A stretch of 64,000 nt of DNA, taken from positions 854 through 64,853 of IMG/VR virus record IMGVR_UViG_2547132108_000003; one strand, written 5' to 3'. A program made the position numbers and the translations under genes. How positions within the stretch are numbered: the stretch's first letter is position 1; every line of letters begins with the position of its first letter. Positions 1-64,000 of the stretch are shown piece after piece. The notes beneath the pieces were generated by a model that was given only the letters and a program-made list of their open reading frames with translations, did not search any database and was not told the DNA's origin. This DNA comes from a virus (lineage: Duplodnaviria; Caudoviricetes).

Positions 1-11
1 ATTTCATTTCC

Positions 12-437
12 TTAATGAAGCATATAGTTTTTCTTTAGTGGCGTTACTTTGTATAAGTACCATAATAGGTTATCCATAAATATTTCCCATCCCATCTGTG
101 TCATATGATATTCATATTGCTTAGTTGATGATATAAACTTTAAATATTTTAGAAACTTTGTGTCCTTATGATCCGTTATTTCAATCTTTTCAATCGACCC
201 ATTGAAAGTGATTAGATTTATATTATCTTCATTTTGTTTTGAAAGTAGCTTAATTAAATTGTTGCTGTCAAAGATACCACTAATAAAAGTTTTAAAGTAA
301 TACTCTCTTCCACCACATAACTCAAGTTTTAATCCTTCTTTTTTGTCATCGATAGAAAACATTGCCCATAACTTTTCACCTGTATCTAACCTTGTGCACT
401 CTTTTGGATGATATGTAAACAGTTTATTCCCCTCCAT
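12..437 (-). CDS. hypothetical phage protein
   Basis: ORF track 12..509; ATG at 437 has AGGTG RBS and avoids overlap with ORF 460..612. Confidence 0.6.
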   Translation of the reverse strand: MEGNKLFTYHPKECTRLDTGEKLWAMFSIDDKKEGLKLELCGGREYYFKTFISGIFDSNNLIKLLSKQNEDNINLITFNGSIEKIEITDHKDTKFLKYLKFISSTKQYEYHMTQMGWEIFMDNLLWYLYKVTPLKKNYMLH

Positions 438-459
438 TTCACCTAATAAAACATGCCTT

Positions 460-612
460 TCATTGTGTCGTCCATTTAATGAAATCTTTAAGTGATGCAT
501 CTCTAACAATTTTATCGTAGTTGGTCAAGTAATAGACGCGATTGTTTTCAATTCGTTGTACCGTCAAGTGAGTATTGAGTGGATCTCGATATGTTTTTCC
601 AACTTCAATCAT
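460..612 (-). CDS. small hypothetical protein (50 aa, MIEVGKTYRDP...)
   Basis: Hand-translated; GGAGAAAGG RBS; fills gap in a co-oriented gene run. Confidence 0.6.
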   Translation of the reverse strand: MIEVGKTYRDPLNTHLTVQRIENNRVYYLTNYDKIVRDASLKDFIKWTTQ

Positions 613-660
613 TCTGCCTTTCTCCTTTCGAAAAACATCCTTTCATCATCTAAAAATACC

Positions 661-1092
661 TCAGCCTTTATAGTATTCAATAAATTCACTGCGATTAATT
701 TCTTGATAGAGACTGTTTAAGTTGGAAGCAGTTTCTCGTACATAGACCATGATTTTTGATATTTCATCCCCAATGTTACTTATGATTCGCATCACATTTT
801 CTTCAATTTCATTACCTAAAAAAGTATAAACATTAAGATAACCATCGTTATCATAAATTAGTACAGTGTATTGAATGTCACTTAAGGGCCTAAACTTAAA
901 TATACCCTCAGGCGGAATCTTGGTACAGTACTCGCATACTACTGTATGCTCTATTCCGTCATCATCAATCAAAATACCTTTATTCCTGTCAGAAATAGAT
1001 AGTTTGACTATTGTACCTTCTCTGTTCCTTCCTGTGCCTATATCATAAATTACTCTATCTCCTAGATATAGGCCGTACCATCCTCTAGCCAT
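661..1092 (-). CDS. hypothetical phage protein
   Basis: 143 aa ORF, GGAGG RBS. Confidence 0.7.
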   Translation of the reverse strand: MARGWYGLYLGDRVIYDIGTGRNREGTIVKLSISDRNKGILIDDDGIEHTVVCEYCTKIPPEGIFKFRPLSDIQYTVLIYDNDGYLNVYTFLGNEIEENVMRIISNIGDEISKIMVYVRETASNLNSLYQEINRSEFIEYYKG

Positions 1093-1141
1093 TTATAAGC
1101 CTCCTTTATTTGGGGTTATACTTTCATATAAAATAGCCATT

Positions 1142-1312
1142 TTAACGCCATGCATTTCCGTAAGTTTTAAGTTCCTCATCAAACTTATTTTTTAATTCCT
1201 CAATTTCCTTGAAAACCATATCATCTCTTGTGTCAGGCTTATGAAGTAATTCATGATATCTTTCACTCAACAAGTTATATAAGATTACCTTTTCTCTAAA
1301 AACTAGTTCCAT
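1142..1312 (-). CDS. small hypothetical protein (56 aa, MELVFREKV...)
   Basis: Hand-translated; AAAGGGG RBS. Confidence 0.55.
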   Translation of the reverse strand: MELVFREKVILYNLLSERYHELLHKPDTRDDMVFKEIEELKNKFDEELKTYGNAWR

Positions 1313-1351
1313 TTTATTTTCCCCTTTCCTATATCCATTCCTATAAAGCAG

Positions 1352-1750
1352 TCACTTTATCGGCATTTTTAGTTTAACAGCTTCCTCATGCTCCAATGTA
1401 TAAATAGTTAATACTACTTTAGAATTAGGATGTTGAGGGAATTGCTCAAACTTTAATATTCCATCTATGAATACATAGCTGCCAATCACATCAAGTGTCT
1501 TTATAAATGGATTATATTGTACGTTCTGCTTTCGAAAATTTATTGACACGTCTAAAGTATGTGGTTCCTCATTTTCTTTTGGATTATAGAAAGTAACCTG
1601 CTGTTCAAAAATTTGAGTAAATTCATTTATGTCAAGAGTGGTAACATATATATCATCAGCCTTGAAGACATTATCAAAAGTAATCTTATTTTCGCATCTT
1701 AGAACTTTATACAACTCCAATCCCTCCCTATAAAATAACCCTTTTTTCAA
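1352..1750 (-). CDS. hypothetical protein
   Basis: 132 aa ORF overlapping stop of the YolD-like gene by 4 nt. Confidence 0.7.
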   Translation of the reverse strand: MKKGLFYREGLELYKVLRCENKITFDNVFKADDIYVTTLDINEFTQIFEQQVTFYNPKENEEPHTLDVSINFRKQNVQYNPFIKTLDVIGSYVFIDGILKFEQFPQHPNSKVVLTIYTLEHEEAVKLKMPIK

Positions 1751-2031
1751 TCTCTTGGATAATCAACACGCATAATATCCATAAATGGAACTTTCACAAC
1801 ACCATTAATTTGTTCAATATGTACTTTACCTGTTCTCGAATCCATTTTATCAATTTGGCCACGAACTGTCTCATCCAAACCCCATACAGTCAATTCAATT
1901 TCAGACTTTTCATAAAATGCCTCAGTGAGTTGGTTCCCTATCTCCTCCAAAACGAATTCATCTCGTGTTGGTCGCTTTGCTACTTTTGGTTTAACTATTT
2001 TTAGTCCCTCCCCTGATGTAATAATAATCAT
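1747..2031 (-). CDS. YolD-like family protein
   Basis: KRPTRDEFVLEEIGNQLTEA...G.IDKMD...KVPFMDIMRV pattern typical of YolD-like proteins. Confidence 0.8.
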   Translation of the reverse strand: MIIITSGEGLKIVKPKVAKRPTRDEFVLEEIGNQLTEAFYEKSEIELTVWGLDETVRGQIDKMDSRTGKVHIEQINGVVKVPFMDIMRVDYPRD

Positions 2032-2105
2032 TTAATACTTAAAATAATATATAACTAGCAGGACTAGTCCTTGTTCTTGCTTATGAATTAGCCCTTTCAT
2101 GTTAA

Positions 2106-2519
2106 TTACTCTTGCTCAATCAGTTTTACGCGATATTTCTTGTCATACTTCTCATCAGTAATCAAATCAATTTCAGCATACAGATAATTTTTTCTAATAT
2201 ATTCTGGTGTTTTTTCGGTAATCAGAGCTAGTCGTTCCATCAAATCGTCAGCGTTTAATGCAGGATAAAAACCAACTTCATTTTGATAATTTTCATGACA
2301 GGCCCAGTATAATTTCATTTTCTTTTCCTCCCTTGGTTTTCCAAACACTGTTTCCATGCCTTCTTCAGTTACTACCCACTGTTTACCAAATTTCCGTATT
2401 GATCCTTTTGGGAACTCCGATGTTAATTGACGCAGCCTAGCATCTGTTATCCCCCACCTCGAAGCTGCCTCTGATGCTGACATGATACGAGGATCATCTA
2501 AGTCGTTATATACCATCAA
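2106..2519 (-). CDS. helix-turn-helix protein (excisionase-like HTH) fused to a second small domain
   Basis: IMSASEAASRWGIT..LRQ..IRKFGKQWVVT HTH; internal GGGAGG + in-frame ATG at 2318. Confidence 0.75.
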   Translation of the reverse strand: MMVYNDLDDPRIMSASEAASRWGITDARLRQLTSEFPKGSIRKFGKQWVVTEEGMETVFGKPREEKKMKLYWACHENYQNEVGFYPALNADDLMERLALITEKTPEYIRKNYLYAEIDLITDEKYDKKYRVKLIEQE

Positions 2520-2553
2520 TCATCACCATTTCTAAATTCCTTTTCTTGGTTAT

Positions 2554-2582
2554 ATCATACCATTTACGATATCGTAAGTCAA
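2554..2582 (-). promoter_or_regulatory. sigmaA promoter with palindromic operator in the spacer
   Basis: TTGACT-17-TATGAT; perfect palindrome TTACGATATCGTAA at 2564-2577. Confidence 0.7.
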
Positions 2583-2711
2583 TATAGTTTATAAAACACA
2601 TCAGCTATTTGTATTTTATTTTTAATAACCTAATGAAATCATCTTTTCATTATGACTCGAATTTAAAACAAAAAAGCCACCATTTAATATTGGCAGCTCT
2701 CTTGAATGTTA

Positions 2712-2960
2712 TTAGTTCTTAACGGTTCCGTAGAAATGACATTGGGTCGTGTTTAATTTATTCAACCACACTGTTTTCGACCAGAATAATGTTCCTTTGT
2801 ACCCACCACTTTTGTAAGGAATGCTGTTAGGACAATCAACATGACCTGTATAGTACTTGACTTCTCTCACTTCTTTTTCGGCAGCAAGCGCTTGAGACGA
2901 GACAGTGAAAACAAGAGCTAGCGAAAGTGACATGAAGACACCAGAAACTTTTTTAAACAT
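2712..2960 (-). CDS. small secreted peptide, possibly LCI-fold/antimicrobial-like
   Basis: Signal peptide ending ALA-A; ~55-aa cationic mature part with PNSIPYKSGGYKGTL and FYGTV, two Cys. Confidence 0.65.
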   Translation of the reverse strand: MFKKVSGVFMSLSLALVFTVSSQALAAEKEVREVKYYTGHVDCPNSIPYKSGGYKGTLFWSKTVWLNKLNTTQCHFYGTVKN

Positions 2961-3155
2961 AACAATCAACCTCTCTTTATCTTTTTTTCTTGTTGCTTTT
3001 AAATTGTACTAAAATTTCTTCCATATTTTTTCTCAAATGATTATCTCGCAGAAAAAGGACATTATCTGGTGCAAAAATTGTCGAAAAATGATGATAATTT
3101 TGTCGTTTAAATAATAATAAGACGCTTAGATTAATAAAATCTAAACGTCGCCCCA

Positions 3156-4187
3156 TTAAACTTCCATTTCAAGCTGTCCTGTTTTATCCTCATTCTCATT
3201 AATGCTTAATGATTCAACGAGTAATTCCACACGTTTTCGGACTTTGTTTTCTGCTGCTGTGCTTCCCAATTTAGTAGCCTTATAATTATTTTTCACAATT
3301 ACATTTCCTGTTAGGCCAGCAAATTCAACGGGGTCAACATTGTACTTCATTGCTATTATTGCAGCCTTGGCTAAGGCAACAACATCATTTTTCTTGAGTA
3401 ATCTTTTCCGCTCTTTTTCTTCATATTTACTAAATCCTTTTTCGAGATAATCTACCACACTAGAGATTTTATTTTTCAATTCATCATCAATACCATAAAT
3501 CCTTAGATCCAATGCAATAGCTTGAAGTAATTTCCCACTTAATTCACCATATCTATCTTGTATTATTCCAATCATCTGTAAGACAATTTCTTGATCAAGA
3601 AACTTATCTCTCTGCTTATCAGAGACATTGATAATACTGAAAAATTGCTTTTCTGTTATGATATTAATCCATTCTAAGTTTTCAGTTCCTAAAATACTGC
3701 GAATCAATTCCACATTTAATAAAGGCGTACCACTGTTTAAGCGTTTGAAAACTTGATCTCTCTGGTCAACTGTCAGTGAATCAAATTGAATAACATTGAT
3801 ATAGGTATCAATTGAAATAAGTTCTTGAAGTTCTACAGGCAATTCCGAATACTTCATACCTGTTACATCTATTCCATACACAATACATTCAGTAAGTGCC
3901 CATTCATCATTTTGAAAGGAGACAAACCTTGTCAATCTTTGCTTTCCATCTAAAAGCCACAATTCTTTGTCTGGTGTTCTCAAAGCATATACTGGTGGAA
4001 TAGGATATCCAAGAAATGCCGATTCAATTAGACTGGTACCTTGCTCATCTGTCCATCTAAGATTTCTTTGAATTGCAAGATCAAAGCGCAGCTTCATCTT
4101 AGACAACTGCCTTATGTTAAAAGGTTGGCTTGGCTGTTTTGCCAATCTTTCTTCAGCTATACGTTCAGCTAACGTTTTATTTTCCAC
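3156..4187 (-). CDS. DUF262 (GmrS/ParB-like) domain protein
   Basis: IQRNLRW..SLIES..GYPIPP..LLDGKQRLT motifs; RLNSGTPL. Confidence 0.85.
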   Translation of the reverse strand: MENKTLAERIAEERLAKQPSQPFNIRQLSKMKLRFDLAIQRNLRWTDEQGTSLIESAFLGYPIPPVYALRTPDKELWLLDGKQRLTRFVSFQNDEWALTECIVYGIDVTGMKYSELPVELQELISIDTYINVIQFDSLTVDQRDQVFKRLNSGTPLLNVELIRSILGTENLEWINIITEKQFFSIINVSDKQRDKFLDQEIVLQMIGIIQDRYGELSGKLLQAIALDLRIYGIDDELKNKISSVVDYLEKGFSKYEEKERKRLLKKNDVVALAKAAIIAMKYNVDPVEFAGLTGNVIVKNNYKATKLGSTAAENKVRKRVELLVESLSINENEDKTGQLEMEV

Positions 4188-4518
4188 GTCTGTACACTCC
4201 GTTCTGTTATGTACTGATTATAGTTTCATTATACTATATTTGGTAGTTGTGGTCCTCTATAATACTTTAATATGGACATTTCATTTGGATTACGTTTCCT
4301 CAAAATACCCTTTCTCATCCAGCTCCTTTCTCTTCGAAACTAAATATTCAATAACTATAAGAAGGTTTTTATCACATGCCTCATCATATCTTTTCTGCCA
4401 TTCATCCTTAAACACTTTCTTCAATTTTACTCTCCCCTTCACCTTTTGAAAGATACGTTTTAATGGATTTTGTAGCGGCCTAGCAATAAAACTAAGCCGC
4501 TGTTATTATGCGTTTCTG

Positions 4519-7500
4519 TTATACGATATTTTGCTTACCCCATCGAATAAATGTTCTACCTTCCTCATCTTTCTCTTTGGTCATTAGCATATCAAGCAAA
4601 TCAAAGTGAACACCATATTTTTCGTACAACTCTTCATCTTCTAATTCCTGATTCTTCATAAACAAATTTAACTTTTCTTTTGCAAGGATCAAACCGAGGA
4701 GATTACTTTCAATTGAATTTTCATACGTTACAAAGTGTATTTCTTTCATATCTTCGCTGTTATATCTGACAAATCGGAAATAGTATTGGCTCATCGTTGC
4801 CTCATTCCATGACAACTCAGGAATGATGACCTTATTCACAAAGCCTATATTCATACTGCTGCTTAAACTCTGTTGAGTGCTCAGTAAGATCCCATTCCCA
4901 GACTTTCGTAATTCCTTTACAATCTCTTTTCGTTTGTTAAGGCTCACTTTGTCGCCTGTTATAATGAAAAGCGGTCTATTAGGGAATTTCGAGCGAATAG
5001 TAGATGCATAAGCATTAACCGGTTTGATGTGCCTTACTCCGATTGCAACACACTCATTTTCCCACTTGCCAAGCATCGACATTACGTCCATAAACTTATT
5101 CGGCGTACCGCCAAGATACTCTTTATATACTTGAGGAGCAGCACATATTTTAAGCATTAACATAAGTTGATTTAGAATTTCTAACATTCTGTCCTTGCGT
5201 AAATTCCCTGTACTTTTAAACAGATGTTTCATTGAATAAAATTCCTCAATTGCTTTTCTATATAATTCTCTTTCATTCGAATTAAAAGTGCTTGTGTTTT
5301 GAATTATTTCATAAATCTTCTGTCCTCTAACCTCTTCGAATGTCCGTGTAATAATCGTTTTATCGATCAGATTTTTAAGGACTTTGCTGTTATAGATATC
5401 CTGTGTATGTTGACCTATACCGAAAACAGTTATCTTTTCTGGTATATGTGACTCTTGAAACAATTTATAGCCTCTGTGATAAGCAGGAATAGGTTTCATA
5501 TAATATTCGTTAATAGTTTCCTTTAGACTCTCTGGAGTGTCTCTATCTCGCTTATAGATATACTCGCATTCACTCAGCATATTAATGCTGTTGTTGTAGA
5601 GCAATTCAAATTGTGTAGCAGCTTCAGCGATTGTATTACGTGTCATTGTGCCAGTCATAAGCGTTTTATACTTCACCTTACGAAATGCGCTTAAAACGGC
5701 TTTTGTGCGCTTTGACGTTGGACTAGAAATATTATCAGCCTCATCTAAGATTAAAGCGACTTTTTGGGATTGCTGTTTAATGTACTTCTTAATTTGCTTT
5801 TGATACTTTGACAAGATATTCAACGTAACAATTACAATTTGACCGTGTTTTATTTTTGTAATATCAGCTAATTCATTAATGCGAATATAATCCAATTTGT
5901 AATTTTGCAAAATCACTTGCCATGTGTTATTGATTGCAATAGCAGTTGAAACTACAAACACATTACGAACATTATTATTTTTGAATCTATAAAGCAAATT
6001 TGCAATACCTGAAACACTTTTTCCAGCACCTTGACCCCATTGTAAAAATCCATAATTTTTCTGAATAATTTTATTTGTATCTTCTTTTTGAATTGGATTT
6101 AATCTGATTTCCTCTTCGTTCTCATGATCCACTATCACAAGTTCATCAAGGAAAAGTTTGATATTAGGATTTAGCTCCAACCCATGAAACATTTTTGATT
6201 GTTGCTGGAATTTTTTAACCCTGCTGTTAAATAGCTTTTTATAACTCTGATCTTCAAACGGATAATTGTTATTAAGTATCATGTCATTAAACGACATTTC
6301 TTTAACACCTGTAAACTTATACAGATAGACCTTATCCTTATGTGAATATCCTTTTAATTTTAAACCGTAAGATGTTTTAACAAGTTTAATTTCTTGACGT
6401 TCCTTTATATGTTGATTTTTTATGATTCGCTTTAAGTAGGATAAAACCTTATTGGGAGTCAAACGAACCTTTTCCCATTCGTCCCACTTCATTCCTTCAG
6501 GCATAACCTGTGTATGATACCTATTCACATACTCAACACATTTTGCATAATGCTGCATTATATGCTTATTACGTTGGATATCGAATAAATACTTTTTAAC
6601 TTTTTCCTGAAACTCTAGATCGCCACTGTTACTATTCAATTGCTCGAAGAAGAGTTTATGCTTAATCTTCTGTTTTTGTTCCGTAACTGGCTTTATGTAT
6701 TGGGTGTAAATATATTCGCTACTCTTCTGATCGATGGCTGTTATATGTAATTTTGTGGTATATGGTTTGTCGACTGTTACATGTTCGCTTTTCTTTTGAA
6801 AGAACATTATCTTAGTACGGAATGAATTGACTCCGACATTCTTAAAGGAATCGGAAGGAATTTCAGCCTGATATATGAAGTTGAATCTGTTATTAATCGC
6901 TTTTATCATTCCTGAATCTGCGAAATCATCTGCAAGGAATGAGACTGGAACAATCAGAGCAAGAATTCCAGCAGGTTTCAGAAGGTCAAAAGCCTTGATA
7001 CAGTAATATAACTGTGATAAGTATTCTGCTTTACCTACATTCCATTTAAGGTTGAAAGGTGGATTACCTAACACATAATCAAACTTTACAGAAGGTTCCC
7101 AGCTTCTAATATCATCGGCTGTTATGTTAGCATCAGGGTAAAGGAATCTAGCAATTTTGAAAGCCTTAATATCTAATTCGCAGCCGTATACATTGGATTG
7201 ATTCGGTAGCCAGTTGAAGAAGTTGCCCATACCGCATGTCATATCTGCAATTAGATCATGATGGGAAGGCTTGATACAATTAACAAGGAATTTAGACAAT
7301 GTATGAGGAGTGAAAAATTGCCCGTTCTCCTCTAGTTTCTTAGCCTCTGTGTAAGCATGGAATGAATCAAAGTCATTATAATTCAGACCATGTAGGCCAC
7401 CGAAACCTGAATAACTCAAATACACATCATTAGCGGTCACTTTGTATTTTTCAGTTAAATTATTTTCAATAAGAAACAAAATTTTTTCATTAACTTCACT

Positions 7501-7545
7501 TCTTTTACTTTGAGGAATTGAAATCTCTTTAATCTCGTATTTCAT
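4519..7545 (-). CDS. N6-adenine DNA methyltransferase-SF2 helicase fusion
   Basis: GQFFTP, DMTCGMGNF (motif I), GNPPF (motif IV); Walker A GQGAGKS, Walker B LILDEAD, MTGT; helicase-C STQQSLSSSMNI. Confidence 0.9.
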   Translation of the reverse strand: MKYEIKEISIPQSKRSEVNEKILFLIENNLTEKYKVTANDVYLSYSGFGGLHGLNYNDFDSFHAYTEAKKLEENGQFFTPHTLSKFLVNCIKPSHHDLIADMTCGMGNFFNWLPNQSNVYGCELDIKAFKIARFLYPDANITADDIRSWEPSVKFDYVLGNPPFNLKWNVGKAEYLSQLYYCIKAFDLLKPAGILALIVPVSFLADDFADSGMIKAINNRFNFIYQAEIPSDSFKNVGVNSFRTKIMFFQKKSEHVTVDKPYTTKLHITAIDQKSSEYIYTQYIKPVTEQKQKIKHKLFFEQLNSNSGDLEFQEKVKKYLFDIQRNKHIMQHYAKCVEYVNRYHTQVMPEGMKWDEWEKVRLTPNKVLSYLKRIIKNQHIKERQEIKLVKTSYGLKLKGYSHKDKVYLYKFTGVKEMSFNDMILNNNYPFEDQSYKKLFNSRVKKFQQQSKMFHGLELNPNIKLFLDELVIVDHENEEEIRLNPIQKEDTNKIIQKNYGFLQWGQGAGKSVSGIANLLYRFKNNNVRNVFVVSTAIAINNTWQVILQNYKLDYIRINELADITKIKHGQIVIVTLNILSKYQKQIKKYIKQQSQKVALILDEADNISSPTSKRTKAVLSAFRKVKYKTLMTGTMTRNTIAEAATQFELLYNNSINMLSECEYIYKRDRDTPESLKETINEYYMKPIPAYHRGYKLFQESHIPEKITVFGIGQHTQDIYNSKVLKNLIDKTIITRTFEEVRGQKIYEIIQNTSTFNSNERELYRKAIEEFYSMKHLFKSTGNLRKDRMLEILNQLMLMLKICAAPQVYKEYLGGTPNKFMDVMSMLGKWENECVAIGVRHIKPVNAYASTIRSKFPNRPLFIITGDKVSLNKRKEIVKELRKSGNGILLSTQQSLSSSMNIGFVNKVIIPELSWNEATMSQYYFRFVRYNSEDMKEIHFVTYENSIESNLLGLILAKEKLNLFMKNQELEDEELYEKYGVHFDLLDMLMTKEKDEEGRTFIRWGKQNIV

Positions 7546-8605
7546 TTATATTTCCCTCCTTAAATCTAACATCATCTTCTATTTGGTATCTAAATTCGCC
7601 AAAATATTTTCTTTCTGCTTCTTTTCTTGCTTTTACCGCTTCTTCAAAATTTTTAAAATAACCTATTATGATCCTTTTTTTGTTAACGTTTATACGAACA
7701 ACCCATGTATTTCGAGTTTTAAACCAAGACACACCAGTTACACCAGAGGTATTATTTCTTTGAATAGTTTTATTCATTTGATTTTCACTTATAGTTGATT
7801 GTCTCAGATTCATTTTTCTATTGTCTTTAGTATTATGATCCCTATGGTCACAAATGATATTATCATCTATTATATTCATAACTAACCTATGCATAAATAT
7901 CATTTTATTATTTTTGTCATTTGCTACAACATAATCATTTTTTATGTACCATGTATATTTTAAAACAATGTCATAGTCCTCTGTATCAAAATAAAATCGT
8001 TCGCCTTTTTTAGTTATTCCTGTTATACAGTCATCATTAAATTCGAAAGTATTTGACTTTTTTATACATCCACAAGACTGAGTATGACCATTTTCCAGAC
8101 AATCATATCCTACAACTTTAGAACCTCCACATTCGCATTCACAAAGCCAGCTATGATAACCGTATTTATTTTTGCTAACTATTTTTATCGCTGTCAATTT
8201 CCCGTACTTGTTACTTGTTATATCTCTAATAAAACCTCTCATACATCCACAACCTTTTGTTTTTCCACTTTTTAATGATTCTGAATCTACAATCATTTTT
8301 GTATTTTTATCGCATGAACATAGGCAATTCCATAATGGCTTGTTATGTTTATTCCTTCCTGCATAACTTAATATTTGTAAATTTCCGTATATCCTTCCTG
8401 TTAAATCTTCAATGTTATTCAGGCATCCACAACTTTTTACATTTCCACTTCTTAAATTACTTGCATGAACTATTTTAGGAGTTTTATTTTCACAAGTGCA
8501 TTCACATAACCATTGATTTCTACCTTTGCTATCCTTACCTTCATACTTTATCACTTTTAATAAACTAAAAATTTTTCCGGTTAAATCATCTAACTTTTTC
8601 CCCAC
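7529..8605 (-). CDS. HNH homing endonuclease with C-terminal AP2 domain
   Basis: Three DLTG..(WLCECxC..G..KSCGC) repeats; MHRLVM..DHRDHNTKDNRKMNL; NNTSGVTGVSW..GYFKNFEEAVKARKEAE. Confidence 0.9.
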   Translation of the reverse strand: MGKKLDDLTGKIFSLLKVIKYEGKDSKGRNQWLCECTCENKTPKIVHASNLRSGNVKSCGCLNNIEDLTGRIYGNLQILSYAGRNKHNKPLWNCLCSCDKNTKMIVDSESLKSGKTKGCGCMRGFIRDITSNKYGKLTAIKIVSKNKYGYHSWLCECECGGSKVVGYDCLENGHTQSCGCIKKSNTFEFNDDCITGITKKGERFYFDTEDYDIVLKYTWYIKNDYVVANDKNNKMIFMHRLVMNIIDDNIICDHRDHNTKDNRKMNLRQSTISENQMNKTIQRNNTSGVTGVSWFKTRNTWVVRINVNKKRIIIGYFKNFEEAVKARKEAERKYFGEFRYQIEDDVRFKEGNINEIRD

Positions 8606-8697
8606 TCTATAACTCCTTCGCTGTTATAATGTTGTTTCTGAGAGCCGCTAACCTTTGCCAGTGGATCAGGAAAGCGGCTGTTATTATGTATTTTATG

Positions 8698-10866
8698 TTA
8701 TGCTGATTTTTGATTATATCCGCAGTACTCACTCGCAAACCGTGTAGCCTGTTGATTAGATGTGAATTCAATTTCCATTTTTCCGTTTTTCAATAACTTA
8801 ATTGACTTTACCTTTGTCAATGTTTGCGGCTCATAGCGCTCATAGTTATCTTGATTGTTTTCGTTCTGATATCCTACATACTTGCTATTTAACTCTTCAT
8901 TACCTTTAATCGACCCATTGTCATAGTGCTGTAAGGCAGTGAAAACTTCTTTACACCTGTCACCGTTAATAGTATATCGCTTCCATATGGAATCATGTCG
9001 CACAAACCATGCATTAATTATTAATTTATTATTTTTAATAGATGTCTTATCACTATTCATTACAATCTTTTTTACTTTTTCTTTTAGTTCTCGTTCGGCT
9101 TTTTCAGTAAAATTAAAACCATCAAGCTGGATCATAATTTCATCTAAAATATTGTGATATGTAATTGCTTCATCATACTTTTTTGCTATTTGCTCATTAT
9201 TAATTGTGATGCTATATTTCTTCTCAAAATATGAGCATATATAAGAAACGAAACTGTTTCTCAAGTCTTTAATTGTCTTTTCATAGTCGTAACTTTTCAT
9301 CGTATTGTATGTTGCAACTGTATTTTGTTCGTGAAAGAAACCTCCATTTTTCTTACCAAATTTTTGACCATGTATTCTTGATTTCTCCGATATTTCCAGC
9401 AATCTGTTATAGAAACTGTTATAGGCAGATATCATATCCTTATATATATCTTCTTGCTCCATACAGTATTCCAGATCATCAGTTGCTATCTTCTGTTCTG
9501 CTGTTATCTCTATATTATCAAACTTGCTTACAATGTCATCAAACATGCTTGTTTGTGTTTCCTCCTCTTGTCCTTCTACTTTTCCGAAGTTATGATATAT
9601 TACATTGTCTTGCTCAGCTGTTTCTGTGTTGCTTTCGTTTGTTGTCTCTTGAGCCCCATAAACAATCTCAGAGACGTTTGCTTCTGGTTCCTCTTGCGAT
9701 ATACTGTTGAATGCTTCTATGAACATTGTAGCGAATTTTAAACGTTCTGGAGTTTGTTTTGCCCACCATACAGAATTATAAGATGACCATCGAAAACCAT
9801 TTTCCTTTAATCCATCAATAATGCTTTGAGATGGTTTGTGATTGAATTTTATTTCGATTCCATTCTTTTCATTATTAATGTTTAAAGTTACTTCGTTGTT
9901 TGCTTGCTCATTATTGTATGTATTTGTTTCGCCTTTAGTTTGTTCTTCATTTTCGTATGTATATTCTTCATTTTCAATTTTTTCACTAGTTTCAATTGCT
10001 GGAGCGTCTACAATAGTTTGTTTACGTGCTGTCTTTTTGAATACTGTCTTTTCTTGATACTCTGTTACCTCTTGCAGTGTATAAACCTTGACTTTGCCTT
10101 CGTTCATTTCCTGCTGAAGTCTCATAAGAGGCTGGTAATACCTTTTCGAGTTGTTAACACGTTTATAACCGCGTTTTCCGCTACCTAATAACTCATAAGT
10201 AACGCGAACCTGCTCACCAAATGTATAAACGTCTAACACAATCCAATAGTGACCATGATATGAGAAAGAAAGGATATCATTAACGTTAATTGCTTTATTT
10301 GCTTTTTCAACTGGTTTAATAACTTTCTTTTCAACCGTGACAACTTCAGACTGTAATGCATCAGCATTCTTTAAAACTTTTTCAATTTTGTTAATGAAAG
10401 CTATTAATTTTTCCGCTTTTTGTTCTGCTGCTGACTTCTCTTTATTTTCCCAATCGTATTCATTTACAGAAAAAACGCCGTTGCCCTTTGCAATGATCTG
10501 CCCATCTTTTTCAATGTGCCAGCTTGCACCCTTTGGATTAGGAAACATAAAAACGGGATATACATCAATAACTGTGAACTCGGGCTCTATTTCTGATTTT
10601 TCCATTTCTTTTTGAATGAGAGCAGCACAGGAACGTTTTTCATTTTCATTATATCCTGCATTTTGCCATTCATTGAATATATAGAAAACTTCATTAAGCG
10701 AATTACATTCACGCTTATAAACATTGGAATAGTCGTTTTTTACATATTCATCATTTCGAGTTGTTTCGATAGTATATACCAATTCCATCTCCATACCATC
10801 GTCCCAATACCGGACACCGTCTTTTGTTCTATGGCTGATTTCAGATTCCCATAAGATATTTTTCAT
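8698..10866 (-). CDS. large multidomain (polyvalent-type) hypothetical protein
   Basis: 722 aa; NGIEIKF..KP....LKENGFRWS....WWAK resembles the domain seen in DUF3560/polyvalent proteins; acidic linkers. Confidence 0.7.
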   Translation of the reverse strand: MKNILWESEISHRTKDGVRYWDDGMEMELVYTIETTRNDEYVKNDYSNVYKRECNSLNEVFYIFNEWQNAGYNENEKRSCAALIQKEMEKSEIEPEFTVIDVYPVFMFPNPKGASWHIEKDGQIIAKGNGVFSVNEYDWENKEKSAAEQKAEKLIAFINKIEKVLKNADALQSEVVTVEKKVIKPVEKANKAINVNDILSFSYHGHYWIVLDVYTFGEQVRVTYELLGSGKRGYKRVNNSKRYYQPLMRLQQEMNEGKVKVYTLQEVTEYQEKTVFKKTARKQTIVDAPAIETSEKIENEEYTYENEEQTKGETNTYNNEQANNEVTLNINNEKNGIEIKFNHKPSQSIIDGLKENGFRWSSYNSVWWAKQTPERLKFATMFIEAFNSISQEEPEANVSEIVYGAQETTNESNTETAEQDNVIYHNFGKVEGQEEETQTSMFDDIVSKFDNIEITAEQKIATDDLEYCMEQEDIYKDMISAYNSFYNRLLEISEKSRIHGQKFGKKNGGFFHEQNTVATYNTMKSYDYEKTIKDLRNSFVSYICSYFEKKYSITINNEQIAKKYDEAITYHNILDEIMIQLDGFNFTEKAERELKEKVKKIVMNSDKTSIKNNKLIINAWFVRHDSIWKRYTINGDRCKEVFTALQHYDNGSIKGNEELNSKYVGYQNENNQDNYERYEPQTLTKVKSIKLLKNGKMEIEFTSNQQATRFASEYCGYNQKSA

Positions 10867-11162
10867 TTTTTATTCCTCCAATTGTCTGATGAAAGTTTTC
10901 TTTTATTGGTTTCTGTGCATTGAGCAGTTTTTTTATCCTCCTTTTGAACATCTATAATATGCCTATTGGGTACTGCTGTCCTTGTGCCATATGCGTCCAT
11001 CATAGCCTCAACAACTAAGTTGCCTCTATTCGTGATTTTAATAACTGTAGCCCATGTATAGGCTAAGTGTTTGGGGATGTTACTATCACCATACCAAACT
11101 AATTGAACTTGATCCCCTACTTTAACTTCAAACTCTTTGCCATTGACATTTTTAATTTTCAT
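10863..11162 (-). CDS. hypothetical protein
   Basis: 99 aa ORF coupled to neighbours. Confidence 0.7.
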   Translation of the reverse strand: MKIKNVNGKEFEVKVGDQVQLVWYGDSNIPKHLAYTWATVIKITNRGNLVVEAMMDAYGTRTAVPNRHIIDVQKEDKKTAQCTETNKRKLSSDNWRNKK

Positions 11163-11463
11163 TCTCTTTGTTCCTTTCCGCTATAATTCTTCTGCGTTCT
11201 TCAATTTCGGCTTTTAATCTGAAGTATTCCTCAGCCATTGATTTTGTCATAAAATCATATTGATTTAACCATCTTTCGTATAATTCTGTTTTTCCCGTTT
11301 TAGGATTTACAACCTCAACGTCATAAGAATATGCACCATGCTTGACGTCAATTTTGTAATGTCCAACAATTTTTACGGGCGTTTGGTTCGGTAGAATGAA
11401 CCCCCGAAACCTTTTGCCCTTTGTTAGAAAAGCAGTATCACCTTTGTTAAATTCCCTTTTCAT
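11152..11463 (-). CDS. hypothetical protein
   Basis: 103 aa ORF, GGAGG RBS. Confidence 0.7.
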   Translation of the reverse strand: MKREFNKGDTAFLTKGKRFRGFILPNQTPVKIVGHYKIDVKHGAYSYDVEVVNPKTGKTELYERWLNQYDFMTKSMAEEYFRLKAEIEERRRIIAERNKENEN

Positions 11464-11508
11464 TTTTCATTCCTCCAATATCCTCATGAAATTTTACTTT
11501 CATTACCT

Positions 11509-11739
11509 TTATTGCAACAGCCCATTACCTTCAAAATCAATGAACAAGTAAATATAAGAACTGTATTCTTTTAGATATTCTGATTTTAAAAACTCAATTC
11601 GCTTCGCTTGTGGCTCATTGCTTTTCCATGCCATGATATTATTTTGACAATAGTGCTTACTGACTTCATCGGCTGTTCCGTTTATTTTTGTTACTACTTC
11701 ATCACCATTTGTATAGTTTACTTTTATTGTGTGTGTCAT
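11509..11739 (-). CDS. hypothetical protein
   Basis: 76 aa ORF, AAGGAG RBS. Confidence 0.65.
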   Translation of the reverse strand: MTHTIKVNYTNGDEVVTKINGTADEVSKHYCQNNIMAWKSNEPQAKRIEFLKSEYLKEYSSYIYLFIDFEGNGLLQ

Positions 11740-11787
11740 ATGTATTTCACTCCTTATGATACTAACATTTTATTGTGACTCTTGTTG

Positions 11788-11958
11788 TTAGATTGTATAA
11801 AGCATCTTTTCAATTGCTTTCGTATTACCAGTTGAAAATTCTTCAGGTGTCCCTATAGTCCAACCAATATGCGGATACTTGATAAGGTAATAATTTTCCG
11901 TGTGTCGCTTTCCCTTATGTATTTCTCTGCATTTTTTCTTTACTTGTGCTAATGTCAT
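11788..11958 (-). CDS. small basic hypothetical protein (56 aa, MTLAQVKKKC...)
   Basis: Hand-translated; GGAGG RBS. Confidence 0.6.
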   Translation of the reverse strand: MTLAQVKKKCREIHKGKRHTENYYLIKYPHIGWTIGTPEEFSTGNTKAIEKMLYTI

Positions 11959-12042
11959 TTTTCTATTCCTCCATTTATTGTTTTTAAATTCTTATGAATT
12001 CAAACTTTCATTTGGTTATGTATTGATCTATATTTCTTTCAA

Positions 12043-12339
12043 TTAGTTTTTCATCATCCATGCTAGAGCCTTTGATGGATACCCCTTTGTAAAAATAACT
12101 TTCCATTCATCTCCTTCTTTTACACTGAGTGTTCCAACTCCATACCGCGACTGAATAGATAAACCAGTACAAGCTTCAAACATAACTTGTTTCCCCTGTT
12201 TCGTGAATCCAGTTTGAATTGTAGAACTACCTTCAAGTTTCACCTCTTTGAACTTTGCACATTTTTCTTTCTCTTTCCTCTCTTGAGCAGCAGCTTTTAT
12301 TCTGTCGGCTAATTCGTTAAAACGATCCATTTGGATCAC
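12043..12339 (-). CDS. hypothetical protein
   Basis: 98 aa ORF, GGAGGTG RBS upstream of ATG at 12330. Confidence 0.7.
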   Translation of the reverse strand: MIQMDRFNELADRIKAAAQERKEKEKCAKFKEVKLEGSSTIQTGFTKQGKQVMFEACTGLSIQSRYGVGTLSVKEGDEWKVIFTKGYPSKALAWMMKN

Positions 12340-12465
12340 CTCCGTTTAACTTGTTACCTTCTGTCATTATTATATCAACCTTTCTTATGTATTTGTCTTG
12401 CCTCCTCCACTCTAAGAGTGGAACGCTTCGAGCTTATCGGCCTTTTTTTACTGGCTCGAACCAGT

Positions 12466-12627
12466 TTATTTAATATATTCAATTTCATTTTTATTAACGA
12501 ACCAAGTTTCATACGGATCATTTGACAAAGGATAAACATGAACTTTTAGACTATAAGCCCCATTATATTCTTTTAAAACAACTCCCTGATGTTCATAGTT
12601 GCACTTTTTAAATTTAATAATTTGCAT
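12466..12627 (-). CDS. small hypothetical protein (53 aa, MQIIKFKKC...)
   Basis: Hand-translated; GGAGG RBS; first gene after a TTGACT-17-TATATT promoter. Confidence 0.6.
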   Translation of the reverse strand: MQIIKFKKCNYEHQGVVLKEYNGAYSLKVHVYPLSNDPYETWFVNKNEIEYIK

Positions 12628-12670
12628 TTGATATCATCCTCCGAATATGTATGATTTACTTTCTATATAT

Positions 12671-12765
12671 AATATACCATGACTCCTATTACGAGTCAAT
12701 ACATATTTCAAGATAAATTGTCTTATATAATATATTTGACTCTTTTAGAGTGTCTTTGATATCAT
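12671..12765. promoter_or_regulatory. divergent sigmaA promoter pair with inverted-repeat operator
   Basis: Minus: TTGACT-17-TATATT (12671-12699) containing TGACTC-N7-GAGTCA; plus: TTGACT-18-TATCAT with TG extension (12736-12765). Confidence 0.65.
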
Positions 12766-12787
12766 ATTAGTAAAGGTGGTGAAATAA

Positions 12788-13000
12788 TTGTCCTTAAAAT
12801 CTAATCTAAAACAAATACTTGATGAGAAAAACATTTCTATACGACAACTATCCAAAGATACAAATTACAGGTTTGAATCAGTAAGATTACTTTACAATGA
12901 TGAAATGGAACGGTTCCCACGTGATCTAATTGATGTTGTTTGTACATACTTGCAAATATCTGTAAGTGATTTATTAGTTTTAGAAGGAAATGAAAAGTAA
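12788..13000 (+). CDS. XRE/Cro-C1 family HTH transcriptional regulator
   Basis: LKQILDEKNISIRQLSKDT....VRLLYN....FP...IDVVCTYLQISVSDLL. Confidence 0.9.
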   Translation: MSLKSNLKQILDEKNISIRQLSKDTNYRFESVRLLYNDEMERFPRDLIDVVCTYLQISVSDLLVLEGNEK

Positions 13001-13014
13001 CAACACATACATAA

Positions 13015-13052
13015 AAGCCCACTCGATCCAAAACAGGATCAGGTGGGCTTAT
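13015..13052 (+). terminator. intrinsic terminator after the XRE gene
   Basis: AAGCCCAC...GTGGGCTT stem followed by ATTCT. Confidence 0.55.
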
Positions 13053-13128
13053 TCTAATGAAAGCATGATTTTATAGGAAAATAAAAAAAGAAGAGGTTTT
13101 CCCTCTCCTAACCTTGTCTATATTAAAA

Positions 13129-13512
13129 CTAATCCAGTTTAGCAATTACGTAACCATATTCAAACACAGATGTATCATTCGGAACAGACCCATGTCTAAA
13201 TTGTACAACTGTTTCATACTGACTGGTTTGAGAATTATATTCCCATATCTCCAATACCCGATTACTTGTGTGATTACTGCCAACATTACAATCACCTGCT
13301 ATGTTTTGAAATGCAGCTATTGCCCCAAGTGAGCAGCGCGTAAGCCCAGTAATGTAAAGTTGGATTACTTCATCTTTTTCAGTTTGACCAAGAAAAGAGA
13401 GCATGGCTTTATAAGCAATTTGATGCGCTTGATCAAACTCTACTGTTTCATCTTCAATCAGGTAAGATTCAACTGGTAATGGATGACGACCTTTAATAAG
13501 TCCAATTTTCAT
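13129..13512 (-). CDS. hypothetical protein
   Basis: Likely start MKIGLIKGRH at 13512 (GGAGAAG RBS). Confidence 0.7.
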   Translation of the reverse strand: MKIGLIKGRHPLPVESYLIEDETVEFDQAHQIAYKAMLSFLGQTEKDEVIQLYITGLTRCSLGAIAAFQNIAGDCNVGSNHTSNRVLEIWEYNSQTSQYETVVQFRHGSVPNDTSVFEYGYVIAKLD

Positions 13513-13597
13513 ATTATTACTTCTCCTTTTATGGGTCATTTATCCTATATGGATATTATATGTAATTTCCTTTATAAAGTCGATGAGTGTATGGTTA

Positions 13598-13825
13598 TTA
13601 TTCTTCCTTTAGTCGTGAGAGGATAACTTTTCCTTGAGTAAGAAACTCATCTGAAAAGACGAACTCACCATCCAAGTCAAAGAATAGATTTTTACCATCT
13701 TCAGTCTCTACAAATGTTGCTACTTTTGAGAAACTGCCATAGTTTATTAAGTAGCTTGATCCACGTTCAAATGTCATAGTGATGTCTCCTAATAGGATAA
13801 AATCAATGTTTATTGGGCTTGCCAT
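13598..13825 (-). CDS. hypothetical protein
   Basis: 75 aa ORF in co-oriented run. Confidence 0.55.
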   Translation of the reverse strand: MASPINIDFILLGDITMTFERGSSYLINYGSFSKVATFVETEDGKNLFFDLDGEFVFSDEFLTQGKVILSRLKEE

Positions 13826-14157
13826 TCTGCATTTCCTTTTAGCATTTTGTCGGCTACGCTCTTAATTTTTTCAATTACATACTTAGGAACAATATTATCA
13901 TTTTCAGTATATCTTTTGCCAAGTCCATCATAATTACTCTCTAAAACCCTTGCATATGTAAAGTACCAATTATCTTCAAGTATGAAATGAAAACTATCTC
14001 CACTCATATTTTCTAAAGAACCTTGAAGTAAGACATATCCTATTGGTATTGTATCCCATATTCCAATAATCCAGTATTTACCTTCAAAATGGTATGCTTC
14101 AGTTCCACCGAAGTCTTTTGCTACACCAGTATAATTAAAATCTTTTTCTTTTCTCAT
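13810..14157 (-). CDS. hypothetical protein
   Basis: 115 aa ORF, GAGG RBS. Confidence 0.65.
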   Translation of the reverse strand: MRKEKDFNYTGVAKDFGGTEAYHFEGKYWIIGIWDTIPIGYVLLQGSLENMSGDSFHFILEDNWYFTYARVLESNYDGLGKRYTENDNIVPKYVIEKIKSVADKMLKGNAEWQAQ

Positions 14158-14203
14158 ATTTCAACCTCATTACACTTATATATAATTCGTGAAAAAGGAA
14201 GCC

Positions 14204-14503
14204 TTACAGCTTCCCATATTCTTCTGGTTGTTCTTTTGCTTCATCCATTTTTCTTTCGGATTCTTCCTTTTTCACTTTCATTTCCTTCAATTCATTTTCG
14301 AGGTTATGTATAATTTCTTTTGTTTCTTCGATATACTCTGCATAGCTAGGCAAAGTCAATCTTTTATATTCTTTCTTTAATTCAGATTCAATACCATCAA
14401 TTCTAATTTTAGCCGTTTCCCATTCTCTGAATGCTTGATACTCTGCCATGTTCTTAAACTCCATATCTGCATCCCATCTGCTTAATGTTTTGTAGATTAT
14501 CAT
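14204..14503 (-). CDS. coiled-coil hypothetical protein
   Basis: 99 aa, E/K-rich; behind a promoter at 14547-14593. Confidence 0.7.
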   Translation of the reverse strand: MIIYKTLSRWDADMEFKNMAEYQAFREWETAKIRIDGIESELKKEYKRLTLPSYAEYIEETKEIIHNLENELKEMKVKKEESERKMDEAKEQPEEYGKL

Positions 14504-14546
14504 TTTTATCTCTCCGTTTCATTTTTTATTATTTGCTTATGAATTA

Positions 14547-14593
14547 ATAATAGCACACAAATTTAGATTTGTAAAGTGTATAATATATATTTT
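14547..14593 (-). promoter_or_regulatory. repeated early promoter element, copy 1
   Basis: AAAATATA-N10-TTTACA-17-TATTAT. Confidence 0.6.
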
Positions 14594-14620
14594 GTTTTTA
14601 ATCATGATGAAATACTGTTT

Positions 14621-14944
14621 TCATTCACTAATTTGACTGGATACAATCTCAATGTCACTATCAAGATCCACGTCACCAACATAAACTATTTTGATTGTTT
14701 TCCCCTTGTAGCGCTTATTCAGATCTTCCAATGATACTCCCTCTTCGTTGTCTAGCTCGATGCTCCAGAAGCCTTCAGCGTCATCTAAGACAGTGTTCGC
14801 CATATATACACCGCTTGCAGAGTCATAATAAACATAATCAATTGTTTCCATTACCTTGGTTCCTTCCTCATTTGCAAATGCTTGTCCAGCGAATACAAAG
14901 AACATCATAATAACAAGAATCAGCTTATTCATAAATAATTTCAT
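14621..14944 (-). CDS. secreted acidic small protein
   Basis: Signal peptide ending AFA-N; D/E-rich mature domain. Confidence 0.75.
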   Translation of the reverse strand: MKLFMNKLILVIMMFFVFAGQAFANEEGTKVMETIDYVYYDSASGVYMANTVLDDAEGFWSIELDNEEGVSLEDLNKRYKGKTIKIVYVGDVDLDSDIEIVSSQISE

Positions 14945-15286
14945 CTCCTATTTTATTGATTAAAAATCAAAAGTTTTAATTGAATCCAATTACCACTGGT
15001 CGTTTGAACATATAGTTTGCCATTTAAACGTTTGCCATGCTTGAACATAACCTCGTGTCCTTTCTTGTTGTTTAAAGTGAAATTATCACAATTAGTGTTT
15101 CACGACTTACTCGTGTATTGCAATTTGCTACATTGTGCCTGACTATGTAGGAAAGGAAGTTCTTGATTCTTATGTTCAATCTTAGATTGATTTGGAACTA
15201 CTGGTCTGACATTAGGAAGGAACAAGTCGAATTCAGTTTGCACTAATCCCGTCATTTACTATAACCACAAATTCATAATTTATTTA

Positions 15287-15379
15287 TTACCTAAGAACGA
15301 GTAAACCATATACGATTAAATTTTTCTGTTGTTGAAGTCTTGCCCATTTCGATTTAAGGATTGCAACATTTGCAGCCAT
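15287..15379 (-). CDS. 30-aa ORF (MAANVAILKSKW...), possibly a gene remnant
   Basis: GGAGG RBS directly behind a strong promoter; no longer ORF downstream. Confidence 0.35.
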   Translation of the reverse strand: MAANVAILKSKWARLQQQKNLIVYGLLVLR

Positions 15380-15426
15380 TTTATAAACCCTCCATTAAAT
15401 TGAGTAGTGATTAACTTTATACTCTT

Positions 15427-15473
15427 ATTATAATGGATAACTTTATATTTGTAAAGTTTATTATTCATATTTT
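15427..15473 (-). promoter_or_regulatory. repeated early promoter element, copy 2
   Basis: AAAATATG-N10-TTTACA-17-TATAAT. Confidence 0.7.
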
Positions 15474-15580
15474 ATTTATTAAATTCAAAAGAAAAAAGCC
15501 CTACTTTATTAGGCTTTATGTGTCATTAAGCGTATGTGAGTTAGTAAGCCCATGAATATAGGGCAAGGTTAAGCTTATGT

Positions 15581-15751
15581 CTACTTCAGAAGTTTATTCC
15601 ATGCGAAGATAGTAGGAGTAAGGATAATAAGGGTAATCAATGTTTTAGTAAGCATTGTACTATTAGTCAATGAGAATACAGAGAAGATTGTTATAAGTGA
15701 TACTACTGTAAGTAACAATGCAAATACAGTCTTTTCGTTAAGCTTGGTCAT
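15581..15751 (-). CDS. 56-aa two-TM membrane protein (MTKLNEKTVFALLLTVVSLITIFSVFSL...)
   Basis: Hand-translated; AAAGGAGG RBS; two hydrophobic stretches. Confidence 0.7.
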   Translation of the reverse strand: MTKLNEKTVFALLLTVVSLITIFSVFSLTNSTMLTKTLITLIILTPTIFAWNKLLK

Positions 15752-15850
15752 AAGATAAGCCTCCTTTGATGTTTATGTAAGTGGTAAAAGCACTAAATAA
15801 AGTACTGATTGATATTGTGTTATGTTGTGCTCTTATGATATCATATTGAA

Positions 15851-15926
15851 CAAGATAAAGGGAAGGGCTCAGCTTCCCCTTATCAGAAAGATGCCTTTAC
15901 TCGCTAGGGTTCTGGCGTCTTTTTTT
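15851..15926 (+). ncRNA. candidate antisense antitoxin RNA (SR6/RatA-like arrangement)
   Basis: TTGTGT-18-TATCAT with TG extension upstream; ends in AAAGATGCC/GGCGTCTTT stem + T-run; overlaps 3' end of ORF 15897..16106. Confidence 0.55.
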
Positions 15927-16106
15927 GCGTTCTTCCTCTTTTGCTTTCCTCTCCTCTCGTTCAATTTTCGCAATCTCAAGTTTCAACTTTTTGATTTCAA
16001 GTTGTCTCTTTTCGTCGTAACGGAAGATGATTACGACTGTCACGATTGCAGTCAGGATTGAAGGTACTACAACTTTCAGTACTTCAAGCCAGATCAAGTT
16101 AACCAT
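15897..16106 (-). CDS. putative type I toxin (YonT-like: N-terminal TM helix, highly charged tail)
   Basis: LIWLEVLKVVVPSILTAIVTVVIIF then K/R/E-rich tail; own promoter; convergent sRNA. Confidence 0.65.
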   Translation of the reverse strand: MVNLIWLEVLKVVVPSILTAIVTVVIIFRYDEKRQLEIKKLKLEIAKIEREERKAKEEERKKRRQNPSE

Positions 16107-16129
16107 TCCCTTCTATGTATGATTGCCTT

Positions 16130-16176
16130 ACAAGTACTATTATACAGGAAAATAATAGTTTTGTATAGATATTTAT
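16130..16176 (-). promoter_or_regulatory. repeated early promoter element, copy 3
   Basis: AAAATATG-N10-TATACA-17-TATAAT with TG extension. Confidence 0.65.
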
Positions 16177-16183
16177 GCATATT

Positions 16184-17197
16184 TTATGTTTGATTAAAGT
16201 AAGTTTCATATACTTTTTTGACATTATTATAAACTTTATCAATTGATGTACTATGACCAAATGGAAAGAGGGTTTCACCCTTGTAAATATAATATGTATA
16301 ATTATCTACAGTCTTTTTTAGCACACCTTTTTGATACATATTTATCATTAAATTATCTATCTCTAGAGCAATTGCAACATGGTTTTCATTGCGTATCTTT
16401 TCACGAACTAAAGATGCCTCTTTATGTCTGATAATTGATTTTAGATTGTTAATTCTTTCATTAGTATTTAAACTAGGTGGAAGTGATAACAAATGATTTA
16501 AATAAGTTTTAGCGTCGTCATATGACATTGAATATTTGCTAGTTGAATACTGTTTGGTTAAATGCAACAATTGATCCATAGTAATATTTGAATTACTCGA
16601 TAATATCATATATTCAGGAATCATGTTTTTGATTGCATAATTAAAGGCATGACTATAGGTATCAAATGTTTGGGTATATAAATAGAATACTTCTGTTTCT
16701 TTTATATCTTTAGAATGTTCTACAGCCTCTATATATTCAGGATCAAAGTCAGATTCGATACAGTATGTATAAGCTTGATCATAATTAGCAAATAAACGAT
16801 TGTATGCTATATACCCTTTATCTTTCTTTTCTTCGATATTTTTTATGGACTCTTCTGCATCCTCTTTATTTAGTTTAAAGTCTAGAGTATATCCACGAGC
16901 ACACACACCAATAATGTTATTCTCTTTTAAAATAGAAAAGTATATCCAGTATTCTGGAGAGTCATAGTTTTCATTAATAAATGTTTCAAGAATATCACGT
17001 TTAATAATATCGTTCTCATCACGACGAGATCCATTAAAACGACTATAAATGTCAGAGTACAAGGAAACAATATTATCTTTAATTGAATTAATTAATTCAT
17101 CTAATGATACAATTTTATTTTTTACATCATTCTTAGCTTGCTTGAAAGCTTCGACAGAAGGGAATACTCTTTGAGTTAATGCAAATTGTAGTTCCAT
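16184..17197 (-). CDS. hypothetical protein
   Basis: 337 aa ORF, AAGGAGG RBS; weak internal repeat (LFANYDQAYTY / TFDTYSHAFNY). Confidence 0.8.
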   Translation of the reverse strand: MELQFALTQRVFPSVEAFKQAKNDVKNKIVSLDELINSIKDNIVSLYSDIYSRFNGSRRDENDIIKRDILETFINENYDSPEYWIYFSILKENNIIGVCARGYTLDFKLNKEDAEESIKNIEEKKDKGYIAYNRLFANYDQAYTYCIESDFDPEYIEAVEHSKDIKETEVFYLYTQTFDTYSHAFNYAIKNMIPEYMILSSNSNITMDQLLHLTKQYSTSKYSMSYDDAKTYLNHLLSLPPSLNTNERINNLKSIIRHKEASLVREKIRNENHVAIALEIDNLMINMYQKGVLKKTVDNYTYYIYKGETLFPFGHSTSIDKVYNNVKKVYETYFNQT

Positions 17198-17240
17198 GAT
17201 AGTCCTCCTTAAATTTTCGAGTTAATATTCTATATAAGTT

Positions 17241-17287
17241 ATTATAACACCATACTTCATTTTTGTAAATTGTATTTTGCATATTTT
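17241..17287 (-). promoter_or_regulatory. repeated early promoter element, copy 4
   Basis: AAAATATG-N10-TTTACA-17-TATAAT. Confidence 0.7.
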
Positions 17288-17785
17288 ATTTATAATTAGC
17301 AAGATTTTGATTGTGACATTTAGTTATACATATGAGTATGAAATATAAAATATAATTAGGATATGTTAATGTATACTATGAGTGGACAATGTATACTAGT
17401 AGAAGACATTGGAGACAACGCTCCTGTTACTATATGCGATTGAATCGTCCTTTTTAATAAAAGTGACTGCTCTAGGCTGCTTTCTAAGGCTCATTCTCCT
17501 GCTTCCCCTCTCATTCCATGCTGAACAACTTTAGAATGCTCACAGACGATTATAGAAGACTCAATAGTTAGTCATGACACACACAATCCATTACTAATAA
17601 AAATTAGTCATGGCAAAAAGCCTTATAAAATAAGGGTTTATTAGGGATGGGGGGGTATATTTACATTATTAACTTACTTAATTATAGTGAAATTCCCCCT
17701 AGCAGTTCTACTCACACACTCAAGTTATAATTCCAACCGATTTACTATGATTAACTCCTATTTTTCCCCTTAGACTCAAAATTGA

Positions 17786-17816
17786 CTATCGTAACTGCTA
17801 TCGTAACGCACGATAG
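17786..17816. repeat. tandem CTATCGTAAC x2 plus inverted CGATAG in an ~800-bp non-coding region
   Basis: 17786-17795 and 17798-17807, inverted half at 17811-17816; next to primase gene. Confidence 0.5.
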
Positions 17817-18044
17817 AAACCCTTATTTTTATTGACTTTTTCATCGCACTATTTTTATCCAAATCCTCCATTCACCTCATTTCACATCAATTTATCATCA
17901 ATTTCCCCTTATAAAATCTGCACTTTATCGATAGAGCTACCATCAAAATTTATATTAAACTCAAAATCTCCTTTTATTCACTGTCTTTTTCGCATGTTTA
18001 ACGCTCTCTCACGATAACAAAAAAAGATGGCATATCGCCACCTC

Positions 18045-19988
18045 TTAATTTTTATATATCACAAAAGGATATCCGCTAATTTCATCGTTTATACCTAATT
18101 TGTTTTTCAACTTTTTATTTAATCTTTCTCTTCTCAGCCCATATCCCTCTATCAATTCATTCAAGCTTTTCTTTATGTTCTTCTCATTCCTTGTTCTCCC
18201 TTTTACCATTCCATCTGTTTTCTCAAGATTCTCTTTTACCAGTTCATCTAAAACTTCGCCTTCAGTAACCCATCCCTTATTTTCAATCACATCTATAAAC
18301 TTTTTCTTTATATATTCTGAAATTTCATCGCTCTTTTTAGATAACTCTAATTTACATAACATCGGATATACTTTATCTGCTTCTTCTTTTCCAATACCTC
18401 TCGTAACCATCTCTCTTCCAAAACCAATCATTGACATGTTATTTTTTTTAAAATCATCTGCCCTTTGATTAGCACTTGTCATCAACTGATCGTCATATTC
18501 AGGTATAGAATAGTAATTTTGAAAATTCACATCTCTTCCCTTTTTCAATTTCTTTTCTCTTTCAATTACTGCTATTTGATATAACTCTTTTGGTAAATCA
18601 TTTATATGTATTTTATTTATAATACCTAAAAAAGCAAACAGATCAACTCGTTTACTGATCTCCTTAATGTCGCTATTAATCTTCGTATATTCCAGTTCAC
18701 CATAATTCTCTTCTATTACACCAGATAACTCCTTTGCCATTTGTGAAAGATACTTTTTTGAAGCAGAGAACATATTTTTTTCCACTTCTCTCAATGTATT
18801 TGTTCCTATGTATTGTTTTGAGAGTAAGTTCATCATAATTAGCAAAGGAATATATCTCTTTATCCTTTTATACAGCTCTGGATGCTCATCCTTAAACCAT
18901 TCGCTTGAAAGCATATGTATATTGTGGTCCATGATTTCCTTCTGTTGCTTTTGCCATTCAGATTCTACAATGACTATATTGTAATACTTACATAAATACT
19001 TGAAGGCCTCTACTCTTCTCATCCCAGTTAAGCGTTCAGTCACCCTTACAATATTTCCTGTGAATCCACAGGACTCACTATGACACTTGTACATGTGGTT
19101 GCCTGTCTTCTCGTCTCTAAATATCGACGCTGAAGGCTGAGAATCATTGTGGAAAATACAATGGAAGTTCATCTGCTGGTCCTTTAAATGCCCAGTCTTG
19201 GTTAAGTATGATATTAAGTCTTGTTTATATAAATATTCGTATGCATCATTTATATGAGAACATGTGTAGCCTTCATTTGAGTAGCTTGCATACTCAATTA
19301 ACTTTAAAAAATTCCTTTGATTAATTGGCTTTTTTTCAAAGGGGGGGTTTTTCCTACCAATTATACTATAAGTATTAATATATCCTTGGTAAGTAAAACC
19401 CCCCGCACCACAAAACTCATTTTTGCTTACATAATTTTTCACCACAAGCTTATTATCATAATTAATTGCTATTATCTCTTTACCACCAAAGAATATTCTA
19501 GATCCATTTGAGCAACGCTTATCAGCCATTGGATACCTTTCCAGCAGCTTGTTCATCAGTGCTTCTAAAGTATCATATTCTTTAATCACTTCATCCAATA
19601 CAAACACAACTCTTAATTTTGGGTGTGCTTTTGTATGATTAAATGTTGTATAAATAAACGCTGCACTATTTTCAAACTCCTCTTGTGCTTTTTCAATAGT
19701 CATTTCAACTTTTTTATACTTTCTCTTTGTTTTTATATCATAATATTCATTGTCAAAATCTAAACATATGACTTCTTGCGAAGCCCAACAATTATTTGAA
19801 CATCGCAACTTTCCATTATCCTTTTTGCTTAGATTTGCGGCTACAAATGATCTCCCTTTTTTTAATGCATCAGCCAGTTCTTTCACATTAACATCTGCAA
19901 GATTTTGAACAATTCTACCACTAATCTTTTTGATTTCAGCGATTCTAGGTTTCTGTTTATATTCGATGTTGTCAATATGTAACTTCAT
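18045..19988 (-). CDS. AEP-type primase/replication protein with CHC2 zinc finger
   Basis: ICLDFDN (motif I), YTTFNH..HPKLRVVF; CIFHNDSQPSAS...YKCHSESC zinc finger. Confidence 0.8.
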   Translation of the reverse strand: MKLHIDNIEYKQKPRIAEIKKISGRIVQNLADVNVKELADALKKGRSFVAANLSKKDNGKLRCSNNCWASQEVICLDFDNEYYDIKTKRKYKKVEMTIEKAQEEFENSAAFIYTTFNHTKAHPKLRVVFVLDEVIKEYDTLEALMNKLLERYPMADKRCSNGSRIFFGGKEIIAINYDNKLVVKNYVSKNEFCGAGGFTYQGYINTYSIIGRKNPPFEKKPINQRNFLKLIEYASYSNEGYTCSHINDAYEYLYKQDLISYLTKTGHLKDQQMNFHCIFHNDSQPSASIFRDEKTGNHMYKCHSESCGFTGNIVRVTERLTGMRRVEAFKYLCKYYNIVIVESEWQKQQKEIMDHNIHMLSSEWFKDEHPELYKRIKRYIPLLIMMNLLSKQYIGTNTLREVEKNMFSASKKYLSQMAKELSGVIEENYGELEYTKINSDIKEISKRVDLFAFLGIINKIHINDLPKELYQIAVIEREKKLKKGRDVNFQNYYSIPEYDDQLMTSANQRADDFKKNNMSMIGFGREMVTRGIGKEEADKVYPMLCKLELSKKSDEISEYIKKKFIDVIENKGWVTEGEVLDELVKENLEKTDGMVKGRTRNEKNIKKSLNELIEGYGLRRERLNKKLKNKLGINDEISGYPFVIYKN

Positions 19989-21050
19989 TCAAATCTCCTT
20001 TTTTTGAATTCTATAAGCCAACTGCTGATACACTCCATAATTGATCTCTTTAATCATGCACAACAACTCTTCCTTTCCCACTGAATCAAAGACACTTTCA
20101 TCAATAGTTTTCATCATGAGAATACCAGCTCGTGAAGCGTAATCATCTTCAGCTTCTGTATAATCCTCAAGAAGAACTTGTGCAGAATTATGGCCTCCTT
20201 GGTCTTTTGCTCTTCTAAGGTTTCCAGTAGTCCTCATTTCGTATTTAATTGCCGCTTTCCTTAATGAGTGAAAGCGAAGTTTACGAATAGGATTTAGACC
20301 CAATCGCTCATTCAATCGAATGATACTCTTTTCAACTTTGTCAGGTTTAAGGTTTGGAAACAGTTTATCACTTCCTGTTCTGTTTCTTATTAAGAATAAT
20401 TTATCAAACAAATCCTGCTCAAAAGGTCTAGTTGCTTCCTGATCTCCTTTATCAATTGTATTGACAAGATATAGTCCACTCTCTTCATGTTTTATAATAT
20501 TCAACCACTCTAATCCAAGGAGAGCATTCAGTCTTAATGATGTGGTTGCAGCCAAAAGAATCAATGTTGAAAGTTCTTCACCATCACGTTCTTTTAATGC
20601 TTCAGTTGCAAGCCTCTTAACCTCAACTGGTGAATAAAATCCATATCCCTTAGTCTTTTTCTTCAGAGTTGAAGTCTCGAAAATCATGTGGTCAACATCG
20701 TAACCATTGATTCTTAAAAATTTGTACAATGATCTTATGCCATAAATTTTTCTTCTAATTGAGGAGTCACTGTTTTTTTGTTTTAGATACTGTTTATACT
20801 TTTCAACATGCTTATTCAACAGCCTTGTCCTCTTCCCATTCTCATTAATGGTCTCAATTTCTGTTTTGCTAATCTCATCAATTCTCCTCCCCTGCATAAA
20901 ATAGAAAAATTCATTTGCATCGCGCAAGTATTCTGTTCTTGACTTACCTTTGTATTTATTTGCCCAAATCATAATATCACTTTGTGTAGAGTCAATATTT
21001 AAACTTTGGACATTTGCAGCTTGCAAATCTATCACTCCTTTATTTTCCAA
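19989..21050 (-). CDS. tyrosine recombinase/integrase
   Basis: TSLRLNALL (R), IDKG (K), FHSLRK (HxxR), GGHNS...DY (H, Y). Confidence 0.9.
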   Translation of the reverse strand: MENKGVIDLQAANVQSLNIDSTQSDIMIWANKYKGKSRTEYLRDANEFFYFMQGRRIDEISKTEIETINENGKRTRLLNKHVEKYKQYLKQKNSDSSIRRKIYGIRSLYKFLRINGYDVDHMIFETSTLKKKTKGYGFYSPVEVKRLATEALKERDGEELSTLILLAATTSLRLNALLGLEWLNIIKHEESGLYLVNTIDKGDQEATRPFEQDLFDKLFLIRNRTGSDKLFPNLKPDKVEKSIIRLNERLGLNPIRKLRFHSLRKAAIKYEMRTTGNLRRAKDQGGHNSAQVLLEDYTEAEDDYASRAGILMMKTIDESVFDSVGKEELLCMIKEINYGVYQQLAYRIQKKEI

Positions 21051-21060
21051 ACCAATTTAA

Positions 21061-21089
21061 TTTGATGATAAACTTCAATCTTGCGATTG
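21061..21089 (-). promoter_or_regulatory. sigmaA promoter for the recombinase-primase operon
   Basis: TTGACA-17-TATCAT; a divergent TTGACA-17-TAAGAT sits at 21185-21213. Confidence 0.6.
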
Positions 21090-21270
21090 TCAACAATGCG
21101 TTTTTTATATATTAAAAATAACAAGTCTATTTTTGCTGGACTTATACCCTCTTTTCTCCCTGAGAGTGAGTCAATCGGAATATATTGACATTATGCATTA
21201 TTTATTTTAAGATAAAATATAACAAATCGACGTGATTTGTAGGTTCAAAAATAATGAGGGGGTTTTATTC

Positions 21271-21438
21271 ATGATTGATCATAATGACAATGATCTTGAA
21301 ATTGAAGAAGAAGATGATGTTAATGTTTCTTGTGATGATGAGTTATCTGCCTACTATTCAGAAGACAACGAACTTTCAGTTGCTAATGGGTTAGGATTTA
21401 CTATCGATGATGATGGTCATTGGGTGCCCATTGATTGA
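21271..21438 (+). CDS. small very acidic protein upstream of the RNAP
   Basis: MIDHNDNDLEIEEEDD...; GAGGGGG RBS (track start 21232). Confidence 0.65.
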   Translation: MIDHNDNDLEIEEEDDVNVSCDDELSAYYSEDNELSVANGLGFTIDDDGHWVPID

Positions 21439-21467
21439 TAAAAAATGAAATATGATAATAATATAAA

Positions 21468-24083
21468 ATGGGGGGATCAGATAAGAGAATGGCAATTGAC
21501 TTAAAAAAATCTGTGTATATTCCATCAATTGAAGCCAGCGACATTTATTGTCATATGTTCAGGAATAAGGATCTCAAATTAGAATACATAGGGATGATAC
21601 CAAGCAGCTTAGAATTGAATAAACTTATTAGTATTGGTTTTAAAACTCACAAGGCTAAAACAAGTGATAGAATATTATCAGATGATATTATCAATTTGAA
21701 ATTTAAACAAAAGGTAAAATCAAAAGAAGAATTATTAAAAGACATTGATAGGAAGATTAATGAACAAAGAACAAACAAAGAAAATACAAATTGCCCAAAA
21801 ATCATCGAATACAAAGACAAATTAATTGGCTTCAAATCTGTACTTGAAAAAGAAACTGATGATGGAATTTGGAATGAAGTCAGTAATGAGGATTTAAGAA
21901 AGTACTTATACATAAATGGTTTCTTATTTAACGGTCATAAATATGTAGTTTACAAACGAAGCTCATCAAAATCTCGGGTTGGGCAATGTTTGTTTATTAA
22001 AGAGTCATTTTATGATGAAATGATTAAGTGGAGTCGGATGGATCTGCCTTTTGAAGTTGCAAAAATAGATTATCCGTCTCTTCTTGCCTATGAGAGTTTG
22101 GTGGGATCGTCCTTGGAGAGTTTGATTCGAATTGATCCGAAAAATATACTGATTGTAAATGACGTTGAGAGTCGATTTAAACAAATCTGCAACGTTGTAA
22201 GAACAGGTGAAAATGGATACTTGGACAGTTTTGAGGAAGAGACGGAAATTAGCAATAGTTTGTTTGATGGTGAGTCTTTGTTAGATAGTAGTTACTTTAA
22301 AGATGGTAAATCTATGAAGTTATTACGGAATCACATGTTTAAAACAGCAGCTTTTAACTGCAATGTACAATTATTTTTAAGAAACCAGTGCCCAAAAGAA
22401 ATATGCTATGAGTACTGGAAAGTAAAGAACATGTTTGGGCAAGAAATGTTGGCGAAAGACGTTCACTTAATCATTACTCCAAGTAGTTTAAAAGCCTTAA
22501 AATTTAGTCATGTTCTTGGGACTGAATTAGACATGTGGGAATATTGGAAAAAGATTGTTTCAAAAGATAGCCACATATTTGGGGTTTGTAAAAGTGAAAA
22601 ACAGTCAAAGCATGGCTCGGACGAAAATGGAAATACACTTCAACAAATGAGTTATCAGATGATAAATTCATTACCCATAAATAAAGATGATGTATATGAG
22701 TTAACATCTTATGAACGAGATTATGTAGAAAAACTTAAAAATAACGATGATTTTTTTATTAAACATATCAAAAAAAACATAAATGTAATCAATAGCAATG
22801 AGATGTTTACATACTTATTCGAAAGAAACAGGGATATTGTACATACAAAATTGTTCAGAAAATATCGAGCAGATGAAATTAGTGGGCACATAAAAAAAGT
22901 AAAGAAGGGAAAAGTTAGAATACATAAATCAGATTACTTGGTTATGTTGGGAAATCCTGTAGAGTTTCTTCAGCATGCAGTAGGCAAACTTAATCTATTA
23001 ATGCCTAAACTTAAAAGGAACGAAGTATATACAACTTTATTTGATTTTGGTGAAGAGCTTATAGGCTTCCGTAATCCTCATACATCTCCAAGTAATGTTT
23101 TAATTGTTGCGAATACATACAATAAGGACATCACGACTTACTTTAATCTCACAGATAATATTGTTTGCGTGAATGCTATTGAATTTCCTCTCCAAGATAT
23201 TCTTTCTGGTTGCGATTATGATTCAGATACAATTTTAATAAGTAACAATGAAAATTTATTGTCATATGGTAAAAGAGTGTTTGGAAATTATCGTGTTTGC
23301 ATTAACGAGGTGGCAAGTAGCAAGAAACAGTATCAATTGTCTAAGAAAGATATGGCTGAAATTGATAACCAACTATCAAAGAGTCAAAGACAGATTGGTG
23401 AGGTAGTTAATTTAGGTCAACTATGTATGAGTACATATTGGGATTCTCTTACAAGTGGAAAGCTTGAGATCCAGCAAAGAGAATTATTAAAAAAGATTGA
23501 TGTTATGACAGTTTTAAGTGGAATTTGTATTGATCTTGCTAAAAAAATGTTTGATATTAACATTAAATCAGAAATAGATTTTGTTAAAAAAACCAAACAA
23601 TTAAGAACTGATAAACCATTGTTTTGGATATACGTGAGCAAAAATAAAGATGTGAAAACAACTAAATATAATTGTCCAATGGATTGCCTTGACGATATCA
23701 TGTCAAACTTGAAAAATGCTATTCATAGAAAAAATATAAATCTAAAAGAACTGCTGGTAAAAGGAAAAATAAAGGATGGGGATAGAAAACAAATAGAGAA
23801 AATCACTAAATACGTAGAAGAAATGTGTAAAAAAATTAATGCTGTTTATGCTGGAAGCCTTGAAAAAGAAGAAAAAGAAGTCTTTGTTGATTCTGTAGTA
23901 AACTATTATAGGTTTTATATAGAAAAATTAAAAATTAGTCCAAGCACTATGTGTGCAATTTTATTAAAAATTTCGGATCATAAAAATGATAAAATTGCTA
24001 TAAGAATGATGAGTATACTACATAAAACAAACCCCGAGAAATTTATTAACACATTTAAAATTAAAAACTCCACACTTTTATAG
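21468..24083 (+). CDS. yonO: YonO-type single-subunit DNA-dependent RNA polymerase
   Basis: KRSSSKSRVGQCLF, GFRNPHTSPSN, catalytic GCDYDSD, AIEFP; position before HU/YonK as in SPbeta. Confidence 0.92.
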   Translation: MGGSDKRMAIDLKKSVYIPSIEASDIYCHMFRNKDLKLEYIGMIPSSLELNKLISIGFKTHKAKTSDRILSDDIINLKFKQKVKSKEELLKDIDRKINEQRTNKENTNCPKIIEYKDKLIGFKSVLEKETDDGIWNEVSNEDLRKYLYINGFLFNGHKYVVYKRSSSKSRVGQCLFIKESFYDEMIKWSRMDLPFEVAKIDYPSLLAYESLVGSSLESLIRIDPKNILIVNDVESRFKQICNVVRTGENGYLDSFEEETEISNSLFDGESLLDSSYFKDGKSMKLLRNHMFKTAAFNCNVQLFLRNQCPKEICYEYWKVKNMFGQEMLAKDVHLIITPSSLKALKFSHVLGTELDMWEYWKKIVSKDSHIFGVCKSEKQSKHGSDENGNTLQQMSYQMINSLPINKDDVYELTSYERDYVEKLKNNDDFFIKHIKKNINVINSNEMFTYLFERNRDIVHTKLFRKYRADEISGHIKKVKKGKVRIHKSDYLVMLGNPVEFLQHAVGKLNLLMPKLKRNEVYTTLFDFGEELIGFRNPHTSPSNVLIVANTYNKDITTYFNLTDNIVCVNAIEFPLQDILSGCDYDSDTILISNNENLLSYGKRVFGNYRVCINEVASSKKQYQLSKKDMAEIDNQLSKSQRQIGEVVNLGQLCMSTYWDSLTSGKLEIQQRELLKKIDVMTVLSGICIDLAKKMFDINIKSEIDFVKKTKQLRTDKPLFWIYVSKNKDVKTTKYNCPMDCLDDIMSNLKNAIHRKNINLKELLVKGKIKDGDRKQIEKITKYVEEMCKKINAVYAGSLEKEEKEVFVDSVVNYYRFYIEKLKISPSTMCAILLKISDHKNDKIAIRMMSILHKTNPEKFINTFKIKNSTLL

Positions 24084-24274
24084 ATTAAATATGCATTTTT
24101 CATATATAAAATAAGGGTTTTTAAGAGCAGCAAATTATCTTCATATGGAAAGGGTGGTTGAGTACAGAGGTACCGTAATTGTCCTACGAAAGGCTATAGG
24201 CCAAGTAGTAGCAACTACCTTTTCAAATTGATACAAGCTAAATCTGCAAAATATATTAAAAGGGGAGTAAAAAA

Positions 24275-24595
24275 ATGAACAAGCAAGAACTAATTAACCG
24301 AGTAGTTGAAAAAACAGGACTGACCAAGAAAGACGCAGCCACTGTTGTAGAAGCAGTATTTACAACAATCAATGAAACTCTAGTTACAGGTGAAGAAGTA
24401 TCTATCACAGGCCACGGTAAATATGCAGTACGTGAACGTGCAGCTCGCACAGGTGTAAATCCACTTTTACTCAAGGAGTTAAAAGAAAAAGGTGTTGACC
24501 CTGAAACTGCAAAAGCACAAGCAAGCATCCAAATTGAAGCATGCAAAACCGTTGGTTGGAAACCAGCAAAAGCGGTAAAACAAATGCTGAAATAA
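24275..24595 (+). CDS. yonN: HU-family DNA-binding protein with arm insertion
   Basis: MNKQELINRV..TGLTKKDA..GEEVSITGHGKY.VRERAARTGVNP; insertion in arm. Confidence 0.9.
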   Translation: MNKQELINRVVEKTGLTKKDAATVVEAVFTTINETLVTGEEVSITGHGKYAVRERAARTGVNPLLLKELKEKGVDPETAKAQASIQIEACKTVGWKPAKAVKQMLK

Positions 24596-24754
24596 TTTGA
24601 GCACGATTATGTGCATGTAGTACATAAACGGAGTAGTCATATTTGGCTACTCCCCTTCCCCATTTCCTTGTTAGTATATTAAATAAACATAATGCATATT
24701 TTAGTTTCACGTGGAACATATATGAATTATACAAAAAAGGTGTGATTTTAACAT

Positions 24755-24961
24755 ATGGCGAAAAAAGTACATGCCTATTCTTTAAAAGGCGAATATTATC
24801 ATGAGCAAATGGTTGTAGCTGAATATGATAAGAAAACTGAATATACTTCTTATTACTCCATTAAAGACATTCTTGCTGAGTTCAATGGAAAACCTTTATC
24901 TATCACAATTAAAGAAGAAGATGATGTTCCCTCAATTGAGCAACCATTTAGCGAGGAGTGA
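24755..24961 (+). CDS. yonK: YonK family protein
   Basis: MAKKVHAYSLKG...KDILAEFNGK.LSITIKEE. Confidence 0.85.
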   Translation: MAKKVHAYSLKGEYYHEQMVVAEYDKKTEYTSYYSIKDILAEFNGKPLSITIKEEDDVPSIEQPFSEE

Positions 24962-24965
24962 GTGA

Positions 24966-26129
24966 ATGAATGATCGCCTTCTTGCTCTTGGCATAAAGAA
25001 ACGAAACAAAGAAATCTCAAAGAGTTGGCAAGAAATCGCTGATCAATATAGTGATGGATTATTTACTAATGGTGAAACCTTGCGCGTTTGGGTCAAAGAT
25101 CAACTTAGAAAAACAGGTAAGCTGAAATCTCAGGTAAATAAGATTGCAACAAATGATGCCTCTTTCACCGTAAATGGGCTTATAAAAGAAAAAGAAGAGT
25201 TATTGAAACTTAAAACTCAGTATCAAGATCAAAAACGTGAGTATACGAGTTTAATCAGACAACAAGCTCGATTTGAACATTTAAAAGAGGAAATCCATAA
25301 CTCAATTCTTTCCCTGTCTAAGAATAGGCCATTATTGTTTATTCCCTCCTCCCCTGCTCAATCTAATGTACGAGCAAACACATTATGGAGTGACTGGCAT
25401 GTAGGTGCTGATTTTAAAAATAGTCTTAATCGATATGATATCAATGTGTTCAGAGAGAGACTTCAGGATCTCATTAGTAAAATCATTTGCGAAGGCAAGA
25501 AATATGATGTTGATACTCTAACTATTGGAGCACTTGGAGATTTTATTTCGGGTTGCATACATATTTCTACAAGAGTACAAGCAAATGAAGATGTTATTAG
25601 GCAAATTCAAATAGTATCTGAAAGCATTGCCGAATCTCTTGCTGAATTATCCAGACATTTCAGATCAATCAAATTTATTAACATTATCGGAAACCATGCT
25701 CGACTAATTGCAAACAAAAATGAGTCAATCTTCACAGAAAATCTTGAAAACCTTATTCCATGGTTTTTAGAAGCTCGCCTTAAGGACTTCAAAAATATTG
25801 AAATCTGTAGAGATGTGGATGGGTATTATGTGGATCACTCATTTGAGCAAACTCATGTATACGTGCATGGAGATCTAGATCATGTCTCAAGCGCTGCAAA
25901 AGTCCTTCCTCAAATGCTCGGTATAGTACCCAGATACATTTTCTGTGGACATATCCACCATGATACAGTCAAAGAATATGGACGTACTAAGGTTATTTCA
26001 AATGGCTCAATGATCGGTGTTGATGACTACGCCATCTCAAAACGATTTTACGCTGAGCCTATGCAAAAGATGCATATATTCGACGACAAAGACAGAATAG
26101 AACATACAATTGATATATATTTAAACTAA
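24966..26129 (+). CDS. calcineurin-like metallophosphoesterase (YonJ-like)
   Basis: SDWH, GDFISG, GNHAR, HGD, GHIHH motifs. Confidence 0.9.
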   Translation: MNDRLLALGIKKRNKEISKSWQEIADQYSDGLFTNGETLRVWVKDQLRKTGKLKSQVNKIATNDASFTVNGLIKEKEELLKLKTQYQDQKREYTSLIRQQARFEHLKEEIHNSILSLSKNRPLLFIPSSPAQSNVRANTLWSDWHVGADFKNSLNRYDINVFRERLQDLISKIICEGKKYDVDTLTIGALGDFISGCIHISTRVQANEDVIRQIQIVSESIAESLAELSRHFRSIKFINIIGNHARLIANKNESIFTENLENLIPWFLEARLKDFKNIEICRDVDGYYVDHSFEQTHVYVHGDLDHVSSAAKVLPQMLGIVPRYIFCGHIHHDTVKEYGRTKVISNGSMIGVDDYAISKRFYAEPMQKMHIFDDKDRIEHTIDIYLN

Positions 26130-26202
26130 TATTTAAAGATTGCCCTCCCCCACTTTAGCATTTGCTTTAAAAGGAGGTTCTGCGATGTAGAGGTGAAAGA
26201 AA

Positions 26203-26313
26203 ATGAAATATGCAATTAGTGTTCAAAAGAAAGTAATTACTGACCAATTTTTTAATGTCATTAAAATTGAAGATGAACTTGAAATGATTCGAGAGATTCT
26301 ATCTAGGCGATGA
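26203..26313 (+). CDS. 36-aa ORF (MKYAISVQKK...)
   Basis: Hand-translated; GAGGTG RBS. Confidence 0.5.
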   Translation: MKYAISVQKKVITDQFFNVIKIEDELEMIREILSRR

Positions 26314-26352
26314 AACTCTCATTTTATTCGATTATAAACTTATAAACTAGAC

Positions 26353-26380
26353 AGACTCACCTCTTATGGTGGGTCTTTTT
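26353..26380 (+). terminator. intrinsic terminator-like hairpin
   Basis: AGACTCACC/GGTGGGTCT + T-run. Confidence 0.6.
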
Positions 26381-26535
26381 GGTTTGTAAGTTTAATGGTG
26401 CGGAGACTATGTTGAATAGTCGGCAAAAAGAACGTACTCCCCGTTTTAGTCTGCACCATTTTTATAACTTTACAAGGGAGTTCTCCTTATAAAAAATTAT
26501 TGTGCTTGACCTGTACCATATTTGGGGTGAAAAAA

Positions 26536-27423
26536 ATGACCGCAAGAAAAAAAGAATTAAATAAGAATGTTGAGAAAATTACATGTCTTAAGTGTAGCAA
26601 ATCAAGAATGCCTTCTACTCAAAACTTTTATGTGAATACTCATCCATTGTTTGCCTCTGAAAAACTGATGGTTTGTAAAGAGTGTATTAATGAATATATC
26701 GGAGATAAAAACTCTAGTGGTTATGTAGGTCGTGTAAAACTCGTCCTTTCACTACTTGATAAACCATTCCTAATTGATCAATGGGAAGAAAGGGATAAAG
26801 ATTGGAGTAAGTATATTCCTTTAATTAGTTCTTTCCCGCAATACAAAGGCATGACATTTGCTCATAGTGTATTCGAGCATGTTGAAAGCAATTACTCACA
26901 AGTAAATTATGATGATACTAATGCTTGCATAAATAATTATGACTTGAATTCTGATGCTCAAATAAGATGGAAAGGTTTCAAAAAAGATAAAATACTTGAA
27001 TTAGAGAATTTTTATCAGGAACTTATTTCGACATATGAGCACAGCACTCCAATTCAAAGAAATCTTTATAGAAACATTGCCATTACGCAAATTCAAGCTA
27101 ATGAAGCAATTGCTAGTACAGATCATAAGAAATACAAAGAGTTAATGGACACTCTTAGCAAGTTGATGAATGATGCAAATATAAAGCCTGTACAAGAAAC
27201 AGGTGCGGAAGCAAACGGTATCTCCTCATTTGGCGAGTTCATAAAGATGGTTGAAGAAACAGAGCCTATCCCCGAACCAAGAGATGAGTTCAAAGATGTT
27301 GATGGGATTAGTAGATATATTGATAAGTGGTTTCTACATCACATGAAAAGATTCTTAGGTATTTCAAATGAAACTATGGAGGAATTTGATCAGAAGAAGC
27401 ACGAAAATAAGAAAGAAGATTGA
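26536..27423 (+). CDS. YonG-like protein, probable terminase small subunit
   Basis: CxxC..CxxC N-terminus; directly upstream of the large terminase; GGGGTG RBS at ATG 26536. Confidence 0.65.
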   Translation: MTARKKELNKNVEKITCLKCSKSRMPSTQNFYVNTHPLFASEKLMVCKECINEYIGDKNSSGYVGRVKLVLSLLDKPFLIDQWEERDKDWSKYIPLISSFPQYKGMTFAHSVFEHVESNYSQVNYDDTNACINNYDLNSDAQIRWKGFKKDKILELENFYQELISTYEHSTPIQRNLYRNIAITQIQANEAIASTDHKKYKELMDTLSKLMNDANIKPVQETGAEANGISSFGEFIKMVEETEPIPEPRDEFKDVDGISRYIDKWFLHHMKRFLGISNETMEEFDQKKHENKKED

Positions 27424-27428
27424 TATGA

Positions 27429-29255
27429 ATGGCAAAAAACTTTCAAGTTAATCGAAACAAAAAAAAAGAATTGAATATTTATGAAAAAAAGAAGCAAGTA
27501 AATAATCAGACTGAAAATTTATCTAAAGATCAAAAATTAAGAAATGGAATTATGTTGTGGGCTTCATTTTACAGAAGCAACATACACAGATACATCGAGG
27601 ATTACTTTGGAGTTCGTCTTCATACTTTTCAAAAAATAATTCTGTTTCTTATTAGCAAAAACTCGTTCTTTCTTTGGTGGGCTAGTCGAGGAATAGGTAA
27701 ATCTTTTATTGTTGCTCTTTATTGTTTAGCAATGGCATCATTAAAACCCGGAATACCAATTGTTGTAGCGAGTGGCACAAAAAATCAGGCCAGAGCAGTA
27801 ATCACTTTAAAGATCGATAAAGAACTAAGATTGAAATATCCAAATATAGCAAGGGAAATAAAACAAGTTAAAACGGGAGCAGACGAATGTGTAGTTATTT
27901 TGCATAATGGCAGCACTATATCCGCTGTTGCCAGCAATGATAATGCACGTGGCTACCGAGCTGCAATTTTGATCAACGACGAATTTCGACTAATCAAAGA
28001 AGATGTAATAACTCGCGTCCTCCGCCCATTTCTAAACTATGTGAGAACACCAAAATTTCTAAGCCTTCCCGAGTATAAGGGGAGACAAAAAGAGTTTATT
28101 AAATATGAGGAAACACAAGAAGTATACATATCGTCTGCATGGTACACATCACATTGGAGTTATGAAAAATTTAAAGCCTTTCTCGAATCCATGGTACGAG
28201 GAAGAGACTATTTTACTTGTGCCTTTCCATATCAGTTAGCACTTCATCATGGATTATTGTCTGAAAAACGAGTTGAGCAGATGAGAACAGAAGATGATTT
28301 GGACTCTATAGGGTGGCAGATGGAAATGGATACACTGCCTTACGGAGCTGCTGAAAATGCTTTCTTCAAAATAAATGATATTGAAAGATGTAGAACTATT
28401 GTTAGACCATTCTATCCTACAGATAAATATACCTATATTGAAAATCGAGAAAAATCAAAATCCAGAAGCAAGAAATCTAATACTGGCCTAGATAAACAGA
28501 TAAGTGAGATTCGACTTGTGTCAATGGACGTTGCCCTAATGAAAGGTAATGATAATGACAATACCATTTTCACTTGCATGCGTCTGCTACCTGATGGAAC
28601 TAATTATATAAGGCAAGTTCCATATATTGAAAGCATGCATGGAGTCCACTCTGAAGATCAAGCTATTAGGCTTAAACAGTTATTTTATGATTTTGAAGCT
28701 GATTATGTTGTAATGGATACAGCAGGAAGCGGTATGTCTATTTATGATTACTGTTCCAGAATTCTTTATGATAATGATCGTGATATTGAATATCCGCCTT
28801 GGGCGGCCATCAATAATGAGGAGATGAAAGATCGCGTTGTTGATCCAAATGCATTGCCAGTAGTTTATTCAATGAAAGTCGTCAAAGCAGAGGTTAACCA
28901 TGAAATAGCAGTTTGGCTTAAAACAGCTTTTGAAAAAAGATTAATCAGGCTTCTTGTAAACGATGCAGAAGGAAAAGAGTATTTAATTGAAAAACAAGAC
29001 CTTATGAATAAAAACTCGTATGAGCACGCTATGTTATTAAAGCCGTATGTTCAAACAACAGCATTAATTAATGAGTTGATTAACCTTGAATCAGAAGTGA
29101 AAAACGGATTTATTAAAGTATATGAAAAAGGTCGTTCTACAAAGGACCGTTACAGCAGTCTTGGTTACGCAAATTATATTGCCAGATTATTGGAGCAAGA
29201 GAACCTTCAAAAAAAAGAGGATAACTCAAATATTTTAGACTATCTGTTCGTCTAG
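27429..29255 (+). CDS. terL: terminase large subunit (YonF-like)
   Basis: ASRGIGKS Walker A, LINDEFR Walker B, SMDVA and KDRYSS nuclease motifs. Confidence 0.92.
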   Translation: MAKNFQVNRNKKKELNIYEKKKQVNNQTENLSKDQKLRNGIMLWASFYRSNIHRYIEDYFGVRLHTFQKIILFLISKNSFFLWWASRGIGKSFIVALYCLAMASLKPGIPIVVASGTKNQARAVITLKIDKELRLKYPNIAREIKQVKTGADECVVILHNGSTISAVASNDNARGYRAAILINDEFRLIKEDVITRVLRPFLNYVRTPKFLSLPEYKGRQKEFIKYEETQEVYISSAWYTSHWSYEKFKAFLESMVRGRDYFTCAFPYQLALHHGLLSEKRVEQMRTEDDLDSIGWQMEMDTLPYGAAENAFFKINDIERCRTIVRPFYPTDKYTYIENREKSKSRSKKSNTGLDKQISEIRLVSMDVALMKGNDNDNTIFTCMRLLPDGTNYIRQVPYIESMHGVHSEDQAIRLKQLFYDFEADYVVMDTAGSGMSIYDYCSRILYDNDRDIEYPPWAAINNEEMKDRVVDPNALPVVYSMKVVKAEVNHEIAVWLKTAFEKRLIRLLVNDAEGKEYLIEKQDLMNKNSYEHAMLLKPYVQTTALINELINLESEVKNGFIKVYEKGRSTKDRYSSLGYANYIARLLEQENLQKKEDNSNILDYLFV

Positions 29256-29280
29256 ACTTATTTATGGAAGGAGTTGAGAT

Positions 29281-30834
29281 ATGCCCAGAGGCCGCCCACC
29301 AAAAAAGGATTTAAAAAAACAAGAGCAGCACACAGAAAACGAACAGCAAGAGAAGCAAGATTATTTTATGCAGTTTTCTAGATCTTTTCAGAATGCAATT
29401 GGTTCTTCAATGTTTTATAATAGTCCTTTTATACAAAATGAAATTCTTAAGAACATTAACATGACTCCTCATAAGCTTAATCGTGATGAAGTAGAAAAGT
29501 TAGTCGCTAATCCAAAAGCAAATGAAAAAGCGATTCGTGATTTGGCACAGTATCTTGAGAACTATATCATGCATTTCAAACGATTAGTTTTTCATTATGG
29601 AAGTATACTAACATTTGATTATTATTTACTTCCTACTAATGCCGATGAGGACGATAAGAAATCTAATGCATACAAAAAAAGCTATAATAAAGCTTTTGAT
29701 TGGCTTGAAAAATTTCATATAAAAGAAACACTAGCCAACATTATGAGAATGTTAGTTCTTGAAGATGCAAAGTTTTATTATTTACGTGAAAGCGAAGCAA
29801 GAATATCTCTTCAAGAAATGCCCTCTGATTGGTGTAAAATAGTTGCAAAAACTGATTTCGGCTATCAGTACTCATTTAATATGATGTACTTTTTACAGAC
29901 GGGCGTAAATTTAGATGATTATGCTCCTGAGTTTAAGGAATACTTTACTGAATATTCTTCAAAAGAGGAATATAAGAATCGCGCACCATATTGGATAGAC
30001 TTAGATCCAGTAAAGGCTCCAGTTTTCAAATTTGATGAAAATAGAGCTGGCATCCTCCCTCCTCTCATGGGGATCTTTATTGATAGCACAGAAATTGCGA
30101 CATACAAGGAACTGCTTAAAACAAAAACAAAGTTAGAAGTATGGAAAATACTTTTAAGCAAAATACCGATGCACAACGATGGAAAAGGCCCACAAGCTAA
30201 GAACAATTTTGCAATTGATGCTGACACTGCTGCTAAATTTAACAGTATCATTCAATCTGCTGTTCCTGAAGGTGTAAAGTCTATAGTTACTCCATTTGAT
30301 AGTGAAGCTGTTGACTTTGACCAATCTCAAAGTAAAAACAGTATAGTGGGTGTTGGTGAAGAAATGTTCTATAAATCTGCTGGTACCTCCCCCATTCTGT
30401 TTGGAGAGAAAAACACAACAGGAAGTGGAATTAAAGCGTCAATTGAAACAGATGAATCATTTGTATTGCATATGTATCGAGAATTCGAGAGGTTCCTCAA
30501 TATTCAGCTAAAAAGAGTTACAGGAAGGTTTAGATTTAAAGTTGTTTTTCCAGACATCACATTCTTTAATCGTAAGGATAAGATTGAGGAATACTTGAAG
30601 GTCAGTCAATATGGTATGCCAGTATCTCTTTTAGCATGTGCTCTTGGATTAAATCAAAGAGACTTGGTGAATCTGTTAGAATTTGAATCAATTCTAAAGA
30701 TACACGATAAACTCAAACCACTTGTTTCTTCTCATACTCAAAATGGAAATGAGAACAGCGGACGCCCAAAACAAAATAAGTTGACTGATGCTGGAGAACA
30801 AACAAGAGATATTGATGCAAACCAAAACCGTTAG
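29281..30834 (+). CDS. portal protein (YonE-like)
   Basis: 517 aa after terL; ends SSHTQ...GRPK..LTDAGEQTRD. Confidence 0.8.
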   Translation: MPRGRPPKKDLKKQEQHTENEQQEKQDYFMQFSRSFQNAIGSSMFYNSPFIQNEILKNINMTPHKLNRDEVEKLVANPKANEKAIRDLAQYLENYIMHFKRLVFHYGSILTFDYYLLPTNADEDDKKSNAYKKSYNKAFDWLEKFHIKETLANIMRMLVLEDAKFYYLRESEARISLQEMPSDWCKIVAKTDFGYQYSFNMMYFLQTGVNLDDYAPEFKEYFTEYSSKEEYKNRAPYWIDLDPVKAPVFKFDENRAGILPPLMGIFIDSTEIATYKELLKTKTKLEVWKILLSKIPMHNDGKGPQAKNNFAIDADTAAKFNSIIQSAVPEGVKSIVTPFDSEAVDFDQSQSKNSIVGVGEEMFYKSAGTSPILFGEKNTTGSGIKASIETDESFVLHMYREFERFLNIQLKRVTGRFRFKVVFPDITFFNRKDKIEEYLKVSQYGMPVSLLACALGLNQRDLVNLLEFESILKIHDKLKPLVSSHTQNGNENSGRPKQNKLTDAGEQTRDIDANQNR

Positions 30835-30845
30835 GGGGTGATAAT

Positions 30846-32369
30846 TTGAGTATAGAAATAAACAGAAGAATTCCTGTCGTATTCCAGAAAGTTAAGCAAT
30901 ACTCCTCTGAAGAGACTGATATTAGGTTTCAGCGTGTGAAAATTTGGCTAATGCATCTTGGAGAAAACTTTAATGGCTCATATTTCTCTAAAGAAGTTGT
31001 TGAAGAAGCGATACCCACCCTTGCAAATACTCCCATTTTGGCCTACATAGAGCAAAAGGAAAATGGTCATTTAGACTTCTCAGACCACAGAATAGTTCTA
31101 ACAAAAAAAGATGGTGAGACGACAGTAAAGTACTTGGGTAAAGCTATTGGAGTAATACCTGAAAATAATAATGCAAAATTCGAAAATAGACTTTGTGATG
31201 ATGGTCAAACAAGAACTTTTCTAACTGTTGATGGTTTACTTTGGACCAAGTTTGATGACTCCATTGATATTATGAATCGAGACTCCATAAAGGGGCAATC
31301 CATGGAACTTTCTGAGGATTATGAAGGAGACTTTGGTGATGATAATCTGTTCCACTTTACTAAATTTAAATTCTTTGGGGCGTGTGGACTTGGTTTTAAT
31401 GTAGAACCAGCAATGAAAAATTCTACAATAGAACTTCAATTTACTTATGATAGCGTTAGAAGTGAAATAAATAATAGAATTGAACAATTCAAAAAGTACT
31501 TCTCAATGGAAAGCAATGAAACACCAATTAATAAAAATAAATATGAGGAGGTTCAGGTAGTGAAAAAGCATAAAAAAGAGATTGCTGCCAAATTTAGTTT
31601 AACTGCTAATCAACTTTATGATGAACTATCGCGAGTTCTAAATGAATTCAAATTTACAACTGAAAACTGGTATGGAGAAGAGGTTGAAGTTAGTAAGTAT
31701 TATCTGCGCGACTATGACGAGAACTTTGTCTATGCTGTAAATCGTCAAGAAGGATACATTGATGTGAAGATTTCGTATTCAATGAATGGAGACAATCCTG
31801 TATTTGATCTCAATAGTGTCACTCGAATTAAATATGTCCCTCAAGATTGGGAAGGGTCAGAGGAAGAAGACGTTGTAGAGAATAACTTTTCAATTAAGTT
31901 AGTTGAGGAAGCCAAGAAAAGTTTTGAGGCACTAAAGAAGGATAATAAAAATATTCTTCAAAAACTGTCTGAAAAAGAAGATGCATTTATTAATTTAAGT
32001 GAACAGTTTTCCGCCATTAAGGATGAGTTAATTGAAAGTAAAAGAGAAGTTGAATCTCTAAGTAAATTTAAACAAGAGAAAGAAACGCAAGAACGTAAGG
32101 ATAAGATCGATTCTATTTTTGCAAAATATGCAAAACACTTAAATAAAGAAGAAATTGAAACACTTCGCGTGAAGGAGTCTTTATTTGATAAATATGAAGA
32201 TTTTGAAAGGGAAATAAAATCTTATGTATGCGATAAACTCTTGGTAGACAATAGAAATGATGTATCTAATACAGTATTTAATAGAATGGGTCTTCCGCCT
32301 GAAGATAGTGTTTCCAATAGCACGGAGTCCACTAGCGTTTGGGACAGACTTAGCAAAAATAAACAATAA
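30846..32369 (+). CDS. prohead protease/scaffold (YonD-like)
   Basis: NFNGSYFSKE, GQSMEL, GACGLG; acidic coiled-coil C-terminus. Confidence 0.75.
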   Translation: MSIEINRRIPVVFQKVKQYSSEETDIRFQRVKIWLMHLGENFNGSYFSKEVVEEAIPTLANTPILAYIEQKENGHLDFSDHRIVLTKKDGETTVKYLGKAIGVIPENNNAKFENRLCDDGQTRTFLTVDGLLWTKFDDSIDIMNRDSIKGQSMELSEDYEGDFGDDNLFHFTKFKFFGACGLGFNVEPAMKNSTIELQFTYDSVRSEINNRIEQFKKYFSMESNETPINKNKYEEVQVVKKHKKEIAAKFSLTANQLYDELSRVLNEFKFTTENWYGEEVEVSKYYLRDYDENFVYAVNRQEGYIDVKISYSMNGDNPVFDLNSVTRIKYVPQDWEGSEEEDVVENNFSIKLVEEAKKSFEALKKDNKNILQKLSEKEDAFINLSEQFSAIKDELIESKREVESLSKFKQEKETQERKDKIDSIFAKYAKHLNKEEIETLRVKESLFDKYEDFEREIKSYVCDKLLVDNRNDVSNTVFNRMGLPPEDSVSNSTESTSVWDRLSKNKQ

Positions 32370-32393
32370 AAAAATAAGGAGTTGTTTTAAATA

Positions 32394-32906
32394 ATGGCTA
32401 ACGCAGTTGTTAAAATTGGCAAGATGGCTTCTACTAACGTAGATAGTTTTCTTAAATCTGTTCAGTTGAACGTAGATGCGCAGAATGGTTCTCATGTTGT
32501 TCTAGGTACACAAGTAACTGGTGACTTGAATGTTTATAATGCATCTGCACCAACCGATGTCACCAAACAAGAAGTTCTTATTGTCGAGTCCCCTGTGCTT
32601 GTCGAAGTTAGTGGCATGCGCATCGATATCCATGATCCACGTCAATTTATTAATCCTAAAAACCGTCCTGCTCGTGCTCGACACTTAAAAATTGGTGACG
32701 AAGTAACAATTACAATTGATGGATTCAGTGCCGCACCAACTGTTGGGAAGTATGCTGTTCCGAAAAATGGTGCATTTAACCTTGACCCTGCTGCTGATCT
32801 GGCTGGTGGCACATCTGTTGCATATGAAGTTGTTTCAAAAACCGCCATTAGCATTGGTCAGGATAGAGTAGAAGCATATAAACTACGAGTTGTTAAAGCA
32901 GTTTAA
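32394..32906 (+). CDS. head decoration protein (YonC-like)
   Basis: 170 aa between scaffold and capsid; beta-rich. Confidence 0.7.
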   Translation: MANAVVKIGKMASTNVDSFLKSVQLNVDAQNGSHVVLGTQVTGDLNVYNASAPTDVTKQEVLIVESPVLVEVSGMRIDIHDPRQFINPKNRPARARHLKIGDEVTITIDGFSAAPTVGKYAVPKNGAFNLDPAADLAGGTSVAYEVVSKTAISIGQDRVEAYKLRVVKAV

Positions 32907-32936
32907 TAACAAATTATATTGGAGGTATAATCAATA

Positions 32937-34043
32937 ATGGCAAAAATGGATGTAATTAATTCGCCAAAATTTCTGGCATTCTCTAAAGACGAACAAGACG
33001 TAGTTAAGGCAGGGGTAGACCTATATAAACACTATTTACACCTTACTAAGAAAGATGCACGCTATGCTGAATTTGCAACAGGTAAGACTTATGAAGAAAA
33101 AGAAAAGATCTTCAATGAGAGCCTTGTCCGTGAGTCCTTTAAACGTGCTGGCGTTTCTCAAGCAAACTTTAGCGATTCCGTAATGATGCAGAATCCTAAT
33201 GTAAAATGGGCGATGTTTGCATTGATTTCTGAGGCCCTTAGTGTAATTATCCCATCCACCGTATTAGACAATTTTGCTCAGTTTGCTGAAGTGCGTAATG
33301 TAGGCTGGGGTGATAATCTTAAATTCACTGTTCCTAACAATGATTTGTTCATTGTCTCTAAAATTGCCCAAGGTATTCGACGTGGAGAGCCACAGCGTCT
33401 TTATAATTCCGATTTAACACTTACTCCAGTTCCTCATGAAGTAACTATTCAAGAGGATTTTTATCGAATCTTGGCTGGTAAAATCAATTGGGGCGAATGG
33501 ATCTCTCGGATTGCTCAAAGCATCGAAACCGCAATCAGCACTGATGTATACAACGCATTCTATGGTTCGTATGCAAACCTTAACGCCAAATTTAAGGAAG
33601 CTGCTTTTGATAAAGACGCTTTTGTAAAATTGGCTCAACGTGTACAAGCAAGCAATCGTGGTGCTCGAACAGTTGTATTTGGAACTCAGATTGCGCTTAG
33701 CAAAGTTATCCCGGACGCTGACTTTGTTAAATTTGGGGTTGGTCTTGGTGAGGAATACACGCGTATGGGGTTCCTTGGAAACTTTATGGGCGCGGACTTG
33801 TATAAACTTGATCAACGCATCAAACCTAATGACCCTGACTACAATTTTGCTATTCAAGATGATGCATTATACTTTGTAAGCGTTGGAGTGGATCGTCCAG
33901 TCAAAATTGGATTTGAGGGAAATGTCCTTATTAATCAAAGTCAATTTGGGGCTAACGCAGATAATACAGTAGACCACAATGTTCAACAACTTTGGGATGT
34001 AGCTGTTGTTAGTTCTGCGAAGCATGGCATTATGAAGGTGTGA
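32937..34043 (+). CDS. major capsid protein (YonB-like)
   Basis: 368 aa; FAEVRNVGWGDNLKFTVP; highly expressed codon style; terminator-like hairpin follows. Confidence 0.8.
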   Translation: MAKMDVINSPKFLAFSKDEQDVVKAGVDLYKHYLHLTKKDARYAEFATGKTYEEKEKIFNESLVRESFKRAGVSQANFSDSVMMQNPNVKWAMFALISEALSVIIPSTVLDNFAQFAEVRNVGWGDNLKFTVPNNDLFIVSKIAQGIRRGEPQRLYNSDLTLTPVPHEVTIQEDFYRILAGKINWGEWISRIAQSIETAISTDVYNAFYGSYANLNAKFKEAAFDKDAFVKLAQRVQASNRGARTVVFGTQIALSKVIPDADFVKFGVGLGEEYTRMGFLGNFMGADLYKLDQRIKPNDPDYNFAIQDDALYFVSVGVDRPVKIGFEGNVLINQSQFGANADNTVDHNVQQLWDVAVVSSAKHGIMKV

Positions 34044-34118
34044 AACTGATTATGCCTTTTGGGGATTGCATTAAGCACTCCCCTTTTATTTATTCAAATT
34101 TCAAAGGGAGATGTTTTA

Positions 34119-34769
34119 ATGGCGAGACAGGCTACTGTTAATAAAGAGGAACTTCAAACTGATTTAGTGACTGAAAATGAGATGTTGAAAACCGAAATTT
34201 CTGAACTAAGACAAATGTTCCAACAACTTATGGAAACTCAAAAACTTCAATTGCAAGAGAAAGAAATGAAAGTTGAGGATTCTCTTACAATTAATGATGA
34301 TGTATCTATCATTCCTCCCAACAAACTTATCAACATCACAAGCCTTTACTCTGGGGGAATGACACTTAGGGCTAATAATAAGCCAATTCGATTTGATAAG
34401 TTTGGCATTACACGACCTGTGACATTTGAAGATTTGACATACATTTGTAGTAATCATCGTAATTTAGCCGAAGAAGGATGCTTCTTTATTCATGATCAAG
34501 AAGCAGTAAAAGCTTTATATTTGAATGATTATTATATACATTTTGTCAATAAGCCAACAATTGAAAACTTAATCACTCTTAGTCATGAAAAGATCTCAGA
34601 CATTTTTAATAATCTCACTGATACCTTAAAAGAGACCGTGGAAGATATTATTGTTAATGGAATTATTTCGAATGATAGCAAGTATGCAGATAGAAACAAG
34701 ATTGACCACATTAGTAAATTGTGTGGCAAAAATCTTTATAAAATAGCTCAAGATCAAATCACAGACTAA
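34119..34769 (+). CDS. head/neck-associated protein (YonA-like)
   Basis: ATG 34119 with AAAGGGAG RBS; N-terminal coiled coil. Confidence 0.7.
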   Translation: MARQATVNKEELQTDLVTENEMLKTEISELRQMFQQLMETQKLQLQEKEMKVEDSLTINDDVSIIPPNKLINITSLYSGGMTLRANNKPIRFDKFGITRPVTFEDLTYICSNHRNLAEEGCFFIHDQEAVKALYLNDYYIHFVNKPTIENLITLSHEKISDIFNNLTDTLKETVEDIIVNGIISNDSKYADRNKIDHISKLCGKNLYKIAQDQITD

Positions 34770-34787
34770 ATGCGAAGGGGTGATATT

Positions 34788-35222
34788 ATGACAACACCCT
34801 TTCAAAATATTTTCAGTAGGTTCACAGGCAAAGTACAAGACTTCACATTGGATGCCCTATTCATGTCTGATTTAAAAGCTTATGAAAGATATTTACTTGG
34901 CTTTTTAAAAAGTGCTATTCCTAATTTCTCAAAGTGCAAGAGCAATTTATCTGATCGTGATGATGAGAAAATGATGTTTAATCAGACATTAAGTGAAAAA
35001 GAAGAGGAGATTCTTTCTATTCTTCTTCAAGCTGAGTGGGCTGAAAAAGAAGTAAACAATATTCTCGATATGCGTTTAGCTCTTAGTAATTCAGACTTCA
35101 GGAGATATGCAGAAGCAAACAACTTAAAAGCAAAAATGGACTTACGTGATTCCTTACTTGAACGAATTGATCGAAAGATTGTTGAATATACTTACGAGAA
35201 TTATGACTTTGGGTCACAATAG
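34788..35222 (+). CDS. head-tail adaptor-like protein
   Basis: MTTPFQNIFSRF..LSEKEEEIL..W; position. Confidence 0.65.
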   Translation: MTTPFQNIFSRFTGKVQDFTLDALFMSDLKAYERYLLGFLKSAIPNFSKCKSNLSDRDDEKMMFNQTLSEKEEEILSILLQAEWAEKEVNNILDMRLALSNSDFRRYAEANNLKAKMDLRDSLLERIDRKIVEYTYENYDFGSQ

Positions 35223-35233
35223 AGGTGGGATAA

Positions 35234-36451
35234 ATGGGATTCTATGATGCTTATAAAGCTAGATTGTCTGTTTCTCCACCCACCCCAAGAAGCTATAATA
35301 TCGACTTGACACAAAGAGTTATTGCAAATACTTTTTATGATTCACCATCCTACTATCAGGTTAAACGAATTACCCAAAAAACCGCTCAAACACTTGATTG
35401 TTGGATTGTCAGTGACTCAAAAACTAAAGAATTAAAAAATATTCAAGCTCATCCTAATCAGACTATTGATTTTGGAGACTACATTATTTGGAAAAACGAA
35501 TATTGGCTTACCCTAATTATTGATTCCACTGGAGAGATAAACACATCTGGACAAATTCAGAAATGTATATCTACTCTAAAATGGCTAGATTCAGATGGTT
35601 TAGTTAAAGAGGAATGGTTTACTTATCGCCTTGATTTCTATCGAGGTGCTGGCGTAAATGATGACAAAGTCATCACGATGCCCTCAGAGAGACGATATAT
35701 ATATGTTCAAAAAAATGAAGATACCTTGAGATTAAGAAAGGGACAACGATTTATATTTGATGGTAGACCTTGGAAACTGACTGCAATAGACGGCCTTTTA
35801 TCAGGATTGATCTATTTTGAACTTGAGGAAGACGAATTCAATTCCGTTAAAGACAATTTAGAGCTTGGAATCGCTGATTACTATAATAATGTTGCCGAAT
35901 ACTCAGTTACAATCTTAAATGGGAATTATGTATCATTTGAGAAATCACAAACACTTCAACTTAATGTAGAGGTAAAAAATCGAGGAGTTGTAATTGACTC
36001 CCCTACCCTATTCTACTCTGTCAGTGATGACTCAATAGCTACTATTAACGAATCGGGACTTATATCTCCTCATAAAAAAGGGCATCTCCTTGCTTCCGTC
36101 ACATTCAAAAATGTATCGACTCAAATCGAAATCAATATCACTGAAACAGTCACACACAATTACACTGCTGAAATTGTTGGTGATTCTTCTCTGAAGGTAA
36201 AATCGTCTAAGACTTACTCTTGTATATTTAGACGAAATGGAGAAGTAATTCCTGATAAAAGTATCTTTTCATTGACTTCTGATGACGGTATCTCCCCTAC
36301 TGATTTGGCTGTGATTGTTGTTCAAGATCAATTAAATAACACTTGCACAATAAAAGCAGGTGAAAAGACTGGGTACATTTGGCTTCATGTCAGAAATGAT
36401 AATGGTTTAACTAAAAATAAAATAAGAATACAACTAAAACCCCTATTTTAA
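35234..36451 (+). CDS. head-closure/neck protein with Ig-like domain
   Basis: FYSVSDDSIATINESGLI (Big_2-like); position. Confidence 0.65.
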   Translation: MGFYDAYKARLSVSPPTPRSYNIDLTQRVIANTFYDSPSYYQVKRITQKTAQTLDCWIVSDSKTKELKNIQAHPNQTIDFGDYIIWKNEYWLTLIIDSTGEINTSGQIQKCISTLKWLDSDGLVKEEWFTYRLDFYRGAGVNDDKVITMPSERRYIYVQKNEDTLRLRKGQRFIFDGRPWKLTAIDGLLSGLIYFELEEDEFNSVKDNLELGIADYYNNVAEYSVTILNGNYVSFEKSQTLQLNVEVKNRGVVIDSPTLFYSVSDDSIATINESGLISPHKKGHLLASVTFKNVSTQIEINITETVTHNYTAEIVGDSSLKVKSSKTYSCIFRRNGEVIPDKSIFSLTSDDGISPTDLAVIVVQDQLNNTCTIKAGEKTGYIWLHVRNDNGLTKNKIRIQLKPLF

Positions 36452-36464
36452 AGGAGGCGCATAA

Positions 36465-36974
36465 ATGGGACAAGCAATTGTTAAAATTAGTGAACTCGGT
36501 GTAGAGAGTTTTATTACAGGAACAAATAATAACTATCTTATGTTTAAGGTAATCCCCTATGCGAAACAAAGTAGCAGCGGAACTGATAATATTTATAGTT
36601 TTTCTGGAATTTCAGCAAGTGAAATTATCGAAGCAGATTTGGATGTTGCTCTTACGGGAAACAATTATGCCTTTTCTGTTGGCACTGACAACAAGATCAA
36701 GCTTGCGTTCGCAAAAACATTACATTCGACAAAGGCCTCCGCTATTGAAGCGCTAAAAAATGTAGAAGTTACATATATTCAAGGTAATTTGAAACCTGAT
36801 GGTAGCAATTATACGTTGATTGCACGCAATAGCCTTGGTGAAGAGGTGCACCGTACTACTCCTGCAACGCTTGATAAAATCGTAACGATCATTTCCACGC
36901 TTGTTGATACCAGAGATGTTGATGTAGATGGGACTATTGAATTTAGAGTGCTGAAGAATTACATCAATTCGTAA
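36465..36974 (+). CDS. putative virion structural protein
   Basis: 169 aa, AAAGGAGG RBS, within neck cluster. Confidence 0.65.
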   Translation: MGQAIVKISELGVESFITGTNNNYLMFKVIPYAKQSSSGTDNIYSFSGISASEIIEADLDVALTGNNYAFSVGTDNKIKLAFAKTLHSTKASAIEALKNVEVTYIQGNLKPDGSNYTLIARNSLGEEVHRTTPATLDKIVTIISTLVDTRDVDVDGTIEFRVLKNYINS

Positions 36975-36985
36975 GGTGCTGCAAC

Positions 36986-37462
36986 ATGGCAAGATTTAAT
37001 GAATTAAGTGATTACAAGTTCACCATAATTAATCGATTATTGGATTGCGAAGAACTATGTAAAGCAATATGTTACAACGATACAGATTTCCTTATGAAGT
37101 CTAGTGTGAGTGATCCAGCAGATAAATTGGTTTATAATCATATCTTTCCTTATCGGTTTATTCCTGAAGTGAATGAATCTAAGAAGACATTCATAACACT
37201 GTCTCTTCGGAAATTCCAACTAATTAATAACAGTTTCAAAAAAGGTCTAATTTACTTGAACATTTTCACACATCGAGACCTATTTAAAACAGATTATGGT
37301 TGTACACGCATTGATTTTATTTTGAATAAAGTCGATGAAATGTTTAATCAGAAACGCGGAATAGGAATCGGTCAACTTGAATTTGTTGATATGGATGAGA
37401 TTGTAGTAAATGAAAAATATCAAGGAAGTTATATCTGCTACAAACCAGTTGATTTTAACTAG
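36986..37462 (+). CDS. tail terminator-like protein
   Basis: IFPYRFIPEV..KKTFIT..RIDFIL; position. Confidence 0.6.
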   Translation: MARFNELSDYKFTIINRLLDCEELCKAICYNDTDFLMKSSVSDPADKLVYNHIFPYRFIPEVNESKKTFITLSLRKFQLINNSFKKGLIYLNIFTHRDLFKTDYGCTRIDFILNKVDEMFNQKRGIGIGQLEFVDMDEIVVNEKYQGSYICYKPVDFN

Positions 37463-38188
37463 GTGATTGACATGTGCGATAGAATTAGACTATTTCTTGG
37501 TAAACCAATATGTGTCAATAACATCAATATCTATTCTCCTACCATCGATGGAATTGCTGAGATCGGCGAAGTTGTTTATAACATATATATCACTTTAGCG
37601 TCGTTCAATAAAGAAGTAATACTGAAGACTTTGTTTGGAATTAGTAATGAAAATTACTCATTAATCGAAAATGAGGATACATTTGATATTCTAACTTCCA
37701 TTCCTGCTGTTGTGCATGAAACAGAGAAAGCATTCTCATTTTTTACCAAATCTGACGTAAAGTATGACTTAACCTCATCTTCATACATGGTTGAAAATTT
37801 AACATTTGTCAACAAAGGAAATTATCTAGAAGTTTCTGAGATGCTTAAGAGACTAAATGGAATGGCTATTGACGAGAACAAAACCATAAAGTTTAAGAAT
37901 GAGAAAGCTAAGAAAATGTATGAAAAGTTAATGCAACTTAAAGGTAAAAATGTGAATAATGATGCCGATTCTCTCGAACTGAAGGACATGCTCTCAATAC
38001 TTTGTAATGCCGATGGGAACGGGATTGATGTATTTAATATTGGTAAGCTTACTGTTTATCAAGTATATGAGCACTTTGAAAGATTGAATATAAAAGAACA
38101 ACATAAAAGGCTATTAAATGTTTGGGCTAATGGTCACTTAAGTAGTGAAGATAAATTACCCGAATGGATTACAAAAAGTAAATTATGA
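37463..38188 (+). CDS. tail assembly protein (YomV-like)
   Basis: 241 aa before tail tube. Confidence 0.6.
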   Translation: MIDMCDRIRLFLGKPICVNNINIYSPTIDGIAEIGEVVYNIYITLASFNKEVILKTLFGISNENYSLIENEDTFDILTSIPAVVHETEKAFSFFTKSDVKYDLTSSSYMVENLTFVNKGNYLEVSEMLKRLNGMAIDENKTIKFKNEKAKKMYEKLMQLKGKNVNNDADSLELKDMLSILCNADGNGIDVFNIGKLTVYQVYEHFERLNIKEQHKRLLNVWANGHLSSEDKLPEWITKSKL

Positions 38189-38210
38189 TTATTTAAGGAG
38201 GAATAATTAA

Positions 38211-38987
38211 ATGGTTCTTCAACTAGGACGTTATGGCTCTAGAGAGATTATGGACTTGCAAATATTTAATTATGTTACGAAAAAACCATATATGACTATG
38301 GATTACGCCACTTCCACCCAAACAGAGAATACAGCCGAAACTGTATATGCAAGAGGTGGTGCCGGAAATCCACGCAGGATCGCATGGAATGGGGACAAAC
38401 AAACAACCGTAACTGTTGAAACTCAAATTTTCACTATGCAACATTTGGCATTACTTGCAGGTGAGGATATCGTTTCTGGCAAAAGTGAAATTTTTCAGCG
38501 CGAAGTTCTTCCTGTCGAAGATGGTGGAACAGGTAAAAAAGTCGTGAAATTAAAAAAGACACCAATAGGGACAACGGCTGATGTTGCAGTATTTGCATTT
38601 ATTAATGGCATTCTTGGCGATAGTCAACAGGTGGAATCGATTAGCAATAGCGAAGTAACGCTCGCTGCTTCTGCAACTGCTGCGATTGGAAGTGAAGTTG
38701 AAGTGTACTATAGATGGCAAGCAATTGACTCTAAAAAACTTTCGTTCACATCCAAAGGGTTCCCTCCTTATGTATTTATGGCAGGCAATACTATTTATCC
38801 CGATGAAATTTCTGGTGATGTGGTATCTGCACAATTGAAGTATTACAAAGCCAAATTGCAACCTAACTTCACTATTAGCAACTCTCCCACAGGTGATCCG
38901 AGTTCTTTGAGTTTGAAATTTGACGTGTTCCCTGTAAAAGTAAATGGTGTCGATACGCTATATGATATGGTGATCTACGAAGATTAA
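38211..38987 (+). CDS. major tail (tube) protein
   Basis: RYGSREIMDL..TAETVYARGG..PRRIAW; SPTGDPSSLSLKFDV. Confidence 0.75.
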   Translation: MVLQLGRYGSREIMDLQIFNYVTKKPYMTMDYATSTQTENTAETVYARGGAGNPRRIAWNGDKQTTVTVETQIFTMQHLALLAGEDIVSGKSEIFQREVLPVEDGGTGKKVVKLKKTPIGTTADVAVFAFINGILGDSQQVESISNSEVTLAASATAAIGSEVEVYYRWQAIDSKKLSFTSKGFPPYVFMAGNTIYPDEISGDVVSAQLKYYKAKLQPNFTISNSPTGDPSSLSLKFDVFPVKVNGVDTLYDMVIYED

Positions 38988-39099
38988 TAAATTATGAAAG
39001 GCAGACTTAAAATTCTGCCTCTCATCTTGAGAAGCTCTTGATAATGTGAGGGCTTTTGAATATGAGAATAAAACATATTTTTAAAGGGAGTGTTATTGA

Positions 39100-39573
39100 A
39101 TGAGTAAAACAGTAAAGAACCTGTCTATGAGTCTAGTTAAGAAACAGGATGCAGCGAAGTACAAAGATAAAAAGCGAGTAAATTTTGATGATGTGAAAGT
39201 AGATGTTGATGTTGTATTCCGCCCTTCTAAAAGAAATCTTGTTGTGGCTGAGATGTTAGATGTACTACATAATGCATTAGTTGAAAAGAGAAAAATGGAT
39301 GGAGGGATTGGTCTTATTATAAGTAATGCTTTAATTGTTAAGCACTTCACTTCCATTGAAACTGATGCAGAAGATTATGAAGGACTAATAAATATGTTAA
39401 CTCTTCTTACAGATGGTGAGTATCTAGAAAAAATTATGACTGCTTTTGAAAAAGAACAACTTGAAATCATGTATGAAGAACTAAATAAAGCTATCTTGAT
39501 GACTAAGGAAATCATTGAAACCGAAACTGAAAAAGCAAAAGTTGAAGGTGAGAAGGATGCCGACGTTCAATAA
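39100..39573 (+). CDS. putative tail assembly chaperone
   Basis: 157 aa after tube; acidic helical. Confidence 0.55.
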   Translation: MSKTVKNLSMSLVKKQDAAKYKDKKRVNFDDVKVDVDVVFRPSKRNLVVAEMLDVLHNALVEKRKMDGGIGLIISNALIVKHFTSIETDAEDYEGLINMLTLLTDGEYLEKIMTAFEKEQLEIMYEELNKAILMTKEIIETETEKAKVEGEKDADVQ

Positions 39574-40039
39574 TCTTGCTGATTTAAATAAGTTTTTGTC
39601 TTCAGCAATTGGGCAACAATTGTTGTTCAATCAAGACTCAATTAAACGAGCATTACAAAGTGAAGCTGAACGTCTTCAAAAGTATTTGATTGAGGAAATA
39701 GATAAGCATCTAATGTCATATCAACCAATTGAATATGAGCGTACAGGAGCATGGCTCGAATCAATTCGTGTGAATCCAGCTAAGCGAGTTGGTAATGAAT
39801 TTTCTATTAGTATTACATTTGATGATCAATTTGCTTATCATACATCTGCAATTGGTGGAGAGGACGGATATGTTCCGTGGTTAATGGAGGTTGGCTGGAA
39901 AGATCATTCCAAACAAACTCCTCATTTTAAAGGTTTTAAAGGGACACATTATATAAAAAATGCTGTTGAACGATGGAATCAAGATAATAAGTTTGGATTT
40001 GAGATCCGTGTTTACCACGGGAAAGAAAGATATATTTAA
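39557..40039 (+). CDS. tail completion-like protein (HK97 gp10-like)
   Basis: YERTGAWLESI motif; ATG 39557 with GAGAAGG RBS. Confidence 0.55.
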   Translation: MPTFNNLADLNKFLSSAIGQQLLFNQDSIKRALQSEAERLQKYLIEEIDKHLMSYQPIEYERTGAWLESIRVNPAKRVGNEFSISITFDDQFAYHTSAIGGEDGYVPWLMEVGWKDHSKQTPHFKGFKGTHYIKNAVERWNQDNKFGFEIRVYHGKERYI

Positions 40040-40178
40040 TATTATTTGTCAAATGCAAGCACACAGAGGTTGCAAACTCTGAGTGTCACTAACTCATCCT
40101 AGTTGATATGTCGTGCTTGTTTCTTTTCATATCAAAATGATTAGGGTGAGGCTTTTAACGAAAGGATGAGAAATTGTT

Positions 40179-41507
40179 GTGAGTAAGTTCCATAAACGAT
40201 ACACAAGAGAAGAAGTAATCCAGATGTTACAAGATTTTTATAAAGACAAAAATATTAATCCAACTATACAACATATGAAAAATCCAATGCCCTCTCCTTA
40301 CACTTTAGTGAAACTATTTGGTTCTTGGGAAAATGCATTAAGTGCAGCAGGTATATCTAAACAAAAACAAAAAGAAACAGACTATACAAAGAATGAATTA
40401 ATTTACTATTTACAAAAATATTATAGAGAATTTGGTAAAGTGCCTACAACGAGAGATTTAAAGAAAAATAAATATTATCCGAGCGATTATCCATTCAGAA
40501 GCCATTTTGGAAATTTTAAAAACGCGCTTATTGAAGCTGGCTTATTTGATCTTAGAAAAGATAAAAACAATAATATTTTCGATAGGAGACCTTACAGCAA
40601 AGACGAACTTTTATATATACTTGATTGGACTATTGAACATATTGGAGAGTTGCCAACGAATGAAGTTTTTAATAGCCTGACATTTACTCCATCGACAAAT
40701 TCATATATTAAATATTTTGGTGGGATGAATAATGCATTTAAAATAATAGGCTATTCACCAAAATTCATTCATAAGAACAAAACCAACGAACAATTGTTAA
40801 ATGATATTATTTCTCTTTCAAAAGAGTTGGGAAGAACACCAAGCGCTGATGATATAGAAAAATCCAAATATTGTGCATGTATAAATACATACTTAGATAG
40901 GTTTGGAAGCCTATACTATGTTTACGACTTATGTAATTTATCTTACATGATGAGAACAAGATATTTAGATGATAAGCAAATTATTCAACTTTGGTATGAT
41001 TTTAAAAACAAAAAAGGTAGAATACCATCTCAAGAAGAAGTGAAATATGAAGAAGAACATAAAATACACAGTGCTATATTTTATAGATGGGGAAACTATT
41101 ATAACTTTATTAAAGATATTGGTGAAGAAATTAATTATTGTAAATATTTTAAAGTTTATTTAACCACCAAAGGAACAAGATGTTTTTCATATTCTGAATA
41201 TAGAATAACTAAATGGTTAGAAGAAAATGAATATATGTTTGAAAAAGAAGTTAAGTATAAGGATGTTTTGCTTAATGACAACACTCATCGAAGATTTGAC
41301 TGGTCTATTGAGGCTAATGGTCAAAAAATTTATGTTGAATTGTTTGGCTTAAATGGAATTGAAGAGTATGACCTTAAATCTAAAATTAAAATAGATGACT
41401 GTCGAAAAAACAACATTAATTTAATAGCGCTCTACCCAAATGATTTAAAGAGACCTTTAGAAGAGGTCTTTTCTTTTTTACAGGAAGACATCAAAGAGGT
41501 GGTTTAA
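40179..41507 (+). CDS. free-standing homing endonuclease: HNH-associated repeats + C-terminal PD-(D/E)xK nuclease
   Basis: About five repeats like YT.EELI..LQ..Y...G..PT......PS...Y...FGSW; SYSEY..EKEVKY..RFDW..VELFG. Confidence 0.8.
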   Translation: MSKFHKRYTREEVIQMLQDFYKDKNINPTIQHMKNPMPSPYTLVKLFGSWENALSAAGISKQKQKETDYTKNELIYYLQKYYREFGKVPTTRDLKKNKYYPSDYPFRSHFGNFKNALIEAGLFDLRKDKNNNIFDRRPYSKDELLYILDWTIEHIGELPTNEVFNSLTFTPSTNSYIKYFGGMNNAFKIIGYSPKFIHKNKTNEQLLNDIISLSKELGRTPSADDIEKSKYCACINTYLDRFGSLYYVYDLCNLSYMMRTRYLDDKQIIQLWYDFKNKKGRIPSQEEVKYEEEHKIHSAIFYRWGNYYNFIKDIGEEINYCKYFKVYLTTKGTRCFSYSEYRITKWLEENEYMFEKEVKYKDVLLNDNTHRRFDWSIEANGQKIYVELFGLNGIEEYDLKSKIKIDDCRKNNINLIALYPNDLKRPLEEVFSFLQEDIKEVV

Positions 41508-42529
41508 TGCCAAGAAAAACGTATCGCAAAGTAATAACATCCCCAGAACTAACAGAACAAATTAATTCAAAGAATAAAAAGTTGATCGATCGCTTCATAA
41601 AAGAAAAAAACACACGATGTTCTGATACAACTATTGAAGCATATGCAAGTGACTTAAACATTTTCTTTACTTGGAATCTTATAAATAATGAGAACAAGTT
41701 CTTTGTAGAAATCAAGAAAATTGAATTTGCGGATTTCTTCAGTTACTGTGTCGAAGAGTTGAAATGGGGTTCTGCTCGTTTTGGAAGGATGAAATCATGC
41801 CTAAGCTCTTTATCTGAATTCATTATCCGTTATTATGATGAAGATTACCCTCAATTTCGTAATGTTATCCTGAAAGCAATTGAATCGATGCCGAGAAATC
41901 CTGTTAGGGAAAAAACTATTCTGTCTGAGGAGCAGGTAAATAGTTTGCTAAATTATCTAAAAAATGAAATTAAAAGACCGCAGGAAGCATGTCTTCTTGC
42001 TTTGGCTATTGCAAGTGGAGCAAGAATATCCGAATGGCTGCGATTTACAACTGACCTCATAGATGAAAACAATACAGCTTTTGATAATATGTTTTTAGAG
42101 ACCACAAAGAAAATCAAAACAAAGGGACGTACTAAGTCTGGCAAAGTAATTGAGAAATATATTATTAAAGACTTATTCTTACCTTATTATAAAGATTGGC
42201 TAGTGGAACGAGAAAAGATTATGAAAGCAAAAGAAGTAGAACATAATTCAATTTTCATTCGAAGAGATGGTAAACCTGCTACAGTAGAAACAGTAAGAGG
42301 ATGGATTCAGAAATGGGAAAATTATTTAGGAGTTCCATTCTATCCACATTGTCTCCGTCATTATATAACAACTTCTCTCAGTCGTCTTGGGCTTAGTTCA
42401 GATTTTATTGTTGAGGTGATGGGTTGGAGTTCTACTGATATGGTAAAAGTTTATAACGATTTAACGGCCAAAGAAAAGAAATGGAAAGATCTTGATAAAC
42501 TTAAGGCTCACATCTCTAAGGAAAAATGA
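41507..42529 (+). CDS. tyrosine recombinase (YomM-like) within the tail module
   Basis: SGARISEW, KTKGR, YPHCLRHY, MGWSSTDMVKVY. Confidence 0.9.
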   Translation: MPRKTYRKVITSPELTEQINSKNKKLIDRFIKEKNTRCSDTTIEAYASDLNIFFTWNLINNENKFFVEIKKIEFADFFSYCVEELKWGSARFGRMKSCLSSLSEFIIRYYDEDYPQFRNVILKAIESMPRNPVREKTILSEEQVNSLLNYLKNEIKRPQEACLLALAIASGARISEWLRFTTDLIDENNTAFDNMFLETTKKIKTKGRTKSGKVIEKYIIKDLFLPYYKDWLVEREKIMKAKEVEHNSIFIRRDGKPATVETVRGWIQKWENYLGVPFYPHCLRHYITTSLSRLGLSSDFIVEVMGWSSTDMVKVYNDLTAKEKKWKDLDKLKAHISKEK

Positions 42530-42547
42530 GAATGAAAGGATGATTTC

Positions 42548-42712
42548 ATGCCAAAGTACGAATTTAGCGATAATCAGATTCGCAACCTCCTTACATTCTT
42601 GGATCGAGCGGAAATTAAAGGCTTCCATGAGATTCAAGCAATTAATGATATTGTGTCCATTCTGAACAATCCACTACAATGCGATTTAGATAACCGTAAC
42701 CAGTCCAATTAA
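42548..42712 (+). CDS. 54-aa ORF (MPKYEFSDNQ...)
   Basis: Hand-translated; AAAGGA RBS. Confidence 0.6.
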   Translation: MPKYEFSDNQIRNLLTFLDRAEIKGFHEIQAINDIVSILNNPLQCDLDNRNQSN

Positions 42713-42740
42713 TTTAACATCTCTAAAGGAGGTACCAAAT

Positions 42741-42902
42741 ATGTCTGACAGAAACACACAAAAATATATAGCAGGAATAGACCTGTCGTATGACATTATT
42801 AAGTTACTTGAAAAGTATGACCTAACAGTTAAAGAAGCAGAGCATACTTTGGAAAAAGCAAAAGAAGATCTTCCAAAATACGCTCGCTTGGTTTTAAAAT
42901 AA
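42741..42902 (+). CDS. 53-aa ORF (MSDRNTQKY...)
   Basis: Hand-translated; AAAGGAGGT RBS. Confidence 0.6.
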   Translation: MSDRNTQKYIAGIDLSYDIIKLLEKYDLTVKEAEHTLEKAKEDLPKYARLVLK

Positions 42903-42906
42903 AAAA

Positions 42907-43116
42907 TCATCTTATGAGAATTGTTTTCTTTTGTTCGTCAACAGTTAACTCTGCCCTAGTATGAATTATTCTAAATCCAGAATCAAGAAATATTAATTCT
43001 GCAAGTATGCCTTGATCGTCTTTAGCAATAACGTTTTTCCCACTTTCGGAAATAAAAATCCGAACTGATTGTCGAGTCTCTATTGACCAACCATTAATAT
43101 TAGCCAAATTAATCAC
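42907..43116 (-). CDS. reverse-strand moron, 69 aa
   Basis: AAGGAGGTG RBS; sigmaH-like promoter upstream. Confidence 0.65.
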   Translation of the reverse strand: MINLANINGWSIETRQSVRIFISESGKNVIAKDDQGILAELIFLDSGFRIIHTRAELTVDEQKKTILIR

Positions 43117-43140
43117 CTCCTTTTTTCGTCAATACCTAAT

Positions 43141-43165
43141 ATTCGACATTATTAAACATATTCCT
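43141..43165 (-). promoter_or_regulatory. sigmaH-type promoter
   Basis: AGGAATA-N11-GTCGAAT. Confidence 0.55.
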
Positions 43166-43356
43166 CCATTTATTTTTCTTGTTGGAAAAATTAAGCTTAA
43201 GAATGCCAAATTTACATAGGACTCTTTGATAAATCAGACTGCATCTTATTTAGGTGCAGTTTATTTTGTTAATGAGAAACAGAATAAAAAATGAGTTTTA
43301 TCGGGAGAAGGCAAATTGCCTCTCCTTTTTTATTTTTCTGAAAAGGAGAGGTTCAA

Positions 43357-46300
43357 ATGTCTGACTTAAGGATACTAGTATCGGCAACATTGAATGAAAA
43401 ACGTTCAATTGTTGATCTGAATGAAGCAATCAAAAAAATACAAAACGATCCAGCGCTACAAAAGTTAAAACTAAATATTGACATCGACCAAAAGTTTGCA
43501 AAATCAATTAATGAATTTACAGATGCGTTAAACAAAATGAAACAAGTTTCAGAAAATCAGAACAAAGTTATTTCTGAAAACACTGAGATATTCAAAAGAC
43601 TTGATGGAACTGTTCAACAAGTTACACAGAAGGTTTTAAAGAATGGCGAAATCATTCAGCGAACCAAAACGATTCATGATGAAAACAAAAAAGCAATGGT
43701 CGATGAAAGTCAGGCAGCAACAAAACTGGCTGAAAGTATAGATAAATTAAATAAAACAGAGATTGACTCAATCACTATTAATAAAAATAGATCCAATAAA
43801 CCAACAGGATACACAATCAAGTCTTCAGAAGGTTACTCAGTTACCACAAAACGTCTTGAGCCTGATGGTGAAACCCTAAAAAGTTCCACAACTACGACAA
43901 ATTACTTGAAACAACGTCTTGATGAGATCAAAGAGCAAAAAAGAATAAATGAGCAAGCAGAAGCCTTAGATCGTGCTCATTTTATGGCTATTCGTGATAA
44001 CAATAAACGAATTGAAGAAATGGAAAAACTTCATACCCTTGCCCTACAACAAAACCTAAAAAGGGATGAAGATTATTTAAACAAAAAAGCATTACTTCAA
44101 ACTAGGATAGCAGATTTAAAAAGAAGATATAGTGGTGATACCAATGTAGTAACATCATTGTCTGAGTTAGAAAGAAGCCTCTCTTCAGTTTCCAAAGTCG
44201 GTTATGCTAAAGGATTCAAAGAAATTGAACTTAGTATAAAGCGTATTGGGTCAGAAGCAAAAACAAGTGGTAGCAATGCTAGATCAATGAGTGAGGAAAT
44301 GGGTATTGCGCTATCCCGTTTAACCACTTGGGGCCTTGCGACAACAGCAATTTATGGTACCAAAAGAGCGCTTGAGCAAATGATTAAGACTATCATTGAA
44401 CTAGACTCTCAAATTGTTCATCTAAAGAGAGTTATGGACGAAGATACTAATTTTGATCAGATGTTAAAAGGTTCAACAGACATCGCAAACCAACTGGGTC
44501 AGAAAGTAACTGATATAAATAAAGCTCTTATTGATGCTGCACAAGCAGGATATAAATCTCAAGAAGCCCTCGATATCACAAAAACATCAGTTGTAGCATC
44601 CAATGTTTCTGATATGTCTCCTCAACAAGCAATGAGTGACATGATCGCCGCTATGAAGGCATTCAATATTGAGGCAAAAGATTCAATTAAGATCGTAGAC
44701 AAATTAAATGAGGTCGATAATAACTATTCAGTTAGTACAAGAAACTTAGCGGATGCTGTAACTCATGCCGGTGCCGCTGCTAAGACGTATGGTGTTAGCC
44801 TCGATCAACTGATCGGATATACAACTGCTATCGGTGAGGTTACAAGGGAATCAGGCTCTGTAATTGGTAATATGCAAAAGTCTATCTTCTCTAGACTTTT
44901 TACAGATGCATCAATATCAGCTCTACATAGTGTAAATGTTGAAGTACTTGATTTTAATGGTGAGAATAGAAAAGCATCTGAAATACTCTCCGACTTAGGA
45001 GAAAAATGGAAATCTCTTTCGGCAACTCAACAAGCAAATGTTGGTGTTACTGTTGCTGGCCGAAATCAACTCACGAGGTTCTTGGCATTAATGAATAACT
45101 GGGATACAGCAGTTAAGGCTACTCAAACAAGCCTAAACTCTCAAGGCTCAGCAATGCGTGAGAACAGTCAATATATGCAGTCGATGCAAGCAAAAATAAA
45201 TCTACTTGCTACAGCATGGGAGCATCTGTCTTATACAGTTGGCAATAACGGATTAAAAGGACTCTTTACTGGGATAGTCGAAAGTCTCACAAAACTAAGC
45301 AAAGGTTTTGCTGAGTTAACAGAGGCTACAAACGGTTGGAATATCAAACTCCCTCTAATTGCTGGTGGGGTTTATGGAGCAGTAAGGGCAATCCAAGTGT
45401 TAAGTCTCTCTATTAAAGGACTAAAACTTTCATTAGGTTTGATCGGTATTGGATTAGTTGCAGTGGAAAGTCTTATTTCTTATTTCATGGAATCCAAAAA
45501 AGCTGCGGAACTTAATACTGAAGCGTTAATTGAAAATGCAAATCAAACAAAATCCAATGCAGATAAACTCGAAGATTTAGTTAATAAGCATAACCAATTG
45601 AAGTCTGAAGTTGACAATGGTTCAGGATCACAAGAAGAGTTGCAAAAGGTCCTTTCTCAGATCAATGATTTATATCCACAATTGATTCAGAGGACTGGGG
45701 AACACGGTAAGGCGCTTAGTCTTAATACAGAAGAAGCTAAGAAACAAATTGAAGCATTGAGGCAAATGTCAAACGAGCAACTAAAATTGGCTCAACAGGC
45801 TAATGCCATGAAGATTAATGATCTCGAATCCAAGATTGAAGAAGCAAAAAACAAACTTAAATCAAAGGGCGAAGAAACTACTAATAAGTTTAACCAAAAA
45901 GTCGAACTAGAAGTATTCTTCAACGCAAAGACCGCTGAGACCGCAAAAGAAAATTATCGTAAGATGGTTGAATCTCTTCAATCACAAATGGACTCTGATA
46001 AAAGCGGTCAAAATTATTTAGCAATAAAACGTCAAGTAGATGAACTTAGTGAAAAGTATAGGCAATTCAATGTTTTGCTTCGCGAAAGTGGAGCCTCGTT
46101 TGATGAATATTATAATATTGTGAAAGATAAGCAGGGCTTTGAACAAGAATTAAAAGGAGCAACACAAGAAAAGAAACTCATTAATTCGCTTCTTGAGGGG
46201 AAAGCTGCGTTAAAAAAATCAACAGAAGAAAGCAAAATAGTTGTTGATGAAGAAACGGAAGCTATCAAAATAAGAAATGACAGGCTCCTTGATCTGGCTG

Positions 46301-49300
46301 GAATTCAAAGAAAGTTAGCTGAAACACTTGAAACGACAGTAGAAAAAGCAAAACCACTAAATGACGCAATCGACAAACTGAACGAAGGTCATTCGTTAAC
46401 ATCAAGTGAGATTACTGGTCTACTGAAGAATTATCCCGATTTATTTAATGCATTTACTGAAGAAAATGGACACTTAAAGATTAATACTCAGGCCCTTGAG
46501 ACAAAGCGAGACGCAATTATTAATGAGGCTACTTTATCTATAGATGCTGAGCAAAGAAAGGTTGATGCACAAAGAACGGCACTTGCTGCAAGGTTAACAG
46601 CTTACTCTGATGAAATTAAAGCCATTAAATCAGCAGCAGAAGCCAAATCCCTTCAAAGCAAAATTTGGCAAGAGGCTGAAGATGCAATGCGTAAAGATGG
46701 TGTTGCTGGACCAGCATTTGTTCCATCTCAAGATTTAGACGCACTTGAGGCTATCGGAGCAGCACAAGAAACCATTGATAATATAAGAAAAGCAGCTCAA
46801 GGTGGTTTTAAGTTTGATAATAATATCAACTCCAAAAAAGAAAAGAAACAAAAACAAGAAATCCAACTCAAGGATGCATTAGAAGAACAGGATTTAACCA
46901 AAGAACTTATTGCTTCCTTCCAAGGAGAATATGAAGCACGCAAGAAAATCAATGAGGCCATTGAGCGCAGGATTAAACTTAACGAGAAGCAGAAAGATTA
47001 TAACAAAGCTATTACTGAAACAACCGAACTTATCAAATCTCAAGAGCAATCTGTATTGGATTTAGAATCTGCCAATCAGAAACTTCATCAAGAAGCAAAT
47101 CAAGTTAGAGACAACCATAGTAAATTTAATAAAACTGACTTATCTAATGAGGAGTTTTTCAATTCTTGGTTTGACATTAACGATGAAGCAACACCTGCTT
47201 ATAAGGAATTTATAAATACATTTGCAAAAAGGTCACAAGCAATTCATGATGATAACTCATTGAGCAACGAAAAGAAAAACGAATTGATTGACGATCTCAA
47301 AAAGCAGCAAAAAGAAGCAGAAGATACATTCCAACATCTACACCTACTGAAGAATGCTTATGCAGACAATACAGTTAAGATTAACGAGATGTCGGATGCT
47401 ATTGAAGTTTCAAATGAACGGATTAGAAATTTCCGTAAGCAAGCTACCGAAGAGTTGTTAAAATCTGTCGATGTTCAAATTCAAAAGTCCGAACTTGCTA
47501 TGTCTGCTTACACCGATACATCTAGTGAATACCGAGCAGAACAGGAAAAACAGATTGGACTTTTACAGACAAAGATGGATATTGTCAACGCTGAACGTGA
47601 GGCAATTGAGACACGTCTAAGTAGCGGTAAACTTTCAACAGACCAAATTAAGTTGGAAAATGAACGATTGAATGAACTAAATGTTAATCTGTCTGAGTTG
47701 GGCAAAAAACAATCAGATCTTCGATTCAGCAAGATATCAAGTGAGATTAAAGAAAGTGCTGACAAACTCCAAAAGTATGATGATGAATTGAAAATTTCCA
47801 AGGAACGTATGGAAATGTTTGATGAAAAATCTAAGGAGTATAGCGCTGAGCTTACTAATCAAACTAAAATCTTGAAAGATAAGTTGTCTGCTGAAGAGGC
47901 TCATGAAGCAATGATTCGTAAGTCTATGGAGACAGTGGGGTTAACTGCTGAAACATATGCCAAACTTAAAGATGAACTTAGGAAGACCATATTGGCACAA
48001 GCAGATACGATTGGTGCTATGAAGCAAAATGTACTTGATCAACAAAAGAAGCTTGCTGATGACGTAATTGAGATTTATAAAACGATGTATGAGAAGCAAA
48101 AAGAAGTTCGCCAGAAAGCTTTGGAAAAAGAAGAAGAGGAACTTGAAAAGTCTCATAAGAAAAAAGTTGATGCGCTTGACAAGGAAATGAAGAAATATGA
48201 AGAACTTGTTCAAGCTAAACTTAAAGCTCTTGATGATCAAGCGAGTGAAGATGATTATAATAAACAGCTTGCCAAGATGCAAAAAGAACGAGATGAGATT
48301 CAAAAGCAAATTGACATTAAATCCCTAAACAATTCTCCAGAAGCTAAAGCTGCATTAGCCGATTTAAATAAAAAGCTGGAAGAGAAAAATGAGGAAATCG
48401 ATAAGTTTACAACCAATCGGTCACGTGAGCTTCAAAAGAAAGGCTTGCAGGAGCAACTTGACGATAAGAAGAAGAATGTTGACGCTGAAAAAGAAACTGC
48501 TGATAAAACACTTGAAAATGAGAAAGAGCGAATCAAAAAGCAAAAAGAATACTGGGATAGATACTATGACAATCTCATAAATGACGACCGCAGGTTCGCT
48601 CAGATTCGAGAAGAAATTATGCGAGGTAGTACGGAACGTGTTAAGCAAGATTTCGATGGCTTTAAGTCATTCTTAGTTGCTAATAACGAAACTATTGGTC
48701 AAAGCATCTCTTTGAATCTATCTGACAAGATGGATACTGTTTCAAGCAAACTTCAAACAACATCCGAAATGTTGAGATCCACGGTTGGCAATCTTGCAAA
48801 CGAATTCAATAACAATTTAGCCAAGTCACTGGATAATGTTTTATCTAAATTAAGAGAAATAGATAATTTGAAATTTGGTAATATGACTTCCCAGATTTCA
48901 AATATCTCAAGCATTATTGATGAGATGAGGAAAAATAGTGTTGATTGGCATTCGTCAAGTCCTGAAGATCAGAAGAAATTGGAGCAAAGAAACGATCAAT
49001 TAGGTCAATCAATTGGAGCATCTAAGGATAAGTATGGGGAATGGACTAAAGACGGCAATCGACTATTTTCCATTTATTATGTAGCTCAAAATCCTGAAGA
49101 GCAGCAACGCATTGATAAAATGAAGCTAAACTCGCAAGAGTGGAATCGTGCTGACCAAAACAGAAAGAAAGAACTTGAGCAAGCTAATCAATGGATGGGA
49201 GAAAATATTGGAGCAACCTATGGAAATGGAACTTGGTTCAAGAATGGATTGCCCCTTTACCATGATGGAGGAATTGTTGGAGGTAAAGGTACTCCTTTGA

Positions 49301-49584
49301 TGGAAAGACTCCACAAGATGTTAAATCTCGGTGATGGCGAAGAGTTATCAATTCTGAAACAAGGTGAACTGGTTATCAAAAACAACCCGATTGATATCAT
49401 CAGTAATTTAATTAGCAAGATCAAGTTACCTGACTTTTCGAACTTATCGTTCCCAAAGGTTGCTGCTGGTACTGCTGGCAATAGCCTTACAATTAGAATT
49501 GATAACGTAATTGGTGATAAAAAAGGTGCGGAGGATGCGGCAGAGATAATTTACAGTAAGCTTCGTGCCAAAGGATGGGTGTAA
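43357..49584 (+). CDS. tail tape measure protein (TP901-type core, YomI-like position)
   Basis: 2075 aa; LDSQIVHLKRV..KLNEVDNNYSVS core; long coiled coils; YHDGGIVG near the end. Confidence 0.92.
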   Translation: MSDLRILVSATLNEKRSIVDLNEAIKKIQNDPALQKLKLNIDIDQKFAKSINEFTDALNKMKQVSENQNKVISENTEIFKRLDGTVQQVTQKVLKNGEIIQRTKTIHDENKKAMVDESQAATKLAESIDKLNKTEIDSITINKNRSNKPTGYTIKSSEGYSVTTKRLEPDGETLKSSTTTTNYLKQRLDEIKEQKRINEQAEALDRAHFMAIRDNNKRIEEMEKLHTLALQQNLKRDEDYLNKKALLQTRIADLKRRYSGDTNVVTSLSELERSLSSVSKVGYAKGFKEIELSIKRIGSEAKTSGSNARSMSEEMGIALSRLTTWGLATTAIYGTKRALEQMIKTIIELDSQIVHLKRVMDEDTNFDQMLKGSTDIANQLGQKVTDINKALIDAAQAGYKSQEALDITKTSVVASNVSDMSPQQAMSDMIAAMKAFNIEAKDSIKIVDKLNEVDNNYSVSTRNLADAVTHAGAAAKTYGVSLDQLIGYTTAIGEVTRESGSVIGNMQKSIFSRLFTDASISALHSVNVEVLDFNGENRKASEILSDLGEKWKSLSATQQANVGVTVAGRNQLTRFLALMNNWDTAVKATQTSLNSQGSAMRENSQYMQSMQAKINLLATAWEHLSYTVGNNGLKGLFTGIVESLTKLSKGFAELTEATNGWNIKLPLIAGGVYGAVRAIQVLSLSIKGLKLSLGLIGIGLVAVESLISYFMESKKAAELNTEALIENANQTKSNADKLEDLVNKHNQLKSEVDNGSGSQEELQKVLSQINDLYPQLIQRTGEHGKALSLNTEEAKKQIEALRQMSNEQLKLAQQANAMKINDLESKIEEAKNKLKSKGEETTNKFNQKVELEVFFNAKTAETAKENYRKMVESLQSQMDSDKSGQNYLAIKRQVDELSEKYRQFNVLLRESGASFDEYYNIVKDKQGFEQELKGATQEKKLINSLLEGKAALKKSTEESKIVVDEETEAIKIRNDRLLDLAGIQRKLAETLETTVEKAKPLNDAIDKLNEGHSLTSSEITGLLKNYPDLFNAFTEENGHLKINTQALETKRDAIINEATLSIDAEQRKVDAQRTALAARLTAYSDEIKAIKSAAEAKSLQSKIWQEAEDAMRKDGVAGPAFVPSQDLDALEAIGAAQETIDNIRKAAQGGFKFDNNINSKKEKKQKQEIQLKDALEEQDLTKELIASFQGEYEARKKINEAIERRIKLNEKQKDYNKAITETTELIKSQEQSVLDLESANQKLHQEANQVRDNHSKFNKTDLSNEEFFNSWFDINDEATPAYKEFINTFAKRSQAIHDDNSLSNEKKNELIDDLKKQQKEAEDTFQHLHLLKNAYADNTVKINEMSDAIEVSNERIRNFRKQATEELLKSVDVQIQKSELAMSAYTDTSSEYRAEQEKQIGLLQTKMDIVNAEREAIETRLSSGKLSTDQIKLENERLNELNVNLSELGKKQSDLRFSKISSEIKESADKLQKYDDELKISKERMEMFDEKSKEYSAELTNQTKILKDKLSAEEAHEAMIRKSMETVGLTAETYAKLKDELRKTILAQADTIGAMKQNVLDQQKKLADDVIEIYKTMYEKQKEVRQKALEKEEEELEKSHKKKVDALDKEMKKYEELVQAKLKALDDQASEDDYNKQLAKMQKERDEIQKQIDIKSLNNSPEAKAALADLNKKLEEKNEEIDKFTTNRSRELQKKGLQEQLDDKKKNVDAEKETADKTLENEKERIKKQKEYWDRYYDNLINDDRRFAQIREEIMRGSTERVKQDFDGFKSFLVANNETIGQSISLNLSDKMDTVSSKLQTTSEMLRSTVGNLANEFNNNLAKSLDNVLSKLREIDNLKFGNMTSQISNISSIIDEMRKNSVDWHSSSPEDQKKLEQRNDQLGQSIGASKDKYGEWTKDGNRLFSIYYVAQNPEEQQRIDKMKLNSQEWNRADQNRKKELEQANQWMGENIGATYGNGTWFKNGLPLYHDGGIVGGKGTPLMERLHKMLNLGDGEELSILKQGELVIKNNPIDIISNLISKIKLPDFSNLSFPKVAAGTAGNSLTIRIDNVIGDKKGAEDAAEIIYSKLRAKGWV

Positions 49585-49585
49585 T

Positions 49586-50170
49586 ATGAAAGAGGGAATT
49601 GATTTTTATTATGATGGTGTTTACAGCTTAGACATGGGCCTAATTAATTGTAAGGTAGAGAGCGGCTTCTTTGAGGAGCCATTTCTATCTCAACGTGAAA
49701 TACATGAGATTTCTGTTAGAGGGAGAGATAAGCCCTATTTTCAAGGGGTGAAGCGCTCTCCTCTTTCATTTTCTTTAACTTTTGCATTTGTTGATTATTA
49801 TGATGAAGAGAAAATAAGAGCAGTAGCAAGGTGGCTGAATAAGGATAACTACAAACCATTTTATACTAGCGATAATCCAGAAAGGATTTTTTATTGCATG
49901 TTAGAATCAGAGTCCACACTTTTACATAACGGATTAAAGCAAGGGTATGTAAATCTTAAATTTCGTTGTGATAGTCCTTATTCTTATTCCCCTGTCTACA
50001 CATCAAAACTCTATGAATGGGATGAAGTACCTGTAACATTTGGTGAATCAACATTTACTAATGGAATCTTGACCAATGTAACGACAGACGCTAATGGAGA
50101 TTTAATATTGAATTCTGCAAAGATGACATGGCAAAATATCCCCTCAACAATGACATGGAAAGATTTATAA
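49586..50170 (+). CDS. distal tail protein (Dit/YomH-like), N-terminal half
   Basis: FYYDG.YS.DMGL..EPF..RE..VRGRDKPYF..VRWL..FRCDSPYSYS; stops before the canonical C-half. Confidence 0.85.
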   Translation: MKEGIDFYYDGVYSLDMGLINCKVESGFFEEPFLSQREIHEISVRGRDKPYFQGVKRSPLSFSLTFAFVDYYDEEKIRAVARWLNKDNYKPFYTSDNPERIFYCMLESESTLLHNGLKQGYVNLKFRCDSPYSYSPVYTSKLYEWDEVPVTFGESTFTNGILTNVTTDANGDLILNSAKMTWQNIPSTMTWKDL

Positions 50171-50185
50171 GAAAGGAGGTCCCAC

Positions 50186-50821
50186 ATGTCAACAACAACA
50201 GGTAAACTTGGATTAATAAAGCCCGGAATATCTGACGAGGTGCAGCAAACTATTATTGACTTGGCTTCTAACTTTCAGAAACTTGATGATGTTGCTGAAA
50301 TATATATGAGTAATGCGCCAACGCAGGGTAATTGGAAAGTTGGAATCAGAGTATGGAAAAGTAGCCCTAACATTGGCGATTATGTAGGATGGATCAATAT
50401 TCGTCAAGGGGAAGCGTGTCCTAAGTGGAATCCACTTTTTCAGTATAATATGGGCGATAAAATTGTTCTTATAAATGATAATGGACATTATTATGAGTGC
50501 TTACAAACAGGCAGGAGTGGCCCTATTGAGCCTTCCTTTCCCACAACAGCAGGAGGATCAATTAATGATACACAAGGGGGGACTAGTTGGATTCCTACCC
50601 ACTCATACAAACTAAATGAAGTTGTGTTCCCATCAATGGATAATAATCGCTTCTATATTTGTACCGTATCAGGTGTTTCGGGAGCAACTGAGCCAGTATG
50701 GTCAACTGTAGACGGAGGAACAGTTTCAGATGGGATGGTCGTATGGACAGGTTACCGTATTGTTAAATGGATCGAAAAAGGAACCTCTGCACTCTTCAGA
50801 AATTTTGGGAAAATAGATTGA
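50186..50821 (+). CDS. tail-tip protein with carbohydrate-binding (CBM5/12-like) repeats
   Basis: N-terminal LGLIKP..D..IIDLASNFQKLD; WNP..QY..GDKIV and WIP..SY..NEVV repeats. Confidence 0.7.
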   Translation: MSTTTGKLGLIKPGISDEVQQTIIDLASNFQKLDDVAEIYMSNAPTQGNWKVGIRVWKSSPNIGDYVGWINIRQGEACPKWNPLFQYNMGDKIVLINDNGHYYECLQTGRSGPIEPSFPTTAGGSINDTQGGTSWIPTHSYKLNEVVFPSMDNNRFYICTVSGVSGATEPVWSTVDGGTVSDGMVVWTGYRIVKWIEKGTSALFRNFGKID

Positions 50822-50830
50822 GGTGAGACA

Positions 50831-51475
50831 ATGACGACTTGGGCAGGATTAACAGGTTTCATCGGTTTTCGTGTATCACCCGACTTCCCTTTGAACCTTG
50901 ATGGCGATGGTGCATTCAGTAAAATTTCTTGGAATGCTACAACACCTATAGGCACATTGGTTAAAGTTGAGACGAATGTATCATTCAATAATGGACTTGA
51001 TTGGAAAGATTGGAGAGAAGCGACTAATGGAGGCAGTATTCCAGATATTCATCCAACCAGTTCCCTAAAAAACGCATTAATCAAATATCGAATTACGGAA
51101 GAAACGAATGAAAAGGGAAAAACACCTATATTTCATGACGTTTCTTTTTATTTTGAACCAGTTCTCGATATCGATAATAAAGGAGACGTTGATTTAAAAC
51201 CCGAGATATGGATAACGAAAGTAGGCAACGGTGATTTCTCACTTATTAATACTTCAAACGCAAATGATGAATTTAAATTTACATCTTTAATAGATGGTGA
51301 AGTCGTTTATGTACATAACGAGAACGAAGATATCGAAACAAGTTTGTCAGCTACTTACCGCTATAAAAATTTTAATGACCATTATTTGACCCTACCTTAT
51401 GGTGAAAACGTGTTTCGAGTTATTGGTAATGCAAAGTTGAAATTTAGGTATTCGTACAAAACTCTCCAAGGGTAG
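50831..51475 (+). CDS. beta-sandwich domain + Dit C-terminal half
   Basis: IDNKGDVDLKPEIWITKVGNGD..YRYKNFNDHYLTLPYGENVFRVIGNAKLKFRY. Confidence 0.75.
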   Translation: MTTWAGLTGFIGFRVSPDFPLNLDGDGAFSKISWNATTPIGTLVKVETNVSFNNGLDWKDWREATNGGSIPDIHPTSSLKNALIKYRITEETNEKGKTPIFHDVSFYFEPVLDIDNKGDVDLKPEIWITKVGNGDFSLINTSNANDEFKFTSLIDGEVVYVHNENEDIETSLSATYRYKNFNDHYLTLPYGENVFRVIGNAKLKFRYSYKTLQG

Positions 51476-51483
51476 GTGTAATA

Positions 51484-53631
51484 ATGTTAGGTGAAATAGA
51501 TTTTAATAAAAAGCCAATACAGCCAAAGTTCTTTTTAGCTAAACCAGATCGGACAATTATTGCAAAGTTAAGTGAGGCATACAATGTAAATATTAAAGAG
51601 CGTGTCTCAACTCTTAATGAGTTAAGTTTGGACTTACCTTATGATATAGACTTTAATCATAAAATTATTCGAAATAAGAATGTTGACTTGTTAAAAGAAA
51701 GGTACCAAATTCTAGCCAAACTCGGAAATGAACAGAAATGGTACATAATTCATCAACTTGAAGACAAGATGGATGAGAACAAGGATGTTAAGACGGTTAA
51801 AGCTATTTTGCTGCCACATGAGTTAAGGGATAAAACTTTACGCTCAGTTAAGCTGGAATCAAAAAATGCAAAGCAAGCTCTAAATACTGTATTAGCATCT
51901 ACACTCTGGTCTCTCGAAAATCTTGATGCAGATTTTGAATTAACATATCGTGATTTTGATTTTCCAAGTAACACCGTATTGGATGCGGTTGATAAAATAG
52001 CTGAAACGTTCAATGCAGTAATTCAATGGAATACTGAAGCAAGAACACTTAGCCTAGTTAAACCTGAATTCATTGGCATTAATCGTGGATTGAAATTTTC
52101 TTACGGAAAGTACATGAAAACTCTAGCCAAAGAAACAAGAACAGATGAAATGGTGACCAGATTAAAAGCATTTGGTAAAGATGGAATGTCAATCGAGAGT
52201 GTCAATAGTACAGGCCAAAATTTCCTTGAGGATTTCAGCTATTTTATGTATCCCTTTGAAAGAGATGCAAATCGTAATGTAATCGATCATAGCGAGTATA
52301 TGAGTGATTCTTTGTGTCATGCTTTACTTGATTTCGAAGCTTTAATTAATAGCAAAAAGGATGAATTCAGTAAACTTTTAAAGGAAAAAGAGGGGCTTAT
52401 TGATCAACAATCAAAGAGAGATGCTGAGTTGAAGAATCTCAAAAATCAGGAAAAAGTAATTACTGATATTCAACTATTGCAACAGTTTGATCAAAATATG
52501 TGGTTCTATAAATTTAATTATAATGGATCTCATACTGTTCAAAATACAACAATTAGGCCAACATATTATTATACCGTTCTTGGAAAAGTATCGGATTCAT
52601 CTAATATTACTATCTCTTTAGATGGGAATTCTAAAACCTTAATTAGAGGACAATGGACTGTACTTGGTAAAATAAAGGGAAAGTCAACAACATCTTTTGA
52701 AGTGAATGGATCAGCGCAAGGAACAGAGGTATTTATTCAGATTGCTAATATTACAGAAGGTGAGTATACAGAAGCAAATAACGAATCTGCATTAATCGAA
52801 AAATACAATGTGGATAATAAACAAATGCAGATTACAGCAAAGCAAAATGAGATAAAGAATATCAATGATCAAATTGCATTAGTTAATAAGCAAATTGGAG
52901 AATTGAAAAAGGTTCTTGCTGCTGAAAACAATTTTACGAAAGAACAAATTATTGAATTGAATCCGTTCATCATTGAGAAAGAATTTGTTGACGAAAAATT
53001 TATTGATCCCAAGGATTTAATGAAAGCAGCTAAGGAAAAGTTTGAAGAGATAAAGAGACCGCAAACTTCAATTAAAATTGATATTGTAAATTTTCTTGAG
53101 GTTGTTGAAGAGCAGCGCAATTGGAATAAACTGCGTCTTGGTGACGAAGTGATTATTCAATATGAAAGATTTAATACAAAAGTAACAGCTAGAATTATTG
53201 AAATTGAGTATGATTTTGAGAACTTTAACATCAACCTGACTATTGCTAATGTAAAAGAGATTGATGATAAAGCAGATAAACTAGCAAAATATATTAATCG
53301 TGGAATGAATACGGCAGTAACTGTTGATATGTCGAAAAATAAGTGGACAAATACAATTCATCAAGCCAGTGAAATAAGTGAAATTCTTGATCGATTCTGG
53401 AATAAAGTCACAAATACAATCAATATGGCGAACAATGAGTTTGTAACCATAGACCGTAAGGGAGTTACTATCATTGATCCCAATGACCACAGTAGATTTT
53501 TAAGAGCAACGCATGGAGCACTTGCATTGACTCGTTCGAATGGAATCCGATTCGAGACCGCAATTACGCCGGATGGATGTCAAAAAGAAAAATTAAAAAT
53601 GAAGAAAATAAATAACATAATTTTATCTTAG
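51484..53631 (+). CDS. tail-associated (YomG-like) protein, N-terminal half
   Basis: PKFFLAKPD..LSLDLPY..TRLKAFGKDG..GDEVII; conserved sequence ends at TAITPDG, followed by a short basic tail. Confidence 0.85.
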   Translation: MLGEIDFNKKPIQPKFFLAKPDRTIIAKLSEAYNVNIKERVSTLNELSLDLPYDIDFNHKIIRNKNVDLLKERYQILAKLGNEQKWYIIHQLEDKMDENKDVKTVKAILLPHELRDKTLRSVKLESKNAKQALNTVLASTLWSLENLDADFELTYRDFDFPSNTVLDAVDKIAETFNAVIQWNTEARTLSLVKPEFIGINRGLKFSYGKYMKTLAKETRTDEMVTRLKAFGKDGMSIESVNSTGQNFLEDFSYFMYPFERDANRNVIDHSEYMSDSLCHALLDFEALINSKKDEFSKLLKEKEGLIDQQSKRDAELKNLKNQEKVITDIQLLQQFDQNMWFYKFNYNGSHTVQNTTIRPTYYYTVLGKVSDSSNITISLDGNSKTLIRGQWTVLGKIKGKSTTSFEVNGSAQGTEVFIQIANITEGEYTEANNESALIEKYNVDNKQMQITAKQNEIKNINDQIALVNKQIGELKKVLAAENNFTKEQIIELNPFIIEKEFVDEKFIDPKDLMKAAKEKFEEIKRPQTSIKIDIVNFLEVVEEQRNWNKLRLGDEVIIQYERFNTKVTARIIEIEYDFENFNINLTIANVKEIDDKADKLAKYINRGMNTAVTVDMSKNKWTNTIHQASEISEILDRFWNKVTNTINMANNEFVTIDRKGVTIIDPNDHSRFLRATHGALALTRSNGIRFETAITPDGCQKEKLKMKKINNIILS

Positions 53632-53639
53632 TATCCCAC

Positions 53640-53679
53640 ACATGACATTCCTGTTTATATATCCATCGGAATGTCATGT
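53640..53679. repeat. perfect 12-bp inverted repeat upstream of the endonuclease RBS
   Basis: ACATGACATTCC / GGAATGTCATGT. Confidence 0.8.
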
Positions 53680-53698
53680 ATTTTTATGAGGTGATTTT

Positions 53699-54817
53699 AT
53701 TAAATACAATACTCAAATTTTTAAAGATAAAGTATATAATTTAGTAGGCGACGAATATCAGGTTGTGAGTGAGTATGTAAACAGTAAAACAAAAATATTT
53801 TTAAGACACATAAAGTGTGAAAAAATAATTGATATTTTGCCTTCTAGTTTTCTTATGGGTAACAGATGTCGATTTTGCATGGGTGGTGTCAAGAATAGAG
53901 ATACTAAATCGTTCAAAGAAGAAGTAAAACAATTGACGAATGATGAATATGTAATACTTGGTGAATACGTAAATGCAAAAACCAAAGTGCCAATAATGCA
54001 TAAAAAATGCGGATATTCTTATGAAGTTACACCTGATACCTTCTTAAGCGGTTGTCGATGTCCCAAATGTAGTGGTAAAATGCGAAAAACTCATAATGAA
54101 TTTTTAAAAGAAATTGAAGAAATATGTGATAGTGAGTATACAGTTATAAGTACATATTTTAATTACTCAACGAAAGTATCATTGGTTCATAATATATGCA
54201 ATCATGAATACATGGTCACCCCTGCCGATTTTATTTCTGGGGGAAAAAGGTGTCCAAAATGTTTTCGAAATGACAAGAAAACCACAAAGATTTTCCAACA
54301 AGAATTGAGTAGTAAATATGGCGATGAATACACTGTATTAGGAGAATATACTGGAGCTAATAATAAAATAAAAGTCTTTCATAAAAAATGTAATAAACCT
54401 TATTACCCCACTCCTTCAAATTTACTCAGAGGTATAAGTAGATGTTCGACTTGTCAGGATTCTAAGGGCGAGGAGAAAGTTTCTAACTTTCTTATTTCAC
54501 ACAAAATTAACTTTACTCCACAATATTCGTTTAAAGACTGTAAGAGGATATTCGTTTTACGTTTTGATTTTGCTGTTTTTGATAATGATAACAATCTATT
54601 ATTTTTAATAGAATACGATGGGGTACAACACTTTGAACCAACGTTTGGCATAAGAGCATTTAAAAACACTTTATCTAGTGACGAGATTAAGAACAAATAT
54701 TGTTTATCTAAAAGTATTGAGTTGATAAGGATTCCATATTGGGAATTTGATAATATTGAAAATATATTAGAAGATAAGATAAAAAATAATAAACTTACTT
54801 ATAGCGACAGGAGGTAA
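53699..54817 (+). CDS. Vsr/DUF559-like homing endonuclease with zinc-ribbon repeats (probable AUU start)
   Basis: Four Y.VLGEY....TK....H..C repeats; SKGEEKV..LRFDFAV..IEYDGVQHF; GAGGTG RBS 5 nt before in-frame ATT 53699. Confidence 0.85.
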   Translation: MKYNTQIFKDKVYNLVGDEYQVVSEYVNSKTKIFLRHIKCEKIIDILPSSFLMGNRCRFCMGGVKNRDTKSFKEEVKQLTNDEYVILGEYVNAKTKVPIMHKKCGYSYEVTPDTFLSGCRCPKCSGKMRKTHNEFLKEIEEICDSEYTVISTYFNYSTKVSLVHNICNHEYMVTPADFISGGKRCPKCFRNDKKTTKIFQQELSSKYGDEYTVLGEYTGANNKIKVFHKKCNKPYYPTPSNLLRGISRCSTCQDSKGEEKVSNFLISHKINFTPQYSFKDCKRIFVLRFDFAVFDNDNNLLFLIEYDGVQHFEPTFGIRAFKNTLSSDEIKNKYCLSKSIELIRIPYWEFDNIENILEDKIKNNKLTYSDRR

Positions 54818-54822
54818 TATCA

Positions 54823-57507
54823 ATTAGTACTGTTGCAATTATTCAAACTCCTGAGAAAGCTTATATCGCTACTGACACAGCAATTTCAACAACTACCAAT
54901 GGGCAAATGTATAGAGTTAGCGACTTTGGTGAAAAACTTTTCGAAGTTGATAATGCAATCATATTTTGCTCCGGTACTATGCCCATTGCTTATGAAGTAA
55001 TTGAACACTACGAGGCTACTGGTAATTTTTCTATCAATCATCTCAAAGAAAGCGCAGAAACGATTTTCAATAAATATCAATCTGTATTTGATAATCCTTC
55101 ATTAGAATTGATATATGTGAAGAAAATTTATACGAAAATAGTTAATGCTCAAATTTCTTCTTATAATAATTTTAAGATTATTTATCACAATGTTGATGAA
55201 GGTGTCGGTGTATTCACTGGCGGAATAAAAACTGAAGAATCATTGAATTATTTGGTTGATAAGATATCAACTGGCGAAGTTAATGTAAAAACATTGTTTT
55301 CAAATTTATTTAATTCTATAGCGTTTGAAGGTACTGGCGGATTTTTGAAATTATACGAAGTTAAAGATAAACCAAAATTAATACTTCATAAAAAAATTGA
55401 GGATTGTCATGTTGAACGCTTATTTGCCTCTTCTAAAGAATGTAATCTTATCATAGCCGAACAAGTGCTTGGTAAATTGATCCTTGGTGAACGTGTAACA
55501 ATTGGCGATCCAGATGGAGTGTGGCTTACTGAAGGTCCTAAGACCACCATAACAGATCGTTGTGGACGTGAGGTAATGAAGTTAGGCCTGTACGATAAAA
55601 ATCCTGATAAGTTTGGAATGATTGTGAATCGCTATGCTTCAGACGACTGTAGCTCTAAACAAGTCATTAATCAGTTTATTGTTAACGGTAATGATGGAAT
55701 TAAAATAACACAATGGAACGGCAAAGATTTTAAAGACAAATTCTATGCCGATACTAATGGTCTGTTGATGGCTGAAGACATGACAACCAAAAGACTCAAA
55801 ATCCTAAGTGATACAAACGAATTAATGTTGGATAGTTTCACAAAGTACATGGATATTGGGAAGTTTGATAATATCATCACGGACGGCAAATTAACTGCTA
55901 TTGAGAAGCTACAAGTTAAAGGTGAACGTGAGCGGATAATCTCCGAGTATCAAAAATTATTGGCTCAAGCAGAGATTTATAAAAGTACTTCTAGAGATAA
56001 CACAATACGCATAGATCCAACTTCATTCACAAATAGATATAACGAATTGATTGCTTATCTCAATCCATTGTTGTCCAATATGGATGAAACTACAGTTATT
56101 GATCGAAATGAATTCATACAAAAGTTTAAGCGTTATTATGATGAAGTAACCAATATTGTAAACGCAATAAATGATTCAATCAAGTATTCATCTTTGCAAT
56201 TAGGAACCTTCTATAATGATATGGTGCTTGACGCAATCAATGGAATAACTGTTACAAGAAATGATAAAAGTTACAGGACAAAAGTAAATGCTACTGAAGG
56301 AATAAAAATACAAAAGAACATTGGCACTCAGTCCTCGCCTAATTGGAGTGATCGATTTTTCGTTGATACCAACGGTAACTTGAATTTAAAAGGATACTTC
56401 CAAGCTGGTGAAGGTGAGCGAGTATTTACCATTGACAGCAATGGACTTGCATTGGGGAGTTCGATATGGGCGAATGCTCCCTTCCGTGCAGATTATCACG
56501 GCAATGTCTACATGAATCGTTTAACTGCTGATACAGCGGAGATAAAGAATTCGTATTTTAGAGATGGTCATATTGTTGGGTCCGATCTAACAATTGGTGC
56601 TGGAAATCAAGTATTCAAAGTATTTCCAAACATCGGGATATGGGCTGGCAATCAGAACTTTAATGATGCACCATTCTCGGTTGACTTGCAGGGTAGAATG
56701 AAACTGAAAAATGGCAATAATGAAGTGTTTATTGACACTGTGAACAATAACATGTATCTCAATAAAATGAATCTTATTGGAGCAGGTGTAATTACAGGGC
56801 AGCAGTTAATAGTACATTCTGTGATTGCTGGTGAAGCAACAATTAATGATCTAACCGTCAACCATCTTAAAACGATGAAGAAGGAAGCAAATGTTGGCGA
56901 AATAGTCGATTATCAAGATATTAAGGACAATTTTCATAAGTTTATAACAGGAACGGTTGCTTCAAAATCTCATGCAAAAGCAGACAATGGCAAGCCACTT
57001 TATTGGGTAGATGCAAATAAAAAGTATCAAACATTTGATGTAACACCTTATCCAGTTGATGCCTATACTTTCTCAGATGTTCAGGAAAAATCAGTTAAGA
57101 CGTTCTTGGGTTCTGGTGCTGACGCTAAGCCATTTGAAATTGATGGTGCAGGTGATGGAGGCGCTAAGGTTTCTATTGATGGAGTTGAGTATGAATCTGC
57201 TAGAGCCTATAAGCTCAAGTACAATGGCGGTGTTGTTTACAGGTATTTGAGTAGCAACTATGCAAAAGAGCGAAAGTTATCTCTTGCGGATGACGGAATT
57301 TATTTGAAGTCAGAAGAAGAGAAAATAAATATTGATTCTAAAAATTTGTATGCGAATTTATCAGGGGAATTGAAAATAACACATGATTCTGGTTACAAAT
57401 TTGAAATTACGAATGATAGCATTGTATGTACTGATCCAAGTGGTAACTTCTTTAAATTGCAAAACGGTGTATTAAGTGCAAGTGCAAATGAATATAACTT
57501 TGCATGA
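54823..57507 (+). CDS. Ntn-hydrolase (proteasome-beta-like) domain fused to the C-terminal half of the tail protein/spike (probable AUU start)
   Basis: AGGAGG 8 nt before in-frame ATT; STVAII..YIATD..GEKLFEVD..CSG..TGG..GTGG; from 55450 IIAEQVLGKLILG, then tail-fibre-like APFR/APFS repeats. Confidence 0.8.
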   Translation: MSTVAIIQTPEKAYIATDTAISTTTNGQMYRVSDFGEKLFEVDNAIIFCSGTMPIAYEVIEHYEATGNFSINHLKESAETIFNKYQSVFDNPSLELIYVKKIYTKIVNAQISSYNNFKIIYHNVDEGVGVFTGGIKTEESLNYLVDKISTGEVNVKTLFSNLFNSIAFEGTGGFLKLYEVKDKPKLILHKKIEDCHVERLFASSKECNLIIAEQVLGKLILGERVTIGDPDGVWLTEGPKTTITDRCGREVMKLGLYDKNPDKFGMIVNRYASDDCSSKQVINQFIVNGNDGIKITQWNGKDFKDKFYADTNGLLMAEDMTTKRLKILSDTNELMLDSFTKYMDIGKFDNIITDGKLTAIEKLQVKGERERIISEYQKLLAQAEIYKSTSRDNTIRIDPTSFTNRYNELIAYLNPLLSNMDETTVIDRNEFIQKFKRYYDEVTNIVNAINDSIKYSSLQLGTFYNDMVLDAINGITVTRNDKSYRTKVNATEGIKIQKNIGTQSSPNWSDRFFVDTNGNLNLKGYFQAGEGERVFTIDSNGLALGSSIWANAPFRADYHGNVYMNRLTADTAEIKNSYFRDGHIVGSDLTIGAGNQVFKVFPNIGIWAGNQNFNDAPFSVDLQGRMKLKNGNNEVFIDTVNNNMYLNKMNLIGAGVITGQQLIVHSVIAGEATINDLTVNHLKTMKKEANVGEIVDYQDIKDNFHKFITGTVASKSHAKADNGKPLYWVDANKKYQTFDVTPYPVDAYTFSDVQEKSVKTFLGSGADAKPFEIDGAGDGGAKVSIDGVEYESARAYKLKYNGGVVYRYLSSNYAKERKLSLADDGIYLKSEEEKINIDSKNLYANLSGELKITHDSGYKFEITNDSIVCTDPSGNFFKLQNGVLSASANEYNFA

Positions 57508-57522
57508 TAAGGAGGAGAGAGT

Positions 57523-57987
57523 ATGGCTGGCGTAGCTACTGATGGTTCAAAGATTGTTGATTCTATTAAATCTGGTCATGTGACATATAAAATTGAGTCA
57601 TATCAATGTGTCTCATGGGGTCCATTTGGTTGTACTGGTTATGGATGGGTCCCAACAGGTTCTGGAAGCACTAATGCAAAAATAACTGGTCAAGTAACTG
57701 TTCCATCATCCAAAATGAAATTGTCAGGAAAAAATGTGGCAAAGATTGGAGACTACACGACCGAATTATGGGTTGCCGATCCTCCCATTCCCTCAAGCTC
57801 AGGCAATACAAGATATATTGCAACATCACCAATTTCAGGAAGTGGTCAAGGAACAATTTCATCTGGTAGCGCAAAAGGGAAACTAGAAGGACAGGCAATT
57901 GCTTTAATTGGCTCACAAGTTACAACTTGTCTGGGAACAACTACTACAATTGCTGATGGTGATACAAAAATGAAGTTTGGAAGTTAA
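57523..57987 (+). CDS. PAAR-like spike-tip protein
   Basis: SKMKLSGKNVAKIGD, SGSAKGKLEGQAIALIGS repeats; His/Cys residues; follows spike-like C-terminus. Confidence 0.65.
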   Translation: MAGVATDGSKIVDSIKSGHVTYKIESYQCVSWGPFGCTGYGWVPTGSGSTNAKITGQVTVPSSKMKLSGKNVAKIGDYTTELWVADPPIPSSSGNTRYIATSPISGSGQGTISSGSAKGKLEGQAIALIGSQVTTCLGTTTTIADGDTKMKFGS

Positions 57988-58072
57988 TTTAAACTAAACT
58001 ATATGGATAAATCTTCCGATATAGTATTATAAGTATATACATCAAAAGTACTATATCGGAGGTCATAAGCAC

Positions 58073-58801
58073 ATGAAGAAATTTGTAGCTGGAGTTTTAG
58101 TTGGAGCAGTTGTTGCTACTGCTGGATCGGCACTTGCTGCACAGAATGAAACCATTTCTGCAACATTCGCAGAGTTTAATATTCTTGTTAATGGAGAGAA
58201 AGCAAGTCTTAGTGATAAACCAGTAGTAATTGAAGGTAGTTCCTATTTGCCTGTAAGAGCGATTAGTAATACTTTGGGCTATCAAGTTCAATATAATGGT
58301 GAATCGAGAACGATTTCTTTGGCGAACGATGGAAAGAAATACTTGGAGACAGATGATTCGAATGCGCAGCCAGCAGGAAAAGTGGAGGACAATAAAGTAG
58401 TGGTAAACGGAAGTGCTGTTAAGGATTTAAAAGGGAAGTATTCGAAGGATGGAAAACTTGATGCAGAATTGATCAAGAAAGCAATTGATTCGAAAGAACT
58501 TTCTGTTAATGCTCAAGATGAGTCGAGTGGTGATAGTTTATTGATTCTTGCAATTAAGGAAAACAACTTTGCTGCATATCAAGTTCTGAAGGATAATAAA
58601 GTTGATCCTGAACTTGCAAATAAAGAGGGGAAACGTCCGATTCACATTGCTGCTATTCTCAAAAACAGATTCTATATTAGTGAGTTAACTTCCCATTACA
58701 AAGTCGATGCAAAAGCAACTGATTCTGAAGGTAAGAAGGCAATCGATTACATTGAGAAAAATTCAGAAGTTTATGATAGCTTGAAACCTTTCTCAAAATA
58801 A
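58073..58801 (+). CDS. secreted stalk-domain (Cu amine oxidase N-like) protein with ankyrin repeats
   Basis: Signal peptide; ILVNG..KPVVIEGSSYLPVRAIS..LG..V.YN; DSLLILAI..NKEGKRPIHIAA..DSEGKKAIDY. Confidence 0.85.
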   Translation: MKKFVAGVLVGAVVATAGSALAAQNETISATFAEFNILVNGEKASLSDKPVVIEGSSYLPVRAISNTLGYQVQYNGESRTISLANDGKKYLETDDSNAQPAGKVEDNKVVVNGSAVKDLKGKYSKDGKLDAELIKKAIDSKELSVNAQDESSGDSLLILAIKENNFAAYQVLKDNKVDPELANKEGKRPIHIAAILKNRFYISELTSHYKVDAKATDSEGKKAIDYIEKNSEVYDSLKPFSK

Positions 58802-58901
58802 GAATCTACTATTAAATTAGCTCTTATGGTATAATAATCCAATCACAATAGAATCGGCTTTATGGGCGGTCGGCTAGCCTCTCGGAAGGGAGGTGATGCC
58901 T

Positions 58902-58985
58902 GTGGAGGTATACCAAGCAATAACCTTAATGTTCATGTTTGGAATGTTCATTTTGGCTCTGCTTAATTACCTTAAAAAGAAATAG
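58902..58985 (+). CDS. type I toxin, BsrE/BsrH-like holin-like peptide (MEVYQAITLMFMFGMFILALLNYLKKK)
   Basis: Hand-translated; GGGAGGTG RBS in a hairpin; alternative ATG at 58896; extended -10 TGGTATAAT upstream. Confidence 0.85.
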   Translation: MEVYQAITLMFMFGMFILALLNYLKKK

Positions 58986-59098
58986 ACCGCCCTTTTGACT
59001 AGGGAAGCGGTCTATTCCTTTGCTGCCTTACCTATGTTTAAAGCCAACCGCCCTTAAAAGCGGCTATTGTGTGGGAGTCGTGTTGGTCGCACGGCTCT
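58973..59098 (-). ncRNA. antitoxin sRNA convergent with the BsrH-like toxin
   Basis: TATAAT at 59105-59110 (-); 5' GAGCCGTGCGACCAACACGACTC hairpin; terminator AATAGACCGC/GCGGTCTATT + T-run overlapping the toxin stop. Confidence 0.75.
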
Positions 59099-59291
59099 CT
59101 TTTCATTATATACTGCTTATTGGTATTTTATCACAATTAACTTTAAAATTGTACTCTAAAATTTACTACGACTTTCAAACGTAAATAAGGCATTTTTTCA
59201 AGTGCATTGACTTTCTCATCCTGAAAATGGTAAAGTAAATATGCTGACAGTGTAAAACTCTGTTGGCAATAAAACCTAAAGGAGAGATTGA

Positions 59292-60119
59292 ATGAGTAAA
59301 GAAAATAATCAATTGGTGGTAAAAGAAGTAGATTTTCAAGGTGCTACATTGCTGGGAGTACAGACTGAGGACGGTAAGATTTGGGCAGGAGTTCGATGGA
59401 TGTGTGAGGGAATTGGTTTTAGTGAAAAACAGAAGGATCGTCAAGTGAGCAACATTCAAAATGATCTTGTACTCAAAAAGGGATCAAAAAAGCTGTCCCT
59501 CAAATTTGGGGGACAGGTCAGAGAAGTACTCGTGCTAGAATTAGACTTTCTCCCCTTGTGGCTTGCAAAAATTTCAATCACTCCAGCAATGCAAGAAACT
59601 CACGCTAGTGTTGTTGAGCGACTTGTTGAATATCAGTTAAAAGCAAAAGATGTATTAGCAAGAGAATTTGTACATAGCCCTATTCAAGAATATCTCACGT
59701 GGGATGAAGATGAGCGAGCAATCGCATATTTTAATGAAAGAAAACAAAAAAAGATTCTTGAGCAACAAATTCAAATACAAGCACCAAAGATTTCATATTA
59801 TGACTTAATTCTTCAATCGAGTAGTCTTATCGCTACCACAGATATTGCAAAAGACTACGGCCTAACTGCACAGAAATTAAATAAAATTTTGATGACAGCG
59901 AAAATACAATATAAACGTGGTAAAAAATGGTATTTGTATGATGACTATGCAAAACAAGGATTAGCCCAATCAACTACAGAGTTAATTGAAACAGAATCAG
60001 TATCTTTTGCTTCGCAGCATTTAAAATGGACACAGACAGGAAGAGTATTTATACATAACCTTTTAAAAGATCTGGGGATCAGTCCAATTGTTGATCAAGA
60101 ATTTAAAGAAGCACGATAA
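59292..60119 (+). CDS. phage antirepressor (P22_AR_N + KilAC)
   Basis: VDFQGATLLGV..MCEGIG; APKISYYD..DIAKDYGLTAQKLNKIL..QYK..WTQTGRVFI. Confidence 0.9.
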   Translation: MSKENNQLVVKEVDFQGATLLGVQTEDGKIWAGVRWMCEGIGFSEKQKDRQVSNIQNDLVLKKGSKKLSLKFGGQVREVLVLELDFLPLWLAKISITPAMQETHASVVERLVEYQLKAKDVLAREFVHSPIQEYLTWDEDERAIAYFNERKQKKILEQQIQIQAPKISYYDLILQSSSLIATTDIAKDYGLTAQKLNKILMTAKIQYKRGKKWYLYDDYAKQGLAQSTTELIETESVSFASQHLKWTQTGRVFIHNLLKDLGISPIVDQEFKEAR

Positions 60120-60183
60120 AATGAATAATAAATAATATGATATTAAATCCTCTGATAACTTATCAGAGGATTATTTGATGTAA

Positions 60184-60474
60184 TCATTCTAGGTCAGCAT
60201 GTTCATCAGCTTCTTCGGCCAAAGCGATTTGTGATTGAGTATAAGGATGAGGAGTCGCATTGTTTCCAAATTTAGAATGAAAATGTTTATAAAAATCGTA
60301 TGGGCCATACTTTCTAAAAAGTTTCATTTCTTCTTCAATAACGTACTCATCCATTAGTCTAACAGCAAAATTACTTGCGCTTCTCCCTTCTTTGTCGGCC
60401 AGATTTTGTATTTTCATTTTTAATTCTTTATCTATTATTAAGGTAAATCTATCATTTTTTTCAGATATAGTCAT
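60184..60474 (-). CDS. ribbon-helix-helix (CopG/Arc-like) regulator
   Basis: DRFTLIIDKELKMKIQNLADKEGRSASNFAVRLM; ATG 60474 with AAGGAG RBS. Confidence 0.8.
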   Translation of the reverse strand: MTISEKNDRFTLIIDKELKMKIQNLADKEGRSASNFAVRLMDEYVIEEEMKLFRKYGPYDFYKHFHSKFGNNATPHPYTQSQIALAEEADEHADLE

Positions 60475-60505
60475 AACTTCTCTCCTTAAACTAAATCTAA
60501 TTAGA

Positions 60506-60588
60506 ATTATATATGGTTTATAAAAGAATCTCAACCCTTAAGTAGTATTTATAAACGTTTGACAAATGGTTTATAAACCTTTTATAAT
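60506..60588. promoter_or_regulatory. divergent sigmaA promoters sharing a GGTTTATAAA(CC) operator
   Basis: Minus TTGAGA-17-TATAAT (60506-60534); plus TTGACA-18-TATAAT (60559-60588); motif at 60515, 60548 (partial) and 60568. Confidence 0.8.
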
Positions 60589-60636
60589 CTATTTATTGAG
60601 AATTAATTCCATACCATAATAGGAGAGTGAGTCAAT

Positions 60637-61077
60637 ATGGCAAAGAGCGTTAAGCGTATTTTTTTTCAAAGTTATAATAACAAATGGCAGCTTTCAACAT
60701 TCCAGAGCAACCATTTAGCATCATTGAATGATCTTAATGAATGGGCTTGTGTGGGTGGATTATTCAAAGACTTGATTGTTCAAGTTACTGATGGATTCTT
60801 TGAGTGGCATAACAATACATACATCGACACTTTTGGTCAAATGCAGTATGCAGGTGAGTATGAGGAAGTATTGGACTTAAAGAGTTTGCTTTTGGATATT
60901 CTTGAGGATATGGAATTTGAGGATTCATATGAATATGAGACTGTTATTGGATGGACTAACTGGAGATGTAGAAAGTTCCTTGGGTGGTCAAGTTTAGACT
61001 TTGGCAAGTTATTAAGTGAGATTAGGGAATTTGATTCAATAAACAATAGAGTCACTAAACCTACAATATCCGCATGA
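60637..61077 (+). CDS. acidic hypothetical protein
   Basis: 146 aa, AGGAG RBS, behind a consensus promoter. Confidence 0.75.
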   Translation: MAKSVKRIFFQSYNNKWQLSTFQSNHLASLNDLNEWACVGGLFKDLIVQVTDGFFEWHNNTYIDTFGQMQYAGEYEEVLDLKSLLLDILEDMEFEDSYEYETVIGWTNWRCRKFLGWSSLDFGKLLSEIREFDSINNRVTKPTISA

Positions 61078-61117
61078 AACTAATTCTTCTCTCCCACATT
61101 CCAAACAAACGTTCCGT

Positions 61118-61145
61118 AGGAATATGTTCCCATTTGTCGTATAAT
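61118..61145 (+). promoter_or_regulatory. sigmaH-like promoter overlapping a TATAAT
   Basis: AGGAATA-N11-GTCGTAT; TCCCATTT/AAATGGGA inverted repeat reaching the RBS. Confidence 0.45.
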
Positions 61146-61153
61146 GGAACAAA

Positions 61154-61516
61154 ATGGGAGGGGTAACTTTGGAGAAGAACACTCAAAAAAGCAAAGAGCA
61201 ACTTCAAGAAGAAGCACGAATCCAATTTTATGGTGCTGTAAGAAACAAGAATTCATACCCATTAACCGATAATTCCATTGCACAAGCAATTAAGATAATT
61301 GCTATCTCAGAAATAGTTCTGGGTATTATTTTGGGGATTATCTTCGCAAATCAAGAAGATGCAACATCACTTCGGCACGAAACATCATTCCGATGGAGTA
61401 TAGCAATCATATGGTGGATCGCTACATTTATCTTTGGCTTCTTAATCCTTGGATTTTCCGAAATAATTAGGCTTCTGCATGAAATTAATGAGAAGAACAA
61501 TCTAATAAAAAAATAA
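61154..61516 (+). CDS. two-TM membrane protein (moron)
   Basis: Two hydrophobic helices; FSEIIRLLHEI ending; terminator follows. Confidence 0.75.
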   Translation: MGGVTLEKNTQKSKEQLQEEARIQFYGAVRNKNSYPLTDNSIAQAIKIIAISEIVLGIILGIIFANQEDATSLRHETSFRWSIAIIWWIATFIFGFLILGFSEIIRLLHEINEKNNLIKK

Positions 61517-61597
61517 GGAATTAGCCACTCAAATAAAGGGTGGCTTTTTATTTTGCAATAAAATATCACTTTCATCGGGATAAAAAGGAGTCATACT

Positions 61598-61765
61598 ATG
61601 AAAGTAAAAATTCAAAACGTTGAAATTGAAGGTACTCCAGAAGAAGTTCGCACTTTTCTTAATTTGCTACAAAATAAAAAAGCCATTTCAAAAGCTCCAA
61701 ATGTGTCGTGGTATACAACTACATGTGAAACCCTAAATTGGGATACTGGAACAATCACTAATTAA
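61598..61765 (+). CDS. 55-aa ORF (MKVKIQNVEIEGTPEEV...)
   Basis: Hand-translated; AAAGGAG RBS. Confidence 0.6.
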   Translation: MKVKIQNVEIEGTPEEVRTFLNLLQNKKAISKAPNVSWYTTTCETLNWDTGTITN

Positions 61766-61783
61766 ACGAAAATTGATACGGAG

Positions 61784-62959
61784 GTGACAAAACTGATATC
61801 ACATTTATACGACCAATATAATGATCCATTGCTTATCACATGGCGCAAGGGAACGCCAGACGACGCATTCAAGGAAAGAATGGACTCGTTACCTGTCATC
61901 AATAATCAGATAACATTGCTTGAAATTCCATCTCAATTTCACAAAGTTAAAATTGCTGGCTTCACAGAAATCGATCAAGAAGTTTTCGACAGACGAAATA
62001 CTGAGCTTCAACCAAATGAGATCCTAGTCAATTATTCAAATGGGAATATTCAATTCCATCCTTCTCATGAGGCGAAAACTTTTCTTTGTACATACTTTGG
62101 CCGTGGTCTCATTCTATATCCAGCAACCAGAATATACGCTCTTATTCAACGAAATCCAGATGTGACAAAGACTCTACAGGAAATTATTGAAGAGATACAC
62201 AAGCGAATGGAAGAGTATTCTTCTCTTCTTACAGAGGTACGCGAAGCAATTTCAAAAGCAAGAAATGCAACTGATAATGCGAATCGTGCGGCAGATAATG
62301 CCGTTTTAGCAAAAGAAGGAGCAATTGATGCTACGAACAAAGCCCTTGAAGCTGCCGCAAGTACAATCATGATCTATAAAGAACCTGTGCCTAAATTTGA
62401 TGATCTAAAGAAAATCCACCCAAACCCAGAGAATGGATGGAGGGTAATGATTGAAAGTACAGGTGACATTTATCGATATGATGGCATCAAGGACAATGCT
62501 TGGAAACTGATTGATAATTACAGTGGAACATCGTTACCTTATGCTTCAGAGATTTCTAATGGATTACTCAAGAAAGAAGACTTCTCAAATTTCATTCATC
62601 GACATGTTATTTTCTCTATTCCTCATATTCCAAATATGGGAGTGCAGAATTATACTCAGCAATTCCCATTTGATGGACAAATTGATAAAGTGGCTGCTAT
62701 TTGTACAAAGTCAGGTATGATTTCTCCAACTGAAATTCAAGTTGAGAAAATCGATGAGTCTAAATATGACCCGAATGGTCAATGGGAGAGTATCTTTTAT
62801 CAAAATATTATTTTTCAACCAAACGAATATAAAGGTTCGACACCAACTGTAAAAGCATCACAGATAAACAAAGGTGATTACTTAAGGATCAACCTTGTCC
62901 AACTAGACAACAACATTAAAGGTCTAACTATTCAGTTGGATATAAAAACAAAATATTAA
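61784..62959 (+). CDS. YomF-like tail/baseplate structural protein
   Basis: YNDP..LLEIP..VNYSNGNIQF..YFGRG..YPATRI; coiled coil; PNPENGW.V..IYRYDG. Confidence 0.75.
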   Translation: MTKLISHLYDQYNDPLLITWRKGTPDDAFKERMDSLPVINNQITLLEIPSQFHKVKIAGFTEIDQEVFDRRNTELQPNEILVNYSNGNIQFHPSHEAKTFLCTYFGRGLILYPATRIYALIQRNPDVTKTLQEIIEEIHKRMEEYSSLLTEVREAISKARNATDNANRAADNAVLAKEGAIDATNKALEAAASTIMIYKEPVPKFDDLKKIHPNPENGWRVMIESTGDIYRYDGIKDNAWKLIDNYSGTSLPYASEISNGLLKKEDFSNFIHRHVIFSIPHIPNMGVQNYTQQFPFDGQIDKVAAICTKSGMISPTEIQVEKIDESKYDPNGQWESIFYQNIIFQPNEYKGSTPTVKASQINKGDYLRINLVQLDNNIKGLTIQLDIKTKY

Positions 62960-63008
62960 TAAATGGCACTCAGTTTTGAGTGTTCTTTTTTTGAGGGAGG
63001 AATCGAAG

Positions 63009-63980
63009 ATAATTATTAGCAAGACGACAATAGTCAAGTGGGGATCACGTGAAAAGCAATACTACGTAAATTTAGGATATAAATTCACAAAGACAGGCGA
63101 TCTTTTTGAGGTAAAAATCGATCATCTTAAATTTAATAGCCATGCGAAAATTTTAGTTAAATGTGATTACTGCGGAGAACTTTTGAGAAAAACCTATTCT
63201 AAGGTTACCTTTGGAAGGGAAGTTGTCCCAAAAGATGCTTGCAAGTTTTGTAGATTTATTAAAGCAAAAGAAATAAATTATATTAAATATGGAGTTGACA
63301 ATACAAGCAAATTAAAAGAGAACAGAATCAAAATTTCCAGTTCACTGAAAACACCGTTTGAAACTGTTGTAAAATTGTTTAACGAGAAAAATCTAACAGT
63401 GTCTTGTGATGAGTTTTATTGGAAGACACATGATAAGTTGAAGTATTTTTGTAACATTCATCCAAATGAGGGCATTCAAGAAATTACATTGCGTGGTATA
63501 AAAGAGAATACTGGGTGTAGAGCTTGTTGGTTAGATCGAATTTCTGGTAAAAACAGTGTCCATTGGCGAGGAGGTATTAGTGAGCTAATACTTTACATTA
63601 GAAGTAGAACTTTAAATGAATGGAAAAAGAAGAGTTTAGATGTTTATTCATTTAAGTGTGCTATTACTAATGAATATGGAAATCTTGAAGTTCATCATCT
63701 CTATCCCTTTCACAAAATATTTCGCGAGTCACATGAAGAATTAAAAATTCCAATAAAATTAAAGTTAAATGATTACACTGACAAAGAGGTACAAGATATT
63801 AAACAATTAATATTACAAAAACATAATGCTCTACTAGGGGTACCTCTAAAAAAAGAGATTCATTCTTTATTCCATCAAGTGTATGGATATGATGTCACTC
63901 CAGAGCAATTTTATTTGTTTAAACAAAATTATGAAAATAATCTTTATGATTATTTGGTAGTGAATAATAAATATATTTGA
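63009..63980 (+). CDS. HNH homing endonuclease (probable AUA/AUU start)
   Basis: YVNLGYKF..KILVKCDYCG; KCAIT..LEVHHLYPF..GVPL...H..FH..YG; GGGAGG 8 nt before ATA 63009, while the track TTG lies in a terminator. Confidence 0.8.
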   Translation: MIISKTTIVKWGSREKQYYVNLGYKFTKTGDLFEVKIDHLKFNSHAKILVKCDYCGELLRKTYSKVTFGREVVPKDACKFCRFIKAKEINYIKYGVDNTSKLKENRIKISSSLKTPFETVVKLFNEKNLTVSCDEFYWKTHDKLKYFCNIHPNEGIQEITLRGIKENTGCRACWLDRISGKNSVHWRGGISELILYIRSRTLNEWKKKSLDVYSFKCAITNEYGNLEVHHLYPFHKIFRESHEELKIPIKLKLNDYTDKEVQDIKQLILQKHNALLGVPLKKEIHSLFHQVYGYDVTPEQFYLFKQNYENNLYDYLVVNNKYI

Positions 63981-64000
63981 TTATCCATTTTGCTCAGGTC

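What the first reader, a model, noticed from the sequence alone, without database searches (positions are those of the whole stretch)
51484..57507. Fractured tail gene: homing endonuclease in the gap and a proteasome-beta-like Ntn-hydrolase leading the C-terminal half (possible protein-ligating/processing system)
Seen: the YomG-like ORF stops being tail-like at ...TAITPDG (53577) and ends in a 17-aa basic run-on. Tail-like sequence resumes at IIAEQVLGKLILG (55450). TPDG+IIAE reads as a natural continuous tail motif (from recall, not a search). The 1872-bp gap holds a hairpin, a Vsr-like endonuclease and a ~205-aa domain fused in frame to the C-half. That domain's upstream extension (AGGAGG, ATT 54823) gives S-T-V-A-I-I..YIATD..GEKLFEVD..CSG..FTGG..GTGG. 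This parallels proteasome beta (T1, D/E17, K33 in G-K-K-L-F-Q-I-D, G47, GSG, SGG), with Ser1, Asp17 and Lys37 intact. Established: Ntn hydrolases use an N-terminal Ser/Thr nucleophile; archaeal connectase, a Ser1 beta-homologue, ligates proteins; fractured phage genes with Vsr-like HEGs are normally rejoined by split inteins. Inference: this Ntn domain may take that role, trimming or ligating the N-half to the C-half, or may be a virion-borne protease.
Basis: partly seen in the sequence, partly recalled or inferred. Interest (0 to 1): 0.9.

Follow-up and report, generated by a model that had tools for sequence, protein, structure and literature searches.

The report
Proteasome-like cassette splits phage tail gene
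A phage tail-tip gene has been cut in two by a mobile cassette carrying a homing endonuclease and a proteasome-type enzyme domain that heads the second half; this domain probably docks, trims or re-joins the two protein halves, which would be a way of healing a broken gene without an intron or an intein.

Summary
The YomG/Tal-type tail gene is split exactly where dozens of intact homologues read ...ETAITPDG-IIAE(R/Q)xLGK. The 1872-bp gap holds a hairpin, a free-standing homing endonuclease gene and a ~195-aa domain plus linker fused in frame to the C-half.

With a 105-sequence alignment the domain folds at pLDDT 93.7 as a proteasome beta subunit (Z 19.4). Ser follows the ATT start directly, and Asp18, Lys38 and Gly51 are (near-)invariant in a family of at least 239 clusters. 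In every listed member the domain sits at the extreme N-terminus.

New here:
- The 17-aa "run-on" is a diverged copy of the C-half's first residues and recurs (13-19 aa, h-h-x-E-K-h) in all eight split N-halves seen.
- Every split locus with context (4 of 4) has endonuclease plus Ntn.
- No Ntn-less C-half was found.
- The split arose at least 6 times on the N-half tree, so the cassette is mobile.

Against a dedicated repair role: Ntn-headed fibre genes also occur without any N-half.

Cleavage or ligation is inferred, not shown. The domain family was probably listed, without function, as "FC4" (Fuchs et al. 2021). The scan has noted the same cassette in other genomes.

The parts
51484..53631 (+). 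N-terminal fragment (715 aa) of a YomG/Tal-type tail-tip ('tail spike') protein
   Evidence: Pfam YOMG_N E 2.7e-26 and Prophage_tail E 3.2e-26. PHROG 6211 minor tail protein E 2.7e-260, profile positions 5-635 of 1168. 60% identical over residues 1-704 to intact P0158 (1200 aa).
53578..53628 (+). 17-codon C-terminal tail of the N-half (CQKEKLKMKKINNIILS): a diverged copy of the residues that open the C-half. Proposed recognition or leaving peptide.
   Evidence: BLAST aligns it to Sundance IVGERIYGKVIMGVNLA, residues 815-831. Equivalent 13-19-aa tails with the pattern h-h-x-E/D-K-h occur in Perkons, L037, P0202, P0203, P0207, P0215 and P0231.
53640..53679 (+). Hairpin with a 12-bp perfect stem and 16-nt loop, followed by a U-run; terminator-like
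   Evidence: MFE -17.7 kcal/mol, z -2.69, 1 of 200 shuffles folds as well. Not flagged by the consensus scan, which allows loops of 3-8 nt only.
53699..54817 (+). Free-standing homing endonuclease gene. The ORF finder starts it at GTG 53765; a likely ATT start at 53699 lies behind GAGGTG. It has repeated Zn-finger-like DNA-binding modules and a C-terminal nuclease (..RFDF..IEYDGVQH..).
   Evidence: PHROG 559 E 3.7e-93, 9084 'homing endonuclease' E 2e-26, 7140 'intron encoded nuclease' E 2.5e-14. Pfam DUF2726 E 4.9e-5 and DUF4379 E 2e-4, both just below cut-off. Internal repeat seen as a self-hit, 37% over 185 aa. The ATT start is read from the sequence.
54809..54825 (+). Shine-Dalgarno AGGAGG (inside the last codons of the endonuclease gene) and the ATT start codon of the Ntn::C-half gene
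   Evidence: Sequence. Relatives align from residue 1 as M-S-x. The Brevibacillus-like locus L060 uses ATC after GGAGGTG.
54823..55407 (+). Proteasome-beta-fold Ntn domain (residues 1-195): Ser2 at the Thr1 position; Asp18, Lys38, Gly51, Gly134 and Gly172-Gly173 conserved
   Evidence: AlphaFold2 with alignment A1: pLDDT 93.7, pTM 0.88. Foldseek PDB: at least 500 hits; every row listed is a 20S beta subunit, E 6e-10. VIA-align: Z 19.4 proteasome, 18.1 Anbu, 14.9 HslV, 11.9 connectase; model residue 2 pairs with residue 1 of mature chains. Conservation.
55408..55449 (+). Low-confidence linker (residues 196-209) between the Ntn fold and the tail sequence
   Evidence: Mean pLDDT 70 for the block of residues 191-200 and below 50 for 204-209. 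Length and sequence vary across the family.
55450..57507 (+). C-terminal fragment (685 aa) of the same tail-tip protein, starting IIAEQVLGKLILG
   Evidence: Aligns to Sundance from residue 815 and to P0158 residues 698-1159. PHROG 6211 positions 862-1158.
57523..57987 (+). PAAR-like protein; conserved downstream neighbour, context only
   Evidence: Pfam PAAR_motif E 4.4e-6. Homologues follow the tail gene in Sundance, Perkons, L043, L044, L046 and L060.

Best explanation
A mobile cassette has inserted in frame into a Tal-type tail-tip gene, immediately after the conserved ...TPDG.

From left to right the cassette encodes:
1. A 13-19-residue diverged copy of the residues that normally follow TPDG, then a stop codon.
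2. A free-standing homing endonuclease, which spreads the cassette into intact alleles.
3. A proteasome-beta-type Ntn domain whose start codon is followed directly by the nucleophile Ser, plus a flexible linker that reads straight into the rest of the tail gene.

Shown here: the split, the fold, the conserved catalytic residues, the strictly N-terminal position of the domain, the recurrent tail peptide, and repeated independent gain of the cassette.

Inferred: after removal of the initiator Met, the Ntn domain binds the N-half's C-terminal peptide in its primed-side substrate groove and attacks the bond after Gly. Most likely the N-half is then passed to the free alpha-amine of Ser1, as connectase does with its substrate. 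The two halves would then become one chain, N-half - Ntn - C-half, and the short peptide would be released. Plain hydrolytic trimming with non-covalent docking is the fallback version.
For: Fold and active site:
- pLDDT 93.7; proteasome beta Z 19.4 with residue 2 aligned to Thr1 of mature chains.
- K38 and G51 are invariant in all three alignments (105, 16 and 89 sequences; D18 in one of them). M1, S2, D18, A20, S22, R31 and F48 are invariant or at 90% or more in each.
- One relative hits Pfam Proteasome at E 6e-5.
- The family has 239 clusters at E<=1e-3. All 150 listed carry the domain within their first 9 residues; none has it internal.

Link to the split:
- The window, phage Perkons, L037 and L060 all read N-half - endonuclease - Ntn::C-half.
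- In 802 Bacilli genomes, the only two genes split at the junction both have the cassette.
- None of the 23 homologues of the C-half start begins at the junction without an Ntn domain.

Mobility:
- On the N-half tree, 7 split genes need at least 6 changes, forced by well-supported branches. Each sits beside intact genes.
- L060 is collinear with intact P0214 on both sides: 85.6% identity in the N-part and 63% in the C-part.
- The endonucleases differ between loci or are reduced, while the Ntn domain stays.

Tail peptide:
- It is conserved in pattern and length (13-19 aa) in 8 split N-halves.
- Connectase recognises 10-15 primed-side residues. Its incoming substrate has the same sequence as the leaving group, and it forms an amide between Thr1-N and the substrate's N-fragment (PMC7980362).
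Against: - No experiment or complex model shows binding, cleavage or ligation.
- Ntn-headed fibre-like genes are common without any such N-half: 28 of 30 positive Paenibacillales genomes. Examples are a gene directly after a tape measure (L052), genes beside a head-like or primase gene (L042, L050), and intact 1009-1073-aa copies in integrase/HNH islands of genomes; three such genomes tested (G320, G327, G168) have no Prophage_tail gene.
- Several of these lack the junction segment, so the domain's activity cannot depend on this particular partner.
- The model has the ordinary beta-subunit helices H1/H2 and lacks connectase's two-helix insertion.
- There is no KDPGA-like motif.
- The residue before IIAE in the C-half is Leu, not Gly, so a scarless two-step splice is not indicated.
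Confidence: 0.45

Rival explanations
1. Docking and trimming only. The Ntn domain binds the N-half's tail peptide, and perhaps clips it off by hydrolysis, so that the halves assemble non-covalently in the trimeric tail tip. No new peptide bond is formed.
For: The default chemistry of proteasome-family enzymes is hydrolysis. The model looks like an ordinary beta subunit, with H1/H2 present and no connectase insertion. Genes split by homing endonucleases can work as non-covalent pieces (Aeh1 NrdA; from my own knowledge, not checked here). The co-occurrence evidence fits this equally well.
Against: Trimming a 13-19-residue peptide has no obvious benefit on its own. The strict requirement for a free N-terminus, and the tail peptide mimicking the C-half start, are more naturally explained by transfer chemistry.
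Confidence: 0.2
2. Independent function. The Ntn domain is a general head module of a class of Firmicute phage fibre or tip proteins. It might be a virion-borne or assembly protease acting on another tail protein or on the host surface. Its presence in split Tal genes would then only reflect recombination with such a fibre gene.
For: The domain heads diverse fibre-like proteins in other contexts and in genomes without this N-half. Fuchs et al. list a Firmicute proteasome-like cluster (FC4) with phage-tail-like C-terminal domains and give no link to split genes.
Against: This does not explain why every junction-split gene has the domain exactly at the break, why the cassette was gained at least 6 times at the same codon, or why a conserved copy of the junction peptide is kept on the N-half.
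Confidence: 0.2
3. Passenger or relic. The Ntn domain is carried along with the endonuclease and has no role for the tail protein. The halves associate on their own.
For: None directly. No function has been demonstrated.
Against: Catalytic residues are invariant or nearly so across relatives at about 20-35% identity. The domain is retained where the endonuclease is reduced (L060). In-frame fusion to the C-half is maintained in all cases.
Confidence: 0.07

Closest known systems
[quoted passage not shown] 2009, PMC2677866)
   Same: A conserved phage gene is broken in two, a free-standing endonuclease gene sits in the gap, extra protein sequence is attached to both broken ends, and the element is mobile.
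   Different: There is no HINT/intein domain (no Pfam hit, no conserved Cys/Ser1 at the start of the tail peptide, no HN+Cys/Ser/Thr at the end). The large piece is a proteasome-fold Ntn domain and the small piece a 13-19-aa copy of the junction. The host gene is structural, not a DNA-metabolism enzyme.
Connectase (archaeal monomeric proteasome homologue, protein ligase; PMC7980362; PDB 6zw0, 8jtu)
   Same: Proteasome-like Ntn fold with Ser/Thr1 directly after Met (Z 11.9). Connectase forms an amide between its N-terminal amine and the substrate's N-fragment, recognises 10-15 primed-side residues, and its leaving group and incoming substrate share sequence. This matches the layout seen here.
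   Different: The fold here keeps helices H1/H2 and lacks connectase's two-helix insertion. There is no KDPGA motif. The domain is fused to its presumed second substrate. It is much closer in structure to 20S beta and Anbu (Z 18-19). Ligase activity is not shown.
FC4, 'Firmicute cluster 4' of proteasome-like homologues (Fuchs, Alva, Lupas 2021, PMC8665760)
   Same: Firmicute-only proteasome-like proteins with conserved active-site residues and C-terminal domains resembling phage tail proteins. One family member here is an NCBI Paenibacillus protein.
   Different: Identity with FC4 could not be verified because the representative's sequence was not at hand. The paper gives no model, function, genomic context, endonuclease link or split-gene link.
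20S proteasome beta subunits / HslV / Anbu / BPH (MEROPS T1)
   Same: Best structural matches, and the same order of catalytic residues.
   Different: The window's domain has no significant sequence match to Pfam Proteasome or to PDB sequences. It is fused to a tail fibre. Ring assembly is unknown.

Membership tests
Proteasome-like Ntn hydrolases (Pfam clan NTN, family T1) | Alpha-beta-beta-alpha sandwich fold of the beta subunit | tested here: met
   pLDDT 93.7 model. Foldseek E 6e-10, prob 1.0. VIA-align Z 19.4, rmsd 3.2 over 180 residues.
Proteasome-like Ntn hydrolases (Pfam clan NTN, family T1) | Nucleophile Thr/Ser as the first residue of the mature chain | tested here: met
   Ser follows the start codon directly. 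S2 is present in 90% or more of 105 relatives. Model residue 2 aligns with residue 1 of mature beta5i, Anbu and HslV. Removal of Met is inferred.
Proteasome-like Ntn hydrolases (Pfam clan NTN, family T1) | Asp17, Lys33 and Gly47 equivalents | tested here: met
   K38 and G51 are invariant and D18 is invariant or at 90% or more. Equivalence rests on order and spacing in the fold; residue-level superposition was not inspected.
Proteasome-like Ntn hydrolases (Pfam clan NTN, family T1) | Sequence match to Pfam PF00227 above threshold | tested here: not met
   No hit for the window's protein. One relative matches at E 6.4e-5. An Atlas neighbour cluster has PF00227 in 27% of members.
Connectase | Loss of helices H1/H2 and a two-helix insertion between strands S3 and S4 over the active site | tested here: not met
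   The model has helices at 53-66 and 71-84 and no insertion after strand 3. The description of connectase comes from PMC8665760 and PMC7980362.
Connectase | KDPGA recognition motif in the substrate | tested here: not met
   The junction reads TPDG|IIAE and the tails read h-h-x-E-K-h.
Connectase | Amide conjugate between the N-terminal amine and the substrate; transpeptidation | not testable with these tools
   Needs biochemistry or mass spectrometry.
Split intein / fractured gene | Gene broken in two with a free-standing homing endonuclease gene between the pieces | tested here: met
Split intein / fractured gene | HINT fold with intein blocks (Cys/Ser1; terminal His-Asn followed by Cys/Ser/Thr) | tested here: not met
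   No Pfam intein/Hint hit. The fold is proteasome-like. Tails start with C, V or I, varying between loci. The domain ends ..ECNL|IIAE.
Group I intron with an endonuclease ORF | Match to an intron covariance model; exon continuity at the RNA level | tested here: not met
   No Rfam match at E<=1 in 53000-56000. About 600 nt of the gap encode a conserved protein domain fused in frame to the downstream half.
FC4 (Fuchs et al. 2021) | Sequence membership in the cluster around WP_076223917.1 | not tested
The verbal description fits.

The most novel reading that the evidence does not exclude
The cassette is a new class of selfish element, analogous to an intein but built on a proteasome-type Ntn domain. 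The endonuclease spreads it into tail genes. The Ntn domain then re-joins the broken protein in a single-turnover, connectase-like reaction: it cleaves the N-half after TPDG and bonds it to its own N-terminal Ser. More broadly, Ntn-headed fibre proteins would be tail modules that attach themselves covalently to a partner carrying a short recognition peptide. That would let phages, and perhaps satellites or orphan islands, swap receptor-binding parts at the protein level.
Probability: 0.3. Interest if true: 0.95.

Novelty: new variant of a known kind. Interest (0 to 1): 0.85.

Why it matters
Genes broken by homing endonucleases are known to be healed either at the RNA level by introns or at the protein level by inteins. 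Here a third kind of domain, a proteasome-family Ntn enzyme, sits exactly where a split intein would sit. It travels with the endonuclease and has invaded the same codon of tail genes repeatedly.

If it joins or processes the halves:
- It would be a new protein-level repair chemistry in viruses.
- It would give a first biological role to an orphan branch of the proteasome family.
- It could be a new self-contained ligation tag of practical use, as connectase already is.

It also bears on how phages exchange receptor-binding modules. The claim is directly testable with two plasmids and a mass spectrometer, or with virions of the cultured phage Perkons.

Tried and rejected
Negative or uninformative results:
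- Group I intron: no Rfam match.
- Intein: no Pfam hit and the wrong fold.
- A single-sequence fold of the domain was useless, pLDDT 35.
- HMMER of the domain or its profile against PDB sequences gave only chance hits.
- The domain has no Pfam, PHROG or NCBIfam hit.
- The endonuclease has no PDB sequence match.
- IMG/VR scans with P0002, P0101 and P0079 found no relatives.
- Alignment-based locus scans failed for lack of a conserved stretch.
- The cassette's G+C is not clearly different from its flanks.
- A regex search for junction-like tails upstream of Ntn genes in 20 Paenibacillales loci found only L037.

Candidate counter-examples that did not hold:
- G272 is a frameshifted, truncated gene with an intact junction.
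- The G401 hits are small contigs with intact junctions.

Considered and rejected: a scarless two-step splice (cutting off the Ntn domain and then ligating TPDG to IIAE). The residue before IIAE is Leu rather than Gly, and no second recognition copy precedes it.
Full report
**Anatomy**

The window is part of a 64.9-kb IMG/VR viral contig. Its tail module reads as follows:
- tape measure protein, 2075 aa
- three small tail genes
- a 715-aa ORF at 51484-53631 with Pfam YOMG_N and Prophage_tail
- a 350-aa endonuclease ORF
- a long ORF ending at 57507
- a PAAR-like gene

The 715-aa protein ends ...FETAITPDG followed by CQKEKLKMKKINNIILS and a stop. Tail-protein homology resumes at IIAEQVLGKLILG at 55450. 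No Rfam family, and so no group I intron model, matches 53000-56000.

**The gene is truly split**

- Brevibacillus phage Sundance has one 1610-aa gene. The window's N-half aligns to its residues 5-831 and the C-half from residue 815.
- About 60 intact homologues read ...ETAITPDG|IIAERLLGK... or close variants. Most are Paenibacillus prophage 'tail spike' proteins of 1150-1200 aa.
- PHROG 6211 covers both halves: profile positions 5-635 for the N-half and 862-1158 for the C-half.

**The run-on is not noise**

- BLAST aligns the 17 residues after TPDG to the residues that follow the junction in the intact gene, so the two halves overlap.
- Eight split N-halves all stop 13-19 residues after the Gly. 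Their tails keep the pattern h-h-x-E/D-K-h. In the window, Perkons, L037, P0202, P0207 and P0203 they begin CQKEKL, VIGEKM, IVAEKS, IVKEKL, VVEEKL and IIKDKI.
- Intact genes have A-E-[RQM] at these positions. The tails therefore resemble each other as well as the target.
- P0202 and P0207 are separated by only short branches on the N-half tree (0.078 and 0.068). Their tails share only about a third of their residues. This fits tails that travel with the cassette.

**The gap**

- A perfect 12-bp hairpin with a U-run follows the stop.
- The endonuclease matches homing or intron-encoded nuclease PHROGs (E down to 4e-93) and weakly DUF2726.
- From the sequence, the endonuclease probably starts at ATT 53699 behind GAGGTG, adding one more copy of its internal repeat.
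- Its last codons contain the AGGAGG that serves the next gene. That gene starts at ATT 54823; a TAG lies at 54802, and no ATG, GTG or TTG lies between.
- Homology supports this start. Perkons ORF185 (MSSLLVLQ...) aligns from residue 1, and 90% or more of relatives begin M-S.
- The related locus L060 uses ATC.
- Gene callers miss these starts: the database copy of the window's own protein begins at Met29.

**The Ntn domain**

- Alone, the domain folds poorly. With 105 relatives it folds at pLDDT 93.7 and pTM 0.88.
- Foldseek returns at least 500 PDB hits; every row listed is a 20S beta subunit.
- VIA-align gives Z 19.4 for proteasome beta, 18.1 for Anbu, 14.9 for HslV, 14.1 for BPH and 11.9 for connectase. 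Model residue 2 lies on residue 1 of mature chains.
- K38 and G51 are invariant in all three alignments. M1, S2, D18, A20, S22, R31 and F48 are invariant or at 90% or more in each. G134 and G172-G173 are strongly conserved.
- phmmer against 1.84 billion representatives finds 239 clusters. All 150 listed carry the domain within their first 9 residues, in proteins mostly 450-1100 aa long.
- Sequence-only methods do not see the proteasome relationship, with two exceptions: one relative hits PF00227, and one Atlas neighbour cluster is partly annotated as Proteasome.

**Link between the cassette and the split**

- Four loci with readable context have the same order, N-half with tail, then endonuclease, then Ntn::C-half. 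They are the window, phage Perkons, L037 (a Paenibacillales genome) and L060 (a Brevibacillus-like genome).
- The endonucleases differ. The window's is unrelated to Perkons'. L037's resembles Perkons'. L060's is reduced to about 135 aa. The Ntn domain persists in all.
- In two samples of 401 genomes each, this Tal junction occurs in 36 genomes. Only two are split there, and both carry the cassette. Two apparent exceptions are a frameshifted gene and contig fragments with intact junctions.
- Of the 23 homologues of the C-half start, none begins at the junction without an Ntn head.
- L060 is collinear with intact P0214 on both sides of the insert, at 85.6% and 63% identity.

**Mobility**

- A maximum-likelihood tree was built from the N-half part of 43 proteins.
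- The seven split genes need at least six changes of state, and well-supported branches force this number.
- The window groups with intact P0158/P0159 (support 98), Perkons with intact P0234/P0238 (100), and P0202/P0207 with intact P0214 (99).
- The cassette has therefore entered, or left, the same codon many times, as expected of a homing element.

**What speaks against a dedicated repair role**

- In Paenibacillales, 30 of 401 genomes carry the domain, but only two of them also have this type of N-half, and only one has it adjacent.
- Other members sit directly after a tape measure (L052), after a head-like gene (L042), or beside a primase-helicase (L050).
- Intact 1009-1073-aa genes, 53-69% identical to Sundance's C-part, also sit in integrase/HNH-endonuclease islands. 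Three of these genomes (G320, G327, G168) have no Prophage_tail gene.
- About half of the sampled members lack the junction segment after the domain.
- The Ntn head is therefore a general module of fibre-like proteins, and the cassette is one of its uses.

**Mechanism**

Shown: fold, conserved catalytic residues, free N-terminal position, recurrent tail peptide, co-occurrence with the split, and mobility.

Inferred: the tail peptide is the domain's substrate or ligand. The parallel with connectase is close (PMC7980362):
- Connectase binds mainly the 10-15 residues after the scissile bond.
- Its leaving group and incoming substrate share sequence.
- It transfers the substrate's N-fragment to its own N-terminal amine as a stable amide.

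Applied here, this would fuse the N-half to Ser1 of the Ntn::C-half chain. However, the domain lacks connectase's structural signature and motif, so it is not a connectase. Hydrolytic trimming, or a function unrelated to the split, remains possible. I put about 0.45 on action at the junction, with about 0.3 of that on covalent joining.

**Literature and earlier notes**

- Fuchs, Alva and Lupas (2021; PMC8665760) list 22 new proteasome-like families. One is a Firmicute cluster, FC4, whose C-terminal domains resemble phage tail proteins. No model or function is given. This is probably the same family, but I could not verify it.
- Full-text searches found no paper linking a proteasome-like domain to a split phage gene or a homing endonuclease.
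- Fractured genes with split inteins are the closest described arrangement (PMC2677866).
- Earlier notes of this scan describe the same cassette in other genomes with the same reading. I saw them after reaching mine, and they are not independent evidence.

Noticed in passing
window 53699-53701 and 54823-54825; L060:4886-4888: Non-canonical start codons in the cassette. The endonuclease likely starts at ATT behind GAGGTG, the Ntn::C-half gene at ATT behind AGGAGG, and the equivalent gene in L060 at ATC. Public gene calls truncate such genes: P0003 starts at Met29, and about a dozen of the 150 listed relatives are N-truncated.
   Followed up: partly
L004, L035, L036, L038, L039 (Paenibacillus genomes G001, G168, G223, G327, G320): Intact 1009-1073-aa Ntn::C-half genes, 53-69% identical to the C-part of phage Sundance's tail gene. 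In the islands examined (L038, L039, L004) an NUMOD4/HNH endonuclease gene lies upstream on the other strand, followed by a 1.6-2 kb ORF-poor gap. In L039 the island also starts guaA - integrase and restriction-modification genes lie further downstream. No N-half remnant was found in the five loci. G320, G327 and G168 have no Prophage_tail gene, and G001 has only a sub-threshold match on another contig. These could be orphan modules, satellites or prophage relics.
   Followed up: partly
L052 (G136:C1, around 3713722): A 1351-aa tape measure gene is followed directly by an Ntn-headed 414-aa protein, with no recognisable Dit or Tal between them. Elsewhere in the same genome (L051), Ntn-headed genes lie in tandem and one carries a stop.
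   Followed up: no
L045 (G151:C59:24730-26010): Two Ntn-domain genes lie in tandem, 218 aa and 387 aa.
   Followed up: no
window 57523-57987: A PAAR-like protein directly follows the tail-tip gene here and in Sundance, Perkons, L043, L044, L046 and L060. This suggests a PAAR-type tip on these siphovirus-like tails.
   Followed up: no
window 53765-54817: The endonuclease contains four or more tandem copies of a ~60-aa module (..DEYxVLGEYxNxxTKVxxxHKKCxxxY..PxxFLxGxxCPxC). The module resembles treble-clef zinc fingers (weak DUF4379) and sits ahead of the nuclease domain.
   Followed up: partly
Family N-termini (P0005-P0152): Many relatives read M-S-[SA]-C-L-I-L-Q with a Cys at position 4, and several split N-half tails carry a Cys at position 8 or 9. 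The window has Val at position 4 and Cys at tail position 1. The meaning is unknown.
   Followed up: no
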